Positions 1 through 28,534 of a stretch of 28,534 bases of DNA are shown one piece after another. The stretch covers positions 1 through 28,534 of the forward strand of contig JAHPZE010000041.1 in the NCBI GenBank assembly GCA_019058365.1. The letters run 5' to 3'. Each line of letters starts with the position of its first letter. Positions within the stretch are counted from its first letter, which is position 1. The translations under genes and the position numbers were made by a program. The notes under the pieces are model-generated. The model was not told the origin of the DNA and made no database searches. It saw only the letters and a program-made list of their open reading frames with translations. The DNA comes from Promethearchaeota archaeon. Lineage in GTDB: Archaea; Asgardarchaeota; Lokiarchaeia; Sigyniarchaeales; SOKP01.

Positions 1-1
1 T

Positions 2-55
2 CGGTATGCCGATCATGAGAAAATAGATAAAAAAAATAAAATACTTAAATACTGA
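2..55 (+). repeat. Left copy of a perfect 54-bp inverted repeat shared with the right end of the window
   Basis: cggtatgccgatcatgagaaaatagataaaaaaaataaaatacttaaatactga (2-55) is the exact reverse complement of 28481-28534. Looser similarity continues to about 90 and 28445. Confidence 0.97.
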
Positions 56-199
56 TAGAAAAAAAAATATAAAATTTGAATTAATATCGAGTTGCAGCAA
101 TACTACTCTGTCTCATAAGGTTACTTTAGAGATTATTTAAAACTAATATGAGACTTTAATTGTAAATAGATTGGTATAGATTAAATTTTATATTATATA

Positions 200-292
200 A
201 AATGTAGAGAGCTCGAAATGTCAAATTTTAACACACGAGCTCTCCCTCTGCTCGCCACTCTTCTCTCCCCGCATGTGATTCCACCCCTCCCT
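200..292 (-). ncRNA. Candidate structured small RNA or mini-ORF (GC-rich island)
   Basis: GC-rich island in AT-rich DNA. 9-bp stem gagagctcg (207-215)/cgagctctc (236-244). G-rich on the minus strand, with a TATA-like tataaactatata about 25-35 nt upstream. Also contains the SD-preceded 17-aa ORF 221-274 (MRGEKSGEQRESSCVKI). Confidence 0.35.
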
Positions 293-434
293 ATAATTAA
301 TATCACAAATATTTCATATATAGTTTATAGTACGAAACTTTGAACAAAATCTTGGACTAATTTTGGAACGTTAAGTATTAATAGATTTTAAAGTATTAAT
401 TAATTAGTATCTAAAATAAAATGTGAAATAGATC

Positions 435-2357
435 TTGTCTAATATTATTAATTATCCCCCAGAAGAGATTATTAAACCTATTTTTGGAAAGCCTAATTAT
501 GAATTTATCATTTTATGGATTTTAAATAACAATGAAGTTTGTACATGGGCAAACCTAAAAAATCAAGTCAAACATTCAACATTATCAATCTATCTAAAAA
601 GACTTAAGGAGCGGGGATATATTGAAAAAATCTCATTCAATAAATATAAAATAACATCGAAAGGGAAGGATAGATATTATGAGCTTTCTCAAGCAAGACA
701 GAAGAAGCGTAAATTAAGTTACCCTCCAAAAGTTATACGTAGAAGGAGGAATTACGACCACTGGATTCTGTGGATGGTATATAACAATAATTATTGCAAA
801 TGGTCTGATTTTCTTGAACCACCTTTATCGATCAACCAATCTTCTTTATCTAAAAACCTAAATTCATTACTAGATAAAGAATTTGTAAGGAAAGAAGAAA
901 AGGAATATAGAATTACTCGATTAGGTAAAACTGAATATTCAAATATGCTAAGACTATATGATTTAGACAGACAATCAGTCTTAGAGGAAGAAGGTAAACG
1001 GATTAAGGAAATCACCAAAAGGACAATCAACTTCTTCGAAGAGTATAAAATAAAAGATAATGATATTAAATTTCGGTTTTTAAATAATAAATTAAAACTA
1101 CCATATGAAAAAGTTAAATCTATTTTAGATAATGAAGATGAGTACGATAAAGTTTTACTGTATCTCTCTATCAATCATCCAAATAGATTTCCTCATTATG
1201 TATCACCAGAAGAGTTTTCTAAAAAGTATGACATCAACCAAGTTAAACTTAACTTTGTTATTCTTCGAATTGTGGAAGAAAATATCTTTCCAATAAAATT
1301 CTTTAAATTAGATTTAGCCGATGGAAAGATGTTCTATTTTCAAGTAAATGAAAAATTAGAAAGATTGCTTAATGCTATTGTTGAAGATCATATAACTAAA
1401 TTCTCATATTTAAATAATCTCTACGAAGAACAGCCGGGTGAAACATCACCGCTAACGATGGAAAATATAGTTTCAGCAATTTTGGATGATATTTGTGATA
1501 CGGTTTTCAATAATGGGTTAAGGGAATCATTAGAAGGTTTTCTCCCGGCCTATATTAATTATTTAGCTTATAAAATGGAGAGAGAGAGGAAATTATTAGA
1601 TACATATGATAAATTAGAAGGATTGATTTGGCAAGAAATCCAAATGAAATTTTTTGATCTAATCGAAGTTAATTATCCAATGAAAACAGATGAAGTTAAC
1701 AAAGTGCTTCGAGAGATAGATAAAACTATTAAATTGAATCCAAAAAAATCTGATTTATACTATTCGAAAAGTAAAATTTTAATAGATATAGGTGAATACA
1801 AGGAAGTATTAACAATTTTAGATAAGATGCTTAAGGATTTTCCTAAAGAAGAAAAGAACATTCAAATTAAAAGAGCATATGTTCTTAAAGAAATGAAAGA
1901 CACTGAATCAGGATTAGAAATTATCGATGCGTTACTTGAAAAATATCCAGATGACAATGATCTTCTTAACTATAAAGCTTCCTGGTTACAATATCTTAAT
2001 CATAAAGAAGAATCTTTAGAAACTATTCAATATCTTATAGAGCATGATCCGAATAACGCTACTTTTCATGATACATATGGTGAAATTCTTATGTACTTTA
2101 ATAATCATGAGCAAGCTATTGAGGAATTTCAAAAAGCCCTTGAAATAAGCAGTGGTGATTGGTATATGTACCAAACGTACATTAAATTAGGGATCTGTTA
2201 TAAGGAACTGGAAAAGTATGATTTGGCAACTGAATATCTTCAAAAAGGAATAGAATCTGCAGAACAATCAGCAGGTGATCAAGAAACAAAAACAAAATGG
2301 ATTCCATTTGCGAATCTATTCCTCAGAGAGATAGAACAACTAGAAGCCGAATTTTAA
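435..2357 (+). CDS. Tandem winged-helix (MarR/ArsR-like) + C-terminal TPR protein, putative regulator
   Basis: Two homologous wHTH units (IILWILNNN..STLSIYLKRLKERGYIEK..YKITSKGK and WILWMVYNNN..SSLSKNLNSLLDKEFVRK..YRITRLGK), then TPR motifs (DPNNATFHDTYGEILM..AIEEFQKALE; KLGICYKELEKYDLA). TTG start. Confidence 0.85.
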   Translation: MSNIINYPPEEIIKPIFGKPNYEFIILWILNNNEVCTWANLKNQVKHSTLSIYLKRLKERGYIEKISFNKYKITSKGKDRYYELSQARQKKRKLSYPPKVIRRRRNYDHWILWMVYNNNYCKWSDFLEPPLSINQSSLSKNLNSLLDKEFVRKEEKEYRITRLGKTEYSNMLRLYDLDRQSVLEEEGKRIKEITKRTINFFEEYKIKDNDIKFRFLNNKLKLPYEKVKSILDNEDEYDKVLLYLSINHPNRFPHYVSPEEFSKKYDINQVKLNFVILRIVEENIFPIKFFKLDLADGKMFYFQVNEKLERLLNAIVEDHITKFSYLNNLYEEQPGETSPLTMENIVSAILDDICDTVFNNGLRESLEGFLPAYINYLAYKMERERKLLDTYDKLEGLIWQEIQMKFFDLIEVNYPMKTDEVNKVLREIDKTIKLNPKKSDLYYSKSKILIDIGEYKEVLTILDKMLKDFPKEEKNIQIKRAYVLKEMKDTESGLEIIDALLEKYPDDNDLLNYKASWLQYLNHKEESLETIQYLIEHDPNNATFHDTYGEILMYFNNHEQAIEEFQKALEISSGDWYMYQTYIKLGICYKELEKYDLATEYLQKGIESAEQSAGDQETKTKWIPFANLFLREIEQLEAEF

Positions 2358-2376
2358 TCAAAAAAGAAAAAAAAAT

Positions 2377-4170
2377 TTAATTATTTTCTACTAGTTTTTC
2401 CAATTCATCTATTTTATCCGAGAGATATTTAATTCCTTTTTCCCAAAAGGTTGGATCATTTAAGTTAATGCTTATTTCAGCTAGCATCTCTTCAGGAGAA
2501 AGTGAAGATCCAAGCGAAAGCAACTTTAAATATTTAGGAATAAATTTCTCTTTCTGTTCGAGATACATTTGATAAATAGAAATTACTAACAGATTGGACA
2601 TGTTGTAAGCATAGACATAGAATGGAACGTTTAAGAAGTGCGGAACTACAAAAATATAGTTCGCATACTCTTCACGGATATTAGTCATAGAATTACCAAA
2701 CATTAATTCCATTTCTTTTACAAAGGCACCTTTGATTTCTTCTGTTGTAGGTAATTTTTTTTCTAATAATCCATGAATGGCTTTTTCAAATCTATAAAAA
2801 GCATTTTGTCTATGTGAAGTTCCAAAATTGGATTCAATAGTATTACATAATAACGAAATTTTTTCATCCTTAGACAAATCTGTATTCATTAAATAATCAG
2901 TTATTAACATTTCATTGAATACAGATGCTATTTCAGCGACTACGAGAGAAGTTTCTATATTTACAAAATTTTGTTCTCTTTGGATATAATATGCATGGAA
3001 AGCATGACCAAGTTCATGAGCTAAAGCACGTACTGAATCAACTGTCTCTACAAAATTAACAAAAACGAATCCATAATGTTTTTGTTTTCCATGCGCGCAA
3101 AAAGCGCCTCTGTTCTTTCCCCTTCTAGGAGTTGCATCAATATGATTTATTTCAACCATCTTCTCTATGATGGCTTTAAATTCAGGACTAAATTTTTCAT
3201 CAGAATCCTTTATTAACTCCAAAGCTTCTTGGTAAGAATATTTTCTTGTTATTTGTCCAATTGGAGCGTATAAGTCTGACATATGTAATTCAGGAAGGTT
3301 CAGAAGTTTTTTCTTTATGTTATAATATTTTTCAACTATTGGATAACTCTCTGTGGTAACTTTTCCACATACCTCAACACTCTCATCACTTAATTCATTT
3401 TCTAAATTTCTTCTTGATATAGGTTTTTTGAAATTTCTTTTAGCGCATTCTAAATCCCAATCTCTTAAGATATTGCTGTAAATATGGGTGAAAATTATCT
3501 CATTTTTCTTGTATTCTGCCACAATTTTTTGTAGAGCTTTGTATCGAAGATCCTTATTCTCTTGATACATATACGCAAAAAGTTCTGCTTCGGTTAGTTT
3601 CTTCAGTTCACCATCAACTTCAAAATCAAAAATGAAATTGCTTTTAAATTCACTATAAAGATTGAGAAAGCCTTTTACACCAGTCATATCCTTCAATAAA
3701 ATGATCTGTTCTTCTTTTTCTGAGAGTTGATGCTTTTGTTTCATTCTATTGAATTTAAGAGCATGAATGTAAGGTTTTAATTCCAGAGCTTTAATTAATT
3801 CTTCAAATTTACTATCAGAGATTTTATTTAGCTCCAAATTAAAAAATAAAAGCTTTTGTTGAATTTTCACTTTAAATTCATCAATTTTTGAATAGAAAGC
3901 TTTTACATCATCATTAAGATTATTTGTTCTTAATAATAATTCAGCAAACAAATCAAAGTAGAATGTTTTTTCTGACACTTTCTCATACTCCTTAAACCAT
4001 TCTAGAAGTTGTTTTGGTGTGAGTGAAGGGGCTTCTAACTTACCTTTGACATTGTGATGAAAGTCTTCTGCTAATTTTTCTATCTCTTGGATATCTGTTT
4101 CAATTAATGGATCATTGATATCTTTATAGAAGTCACTTAAATCCCATTTAATAATATCTTGTTGCATCAT
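2377..4170 (-). CDS. pepF: Oligoendopeptidase F (M3B family zinc peptidase)
   Basis: N-terminal WDLSDFY, RGKNRGAFC, HELGH zinc motif, AEIASVFNE, PHFL..PFYVYAY. The ATG at 4170/4167 is preferred over the TTG at 4188. Confidence 0.92.
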   Translation of the reverse strand: MMQQDIIKWDLSDFYKDINDPLIETDIQEIEKLAEDFHHNVKGKLEAPSLTPKQLLEWFKEYEKVSEKTFYFDLFAELLLRTNNLNDDVKAFYSKIDEFKVKIQQKLLFFNLELNKISDSKFEELIKALELKPYIHALKFNRMKQKHQLSEKEEQIILLKDMTGVKGFLNLYSEFKSNFIFDFEVDGELKKLTEAELFAYMYQENKDLRYKALQKIVAEYKKNEIIFTHIYSNILRDWDLECAKRNFKKPISRRNLENELSDESVEVCGKVTTESYPIVEKYYNIKKKLLNLPELHMSDLYAPIGQITRKYSYQEALELIKDSDEKFSPEFKAIIEKMVEINHIDATPRRGKNRGAFCAHGKQKHYGFVFVNFVETVDSVRALAHELGHAFHAYYIQREQNFVNIETSLVVAEIASVFNEMLITDYLMNTDLSKDEKISLLCNTIESNFGTSHRQNAFYRFEKAIHGLLEKKLPTTEEIKGAFVKEMELMFGNSMTNIREEYANYIFVVPHFLNVPFYVYAYNMSNLLVISIYQMYLEQKEKFIPKYLKLLSLGSSLSPEEMLAEISINLNDPTFWEKGIKYLSDKIDELEKLVENN

Positions 4171-4305
4171 AAGAGAGAAAGGAAGCAAATATTATTTGAA
4201 TTTTACTAGGATTTATCATGGGATTTGAAATTTTTAGTCTTCGAACTAAAAAATTTTTGTTATTAATTCAAAATACAAATAGGTTCATTACTTTTAATAT
4301 AATTA

Positions 4306-4782
4306 ATGAAGGATAGAAAAATACCATATAACCCCAACCTAACTAATCCTATCGATGAATATGCAGAAGTAAAGCTCAGTGATATTCATGGTTTAGGATT
4401 GTTTGCTAAAAAATTTATTCCAAAAGGTACGATATGGTGGCATGCACGCCCACAAGATGTATTAATTATTTCAAAAGATCAATTTTTAACTCTCAATTCA
4501 TCATATAGCACATCTCAAATGAAAGATTTTTTACATAATTTATTAATTTATTCCTATTATGAAAGAGATTCCGATTCACTAATTTTTTGTCTGGACAACT
4601 CCAGATATGTAAATCATTCTTTCGATGCTAATTCTGGTGCTTCCGAAGATGAAAACGGATTTTGTTCTGTAGCGTTAAGAGATATCCAACCAGGAGAAGA
4701 AATTATTGAAGACTACTCTAAATATACCTTTTGCAAATGGTTACAAAAATACAAAAACTACTTTGATCCTTGCTGTTGGTAA
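4306..4782 (+). CDS. SET-domain protein (putative lysine methyltransferase)
   Basis: SDIHGLGLFAKKFIPKG, RYVNHSFDAN and ALRDIQPGEEIIEDY match the SET signature motifs. Confidence 0.92.
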   Translation: MKDRKIPYNPNLTNPIDEYAEVKLSDIHGLGLFAKKFIPKGTIWWHARPQDVLIISKDQFLTLNSSYSTSQMKDFLHNLLIYSYYERDSDSLIFCLDNSRYVNHSFDANSGASEDENGFCSVALRDIQPGEEIIEDYSKYTFCKWLQKYKNYFDPCCW

Positions 4783-4820
4783 GGAGGTTTTTCTTTTAAA
4801 TCTAATTTTTTCTCATTTGA

Positions 4821-6341
4821 TTACTTCTTTCCTTTAAGATTAAGATTTATTTCTTCTACGTCTTCCTTATATGGTTTCACAGGTTTTAAATAATCAATTG
4901 GAGTATCACATACCCAACATACATTTTCTAAATTGGTTAACGCTCGCGCACAATTGTCACAATAAATCGCACCACACTCACAAATATATGAGAATCTTAA
5001 TACTTCACCTCTACATACTAAGCAAATATTCTTCTCTTTATGAATTGCTACTTTTTCTTCAGTTACAAAAGCGGGTAACATGGTCCGGTACTTAACAATT
5101 TCCTCAATATGTTCGTTTAAATGAGCCAGTTTTATACGTTCTTCCATTGGTGCCCCCATTTCCTTTAATTTTTCCCATATATCTGATTGATTTATTAAAT
5201 TAGATTGTTCATTAACGATTTTCTCTGCTAATTCTTTTTGCTCAAATCTCTCTGCTATTTTTTGAGCTTGAGTTAAAAATCTTTTAGCTTTCTTTATATC
5301 AACAATTAATAAATAAAGTTTCGCTTGCAAAAGGTAAGTCTCAGCTAAAATTACATATAGATGCTGACTTTCAGCAAGATTCAATAATTCTTGAATATAT
5401 GGCTGTATCTCATCTATTATTTCTGGATCATTAGTTATCCGAAGTTCAATTAAAAATAAATCACACAAATTTATAATGGATTCATACCGTTGTTCAATAG
5501 GTATAGTATTGTCAGTAGCTAATTCTTTAAAAATATCTTCTGATTTAATACGATCTCTTGCTCGCATACTTGATTTTAATATAAGAGCCTGATCTAAACG
5601 ATAAAGATATTTAAAACCTTTAATATCAGGTTTCTTTATAAGTTCACGGAATTGATCAAGGTAAACTTTCGCATCTTTAACATTTCCTATGTTAATATAA
5701 ATTTGAATTAAAGTCGATAATGGGTACGCCAAAGAAGGTTCATATTTAATCTTAACAGCTTCTTTAGCATACAATATTGCTTTATCATATTCTTTCAAAT
5801 GAAGATATTTGTCAGCAATATTATTAAGACTAGCAGCCATTGATGGTTTATCACTTATCTCTTTGGCAAGTTCATAAGATTTTTTATTAAGTTCTAAAGA
5901 ACGTTGAATTTCACCTTTAAAATAATGAATACTCGCTTTTATCCTTACAAAAAAAGATTCTCTTCTTCTAAGGTCTATTGTAAATGATTGTTTAATTATT
6001 TTAAATATTTCCTCTGCTTGGTTAATTATATCTGCACTTTGACTTAGACTTCCACTCATCATATAGGCAAATGCTTGAATCGTTAAAGCATCAAAAGATG
6101 CAAGTAAATCTCCTTGTTTTTGACTTTCTTGAAAAATATCAGCAGCACTTTTAAGGGCATCCAAAAAGTTTCCTGACATATATAAACATTTAGCTTTAAG
6201 AACTTTAATTGAGAGTAGTTCTTGAGGAGAAATATCATCTCTTTTTTCTAATTCTAAAACTATTTTTAGTGCTTCGTTAATCTTGCCTTTTCTTATTAAA
6301 TGGTCTGCTTGCTTTAATTCCTTAGATTCAGAATGAGCCAT
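4821..6341 (-). CDS. TPR-repeat protein with C-terminal C4C4 RING-like zinc finger
   Basis: Helical TPR-like repeats (ASLNNIADKYLHLKEYDKAILY; LAETYLLQAKL), then CLVC-x10-CEC-x4-CDNC-x10-CWVC. Confidence 0.85.
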   Translation of the reverse strand: MAHSESKELKQADHLIRKGKINEALKIVLELEKRDDISPQELLSIKVLKAKCLYMSGNFLDALKSAADIFQESQKQGDLLASFDALTIQAFAYMMSGSLSQSADIINQAEEIFKIIKQSFTIDLRRRESFFVRIKASIHYFKGEIQRSLELNKKSYELAKEISDKPSMAASLNNIADKYLHLKEYDKAILYAKEAVKIKYEPSLAYPLSTLIQIYINIGNVKDAKVYLDQFRELIKKPDIKGFKYLYRLDQALILKSSMRARDRIKSEDIFKELATDNTIPIEQRYESIINLCDLFLIELRITNDPEIIDEIQPYIQELLNLAESQHLYVILAETYLLQAKLYLLIVDIKKAKRFLTQAQKIAERFEQKELAEKIVNEQSNLINQSDIWEKLKEMGAPMEERIKLAHLNEHIEEIVKYRTMLPAFVTEEKVAIHKEKNICLVCRGEVLRFSYICECGAIYCDNCARALTNLENVCWVCDTPIDYLKPVKPYKEDVEEINLNLKGKK

Positions 6342-6632
6342 TTATTTGATAAATTTAATAGTGTTTTACAATTTTGGATCTATTTACTATTATAAGCTAA
6401 TAGCTATTTTAAATATAATGCAAAACCTTATTTCTGTATGAAATTAATAAAATATATTTATATACTGTTAAAGAAAATTTAAAAATCGTAGAGCTTTTTA
6501 TTAATGAGATAGATGAATTTCTCTGAATATAATGATAAAATAGCAAGTCTTAATCTTATGAGATTAAATATATAAACCTTTTCTAATTAGAAATCATTTC
6601 ATGTGTTCTCATTTTTAAAACATAATAAAATT

Positions 6633-8057
6633 TTATTGCACAATTAAAGCTGTCTTTCCTCTTAAATAAGAAAGAACTGCTCCAATTAAGCAAATTATAA
6701 TTGAAATTGTAAATGCGGCTAGCATTCCATTAACAAATTCAACTTTAATTAATGGTTCAATAATTATAGTTTTATGAGATAAAATTGGGTTTAGAATTGT
6801 TAATGGTATGAAAATGGTTAAAATTGCGCTTAGTAAAGCAACACTTATAGATTGGCCAATTACTCGCATAGTAGATAAAGTACCTGCAGCGATTCCGTGA
6901 TCTCTATTTTCTACTGAATTCATAATCGCAGACTGGTTTGGTGAAGAAAAAAGTCCAATACCTATTCCTACAAGAAATTGAGTCACAATTATAAAAATCA
7001 ATGGTAAGAAGGCAATAACTAAAATTAAAATAAAAAAACCAAGAGCCATAATAGTCATGCCTATTGTACATAAAATCCTAGTTCCATATTTATCTGATAA
7101 TCTACCACTAAAGGGTGAGGTTAACGCCATTGTTAATGATGTAGGGAGTAATAATAGAGCTGTTATAGCGGGAGGGATTTCTAGTATTATTTGTAGATAT
7201 ATTGATAATAAAAAGCTAACACCAGAAATTGCAATATAATTCAATAAAGCAGCAAAATTAGCAAATGAAAACAATCTATTGTTTTTGAATAATGAAAGTT
7301 TAAATAAAGGAAAAGTAACTTTACTTTCAGTAAAAATAAAGAGAATGAAGCTAAAAATTGATATTATAAATAATGTAATAACTGCAAATGAAAACCAACC
7401 AAAAGTATTTGCTATTGTGAGTCCTAAAAGCAAGGAAGCCAAAGCAAATCCAAAAACAATTGTTCCTTTAATATCAAAACTTTCTTGTTTTAACCCCAAA
7501 TTTGACTTTTCTAATTTGAACATTCCTATAGTAATGAGAATTATTCCTATAGGAATATTTATAATAAAAATACTTCTCCAACTAAAATATTGAACAAGAA
7601 ATCCCCCTAAAACAGGTCCAATAACTAAGCCTAGATAGATTGATGCTACATTAATTCCTAAAGCTTTTCCTGTTTCTTGACGGGGAAAAATATCTGTAAT
7701 CATTGCGGCGGCATTAGCTGATATAAATGAGCTCCCTATCCCTTGAATTGCTCGAAAAATAACTAATAGTTCGCCTGAATTTGCTAACATAGACAAAAAG
7801 CTTGAAAACGTAAAAAGGAATACTCCAAACAAATAGAAATTTTTTCTTCCTTTTAAATCAGATAATCTACCAAAACTAATCAATGTAATCGCCATTACTA
7901 ACAAATAAATGATTGGAATCCATTGAATAATTTCAAATGAACTACCTAAATCTAATGAAATCGAAGGAATGGCTATATTTACTATACTCGAGTCTAAAGA
8001 AGACATAAAGGTCCCAACAGTTATTATTGCTAATGTAGTCCATTTGTATTTGATCAT
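6633..8057 (-). CDS. MFS transporter, DHA2 (EmrB/QacA-like) family
   Basis: LDSSIVNIAIP, GRLSDLKGRK (motif A), FRAIQGIG, GPVLGGFL..WRSIFIINIPIG; about 14 hydrophobic segments. Confidence 0.93.
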   Translation of the reverse strand: MIKYKWTTLAIITVGTFMSSLDSSIVNIAIPSISLDLGSSFEIIQWIPIIYLLVMAITLISFGRLSDLKGRKNFYLFGVFLFTFSSFLSMLANSGELLVIFRAIQGIGSSFISANAAAMITDIFPRQETGKALGINVASIYLGLVIGPVLGGFLVQYFSWRSIFIINIPIGIILITIGMFKLEKSNLGLKQESFDIKGTIVFGFALASLLLGLTIANTFGWFSFAVITLFIISIFSFILFIFTESKVTFPLFKLSLFKNNRLFSFANFAALLNYIAISGVSFLLSIYLQIILEIPPAITALLLLPTSLTMALTSPFSGRLSDKYGTRILCTIGMTIMALGFFILILVIAFLPLIFIIVTQFLVGIGIGLFSSPNQSAIMNSVENRDHGIAAGTLSTMRVIGQSISVALLSAILTIFIPLTILNPILSHKTIIIEPLIKVEFVNGMLAAFTISIIICLIGAVLSYLRGKTALIVQ

Positions 8058-8335
8058 TTGATTGCCTTTTTTTTCTGTAAGTTAAAAAGTTGAAATCTTA
8101 TTATTTTAAATAATTTAATGACTTAGAAGTATTAACTAGTTATTTAAATTCTTTTTCTATTAAATTGTATTTTTTTTTAAGAGTTTTGAACTAGTTTTAT
8201 TCATAAATCCACCAAAATTATATACTACTTCTTTTTACACGCATCTGATCTATCTTTTATCTATTTCTTCTCTTAATTGTCAAATTATTTCAAAGAGTAG
8301 GTTATTAGAAAGATACAATTTATATTTTTTAAATG

Positions 8336-8580
8336 AAAATTGAATTGGAATTACTTCTAAAATATAAAACATTGTTTAAAATCGAATTTTTATCTCTATA
8401 ATGAGTAAAGAAGGTGAGTTACAATATCAAAATATAATAGAACAATTTCCTAACACAGCAACTATCGAAAATAAAATTACTCACATTAAAATTGAATTAA
8501 TTCAGGGGATTATTTTAGAAATTGATTATTCTAAATATCCTAAAAAACCAAAGGTTAAGCTTATTAATCAAACAGGGAAA
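8336..8580 (+). repeat. Direct repeat copy 1 (promoter + first 60 codons of the 10465 gene)
   Basis: 8401-8580 aligns without gaps to 10465-10644 with 12 mismatches in 180 nt (hand count). The upstream taaaatcgaatttttatctc is also shared. The left boundary is approximate. Confidence 0.93.
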
Positions 8581-9067
8581 ATTAGAGGGAATAATCTGGC
8601 AGGATATGATTAATTTATTTCAATCGCAGAGTTCTAGAGGTTTAAAAAATCAAGATAATGAAAAAGTTAGAAAGATTGATAAAGAAATTGAGTCTAATCC
8701 TGAAAATATCGATTTATACAATTCAAAAATATCAATTTTGCTCTATTATTCACAATTAGAAGAGGCGCTGAAATTATTAGATGAAATGTTAGAGATATTC
8801 TAAGAAAATGAGATTGATATTAAGATGAAAAAAGCATCAGTTCTTAGAAGAATGCGAGAGATTGAAAGTGGTTCAGACATCATCAATAAGTTGCTTGAAA
8901 AATATCAGGAGAATAATGATCTGCTTAATTATCAAGTTGTTTTTAGAGATCCTCTTGAAATATCAGAATATTTTTATTCATTTAGAAAAAAGTGGGATGA
9001 TTGTAAATATCGTATCTTTTCTAACCAATTCTCAAGCTACAGTGAACGTCTATCTTTAATAAAATAA
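8401..9067 (+). pseudogene. Chimeric pseudogene: 5' part of the UBC-like/JAB gene joined out of frame to an internal fragment of a wHTH-TPR paralog
   Basis: From about 8578 a second frame reads KLEGIIWQD..IDKEIESNPENIDLYNSK..LLDEMLEIF*ENEIDIKMKKASVL..LLEKYQENNDLLNY. This is colinear with KLEGLIWQE..IDKTIKLNPKKSDLYYSK..ILDKMLKDFPKEEKNIQIKRAYVL..LLEKYPDDNDLLNY of ORF 435-2357. In-frame TAA at 8801-8803. Confidence 0.88.
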
Positions 9068-9108
9068 AGAATTGAACCATCTCTAGAATAATATATGAAA
9101 TTTTAGAT

Positions 9109-10326
9109 TTAAACTTCAAAAACTCTAATTATTTCTTCTTTTAAAAACTCTATTTCACTATCTTGAATATTTAATGGAGGTAATAAACGTATAAATTCTC
9201 TATTTACATTATACCCAATTAATATACCTGCTTCTAAAAATTGATTTTTAAATTTAAGAATTATTTCTTCACGTGTCATTCCATTGTATGGTTGAATTTG
9301 GATACCAAAAATCATCCCATATGACCTTATTTCTTTAATAAATGGTTGGTCGAGTGACCATAAGAAATCTTTTAACTTTTGGATCTTCTCCTTACTTCTT
9401 TCAACTATCTTCTCTTCATTAAATACATTGACTACTGATTTAACGACTGCAGCTCCTAAAGGATCCAATTGATGAGACTGTACGTAATATAATTCAGCTG
9501 GAGTTAATTTTGATTCTAAAAAAGAATTAGTTATTATCGCACTTACAGGATACCCATTACCAAGAGCTTTACCAAGCACAACTACATCTGGTATAATTTC
9601 AAAAAGTTGATATCCAAATTTATAACCTGCTCTTCCCATACCCGTTGTAACTTCATCTATGACAATTAAACCTCCTGAATTCTGTATTTTTTCGCAGATA
9701 TATCGTATAAATTGCTTGCAAGGTTTATATACACCTCCACTTACCATTACCGGTTCTAAAACAAAACATGCAAACTCAGAGGAATAATTTTGAAAAACAT
9801 CATCAATAATAGGTTGATATATCTCAAGACAATTACATTGTTCTGAATCGCATAATGGATAAGGAATTCTTAATTTTGAATCTTCTGAAGAAGTATAAGA
9901 TGAGCTTTTAGCTGTGCCGTATGCTCCCAAATAAGAATCTTGGAGAGAAAGTACTCTTTTACGCTTAGTTATCTTTTTAGCGAAATTAATTCCGAATTCC
10001 ATTGCTTCAGTGCCGCTATTTAAAAATGTTAACGTATCATACTTATTTGGGAAAAACTTTAACAATTCTTCAGCAGCTTCAAGTGTAATAGGCGTGAGAA
10101 AACCCTTATTTCGATGAATAATTTCGTTCAATTGCTTTTTCATATCGTGAATTACTCTTGGATGATTATGACCTAAATTCACACACCACATACCTGATTC
10201 GCAATCTAGATATTTTTTTCCATGGGTATCCCAAATCCACGAACCTTCTGCTTTATTGAGTAGAATAGGTTCAAAGGAATTTGTTTTAAGGATTTGATTC
10301 ATTATTTTTTTCCTATTGAAAATCAA
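9109..10326 (-). CDS. Class-III PLP-dependent aminotransferase (ArgD/GabT-like)
   Basis: KAEGSWIWDTHGKKYLD, NLGHNHP, NSGTEAME, IDEVTTGMGRAG, LGKALGNGYP (PLP lysine), RLLPPL. The exact start is uncertain (alternative ATG at 10302). Confidence 0.92.
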   Translation of the reverse strand: MIFNRKKIMNQILKTNSFEPILLNKAEGSWIWDTHGKKYLDCESGMWCVNLGHNHPRVIHDMKKQLNEIIHRNKGFLTPITLEAAEELLKFFPNKYDTLTFLNSGTEAMEFGINFAKKITKRKRVLSLQDSYLGAYGTAKSSSYTSSEDSKLRIPYPLCDSEQCNCLEIYQPIIDDVFQNYSSEFACFVLEPVMVSGGVYKPCKQFIRYICEKIQNSGGLIVIDEVTTGMGRAGYKFGYQLFEIIPDVVVLGKALGNGYPVSAIITNSFLESKLTPAELYYVQSHQLDPLGAAVVKSVVNVFNEEKIVERSKEKIQKLKDFLWSLDQPFIKEIRSYGMIFGIQIQPYNGMTREEIILKFKNQFLEAGILIGYNVNREFIRLLPPLNIQDSEIEFLKEEIIRVFEV

Positions 10327-10398
10327 TTATATTTAATAGCCTAGTGAATTAATTTAATATCTTTCTAAAATCTATCTTTAGATTATATCCTTTCAGCT

Positions 10399-10644
10399 AA
10401 AATTGATAAAATATTATTTCCAAAATAGAAAAAATTCTTTTAAAATCGAATTTTTATCTCCATAATGATTAAAGAAATTGAGTCACAATATCAAAATATA
10501 ATAGAACATTTTCCTAACACAGTAACTATTGAAAATAAAATTACTCACATTAAAATTGAATTAATTCAGGGAATCATTTTAGAAATTGATTATTCTAAAT
10601 ATCCTAAAAAACCAAAAGTTAAACTTATTAACCAAACAGGGAAA
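10399..10644 (+). repeat. Direct repeat copy 2 (intact locus)
   Basis: Partner of 8336-8580; offset 2064 bp in the coding part. Confidence 0.93.
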
Positions 10645-11130
10645 GTATATAAAAAATTAAGTAATGATATCGCTTCTTTACAAAATTGGAAAATAGATAA
10701 GACTAAGTCTATTTTACTTGTTATTAATGAAATTATTTTAATTTTAAAAGATCTTCAATCAAATATAGTTAAAATAAAAAAGGAGTTATTAATTGGATTT
10801 TTAGCATTATGTCGGGAGCATCATCCAAAAGAATTTGTAGGAATCCTTAAAATGGATAAAAATGTATTTACTGAATTTATATTGCCACCAGGTGCAGTTA
10901 CTTCAAGAACTACAGGAGTATTTTTTCCAGGTAGAATCCCAATAAATCGAGATTATCAAGGAACAATTCATTCACATCCATCTGGAAACGTAATCCCTTC
11001 ACTTCAAGATTTAAATAGTGTATTTAAAGGCAATAGATTTCACTTTATAGTAGGATTTCCATATACTTTAAATAATATTAAATGCTACGATAAAAATGGC
11101 AAAGAGCTTCAATTTAAAGTGCTTGATTAA
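10465..11130 (+). CDS. UBC/UEV/RWD-like N-terminal domain fused to JAB1/MPN+ (JAMM) metallo-isopeptidase
   Basis: The C-terminal half has an intact JAMM motif: HPKE...GTIHSHPSGNVIPSLQD. The N-terminal half has LEIDYSKYPKKPKV and SLQNW..SILLVINEI, resembling the UBC/RWD fold, with no Cys. The JAB call is firm; the UBC-like call is tentative. Confidence 0.8.
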   Translation: MIKEIESQYQNIIEHFPNTVTIENKITHIKIELIQGIILEIDYSKYPKKPKVKLINQTGKVYKKLSNDIASLQNWKIDKTKSILLVINEIILILKDLQSNIVKIKKELLIGFLALCREHHPKEFVGILKMDKNVFTEFILPPGAVTSRTTGVFFPGRIPINRDYQGTIHSHPSGNVIPSLQDLNSVFKGNRFHFIVGFPYTLNNIKCYDKNGKELQFKVLD

Positions 11131-11226
11131 TATATCATTATTTTTTCAAGATTAGGAAAAACTTGAATTCATAAATTTCCTTATGTCGAATTCATTAAGA
11201 TAAAAAACTAAAAATAACGATATTGT

Positions 11227-13422
11227 TCAACTTATCACGTTTTTTATTTTTTCAAGTGATATTCTAGCCATCAAATAGCACACTGTGGATTCAGCACCCT
11301 GATTTAGATTAACACTGTCTTTTTCTACACCATCATAACATCCACAAAAAGTATCATCATACACAACTTGCTTTAATGTATTTCTCCCTAAAAACCATTC
11401 AAAAGCCTTTAAAGCAAGTTTACTATAACGTTCTTTTTTTGTGACTTTATAAGCTTGAACTAATGTCTGTACCATTGAAGAAGTATTAATAGGTTGTTGA
11501 TCATATAGAGCTCTCTTACCTGATTTTTTATACCAACCGTTTTGACCAATAGGAACATAAAAACCATTAATAAAGTTTTGATTTATCAAAAATTCTAAAG
11601 ATTGGGTTGCAATTCTTAAATATTTTTTATTATTGGTTAATTTAAAACTATAAAAGAGAGCTTCGGATAATTTACTATTGGAGTAGGTAAGATAATTTTC
11701 GAACCATTTCCATTCTCCTTTAGCATGTTCTTCATAAATATTAACTAAGAAATCAGATAGTTTGTTAATTATTTCAATGTCGATATTAGTTGATTGATGT
11801 GTATAATACAATCCAATTATGGCAAAAGCTATTGCTCTTGGAGACTTGACTTTTTCAATTATACCAATACCTTTATTAAATAGTTCCAATGCTTTTACTC
11901 TTAAGGTTTTAGGGAGTTCTTCAATTGATTGAATATATCCTAAAGCCCATAAAGTTCTACCATGAGCATCTTCACTCCAGTGTGATAAATCAATCTTTTC
12001 CCTTTTTGTTACAAAATTGTAAAATCTTAAATTATATGTAATATATTCTATAAAGTTTAAATAAATCCGAATGAGATTTAATGTAGCCTTATTCTTAAAT
12101 TTTTGATAATAATTTGCACTAACTATAAGAGCTCGTGCATTATCATCACTAGAATATCCAGATTCAATATCTGGATTTGTGAATTTGGAAAACTGAATCA
12201 TTCCAAAATTATTGGTAAGTTTTTTAACATGCTTTAAATTAATTGGGGGTACTGAAAACCTACATTTATTTAATTCAGGATTTATTTTTTTAAACAAATT
12301 AAAATAAGTGATTGCAACATTAGGCCAAATAGAATTCCTAGTATAGGAATAAATGTTGAATTCTATAGTTCTTTTAAATTCAGGAAAAGAAATTAATTTT
12401 TTAATTGCTCTTGTAAATAAAGAGGCATCTTTAAAATTGACTAAAATTCCTCTTTCAGGAGTTAAAAGATCTCTTGCGTGATAATAGGGGGTTGAAACTA
12501 TTGCTTTTCCACTAGAAGCAGCATAAGCAAGAGTTCCGCTTGTAATTTGGTAAGGATCTTGATTGGCAGAAAGAAATATATCTGTTACTTGTAAATAACG
12601 AATAATCTCTTCGATGCTTAAATACTTATTAATAAATTTAATATTATTTTGCAAATCTAATTTGTTTATTTTTCTTTTTAGAAAATTCCGATATTTTTCA
12701 CCCTCTTTTTCTTTTACAAGAGGATGGGTTGCTCCAATTATTAAATATAAGATATTCGGATATTCATTTATAAGGGGGGGCAGGGATTCAATAATGTATT
12801 CATATCCTTTTCCTGAATTTATCATTCCGAATGAACCTAATATAATTTTATTCTCAAAGCCCATAAGTTTTTTAAATTTTTGTCCCTCGTTAAAAGGAAC
12901 TGTTGGAGTTCCATGAGGTATAAGAACAATCTTGTCCTCATTAATTTTATAATCATCTCTTAAAATTTGTTTCCCAAGTTTGTTCATTATCACTAATTTT
13001 TTTGATAATTCCGAAATTTTTTTCAGAATTTTCCACATTTTTTGTTTTGGATTCGGTAAAATCGTATGCAATGTTGTTACAATTGGCTTTTGAATGGTTT
13101 CAAGAAATTCTAATAAGTATTCTCCATAATCACCTCCATATATTCCAAATTCATGCTGAACATTGACAATTTTGAATTTCTCAGTTGAATTAATTTTCTT
13201 TGCGATAATATTATAAGATTTGAGGTCTTCATCAATTATAGGATAAAGAACATTATCAGGATAAACTTTATAATCAGATTTCTTTTTAATAGCAATAATT
13301 TTAGAGGATAAAGAAGGATAATATTTATTATCCAAAGCTGAACTTAAATCTCGGGTAAATGTTGCAATTCCACATTCCCTAGGAGGATATGTTCCTAAAA
13401 AGCCAATCCAAAATCGATTCAT
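11227..13422 (-). CDS. GT4 glycosyltransferase fused to C-terminal (alpha/alpha)-barrel glycosidase-like domain
   Basis: GTYPPRECGIATF, QHEFGIYGG, IPHG, GKGYE, QITSGTLAYA; C-terminal GYSSDDNARAL, EDAHGRTLWALG, YDQQP, NLNQGAEST. Confidence 0.9.
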   Translation of the reverse strand: MNRFWIGFLGTYPPRECGIATFTRDLSSALDNKYYPSLSSKIIAIKKKSDYKVYPDNVLYPIIDEDLKSYNIIAKKINSTEKFKIVNVQHEFGIYGGDYGEYLLEFLETIQKPIVTTLHTILPNPKQKMWKILKKISELSKKLVIMNKLGKQILRDDYKINEDKIVLIPHGTPTVPFNEGQKFKKLMGFENKIILGSFGMINSGKGYEYIIESLPPLINEYPNILYLIIGATHPLVKEKEGEKYRNFLKRKINKLDLQNNIKFINKYLSIEEIIRYLQVTDIFLSANQDPYQITSGTLAYAASSGKAIVSTPYYHARDLLTPERGILVNFKDASLFTRAIKKLISFPEFKRTIEFNIYSYTRNSIWPNVAITYFNLFKKINPELNKCRFSVPPINLKHVKKLTNNFGMIQFSKFTNPDIESGYSSDDNARALIVSANYYQKFKNKATLNLIRIYLNFIEYITYNLRFYNFVTKREKIDLSHWSEDAHGRTLWALGYIQSIEELPKTLRVKALELFNKGIGIIEKVKSPRAIAFAIIGLYYTHQSTNIDIEIINKLSDFLVNIYEEHAKGEWKWFENYLTYSNSKLSEALFYSFKLTNNKKYLRIATQSLEFLINQNFINGFYVPIGQNGWYKKSGKRALYDQQPINTSSMVQTLVQAYKVTKKERYSKLALKAFEWFLGRNTLKQVVYDDTFCGCYDGVEKDSVNLNQGAESTVCYLMARISLEKIKNVIS

Positions 13423-13634
13423 AGCGTATTCTCTATTACTATCTATTAATGTTTCGCTTAAAAATCTATGGATAAAAAATTATAAATATTAGAATTATAA
13501 AGGACAACGGATTTTGCTCTTAAAGAGATTTTTAAAAAAGCAAATCATTTTTTTATCCAAATGTTTATATAATATTATATCGATTCCTAAATTTAAGAAT
13601 GGTTTAAAATCGCGAGGATTTTATTCTTATAATC

Positions 13635-14858
13635 TTAATCTACTGCCCAAATTTTCAGTTCCCCCTCTTTATTACGAAAAATAACTTTATTCTCCCTTGC
13701 TAACCATCCAATAGCCATCATTAAGAGATCTTGTTTATCACTATAATCTTTCTTCAATTGTGTCAAAGAAATTTCATTTTCATAGGCTATTTCATATATT
13801 TCTCCTGCTAAAAATCCAATTTCTGCATCTAAAGTCGATTTAGACTTCACCAAATCTTTTATTAAATCTCTTAATACTAAAGAAACTACAGCAACATATT
13901 TATCAGCAGCACCATAATATATATAAAGCCTATCATCAAAGATAGCAGTTCCCGTGGGAAAAACTACATTATCCACATCTCCAAACTTTTCATATTGTTC
14001 TAAGGGTGAAAAAAGAGGCTTTTCTAAACGTCCAATTACATTAAAGGGAGGCGTTTTATCTAGTAGTACTGCGTTTGCTCGATAAATTTGTCCCGCATTT
14101 GAATCTTCTACGGCATGATATATTAACAACCATCCTTCTTCAGTCTCAATTAAAGGAGCTCCTGCCCCAATATTTCTGGATTCAAATCCAAACTCTGGTT
14201 CTATAATAACATAATCCCCTAATTTCGTTAGATAAGTTTCCCAATATTTCGGATCTTTTAATTGTTCAAATTTATCAAAGTAAATAACTTGAATATCTGG
14301 TAAAATCCGATGAACTAATGCAAATTTGCCATTAAATTTTTGAGGAAAGATAAAGCAATCCTTTTCCCATAACAGCACATCTGGAGCAGTTATTTCTTTT
14401 ATATAAGAAACAAAGAGAAAATATTTAGATTTTAACCGAGATAATTTAAAAAAATTTTTTGCATCTTCATAGAGGATAGAGGGTGTTATTAATCCATGTT
14501 TAGTCCAATTTATTAAATCTACACTTGTTGCATATGCTACTCTTGCATCCTTTCCATCGTATGCTGTATAGAAAAGGTAATAAATCCCATCCAGAAATAC
14601 AATCCGAGGATCTTCTACTCCGTGAATCTCATAATTATATTCTGGATATAATATTGGTTCTTTTTTTCTCTCAATAATATTCATGGGACCATCTAACTTG
14701 CAATACCCAATACTTGAATAATTACCTTGCCTCACAGCACGATAAAAAAAATGCAAATTATTACCCTCTTGGTATATTGTAGGATTTAAAACAGCTTGAT
14801 TTTCGAATTCTAATTCAGTAGCTTCGAGAAGAATACCTTCTCTTTTAATTTTTATCAT
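13635..14858 (-). CDS. GH130-family glycosidase/phosphorylase with C-terminal DUF2582-like winged helix
   Basis: AVLNP, YRAV, GVEDPRI, YTAYDG, GWLLIYH, GDVDNVVFPTG, YYGAAD; tail IGFLAGEIY..LMMAIGWLARENKV. Confidence 0.88.
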   Translation of the reverse strand: MIKIKREGILLEATELEFENQAVLNPTIYQEGNNLHFFYRAVRQGNYSSIGYCKLDGPMNIIERKKEPILYPEYNYEIHGVEDPRIVFLDGIYYLFYTAYDGKDARVAYATSVDLINWTKHGLITPSILYEDAKNFFKLSRLKSKYFLFVSYIKEITAPDVLLWEKDCFIFPQKFNGKFALVHRILPDIQVIYFDKFEQLKDPKYWETYLTKLGDYVIIEPEFGFESRNIGAGAPLIETEEGWLLIYHAVEDSNAGQIYRANAVLLDKTPPFNVIGRLEKPLFSPLEQYEKFGDVDNVVFPTGTAIFDDRLYIYYGAADKYVAVVSLVLRDLIKDLVKSKSTLDAEIGFLAGEIYEIAYENEISLTQLKKDYSDKQDLLMMAIGWLARENKVIFRNKEGELKIWAVD

Positions 14859-15209
14859 AATTAATTAATAACCTAAAATAAATAATTTAACATTTATAAA
14901 ATAATTAATCTCTAATCCTTAAATTCTTTGAAAAAAAATACAATTGATTCTGTAAAAGCGGATTCAACACCAAATATAAATCTGATACTGGGCATTATTT
15001 GATGTTAAAGTATTTTAGACAATAAAAACTTAAATTAAAACATCAATTTTTACCTAATTTTAACTTCCTTTTATATATTTTAACAAATAGTTGTAACATT
15101 TTAAATTAAAAAAATACTTTAAAAGAGCTCCCTATCAAACCTAATATTTAAATTTATTTTTCAATTATTTTCAATATTTTGTAAATGCGTTATATTACTT
15201 GAGATGTTA

Positions 15210-16433
15210 TTAAAGACGCTCTACCAATATTGAAATGATATTGTTCCCAAATCCTCCAAAATTGCATGTTATCCCCGTCTCAGCACCAGTAACTTGCCTT
15301 TTTCCTGCCTCTCCTCGTAATTGCCAAACTAATTCAACAACCTGTGCAACTCCAGTAGCTCCCAATGGATGTCCACGTGCCTTCAGCCCTCCTGAAGGAT
15401 TAATCGGTATTTTTCCGCCAATTTCTGTCAAACCTTCATGTGCTGCTTTAGCACCCTCCCCTTTTTTAAAAAACCCTATGTCTTCTGATTGAACGGCTTC
15501 AAGAATTTCAAAAGCATCGTGTAACTCAGCCACATCTATATCATCTGGGGTTTTTTTAGCCATTTTATATGCTTGAGAAGAGGCTAGTCTTAAAGCTTTA
15601 AGAGTAGTAATATCTTCCCGTTCATATACTATTTGAGTATCTGTAGCTTGTCCAACACCAGAAATTATAATTGGTGTGTCACAAAATTCCTTAGCTTTAT
15701 CAGCATTACATAGAACTAAAGCTGCCGCACCATCTGAAATGGGACAGATATGAAAAAGTCGTAAAGGGTCTGCTATTATTGGATTGGTTTTATCATCATT
15801 AAGGAAAGCATAAACATTATCCCAATTCCCCTTTCCTTTTTGAATGGCACTCTTCATAGAATCTTCGATAGTTCTTTGGAAATGTGCTATTGGATTTAAA
15901 GCTCCATTTTTATGATTTTTAATGGCAATATCCGAAATCCAATCAAGCTCAGCATCATATTTTTTAAGATAAGTTCGTGTCAACATCCCTGCAAATGAAG
16001 GGAGGGAAATTCCATGACTCCTTTCGGCTTCTGGATGTGTCAAAGTAGCTACATTTGAAGTCACATAACCTGGAGTTGTAATATGCGTCATTTTTTCACC
16101 ACCTACAACTAATACTAAATCACTCATTCCAGAAGCAATTGCTTGAAAACCAACTTTAACCGCTGATCCCCCACTTGCAGGACCATTTTTAATATGATCA
16201 GCAGCAGCAGGTAATAAACTTAATTTGTCAACAAGGGCACTTGCAATCCCAGATAAATTATTAAAAGCGGAAGGACTCATGGCACCAACATACACAGAAT
16301 TAAAGTCTTTATCATTAGTATTTGAATCTTCGATTGCCTCTAAGGAAGCTTCAGACATTAAATCAAGGAGTCCTTTATCTGGTAATGGTCCAAATTTTGT
16401 ATGTCCAACTCCAATTATCGCTACTGTTTTCAT
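15210..16433 (-). CDS. Thiolase-superfamily protein (SCP-x/archaeal type) lacking the nucleophilic Cys
   Basis: VAIIGVGHTKFG, CPISDGAAA, ELHDAF, NPSGGLKARGHPLGATG. KNGPASGG stands where ACASG is expected. Confidence 0.9.
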   Translation of the reverse strand: MKTVAIIGVGHTKFGPLPDKGLLDLMSEASLEAIEDSNTNDKDFNSVYVGAMSPSAFNNLSGIASALVDKLSLLPAAADHIKNGPASGGSAVKVGFQAIASGMSDLVLVVGGEKMTHITTPGYVTSNVATLTHPEAERSHGISLPSFAGMLTRTYLKKYDAELDWISDIAIKNHKNGALNPIAHFQRTIEDSMKSAIQKGKGNWDNVYAFLNDDKTNPIIADPLRLFHICPISDGAAALVLCNADKAKEFCDTPIIISGVGQATDTQIVYEREDITTLKALRLASSQAYKMAKKTPDDIDVAELHDAFEILEAVQSEDIGFFKKGEGAKAAHEGLTEIGGKIPINPSGGLKARGHPLGATGVAQVVELVWQLRGEAGKRQVTGAETGITCNFGGFGNNIISILVERL

Positions 16434-16589
16434 AAATTTTCACTATATTAAAATATATTCTTATATCATTCTGAATAATAAATATTTAAATTAAGTTATA
16501 AGTGCTAATTGTTTAGTAAAGATCTGAAACAATTAATATTATATACCCTAAATTAAATGTTGAGGATTATTGGAATAAAATTACAAGAT

Positions 16590-16901
16590 TTATTTATTTT
16601 TTCTGTAACTTTTTTCTATTAATTGAAAGATTTCTTCTTTATTTTCTATTGCAATCTCAGAACCTATGTCTACACATTCATCAGTTGGTTCAGGAATAGC
16701 TCCATCGTAGTGAATTATTTCTACTCCTTCTTCTTGGCACAGCTTGTTCACTTTTAAAAATAATTCTTCCATTGCTGGAAAAGGTTTAACTGTAACTAAT
16801 AAACATCATTTACCGTTTCTTTTTACTATTTTTCCAATCTCATTTATGCGACCCTACCCAAACTGAATTCGAGTTGGATTATAATAATTAAAATTTCTCA
16901 T
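16590..16901 (-). pseudogene. Iron-containing alcohol dehydrogenase remnant (two nonsense codons + large internal deletion)
   Basis: The frame from ATG 16901 reads MRNFNYYNPTRIQFG*GRINEIGKIVKRNGK*CLLVT..DGAIPEPTDECVD, a typical Fe-ADH N-terminus. TAG at 16854-16856, TGA at 16806-16808. It then jumps to a C-terminal-like EEIFQLIEKSY. Confidence 0.88.
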
Positions 16902-17030
16902 AATTCAATCAATTTTAGTTTTATTTGCTAGTTTATTTAATAATTATACTAACATTCTATTTACTATTAAATATCTTTATTATACTAATTTTATTTTGAA
17001 TTAAAAAAAGGAAACTAACCTGATAATTCC

Positions 17031-17555
17031 TTAGACGATATTAAGTTCAAATGACTTTAAAATACCAATCTGATTTACATATCGATTATCAAATAAGAAA
17101 GTCAAATTATAACTTCCAAATGGTAATATTGAGATTGTTCCATTAATATTATATGGACAAACACATCTGGTCACCCACTCTGTAGTAAGAATCTCTCTTA
17201 TTATTAGATTTGTATACGTAAAAGATAACTCTATTCTGAAATAATTAGGATCCCATAATGGTGGTCCACAGTAACTCAAAAGATTCTGATTAAATATAAC
17301 AGCTCTATTTATAACGTTAATTTCAATATCATTCCCTCCCACTCCACTGCAACCGTTTACTGAAAAATCAACACATATATTTCCATAACAATTAGATTTA
17401 GTGTTAGGACTATTTGACAATATAAAAAAACCAATTGAAGTTCCTATAATTACTGAACTTAAGATAACTGTCGAAATTATTACGATTTGAAGGTTTTTTA
17501 CTATTTTCACCACAAATATACTGATCAAAAAGTTATTTAAATAGGTATTGATCAA
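17031..17555 (-). CDS. Hypothetical membrane-anchored, Cys-containing beta-rich extracellular protein
   Basis: One N-terminal TM segment (IVIISTVILSSVIIGTSIGFFIL), six Cys including RCVCPY, and an LPFGSYNLTF strand motif. The true start is probably downstream (GTG near 17513/17510). Confidence 0.6.
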   Translation of the reverse strand: MINTYLNNFLISIFVVKIVKNLQIVIISTVILSSVIIGTSIGFFILSNSPNTKSNCYGNICVDFSVNGCSGVGGNDIEINVINRAVIFNQNLLSYCGPPLWDPNYFRIELSFTYTNLIIREILTTEWVTRCVCPYNINGTISILPFGSYNLTFLFDNRYVNQIGILKSFELNIV

Positions 17556-17647
17556 AAAGTTTTGGATTTAAAATTTCTTGAAAAAAAACAAATAGAATGA
17601 TGAAAATTATTCTTTATGAAATAAAAAATTTTTAGAAGGAATAAATT

Positions 17648-18550
17648 ATGTTGAAAGGAATTCATTTCTTATTAACATATACATGTAATTATACGTGTGA
17701 CCATTGTTTTTTATATTGTAGCCCAAATTCTCAAGGGACCTTTACAATTAAGCAAATTAGAGAAGTATTAAAAGAAGCAATAAAAATTGGGACTGTAGAG
17801 TGGATATATTTTGAAGGAGGTGAGCCCTTTTTATATTACCCAATAATGCTTCAGGGCCTTAGAGAAGCAAAGGAATCAGGATTCAAAACGGGAGTAGTAA
17901 CGAATTCATATTGGGCAACAAGTGTTGAAGATGCAGAACTATGGCTTAAACCTATTTCTGAAATAGGAATTTCAGAATTAAGTATTAGTAATGATACTTT
18001 TCATTATGGAACTGAGGAATTAAATTTATCAAAAACAGCTGAAAAAGTGGTAAAAAGTCTGAATCTACCTTCCTCTTCAATTTGTATTGATGAACCCACG
18101 GTAGAGAAGGGAATTGATAAAGATCAAGAAAAGGGAGAACCTGTGATCAAAGGAGGGGCAATGTTTAGAGGTAGAGCTATAGAAACTTTAACTGAAAGCT
18201 TACCTCGGAGATCATGGGAAGAAATGAATAAATGTCCCTATGAAGATTTAGAAGGGCTTGGAAGAGTCCATTTAGATCCATTTGGAAATGTGCACATATG
18301 CCAAGGATTGAGTATTGGTAATTTTTGGGAAATCCCTCTTGCTGAATTGATCGAGAACTATAACGCGAATTCTCACCCTATCTGTGGACCTTTGATCCGA
18401 GGGGGTCCTGCTCAATTAATAAGAGAATATCAAGTTGAGCATGAAGAAGAATATGTTGATGAGTGTCATCTTTGCTATCTTGCTAGACTTAACCTTTTAG
18501 ATAAATTTCCACATTATCTTGCCCCTAGGCAAGTTTATGGATTAGAATGA
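17648..18550 (+). CDS. Radical SAM protein with C-terminal Cys-rich (SPASM/Twitch-like) region
   Basis: CNYTCDHC, FEGGEP, VTNSYWA, then C..DPFGNVHICQG..C..CHLC. Confidence 0.93.
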   Translation: MLKGIHFLLTYTCNYTCDHCFLYCSPNSQGTFTIKQIREVLKEAIKIGTVEWIYFEGGEPFLYYPIMLQGLREAKESGFKTGVVTNSYWATSVEDAELWLKPISEIGISELSISNDTFHYGTEELNLSKTAEKVVKSLNLPSSSICIDEPTVEKGIDKDQEKGEPVIKGGAMFRGRAIETLTESLPRRSWEEMNKCPYEDLEGLGRVHLDPFGNVHICQGLSIGNFWEIPLAELIENYNANSHPICGPLIRGGPAQLIREYQVEHEEEYVDECHLCYLARLNLLDKFPHYLAPRQVYGLE

Positions 18551-18775
18551 GGAAATTATTGTTTACTTATAATTTTATTGCATTTTTTGAATAGATAAAT
18601 ATCTAACCAACATGTTAGATTTATCAATAGGATTTGAACGCTTAGGGTAATTCTACTGAATTTTTTTTATTTTAAATATTTAATTTTAAAAGAATTCAAA
18701 TACCTAAAATTTATTATTGTTTTATAAGTAATAAATATTCATTTTCCTTTTAAAATGATAAAAAACTGAATCACT

Positions 18776-19969
18776 ATGTCTTATATTGATAAAGATAAAT
18801 TACGAGCCTTATTCAAGTGGTATATGCAAGAAGTAGGAGAAATCTTAGTTTCTGTTCTTGTAGTTGGGCGTGATGGGTTAGTAATTGATATTTTAACAAG
18901 AGAATCTGATAAATTAGAGGAAAAAAAGTTTATTGGAGCATTTAGTTCTTTGGTTGAATTAGTATTAAAAAAATTAACTCACGATTTTGATCTTGGAACT
19001 TTTGGTGCGGGAACTTTTGATACAGATAAATACAGATTCATTTTTTGTGAATCTGGATCTGAATATGTTTTAGTTTCTATACTCAATCATACTGCTTTAG
19101 TTGATGATGTATTTCCATATACTTATTTAACTGCTGATAAAGTATCAAGGATTATTGATGGAGAATTACCAGTTAGTCCTGTAATTCCGAAAGTAAAAAG
19201 AGATACTGAACTTGAAAAAATAAAGCGAAAAATGGAATATTACCAAAGTAAGCCTCACTCACCTGAGTATGTCTATAAACTTTCTCTGATTGGAGATAAT
19301 AAAGTTGGAAAAACCAGTTTGGCTCAAAGATACGTTCATGGAATATTTAAAACTGATTATAAAGCAACCATAGGTACTTATATTTCTAAGAAAGAATGTG
19401 AATTTAAAGAATTGGGGACTTCTGTCAGATTTATGATATGGGATTTAGCAGGACAAAGTCAATTTGAACGATTATGGCCAGATTATTTAACAGATTCTCG
19501 CGTAGGAATCATTGTTTTTGACATATCAAATAGAGCATCTTTTGAGCATGTCAAGAAATGGTATGATATCATCACAAGAGTCGCATTACCTCATATTGTT
19601 CTGATTCTGGTTGGTAATAAAGTTGATCTAAATGCTTCAAGAGTTGTTTCAGCTGAAGAAGGTATGGAACTAGCTAAAAAATTAAAGATCTATTATATGG
19701 AAACCTCAGCAAAAACAAATGAGAATATCGATGATGTTTTTGAGTGGATTGCTCTTCAAATCATTAATATGAATATTGAAGAAGTAAAGGATACATTATT
19801 CGACAAGCAAATGGAGGAAGGATCAAAATTTGTAATTTCAAGCCCTCAATTGAAAATATTGAATCAATATTTCACGAAACAATTAGATTATTGCATAGGA
19901 AAAGGTGATACCAAAGAAATTTTTAAACACTTAGATATTTTAAAAGCAATAGAAAAAAATAAGTTATAG
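18776..19969 (+). CDS. Roadblock/LC7-like domain fused to Rab-like small GTPase
   Basis: N-terminal SVLVVGRDGLVI (roadblock-like). G1 GDNKVGKTS, G2 YKATIG, G3 WDLAGQ, G4 GNKVD, G5 ETSAK. Confidence 0.92.
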   Translation: MSYIDKDKLRALFKWYMQEVGEILVSVLVVGRDGLVIDILTRESDKLEEKKFIGAFSSLVELVLKKLTHDFDLGTFGAGTFDTDKYRFIFCESGSEYVLVSILNHTALVDDVFPYTYLTADKVSRIIDGELPVSPVIPKVKRDTELEKIKRKMEYYQSKPHSPEYVYKLSLIGDNKVGKTSLAQRYVHGIFKTDYKATIGTYISKKECEFKELGTSVRFMIWDLAGQSQFERLWPDYLTDSRVGIIVFDISNRASFEHVKKWYDIITRVALPHIVLILVGNKVDLNASRVVSAEEGMELAKKLKIYYMETSAKTNENIDDVFEWIALQIINMNIEEVKDTLFDKQMEEGSKFVISSPQLKILNQYFTKQLDYCIGKGDTKEIFKHLDILKAIEKNKL

Positions 19970-19986
19970 AGTAATTTAGAAACATA

Positions 19987-22887
19987 TTAATTATTTATAT
20001 AAAGAGCGGGCTTGAACGGTTTTGCTCTTGTAGATCTTTGTTTTGGATCAAAATCGGAATTGATTACAATCAAGGAATTTACTCGTTTTTCTATATAGGA
20101 CTTATAATGATTAAGTAATTCAATTTCATCTACTTTTGGTAATTGTTTTTCCCATATCCGATCTTTTATTTGACTTTTTATAAAAGAGATAAGTTCTTTA
20201 TTAGATAATAATTCCCTTTCTTTTTGTATCTCAGAGATTATATCATCAAAATTATCTTTTTTTGATAATATCATATTTAATGCTTTATACTTCCATATAG
20301 GAGCCGTATATATATGTATTTCATCAGATTTCAATGATTTTACGATTTTCTTTATATTGAAAATATCCTCAATAACATTTGAGATATACTCAAATTCAAG
20401 TTCAAGGTTCGTATTAATATATTGTGTATTAAAGTCTCCCCAAATTATTTTTGAAATAAATCCTTCATTTCCGGCAATTTCCCATAATTCTTCACATAAA
20501 TGAGGCATTGTTAAGGAAAGTATTTTTAACCAATCTTTATAAATCAATTTAAAAACTATTAGAAAGTCATTTATGTCATCTGTATCCCTTGAAAATTCCT
20601 GTATTAGATTAAAAACCTCATAAAATGATGTTTGAAGATATCTCCTTATATTGTATTCTTCTAATGCCTCTTTAGCTTCAATAAATTTCTTAATAATTTT
20701 AGAGAGCATCACTTTTGAGTATTTAGAGTTAATATCTTCAAATTTAGCTTCAATATTTTTTGATTGCTTAATTCTATCATAATTGAAACTATAAAATTTG
20801 AATATGTGATTTTTAACAGTTTCTACCTCTTTTTCTCGAAAATCCATATACACACCGAAATCAGCACCGTGAGATATATAGAATCTAAACAAATCAGCAG
20901 AATAATTTTTTTTTATATCTGCAAGAGGAATCACATTTCCTTTTGATTTGCCCATTTTTTGTCCTTCTACATTTACTGGTTCGATTAAAGTAATTATTTT
21001 TGGCCAATGTTTCTCTGGGAAGATAGCAACATGATGGAATATATAAAAACTTAAATGATTTGATATGTGCATGATAGCTGTATGTCTATGATCAACTGGA
21101 TACCAGTATAGAAACTCCTTCTGCATTTCTTTAAGTAGTTCTTCTTCTATACTCGTCTGTTTTGCAAGTTTCTTAATATCTCCTTTCTCTAAGAATACAA
21201 AATCAAAGAATTCTGGAATTAGCTGATCTAATGCAATCTGATATTCCCTTATTTTATGCACAATAGTGTAGAATGCCATGTAAATTGTACTATCACTTAG
21301 GGATTCTATTATCCATTCTTTATTAAAGGGAAATTTCGTCCCTAGACCTCTTTTTCTTGCGCAGGGTCTTTTTTCAAGCCAATTAAAAATATTTTCAAAA
21401 TTTAATCGATATTTGTGAGGTATAATTTTCATGTCATTAAGGCACTTAAATGCTTTTTTCTTCCATTCTCCTGCATTAAAATTCAGAAACCACTGATCTT
21501 TTAAAATGGAAACGATAATGTTAGCTCCACATTTGCATTTAAGATTTTTAGTAACTGGAATAAATAATTTATCAGCTCTATTCTCTTCGATTAAATCTTC
21601 TGAAACTTGTTTAGCAGCATCACTAACCTTCATTCCTTGGTATTTACCACATTTATCATTAAGAAATCCATTATAAAATTCAGTTTTATAATTCTCACTT
21701 GTTGCTAAATCTAGTTTTTCTTTATCTATTTGAGATTCAACATCATATTTTTCACAATATATTTTTGCGGGAAAATCCTTGAACCCTTTTAATTCAATAA
21801 TTTGAATTGGATAAATTAATTCGATTTCTCGTTTATCTAAATTAAATTCTTCAATTAATTCTGTATCTTTTTGTAAATCAATTAAAGCTATATAATCATA
21901 AGGAGCATGAGCTGGAACTGAATAAACTACACCAGTAGCTGTAGCTGTATCAACAAAATCTCCGGGTAAAATTGGAATTTCTTTAATTCCATAAACATCC
22001 CTAGCCTTTTTTCCAATGATTTTACTTCCTTTAAACTTTTTTAATATTTCAATCTCTTTATTTTGATTTTTTAATATATGGGTTGCTTCCTCGGAAATAA
22101 ACCATATCTCCTCATTTAAAGATGCCTTAATATAATCTCCATTTGGCTTTATCCATATATTTGTAACTCCGTAGACTGTTTCTGGTCTTAATGTAGAAGC
22201 CACGAGAAAACCATCTTCAAAAGGGAATTTTATACAAATAAATTCATTAATATTAAGGTCTAACTCATCCCCACTATCAATATCGTCCTCGCCTACAGCA
22301 TTCTTATCTCGTGGACAATATAAAATTGGATATTCACCCTTTTCAATATATCCCTTTTCATTTAAATGATAATATTGCCATTCGATGAATTTATTATAGA
22401 TTTTATCTCCAGTTGTAAATTCTCTTCTCCAGTCCAAACTCATACCAATTGATTTAAAATCAATTTTAATAGTATTAGAAAAGTATTTTACAATATTCCA
22501 TGGATCTACAAAACTATCAACAATTTCATCTACTTTTTTTTGATCTTTAGTATGTAATGATACGTATTCTTTCATCCTAGTTATTTGTATTTGAACCCCT
22601 CTTTCTATAGAAGAAGAAATTGCTAAAACTGGAGTACCAGTTATATGAAATGCCATAGGATATAACACATTATATCCTTTCGCCCGATAATATCTTGCAA
22701 ATATATCTCCGTTAATAAAACTTCTTCCATGACCTATATGAGTAGGACCTGAGGCATATGGATAAGGAGAGGTAATAAAAATTTTCTTTCTTTTCTTATC
22801 TGGATTTGCTTCGAATATTTTTGCTTGCTCCCATCTATCTTGCCATTTCTTTTCAATTTCTAGTGGAATATACATTTCTTTTAACAC
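19987..22887 (-). CDS. leuS: Leucyl-tRNA synthetase (archaeal/eukaryal type)
   Basis: IEKKWQ..W, PYPYASGPTHIGH, HITGTP, DWRREFTT, TLRPET, TGVVYSVPAHAPYD, IESLSDSTIYMA, KMGKSKGN, C-terminal AKPFKPALYI. Start is GTG 22887 or ATG 22875. Confidence 0.97.
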   Translation of the reverse strand: MLKEMYIPLEIEKKWQDRWEQAKIFEANPDKKRKKIFITSPYPYASGPTHIGHGRSFINGDIFARYYRAKGYNVLYPMAFHITGTPVLAISSSIERGVQIQITRMKEYVSLHTKDQKKVDEIVDSFVDPWNIVKYFSNTIKIDFKSIGMSLDWRREFTTGDKIYNKFIEWQYYHLNEKGYIEKGEYPILYCPRDKNAVGEDDIDSGDELDLNINEFICIKFPFEDGFLVASTLRPETVYGVTNIWIKPNGDYIKASLNEEIWFISEEATHILKNQNKEIEILKKFKGSKIIGKKARDVYGIKEIPILPGDFVDTATATGVVYSVPAHAPYDYIALIDLQKDTELIEEFNLDKREIELIYPIQIIELKGFKDFPAKIYCEKYDVESQIDKEKLDLATSENYKTEFYNGFLNDKCGKYQGMKVSDAAKQVSEDLIEENRADKLFIPVTKNLKCKCGANIIVSILKDQWFLNFNAGEWKKKAFKCLNDMKIIPHKYRLNFENIFNWLEKRPCARKRGLGTKFPFNKEWIIESLSDSTIYMAFYTIVHKIREYQIALDQLIPEFFDFVFLEKGDIKKLAKQTSIEEELLKEMQKEFLYWYPVDHRHTAIMHISNHLSFYIFHHVAIFPEKHWPKIITLIEPVNVEGQKMGKSKGNVIPLADIKKNYSADLFRFYISHGADFGVYMDFREKEVETVKNHIFKFYSFNYDRIKQSKNIEAKFEDINSKYSKVMLSKIIKKFIEAKEALEEYNIRRYLQTSFYEVFNLIQEFSRDTDDINDFLIVFKLIYKDWLKILSLTMPHLCEELWEIAGNEGFISKIIWGDFNTQYINTNLELEFEYISNVIEDIFNIKKIVKSLKSDEIHIYTAPIWKYKALNMILSKKDNFDDIISEIQKERELLSNKELISFIKSQIKDRIWEKQLPKVDEIELLNHYKSYIEKRVNSLIVINSDFDPKQRSTRAKPFKPALYINN

Positions 22888-22942
22888 ATTCTTGGTTTTT
22901 TCTGCTTTACTTCAAGTTTAATTCTTATTTGAGTAAATAACC

Positions 22943-23051
22943 ACCCATGATCTCTTTCAGTTAAATTTACCAACCAAGCGAACAAATCCGTGGAAAAAGT
23001 AAAAGAGAAAGAGCATAGGGATTTGTTTCGCTCAAGGTAATAATAAAACTG
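22943..23051 (-). promoter_or_regulatory. Candidate attenuator RNA structure in the leuS 5' leader
   Basis: Core stem AGCGA(A)ACAAAUCC (23032-23019)/GGAUUUGUUCGCU (22989-22977), extended by UUACC/GGUAA and CAGUU/AACUG. The loop holds a pyrimidine tract. Alternative helix CCUAUG-CUCUUUC/GAAAGAG-AU-CAUGGG. Confidence 0.65.
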
Positions 23052-23091
23052 CGAGTAAATCGACTGATAATACTTTTTCTATTAAATTCAT
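23032..23091 (-). CDS. Putative leuS leader peptide MNLIEKVLSVDLLAVLLLP (7 Leu of 19)
   Basis: ATG AAT TTA ATA GAA AAA GTA TTA TCA GTC GAT TTA CTC GCA GTT TTA TTA TTA CCT TGA; about 29 nt after a TATA box and about 145 nt before leuS. Confidence 0.7.
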   Translation of the reverse strand: MNLIEKVLSVDLLAVLLLP

Positions 23092-23119
23092 CTTCAACGC
23101 AGTCTTATTTGAAATCATT

Positions 23120-23127
23120 CTTATAAA
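23120..23127 (-). promoter_or_regulatory. Archaeal TATA box (TTTATAAG) for the leader-leuS transcript
   Basis: Consensus-like TTTATAA whose spacing would place the TSS a few nt before the leader ATG. The AT-rich context lowers specificity. Confidence 0.5.
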
Positions 23128-23405
23128 GAGTATATACATTTTTATATTAAAATATTTCCAAGTCCTGATATTATAATATATTACTCTAAATTAAACGAAG
23201 ATACATATTGCAGTTAAGTCTAATGCAATAACTCGTTTTTAGAAAATAATGTAAATTGTTAAATATATAAAGGTTCCACTTTTTATTTTACTCTTCCATT
23301 AATTACATAAAATAAAGAGTAAATAATCTTTCTCCAAAAAAATAATACGAATCTAAAATTCATGACTATATAATCCTTTTTAATAAAATTCAAATTTTAT
23401 TACTT

Positions 23406-24026
23406 ATGTCAATAACGAAAAAAAATGCTGAAATCAAAGCAGAAAATATTGTAAGGAGAGTATTAGAAGAAAAAAATTATCTTTCTAAAGTGTTAAAAGG
23501 AATTCTGGCTAAAGAAGATTCAGTGAGATATCCAAATGCGATCGCTTTAGAAATTCTAAGTAAGGAGAATCCTAAAATTATTTATCCTGAATGGAATTTT
23601 TTTGTTAATTTACTCAAAAGCAAAAATGCTTATCATAAATCGATTGTAATCTCTACAATTTCAAATTTAACTATAATAGATGAAAAAAATAGATTTGAAG
23701 AAATTTTTGAAGATTTTTTTAGCCTTATTGATGATAAAAGTGTTATTGTTTCTAGAAAGTTAGCAATTTATGCAGGGAGAATTGCTACTGCTAAACTCTC
23801 ATTAAAATCTAAAATAACGGCAGTTTTGCTAAGTATTGATGATACTCAACATAGTCCAAGTCGCAAAGATTTAATAAAAGGAGACATTATTGAAAGTTTT
23901 AGTGAATATTTTGAAGATATTAAGGATAAAAAAACAATTATCGAATTTGTCAAAAAACAATTAGATAGTAGTAGTCCAAGTACAGTGAAGAAAGCTAAAG
24001 AATTTCTCTTAAAATGGGAAAAATAA
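23406..24026 (+). CDS. HEAT/ARM-like alpha-solenoid hypothetical protein
   Basis: Repeated HEAT-like units: DSVRYPNAIALEILS, LIDDKSVIVSRKLA, QLDSSSPSTVKKAKEFL. Confidence 0.7.
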   Translation: MSITKKNAEIKAENIVRRVLEEKNYLSKVLKGILAKEDSVRYPNAIALEILSKENPKIIYPEWNFFVNLLKSKNAYHKSIVISTISNLTIIDEKNRFEEIFEDFFSLIDDKSVIVSRKLAIYAGRIATAKLSLKSKITAVLLSIDDTQHSPSRKDLIKGDIIESFSEYFEDIKDKKTIIEFVKKQLDSSSPSTVKKAKEFLLKWEK

Positions 24027-24131
24027 ATTAACTATTAAATTACTTAAAATTTCTATTTATAAGTATTAAAACTTTTAATCTTTCTGTTTATTATATAGAT
24101 TTAAATCAAAATAAAATAATTGTGAATTTAT

Positions 24132-25586
24132 ATGGTTGATTTTAATCCAAAAGTGTTAAATAAAGAGGAATTAAGTGCAATCTCAGCAGGAGTAAATGAA
24201 GAAGAATTATTATTATTTGATAAACATTTATTAGACAATTATTATGACAGTAATGTGTTCATTGAAGCTAAAGAACCAGGGTCCCCTTGGGTTATTGTAA
24301 AGGACTTTAAAACGGGAGAACAATCTGAAAAGCTTGATTGCACTGCTCAATATTGGTCATTAGCATTAGGATTTGCTCATCCTGATGTAAATTACGCTGT
24401 GGCAGAACAAATGAAAAGATTTACTCATATTAAATCAGAAGGTGTATTTCCCTCCCGTGCTAAGTTTATCAATAAATTATCTGAATTATGTCCAGGTAGA
24501 TTGAAAGGAGGAAGAGTTAAAATAAATAATGAAGGTGGGAGTTTAGCAGTTGAAGCAGCTGTAAAATTCGCTTTAGTGGCATCCAAAGGTGGAGATCATT
24601 TCCTAACCTTCCGAGGTGGCTACCACGGAAATACATTAGCTATGATAACAGCATCTCAACCTTTCCATACAATAACAAGATTTAGACCATTTGGCGTCGA
24701 TTTTTTTACGCGAGTTCCACAACCTTATTGTTATCGATGTTTATGGAATTATAAAAATGGATTATATGGTAAACAAGATCCTGAATGCAATTTAGAGTGC
24801 TTTAATTTAGTTAAAGAATATTTAATGGGTTTAACTTCAAGAAAATTAGCAGGAGTTATATTGGAACCTTGGCAGGCAGCAGGAGGTCATGTCCCATTTC
24901 CACCAGATTTTCTTGTTAAATTAAGAGAAGTTTGTGAACAAGAAAAGATCTTCATAATATATGATGAATCGCAAACAGGTGTGTATAGGACAGGGAAATA
25001 TTTTACTTTAACAGAAAAATATGAGAAGGAACTCGGAATTGATGTATCACCTGATATGATGTGCTTCACAAAAGCTATTGGTGGAGGTTTTCCTTTAGGC
25101 GCTATGATTGTCTCAAATAAAATAAAAAAACGATTTGGCCCAACAGAAGATCATACTACATTTTGTAATACGCCAATAGGCTGTACTGCGGGTCTTGCTT
25201 CTATCATGGTTATTGAAAGAGCAAAGATTGGAGAGAATTGTGAAGAAAGAGGGAAACAAATCACTAAACAACTAAAAGAACTTCAAGAGAAATATGATGT
25301 AATGGGTGATATTCGTGGTCCAGGATTATTCATAGGAATTGAGTTGGTTAAAGATCAAAAATCAAGAGAACATTTTACAGAGTTGATGGAAGATATGCTT
25401 CATGAGGGTGTAAGACAAAATATACTTTTTGGACCAAGTATGCCCTATTTAAGTGGAACAGGAAAGTTGTTAAAACGAAATTTAATTAAAATAAAACCCC
25501 CACTCAATATTACTGAAGAAGATGCTGATTTTATCTGTGATAAATTTGAAAGTGTGCTAAAAACATCACTTAACAATCTAAAATAA
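24132..25586 (+). CDS. Class-III PLP-dependent aminotransferase
   Basis: LGFAHP, GSLAVEAAVK, FRGGYHGNT, ILEPWQAAGG, DESQTGVYRTG, FTKAIGGGFPLGA, DIRGPGLFIGIELV, KIKPPL. Confidence 0.93.
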   Translation: MVDFNPKVLNKEELSAISAGVNEEELLLFDKHLLDNYYDSNVFIEAKEPGSPWVIVKDFKTGEQSEKLDCTAQYWSLALGFAHPDVNYAVAEQMKRFTHIKSEGVFPSRAKFINKLSELCPGRLKGGRVKINNEGGSLAVEAAVKFALVASKGGDHFLTFRGGYHGNTLAMITASQPFHTITRFRPFGVDFFTRVPQPYCYRCLWNYKNGLYGKQDPECNLECFNLVKEYLMGLTSRKLAGVILEPWQAAGGHVPFPPDFLVKLREVCEQEKIFIIYDESQTGVYRTGKYFTLTEKYEKELGIDVSPDMMCFTKAIGGGFPLGAMIVSNKIKKRFGPTEDHTTFCNTPIGCTAGLASIMVIERAKIGENCEERGKQITKQLKELQEKYDVMGDIRGPGLFIGIELVKDQKSREHFTELMEDMLHEGVRQNILFGPSMPYLSGTGKLLKRNLIKIKPPLNITEEDADFICDKFESVLKTSLNNLK

Positions 25587-25593
25587 GATTAAT

Positions 25594-26838
25594 ATGAATT
25601 CTCGTGAACGCGTTCTAGCAAGTATTAACCATAAAGAACCTAATAGTGTCCCAATTGATCTTGGTGGTTTTCCAGTTACAGGAATCTCTGCAATTGCATA
25701 TCATAACTTAAAGGAATATTTAGGAATTACATCAGGCCAAATCAGAGTTTATGATCTGATGCAACAACTAGCACAACCAGAGGAAAATCTGCTTGAGTTA
25801 TTTAAAGTGGATGTTTTGGATGTAGGAAGGACTTTTAATACTCATGAAGATGATTGGTATGATATTCAAGTAAATGGATATAACCTCCAATATCCAATTT
25901 GGTTCCAACAGAGACATAATCCTGACGATTCTTATGACATCCTCCATCGTGACGGTACTATAATTGCAAGGATGACTAAAGATGCATTAGTTTTCGATCA
26001 AACTTATTATCCATGCTTAGAAAATTACCCCGAAACATATAATGAATTTCAAAAGATGAATGCAAAAAATCCTTGGGTGGCTCAAGTAACACCTCCATTT
26101 AGTAATATTGGTGAAAAGAGATTTTGGAAAACTTTAAGAAAAAACGCCATTATGTTAAAAGAACAATCAAATAAAATAGTTGTTCTCAATTTAGGAAGTA
26201 CATCTTTTGAATTAGCGAGTTCGTTTAGGAGATTGGATAGATTTTTAATTGATTTAATTAGAAATACTTCTAAAGTCGAAAAGTTTCTTGATTTTATAAA
26301 TAAGTTCTTTATTAACTCACTTAGTGTGATATGTGGTTATGTGGGAGATGTTATTGATATTATAAAAATAGGTGATGACCTTGGTGAAAATAAAGGTCCT
26401 TTTATAAGCCCCAGAATTTTTCGAGAAATTTTTAAATCAAGAATTACAGAGATTTGCGATTTTATTAAGAAAAAAAGTACAATGAAAATTTTCTATCATT
26501 CTTGTGGCTCTATTGTACCTTTAATACCAGATTTAATCGACACAGGGATAGATATTCTCAATCCTGTACAAATTAACGCAAGAGATATGGACCCTAAATT
26601 TCTGAAGGACAATTTTGGTGATGAAATTACATTTTGGGGTGGTGGTGCTGATACACGTAATGTTATCAATAGAAAAAATCCTGAAGACGTTAAAAAGCAT
26701 GTATTAGAAATGCTTGAAATTTTTTTTCCAGGAGGAGGATATGTGTGGAATACAGTTCATAATATTTTGCCAGATGTCCCACCTCCAAACATAGTTGCTA
26801 TGTTTGAAGCTATCGAGGAATTTAATAATAATCTTTAA
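25594..26838 (+). CDS. Uroporphyrinogen decarboxylase-like / MtaA-CmuA family corrinoid methyltransferase-like protein
   Basis: MNSRERVLASINHKEP..VPIDLG, GDDLG..GPFISP, YHSCG, DILNPVQ, FWGGGADT, GGGYVWNTVHNI..DVPP.N; 7-nt gap after the aminotransferase. Confidence 0.85.
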   Translation: MNSRERVLASINHKEPNSVPIDLGGFPVTGISAIAYHNLKEYLGITSGQIRVYDLMQQLAQPEENLLELFKVDVLDVGRTFNTHEDDWYDIQVNGYNLQYPIWFQQRHNPDDSYDILHRDGTIIARMTKDALVFDQTYYPCLENYPETYNEFQKMNAKNPWVAQVTPPFSNIGEKRFWKTLRKNAIMLKEQSNKIVVLNLGSTSFELASSFRRLDRFLIDLIRNTSKVEKFLDFINKFFINSLSVICGYVGDVIDIIKIGDDLGENKGPFISPRIFREIFKSRITEICDFIKKKSTMKIFYHSCGSIVPLIPDLIDTGIDILNPVQINARDMDPKFLKDNFGDEITFWGGGADTRNVINRKNPEDVKKHVLEMLEIFFPGGGYVWNTVHNILPDVPPPNIVAMFEAIEEFNNNL

Positions 26839-27804
26839 TCATTTCGAGGAGATATCTTTTGCAACAAGCCTTAAATTTTGAATAGATTTTGGTTTAAAGG
26901 AGAATTCATTTTTATTATATGGAATTAACTTTATCAATGGTAAGAAATTCGCTAAATAAAGAGAGATTCCTCTAATTTCTTTATCATTAAGTAAAAATTT
27001 GATATTTTCAAATTTAAAAAACCCTAACTGTCCACTCATTTCATGCAAATTTCCAATTTTTTGAGATCCTATATATACCGGAGATAAATTATTAGAAATA
27101 TTTTTTTGCTGGAAAATTACTGTACCAATTTTATAGTGAGGAATTCCCCCATCCAAAAGACATTCTACATTGTTGACTATTATCTTAACTCCATAGATGG
27201 GAAAGAGATTATGATAAAAATGTTTTGGTAAAGATGCTAGAATCATCTCTGGATATATGGAATGAATTTCGATAGGAATTTGATTTGTATTTATTTCTTC
27301 AGAAAACTCATTTAACATTTTTTTCTTTCCAATTGCCAAAGAAAAACTTTTTCCCCCTCTAGCACGAACAGCATCGTTGATTGGTCTTATTTCCAGATGC
27401 AAATGAGGACTTGACCAGGAAGCAAAATACCCGTTACGGATTGTTTTTCCTAATGAATCTCCTACGCTAATCTGATCCCCTGGTTTAACATCTGGTTTAA
27501 CATGCATTAATTTCCATAATAATTCAGAATTAGAAGGATTATTAATCAATATTAGATAATCTTTATCAATTCCATCTAAAAATTTAGGTTTTGGTGCTGC
27601 TAAGGTTTTAACTTTTAATATTTTTCCTGATATGGGGCTAAATACTTCATAATTATCTATAGTCAGATTTTGGTAGATATCCATCGCAAGTCCATGTTGA
27701 TGCGCATAATAGGGAGAAGTCCCAATACTAAAATGACTAGTGTTTTGTATTGATACACATATGTCATCTATATTGACGATTTCATAAAATTCAGATTTAA
27801 TCAC
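26839..27804 (-). CDS. M23/LytM-like metallopeptidase-fold protein
   Basis: HQHGLAMDIY, FSPISGKI, MHVKPDVKPGDQISVGDSLG, PHLHLEIR (HxH); GTG start. Confidence 0.72.
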   Translation of the reverse strand: MIKSEFYEIVNIDDICVSIQNTSHFSIGTSPYYAHQHGLAMDIYQNLTIDNYEVFSPISGKILKVKTLAAPKPKFLDGIDKDYLILINNPSNSELLWKLMHVKPDVKPGDQISVGDSLGKTIRNGYFASWSSPHLHLEIRPINDAVRARGGKSFSLAIGKKKMLNEFSEEINTNQIPIEIHSIYPEMILASLPKHFYHNLFPIYGVKIIVNNVECLLDGGIPHYKIGTVIFQQKNISNNLSPVYIGSQKIGNLHEMSGQLGFFKFENIKFLLNDKEIRGISLYLANFLPLIKLIPYNKNEFSFKPKSIQNLRLVAKDISSK

Positions 27805-28094
27805 AATAAAATTGAAAGTATTTTCAGATTAAATTATCTTTTGTTGGTTTAATACCACTTTTTATTTCTCATTAATTTATTAAAATGATGGTCAATTTTA
27901 CTAATGGTATCAATATTAAATCTCATCCCTAATAATAAACTCATATTTGATAATTACTTAATTGATAAAATAAGGAAAAATTTAATAAATAAAATTCTCA
28001 AGAAGTCCCAAAAAAGTCAAAATTTATTATCCATAATTTCTTTTTTTAAATTAATTCTTTAGAAATTAAAGAATTTTTAAAAAAGTAATAAAAT

Positions 28095-28367
28095 TTGGTT
28101 TTAAAATTGGTAAAAGGAACTGTAAAATGGTTTAACAGCCGTAAAGGCTTCGGATTTATAAATTCTGATGAAGGAAGCGATGTTTTTGTTCATTATACCG
28201 CATTATCTGGTAGAGATGACGAATACAAGACTTTAAACGAAAACGATAAGGTTGAGTTTGATGTTGTCGAAGGTCAAAAAGGACCGCAAGCCAGCAACGT
28301 TGTAGTAACTGAAAAGGCTCCTCCTAATCCATATAATAGAGGCGGCAGAAGAAATCTCCGTTTTTAA
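28095..28367 (+). CDS. csp: Cold-shock domain protein with short RGG/basic tail
   Basis: [15 protein letters not shown] (RNP1), DVFVHY (RNP2), [10 protein letters not shown]. The start may be the TTG at 28107. Confidence 0.96.
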
Positions 28368-28480
28368 ATAAAAGGACTTTATAAATCTCCAAAAAGAAAA
28401 ATATAATATAAGAAATAAATAATAATTAGTAAAAATCTGTTTTTGCGATTGTTATCGAATCTTATCTTTTTTTTTTTATT

Positions 28481-28534
28481 TCAGTATTTAAGTATTTTAT
28501 TTTTTTTATCTATTTTCTCATGATCGGCATACCG
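28481..28534 (-). repeat. Right copy of the 54-bp inverted repeat
   Basis: Exact reverse complement of 2-55. Confidence 0.97.

Follow-up and report, generated by a model that had tools for sequence, protein, structure and literature searches.

The window analysed here, a 28,534-nucleotide stretch of DNA from a Promethearchaeota archaeon, carries upstream of the leucyl-tRNA synthetase gene (leuS) what comparative evidence indicates is a real, conserved regulatory leader, in which a short Leu-rich ORF runs into a set of competing RNA helices. The leader probably acts as an attenuator sensing branched-chain amino-acid supply, in this case leucine, and controls the downstream gene through the position of the ribosome. 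A more specific proposal, which we advance tentatively, as plausible rather than probable, is that a ribosome on the leaderless ORF gates cleavage by the archaeal termination factor aCPSF1/FttA, the module having been copied within one Asgard family and retuned among Leu, Ile and Val to form a branched-chain regulon without a protein regulator. The original prediction, a Leu-codon leader peptide and RNA structure controlling leuS, passed the comparative test and gained paralogous copies rich in Ile, Val or Leu, including copies before ilvE, but it had misplaced the start codon and the TATA box.

The minus-strand frame ending at the TGA at 23034-23032 is present as claimed, and the 19 codons read from 23091 do contain seven Leu codons, five of them among the last eight. 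The ATG at 23091, formerly taken as the start, is codon 10 of the conserved ORF (Table 1) and is an ATG in just 15 of 26 same-genus leuS loci and 20 of all 129 copies. The conserved start at ATG 23118 lies 27 nt, or nine codons, further upstream and is kept in all 26 same-genus loci (compared over their upstream regions; 69-100% protein identity). Similarly, the TATA box proposed at 23127-23120 would fall 2-9 nt upstream of the conserved ATG and occurs in 15 of the 26 loci, the conserved TATA-like box being located about 33 nt upstream of the leader ATG. Across all copies, the TATA-like word mostly starts 29-34 nt before the upstream ORF (uORF) ATG, and a Shine-Dalgarno (SD)-like word occurs in only 3 of 129. 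Given the spacing from TATA box to transcript start that is generally known for archaeal promoters, the box would place the mRNA start a few bases before ATG 23118, which suggests that the leader mRNA is near-leaderless. The in-frame ATG at 23139 was rejected as the main start, as it is unconserved and falls between the TATA box and the expected transcript start. Because uORFs were chosen near the 5′ end of the covariance model, the count of 128 in 129 that start with ATG partly reflects selection. Noise in a genome-wide TATA-to-ATG profile prevented an estimate of how common leaderless mRNAs are. Within the Leu box, Leu25-27 lie 2-4 codons and Leu21-22 lie 7-8 codons before the stop. Upstream ORFs of 18-35 codons with at least five Leu among the last ten precede 17 of the 3172 genes of the source genome, so the ORF by itself is modestly unusual, and the case is built on conservation, covariation and class-specific content.

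Table 1. Features of the leuS leader region, in coordinates of the window
Feature	Position	Strand	Description	Basis
Promoter	23142..23156	-	BRE/TATA-like; TATA-like box 23152-23142	Box matched in 25/26 same-genus loci
Leader ORF	23032..23118	-	28 codons, 8 Leu, probably near-leaderless; the originally predicted 19-codon ORF is its 3′ part	Sequence and comparison
P1 5′ arm	23098..23109	-	Codons 4-7; predicted to pair with 23053-23042 in the Leu box	Partner energies
Leu box	23038..23058	-	Codons 21-27 (LLAVLLL), proposed stall sites	Codon content, fold computations
P1 3′ arm	23042..23053	-	Codons 23-26	Partner energies
P3 5′ arm	23019..23033	-	Overlaps the stop codon; partly common to P4	Covariation, pairing
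P4 5′ strand	23007..23023	-	End of P3 5′ arm plus first half of U-tract	Covariation, pairing
U-tract	22994..23012	-	U-rich, G-poor, in P3 loop; candidate aCPSF1/FttA site; 5′ half paired in P4	Pairing, register fit
P3 3′ arm	22976..22989	-		Covariation, pairing
P4 3′ strand	22939..22958	-	Competes with P3 for the common arm	Covariation, pairing
leuS	19987..22875	-	Archaeal-type leucyl-tRNA synthetase; likely start ATG 22875 (ORF caller: GTG 22887)	TIGR00395, orthologues

The downstream gene is indeed a leucyl-tRNA synthetase (LeuRS) of archaeal type (935 bits for TIGR00395; cut-off 648.5). Orthologues begin at the methionine of the MY..P..IEKKW motif, which makes ATG 22875 rather than GTG 22887 the likely start; the ORF does lie upstream of leuS as predicted, with a gap of about 156 nt in place of the claimed 145 nt or so. 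The source genome has two LeuRS genes, the second being of bacterial type (TIGR00396, 950 bits; G000:C35:276509-279298 on the plus strand, locus L199) and without the leader element, an arrangement compatible with an inducible second enzyme. Calls of tRNA-Leu(UAA) exist in an incomplete tRNA scan of 30 genes. On the plus strand of the window, a gene at 18776-19969 encodes a protein of 397 residues that carries a small GTPase domain (TIGR00231) at its C-terminus, and converges on the leuS stop, 18 nt away, while a 206-residue gene at 23406-24026, divergent from the leader, has no Pfam or NCBIfam match.

A conserved short Leu-cluster ORF before leuS orthologues had been set as a check on the original prediction, and it was found in 26 of 26 same-genus loci. 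Over a wider range, covered by a DNA search and then a covariance model, the element is present in one Promethearchaeia (Lokiarchaeia) family (105 of 135 genomes, 10 of 13 genera), but it was detected in none of 125 genomes from other families in a draw across the phylum and in none of 19 from other families of the same order, searches in which the model may miss diverged versions. In a neighbouring family, it is absent from all four leuS loci compared. The neighbouring-family leuS loci L028, L029 and L030 share a different conserved motif about 200-250 nt upstream, without a Leu-rich ORF. The sequence records that passed the model are mostly Promethearchaeota or Promethearchaeia by title; bacterial pattern matches were dismissed as chance, none having passed the model, and one model match (L167) has no ORF. 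The expectation of cognate-rich leaders before other aminoacyl-tRNA synthetase and biosynthesis genes was not borne out, none being seen at 16 other synthetase loci, ilvC and ilvD of the source genome, where some starts are mis-called.

Several properties of the leader ORF argue for its translation. Its length varies from 20 to 32 codons, and the ATG and the 3′ run stay in frame through indels. The ratio pN/pS is 0.45-0.68, with third positions the most variable, and 14.7% of column-resampled sequences contain a stop codon against 0 of 29 observed; as the related sequences are not independent, the resampling and pN/pS results are supportive rather than proof. Stops in the +1 frame (69 of 69) were not counted as evidence, since an ATG followed by A gives TGA and the pattern is thus largely trivial. 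From these features, we infer that the leader ORF is translated.

Predicted peptide content tracks the downstream gene. Among the 129 copies, the downstream gene is an archaeal-type leuS in 67, a bacterial-type leuS (TIGR00396) in 4, a conserved 45-68-residue protein in 31, a fusion of FrhB and TrmB (frhB-trmB) in 18, an acyl-CoA dehydrogenase-ETF operon in 3 and ilvE in 2 (TIGR01123 above cut-off), the remainder being 3 divergent copies and 1 at a contig end; these target classes represent a handful of independent events. Per last ten codons, leaders contain 6.0 Leu and 0.03 Ile before archaeal leuS (n=67), 6.8 Leu before bacterial leuS (n=4), 4.7 Ile before frhB-trmB (n=18), 6.0 Val before acyl-CoA dehydrogenase-ETF (n=3), and 4.0 Leu plus 4.6 Val before the small-protein gene. 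The acyl-CoA dehydrogenase-ETF and ilvE leaders are characterised by Val, Ile and Ala. The original prediction carried the caveat that TTA is common and of low complexity in AT-rich DNA. TTA is the commonest Leu codon (5.0%), and the Leu bias nonetheless holds in three tests. First, Phe codons account for only 7 of about 1010 NUN codons in the leaders, though TTT makes up 4.3% of genome codons. Second, outside the codons paired in P1, Leu reaches 60% in leuS leaders (proteome 9.8%, shuffled 16%), Ile reaches 55% in frhB-trmB leaders, and Phe falls to 1% against 15% in shuffles; P1 pairing itself accounts for about 4 of the last 12 codons, a point against the favoured explanation. Third, in a tree of the post-stop scaffold, the 4 bacterial-leuS leaders are sister to 4 Val-rich small-protein leaders (support 100/97) and end in poly-Leu despite that Val-rich sister group. 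In this tree, built from few columns of the post-stop part alone and unrooted, so that the direction of change is not given, one predicted content change accompanies one target change.

Two of the target families are uncharacterised. The Ile-rich leaders precede a fusion of an F420 hydrogenase beta-like protein with a ferredoxin domain (FrhB) to a TrmB helix-turn-helix (L110:612-2060:+ and 17 more), possibly a redox-sensing regulator. The Val/Leu-rich leaders precede the unannotated 45-68-residue family, often ending in IAW (L139:2524-2658:-, L176:377-511:+ and 18 more), which has no significant Pfam match and no atlas match; in the loci examined, its gene often converges on an LL-DAP-aminotransferase-like gene.

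The predicted RNA comprises three helices, P1, P3 and P4. P1 joins the 5′ part of the ORF to the Leu box, and its own partner scores -12.5 kcal/mol, against -7.7 for partners from other classes and -5.0 for shuffled ones; it may be a pause hairpin or one that blocks re-initiation. In 69 aligned copies, 89% of the cells in P3 and the P4 core are paired, with 60 double-sided changes compared with 23 in shuffles, and pairing drops to 38-54% when registers are slid. Each arm also prefers its own partner to foreign ones (P1 in 113, P3 in 123 and P4 in 119 of 125 copies). In 118 of 125 copies, P4 shares 3 nt or more with the P3 arm, so that the modelled P3 and P4 are mutually exclusive, and a ribosome at the stop would cover one arm. 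The P3 loop is about 27 nt long (57% U, 4% G), P3 has a stability of -17 to -20 kcal/mol and P4 of about -20 to -25 kcal/mol, and a variable A-rich stretch of 41-72 nt separates the 3′ end of P4 from the leuS start. Whole-leader folding energy is no better than that of shuffles (z -0.11), and RNAalifold recovers just a 7-pair P4 core. Within this genus, a classical 1:2 helix between the Leu box and the P3 arm pairs well, but it was not retained as part of the core, being unconserved across 125 copies (own -5.5 versus shuffled -5.4 kcal/mol). A scan for intrinsic terminators (a G+C hairpin then a U-run) returned 0 sites, and U makes up about 3 of the 10 nt that follow P4; a T-box riboswitch was rejected, as Rfam gives no match in the window and the UGGU after P3 is unconserved; and SD sequestration by P4 was rejected because of its distance from the leuS start. 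Lacking a terminator hairpin, a 1:2 helix, SD sequestration and an Rfam family, the element was not assigned to any of the attenuator classes that it resembles.

In the favoured mechanism, the leader ORF would be translated while RNA polymerase is still within the leader. When Leu-tRNA is plentiful, the ribosome would reach the stop codon and cover the P3 arm, leaving the U-tract single-stranded, and aCPSF1/FttA would cleave there and end transcription. When Leu-tRNA is scarce, the ribosome would stall 2-8 codons short of the stop, within the Leu box, and P3 would close around the U-tract; polymerase would then continue into leuS, with P4 later replacing P3 and pairing part of the U-tract. The archaeal ribosome footprint extends 15-16 nt from the P-site codon (PMC7261190), and with this footprint masked, P3 forms with a mean probability of 0.10 when the ribosome sits on the stop, 0.59 when it is two codons short of the stop and 0.93 when it is four short (0.00, 0.61 and 0.94 for the window's own sequence). 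Together with the Leu positions, these values indicate that a Leu stall would permit P3 and that a ribosome at the stop would prevent it, which matches the geometry of bacterial antiterminators. The source genome encodes aCPSF1/FttA (887 bits against a cut-off of 580). The factor requires U-tracts rather than hairpins, and one Lokiarchaeota aCPSF1 cooperates with U-tracts (PMC8716108). The register of FttA (U-rich at -36..-30, U at -23; PMC11616081) finds its best match in the P3 loop, with 0.72 U and 0.70 U in an AT-rich background, and predicts cleavage near 22995. Ribosome geometry, the need of aCPSF1 for U-tracts and this register together favour cleavage in fed cells and read-through in starved ones. 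The direction of the switch is tentatively read as starvation-ON, and taken alone, the wiring in which aCPSF1 executes it is a credible proposal that stops a little short of likely. With FttA in its best-fitting register, the polymerase would still enclose the P3 3′ arm, so that P3 could not pre-empt cleavage and could only narrow the time available for it. P3 also forms without a ribosome (0.93), and an untranslated leader would thus be read through, which sets the element apart from classical attenuators. Nearly all modelled states favour P4 at equilibrium, which would require a kinetic switch.

The same sensor could be wired otherwise, which we consider unlikely: P3, with the U-tract exposed in its loop, would be the terminating state, and a ribosome close to the stop would permit the masking P4, or a coupled ribosome would exclude FttA, so that, depending on timing, the genes could be ON when the amino acid is plentiful. 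P4 is the more stable helix and pairs the first half of the U-tract, and two of the targets, ilvE and acyl-CoA dehydrogenase-ETF, often have catabolic roles. A model in which the ribosome sterically excludes FttA has been proposed (PMC11616081). Against this wiring, cognate codons extend as far as 14 codons upstream of the stop, and P3 stays intact (0.93) when the ribosome stalls at least 4 codons before it. In addition, archaeal-type LeuRS was not found with the query used in four of the genomes with bacterial-leuS leaders, where the leader thus precedes the only LeuRS found, and shutting this gene down in leucine starvation would make little sense. Rather less probable is a post-transcriptional switch acting on mRNA stability, through endonucleolytic cleavage at the U-tract, or on leuS translation initiation. 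It would suit the formation of P4 on the longer RNA only, the SD-like GGUG/GGAG words in the P4 3′ strand, and the precedent of mycobacterial leaderless poly-Cys ORFs, which act on translation initiation (10.1101/834739), but P4 is set well back from the leuS start by variable A-rich sequence, and the SD-like words follow from complementarity to the common arm.

It is improbable that the element is simply a conserved structured RNA binding a protein or ligand, with the ORF incidental or translated to remodel the RNA whatever its codons. The codons for NKTA and AVLL do form the two P1 arms, and TTA is abundant, but the enrichment holds outside P1 and shifts between Leu, Ile and Val according to the downstream gene, Phe codons are scarce in spite of the frequency of TTT, and the frame is maintained through indels. 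A divergent subclass favours this alternative and counts against the best explanation: it keeps the RNA scaffold, while the branched-chain run is weak or shifted. It precedes a different small ORF and has a short Val/Ile run only, or reads the P1 arm in another frame. The source genome contains such a copy (G000:C43, ATG 65263 on the minus strand; L200/L114) with a 27-codon ORF lacking a clear branched-chain run and with P3- and P4-like helices; it scores below the model threshold and lies before a small ORF converging on a class I aminotransferase. Leaders L213-L226 of this subclass have conserved His, Trp and Pro residues, one branch being frame-shifted relative to P1, and may represent arrest peptides built on the common RNA scaffold. 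Genomes G148 and G127 have two copies about 630 nt apart. Least probable of all, the 28-residue product would be a functional small hydrophobic protein or a sequence-acting arrest peptide, in line with its basic N-terminus and hydrophobic C-terminus and with the Trp, His and Pro of the divergent subclass, which are reminiscent of arrest peptides; its middle is freely variable (pN/pS 0.68), its stop is tied to P3, and leuS leaders exclude Ile and Phe, a restriction that a membrane helix would have no need of.

A 2021 account stated that no transcription attenuation or antitermination mechanism was known in archaea (PMC8448881), and a 2025 commentary called direct evidence for archaeal transcription-translation coupling scarce (PMC13681488). 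Our literature search, of incomplete coverage, turned up no subsequent description of leader-peptide attenuation in an archaeon. A two-codon Trp leader has reportedly been proposed for trpY in Methanothermobacter. The element would offer a direct way of asking whether the position of the ribosome governs premature termination in archaea, in the lineage closest to eukaryotes, and it links uncharacterised genes (frhB-trmB and the 45-68-residue protein) to branched-chain amino-acid status. At about 200 nt, and with more than 100 natural variants with compensatory changes, it suits the existing aCPSF1 reporter systems in Methanococcus or Thermococcus.

Leader-peptide transcription attenuators are familiar from enterobacteria, in the form of leuL, ilvL, trpL and, before pheST, pheM. 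In contrast to these, the archaeal leader has no hairpin-plus-U-run terminator, its U-tract lying inside the P3 loop; its Leu box and P3 arm show no conserved pairing, and a probably near-leaderless ORF is combined with a TATA promoter in an archaeal host. Factor-dependent attenuation is exemplified by tna and Rho in E. coli. As in that case and in U-tract termination by aCPSF1/FttA, the factor would load on pyrimidine-rich RNA just past the leader stop; in the studies of that termination (PMC8716108, PMC11616081), the action of aCPSF1 is at gene ends and near promoters, not under the control of a leader ORF as proposed here. The short cognate-codon uORF, the competing helices and the blocking of an upstream arm by a ribosome at the stop are shared with leuL, ilvL, trpL and pheM and with the attenuators predicted for Streptomyces leuS and trpS (PMC1262725), and a synthetase gene is likewise the target in pheM-pheST and the Streptomyces cases. 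The actinobacterial LEU element before leuA resembles it in having a Leu-rich leader ORF and alternative helices or a pseudoknot, but the Leu codons of that element pair with the leuA SD, reportedly without effect on regulation, whereas here they pair with codons 4-7 at the 5′ end of the ORF (PMC1262725). In the mycobacterial poly-Cys ORFs, a stalled ribosome frees a sequestered ribosome-binding site, while here no helix reaches the downstream start; the two systems would be alike in placing leaderless sensor ORFs at several loci to give one amino-acid response, an arrangement termed the 'ribulon' in mycobacteria (10.1101/834739).

Follow-up and report, generated by a model that had tools for sequence, protein, structure and literature searches.

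Genomic Setting of the leuS Leader

The window analyzed here, a 28,534-nt stretch from a 4.7-Mb Lokiarchaeia (Promethearchaeota) assembly, carries on its minus strand an archaeal-type leucyl-tRNA synthetase (LeuRS) gene, leuS, which is preceded by a short leucine-rich leader ORF and by a leader RNA with two alternative hairpins, A and B, around a U-rich tract (Table 1). The leuS start is conserved. Convergent with leuS is a gene (18776–19969, plus strand) encoding a Rab/Ras-type GTPase (Pfam Ras) that carries a Roadblock-like N-terminal fusion, and 23406–24026 (plus strand) encodes a divergent, helical-repeat-looking protein of 206 aa with no match in Pfam.

Table 1. Features of the leuS leader region, given as positions in the window.
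Feature	Position	Strand	Description
TATA-like box	23143–23152	−	Lies 25–34 nt before the leader AUG; 68 leaders share a profile that turns from T-rich to A-rich across −34 to −24
Leader ORF	23032–23118	−	28 codons, 8 of them Leu; ends in LLAVLLLP-stop
Segment 2	23019–23034	−	Stop codon plus 13 nt; 5′ arm common to hairpin A and the outer B helix; under a ribosome at the stop codon
Segment 3	23005–23019	−	5′ arm of the B core; contains the first U block
U/pyrimidine tract	22992–23013	−	Forms the loop of A; contains the best match to the aCPSF1/FttA pattern, with a cut predicted after 22994–22996 (pattern match only)
Segment 4	22976–22989	−	3′ arm of hairpin A; sits in the apical loop of B
Segment 5	22959–22975	−	Probable partner of the 3′ part of the U tract inside B; no covariation with leader codons
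Segment 6	22944–22958	−	3′ arm of the B core
Segment 7	22929–22943	−	3′ arm of the outer B helix; its pairing with segment 2 excludes A; lies beyond the coordinates of the first-pass annotation
A-rich spacer before leuS	22876–22928	−	No conserved Shine-Dalgarno (SD) sequence
leuS	19987–22875	−	Archaeal-type LeuRS; TIGR00395, 935 bits (cut-off 648); conserved start at 22875

The host genome contains two LeuRS genes, one of which is the leuS of the window; the other (G000:C35:276509-279298) scores as bacterial-type, and no leader of the leuS type precedes it. A genome search found no second copy of the leuS-leader RNA family in the host genome, which encodes both ilvC and ilvD. The archaeal-type leuS is patchily distributed across the family, with its nearest non-Loki matches in Nanoarchaeota/Aenigmarchaeota (47–53%), and the leader is also found 5′ of two other LeuRS types (L148, L149, L150, L203, and L214). 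The occurrence of the same leader before different LeuRS types suggests gene replacement behind a retained regulator.

The Leader ORF

Covariation was analyzed in 68 distinct orthologous leuS leaders from one Lokiarchaeia family, and 40 further leaders, mostly paralogous and unused in defining the helices, were held out. All 68 orthologous leaders contain a short ORF of about 24–30 codons with a terminal Leu run, the start of which is the conserved AUG of the sequence MISN and not the inner AUG of MNL. The most conserved Leu positions are codons −2 and −3, at which Leu is found in 96–97% of the orthologues. All six Leu codons occur among these ORFs, with UUA accounting for 72% of them in an AT-rich genome, and both the frame and the Leu content are retained despite indels and synonymous changes. 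Judging from the spacing of the TATA-like box, the transcript is probably leaderless, or nearly so, from its predicted start site. The first codons (23104–23118, minus strand), encoding M-I-S-N-x-T-A, are shared by the leuS and paralogous leaders; this conserved start may reflect a function of the peptide or a preference of leaderless initiation.

Two Mutually Exclusive Hairpins

The pairings that the first-pass annotation had quoted for its two competing folds are all present in the sequence. Each helix was examined with five covariation measures against 500 shuffles and with an alignment-free test giving z for the own versus a swapped partner segment; the shuffle statistics and z values ignore relatedness, and weight rests on the control segment pairs (z ≤2.2) and the held-out paralogues.

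Fold A is the minimum free energy structure of 22943–23051 (−24.3 kcal/mol), and is modestly more stable than its shuffled controls (z −2.08; 4 of 200 shuffles), which taken alone is weak evidence. Its core (23033–23019 with 22989–22976) is 91% paired across the 68 orthologous leaders, with double changes at 8 of 14 pairs; 0 of 500 shuffles reached its values on four measures and 1 of 500 on the fifth, and the own-versus-swapped z was 10.3 in the orthologues and 10.3 again in the 40 held-out leaders. This support covers the core and not the arm formed by the leader codons, with which fold A had originally been drawn: the CAGUU/UUACC extension came out on top in one of the five covariation measures only, with a z of −0.9. 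Though not conserved, this extension stabilizes A in the window genome, where it tips the ribosome-free transcript towards A, unlike in 87% of relatives. A further pairing proposed for the SVDLL codons behaved like chance, with 320–483 of 500 shuffles scoring as high and an own-versus-swapped z of 0.2.

Fold B also covaries, and is longer than had been noted. In the family register, its core is a continuous 15-bp helix, 78% paired and with 65 double-change cells (0 of 500 shuffles), with an own-versus-swapped z of 11.3 in the orthologues and 7.2 in the 40 held-out leaders. The register drawn initially is the better one for the window sequence (−28.3 vs. −24.6), and most relatives slip by 2 nt. 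Outside the core, segment 2 pairs with 22943–22929 (z 5.5 in the orthologues and 4.6 in the held-out leaders); on the inner side, the 3′ part of the loop probably pairs with 22975–22959 (z 5.3 and 2.9). The other named segment pairs gave z ≤2.1 in the orthologues, and controls gave ≤1.6 in the held-out leaders. On these sequence comparisons, B is one long imperfect hairpin that runs from the stop codon to 22929, burying the U tract and excluding A. Segment 2 has two alternative partners, segments 4 and 7, so full B excludes A. B had alternatively been envisaged as a pseudoknot on the A stem; a stable full pseudoknot was rejected as an end state, since segment 2 covaries with both segments and the outer B helix uses the bases of A, and a partial pseudoknot may at most be a folding intermediate. 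Folded from the stop codon onwards, B is 9–10 kcal/mol more stable than A in 99–100% of the leaders.

Natural variants include one leader without part of segment 6 (L130), two without the segment 7 pairing (L017 and L131), and one with the stop codon shifted three codons into segment 2 (L127). A covariance model of the element found matches in 95 of 135 genomes of the Lokiarchaeia family and in 0 of 24 genomes from six other families, and curated Rfam models of T-box, riboswitch, and leader families gave chance matches only (E 0.7–4).

With respect to possible outputs, the remark that no hairpin is followed by a U-run holds, as a run of at least 4 U follows the B core in only 11 of 67 leuS leaders. 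Segment 7 as a terminator U tail was not supported, its unpaired bases being 26–31% U, compared with 24–25% downstream. The 45–72 nt from the B core to the leuS AUG are A-rich and lack a conserved SD sequence, SD-like motifs being found in 26% of the genes of the host genome. No SD sequence lies under either fold, and SD masking was rejected as the output, neither fold being near the leuS start. With neither fold near that start and B lacking a conserved U tail, factor-dependent termination is the most likely output.

The U Tract as a Candidate aCPSF1/FttA Site

The U tract averages 64% U, and at least two U4 runs are present in 49 of 68 leaders. In the published geometry of FttA cleavage (PMC11616081), the cut is at a U, lies 22 nt from the nascent 3′ end, and has a U-rich stretch 7–13 nt upstream. 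The best conserved candidate cut, after 22994–22996, lies 38–40 nt after the leader stop codon, and a site of this pattern at +38 to +40 is present in 87–90% of the leuS leaders and 71–79% of the paralogues. A main cut in segment 4 (after 22986) was rejected, fitting 31–50% of the leaders versus 72–90% for the loop site. At real gene ends of the host genome, FttA-pattern sites are most frequent between +30 and +50 (0.37, compared with 0.22 for the A mirror); the genome is AT-rich, and U-rich patterns of this kind abound in it, occurring in 22–37% of 20-nt windows at gene ends. The host genome encodes aCPSF1 (TIGR03675, 887 bits; cut-off 580), and a Loki aCPSF1 orthologue has been reported to be active with U tracts, and in Methanococcus (PMC8716108). 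The resemblance of the loop tract to an aCPSF1 site, already pointed out, is supported as a pattern match only, which is consistent with a role as a termination signal.

B hides the best cut site, and A leaves it single-stranded in its loop. According to the published FttA geometry, at the time of a canonical cut segment 4 would still be inside the polymerase and segment 6 unmade, which leaves the ribosome, and neither of the folds, able to act as the first gate. The polymerase must advance some 40 nt past the canonical cut position before the partner strand of B is available.

Ribosome Position and Folding Kinetics

The modelled ribosome footprint extended 12 nt beyond the first A-site base, in agreement with PMC7261190, with 15 nt as an alternative reach. 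Only a ribosome at the stop codon or last codon (12-nt reach), or also at the last two codons (15-nt reach), abolishes A, and a ribosome stalled on 78–91% of the Leu codons among the last twelve leaves A intact. With a ribosome at codon −2, B is obtained in 87% of the orthologues once segment 6 exists. The predicted handle of the ribosome consists of the stop codon and the 13 nt after it, and not the codon arm or the SVDLL helix. Of the proposal that ribosome position selects the fold, the part that stands is that the ribosome decides whether A forms; the leader codons do not provide the handle.

In a toy co-transcriptional folding model with ten parameter sets and assumed rates, slower Leu decoding led to a longer time in A at all ten settings. 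The sharpest variable of the model was the continued presence of the first ribosome on the uORF with the polymerase at 22973, for which the values rose from 0.01–0.67 to 0.8–1.0 with slow Leu decoding. In the model, A thus goes with starvation and early B with plenty, opposite to what the earlier scheme would require for the usual sign of control.

Related Leaders in the Lineage

Versions of the leader with Val/Ile/Leu runs (L186–L223 and L224–L243) precede a gene for a 480-aa FrhB-ferredoxin protein and an acyl-CoA dehydrogenase/ETF operon; others are found before unrelated-looking acidic ORFs of 41–64 residues beside a divergent aminotransferase-like gene. The genes downstream of these paralogous leaders did not distinguish between the two signs of control.

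Distinct leaders with cognate codons precede a second ileS gene, pheS, and trpB2 in the host genome, the latter two being conserved in relatives. The trpB2 leader (gene at G000:C26:50853-52256, plus strand; L245/L268), which is unrelated to the leuS leader, contains a 16-codon Trp-rich ORF ending in WQWPWxWQ-stop in 13 genus-level loci and a U tract/FttA-pattern site at +42 to +51; W-rich trpB2 leaders occur in three more distant genomes. The pheS leader (gene at G000:C50:48041-49576, minus strand; L244/L248) contains, about 207 nt upstream, a Phe-rich ORF with a terminal QDS..F..F..LPRE motif in 11 of the 12 loci at genus level. Pairing is possible between the LPRE codons and a conserved sequence downstream of the stop codon, and this leader may encode an arrest peptide or represent another kind of switch. 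The 24-codon ORF preceding the second ileS (G000:C37:43265-46129, minus strand; L246) ends in four Ile codons, and alternative helices were noted there by eye.

A Proposed Model for Leucine-Dependent Control

The element is very probably a leucine gauge of some kind that is read by the ribosome. We lean, by a small measure, towards the more specific view that it is an archaeal ribosome-read attenuator with cleavage by aCPSF1, a CPSF73-like nuclease, at a gated U tract as its output, belonging to a switch family that precedes leuS and other branched-chain genes, with separate Ile, Phe, and Trp leaders in the same Asgard lineage. The best explanation of how it works, which is put forward tentatively, is a gauge of leucyl-tRNA through conditional transcription termination, in which a mini-gene terminator fires once the ribosome has finished.

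In this mechanism, the uORF and U tract would together act as a mini-gene whose terminator is of the ordinary aCPSF1 kind. When Leu-tRNA is plentiful, the first ribosome would reach the stop codon, block A, and depart before the polymerase has moved about 60 nt beyond the stop codon, after which aCPSF1 would engage the unfolded tract and cut near 22995, ending transcription (off). With scarce Leu-tRNA, the ribosome would still be on the Leu codons and would keep aCPSF1 off the polymerase; A would close as segment 4 emerges, removing later single-stranded cut sites, and B would then displace A, probably via a toehold between the loop and segment 6, leaving the tract buried in the finished mRNA (on). 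A would thus be the starvation fold, and the exposed state would be unfolded RNA and not A.

The mini-gene reading is favored by covariation in two separate sets, by the loss of A only at the stop codon or last one or two codons, by the increased time in A at 10 of 10 settings of the toy kinetics, and by the match between the position of the FttA-pattern site and the gene-end peak at +30 to +50. Negative feedback is the established logic of pheST and T-box control, and retention of the leader with three different LeuRS types favors the same logic here. Exclusion between the ribosome and aCPSF1 at Spt5, on which the gating would draw, has been proposed as a hypothesis only (PMC11616081, PMC8116511). 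Against this reading, the polarity of FttA would lead one to expect cutting to increase, not decrease, when the ribosome lags far behind; the best site stays single-stranded in A, U-rich patterns are common, and the kinetic parameters are assumed; and the same RNA family before the acyl-CoA dehydrogenase/ETF operon could want the opposite sign.

Alternative Explanations

The polarity originally envisaged, with the usual sign, has a ribosome stalled on the last Leu codons melting A so that B masks the tract and polymerase reads through, and quick release allowing A to hold the tract open for aCPSF1. The strong conservation of Leu at −2/−3, the formation of B with a ribosome at −2 in 87% of orthologues once segment 6 is made, the hiding of the best site by B and its exposure by A, and the similar use of a terminal codon run by mycobacterial poly-Cys sORFs (10.1101/834739) all fit. 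However, A is intact with a ribosome on 78–91% of the Leu codons, none of the ten toy-model settings gave a shorter time in A with slow Leu decoding, and B comes too late, requiring the polymerase about 40 nt past the canonical cut position; selection of B by starvation, with A as the terminating fold, is therefore doubtful, and this scheme seems unlikely. Keeping the fold roles of this scheme and reversing the sign, a stall would yield naked RNA and A, with aCPSF1 cutting (off in starvation), and efficient translation to the stop codon would yield B (on with plentiful Leu-tRNA). Every helix then has a role, the ribosome-position, U-site, and kinetic results are accommodated, as is the action of FttA on uncoupled RNA, and the acyl-CoA dehydrogenase/ETF and FrhB-ferredoxin genes behind paralogous leaders are consistent with such a sign. 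It would, however, impose positive feedback on a synthetase, including the bacterial-type main LeuRS of one genome (L214), and sits poorly with the cognate-codon leaders before ileS, pheS, and trpB2, where shortage should induce; we regard it, too, as unlikely.

Three further explanations are each given only a slim chance. In a classical two-hairpin attenuator, A would be the antiterminator and long B itself would release the polymerase near 22930, in keeping with the stop-adjacent geometry known from E. coli attenuators, the 9–10 kcal/mol advantage of B over A in 99–100% of the leaders, and the U6–U9 after B in a few paralogues; what makes this improbable is the missing U tail (26–31% U vs. 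24–25% downstream) and a loop tract left without explanation. Control at the level of translation, with B linking the uORF stop codon to the A-rich spacer and blocking or shunting ribosomes that re-initiate at leuS, would account for B beginning at the stop codon and for a core that ends 45–72 nt before an AUG without a conserved SD sequence, but the start region is covered by neither fold, the spacing ranges from 25 to 74 nt, and the U tract has no role, leaving this reading a poor prospect. Finally, the leader might not sense leucine at all, being a structured element retained because it stabilizes the mRNA or sets a fixed leak, its U-rich codons arising incidentally, as 72% UUA among the Leu codons of an AT-rich genome might suggest; this is hard to reconcile with a frame and Leu content that survive indels and synonymous changes, with codon identities that match the gene (Leu with leuS, Ile with ileS, Phe with pheS, Trp with trpB2), and with covariation of both mutually exclusive helices, and is accordingly thought improbable.

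Comparison With Known Systems

Ribosome-read leader attenuation was found described only in bacteria; a literature search, with most subscription papers beyond its reach, found no published leader-peptide attenuation in archaea. If based on aCPSF1, the element would offer a natural 190-nt test substrate for the exclusion of ribosome and aCPSF1 on the archaeal polymerase, a test of whether Asgard transcription-translation coupling is tight enough for gene regulation, and a case, from the archaeal lineage nearest to eukaryotes, of premature cleavage that is regulated and carried out by a CPSF73 homologue. Since Loki aCPSF1 is active in Methanococcus (PMC8716108), a test in a genetic host is feasible.

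Mycobacterial poly-Cys sORFs share with the Loki leader a leaderless sORF, a terminal run of cognate codons, and use before several genes; their structure sequesters a downstream SD sequence (10.1101/834739), whereas the Loki folds are far from the start and no SD sequence is conserved. Attenuators of leuS have been predicted in Streptomyces (PMC1262725, in which the tna attenuator is also cited). With E. coli pheM-pheST, leuL, and trpL, the leader has in common a uORF of cognate codons, before a synthetase gene, and exclusive helices under ribosome control, and, as in classical bacterial attenuators, the first helix directly adjoins the stop codon and is therefore blocked by a ribosome completing the ORF. 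Unlike these, the Loki leader has no intrinsic hairpin-plus-U-run terminator, carries its U tract inside the folds, and is probably leaderless and read by an archaeal polymerase.

In E. coli tnaC-Rho and Salmonella mgtL, the ribosome's position on a short leader gates a termination factor site after the stop codon. A ribosome-gated factor site just past the stop codon would likewise be present in the Loki leader, with the nuclease aCPSF1 as the factor instead of Rho, and the leader appears to sense tRNA charging and not an arrest peptide. With archaeal aCPSF1/FttA terminators (PMC8716108, PMC11616081), it shares at least two U4 runs, the pattern of the site, and the distance of gene ends from the stop codon; the Loki site differs in lying in a 5′ leader inside alternative helices, and conditional use is absent from these two reports. 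Overall, the nearest logic would be, by analogy, that of tnaC and mgtL, with aCPSF1 replacing Rho.
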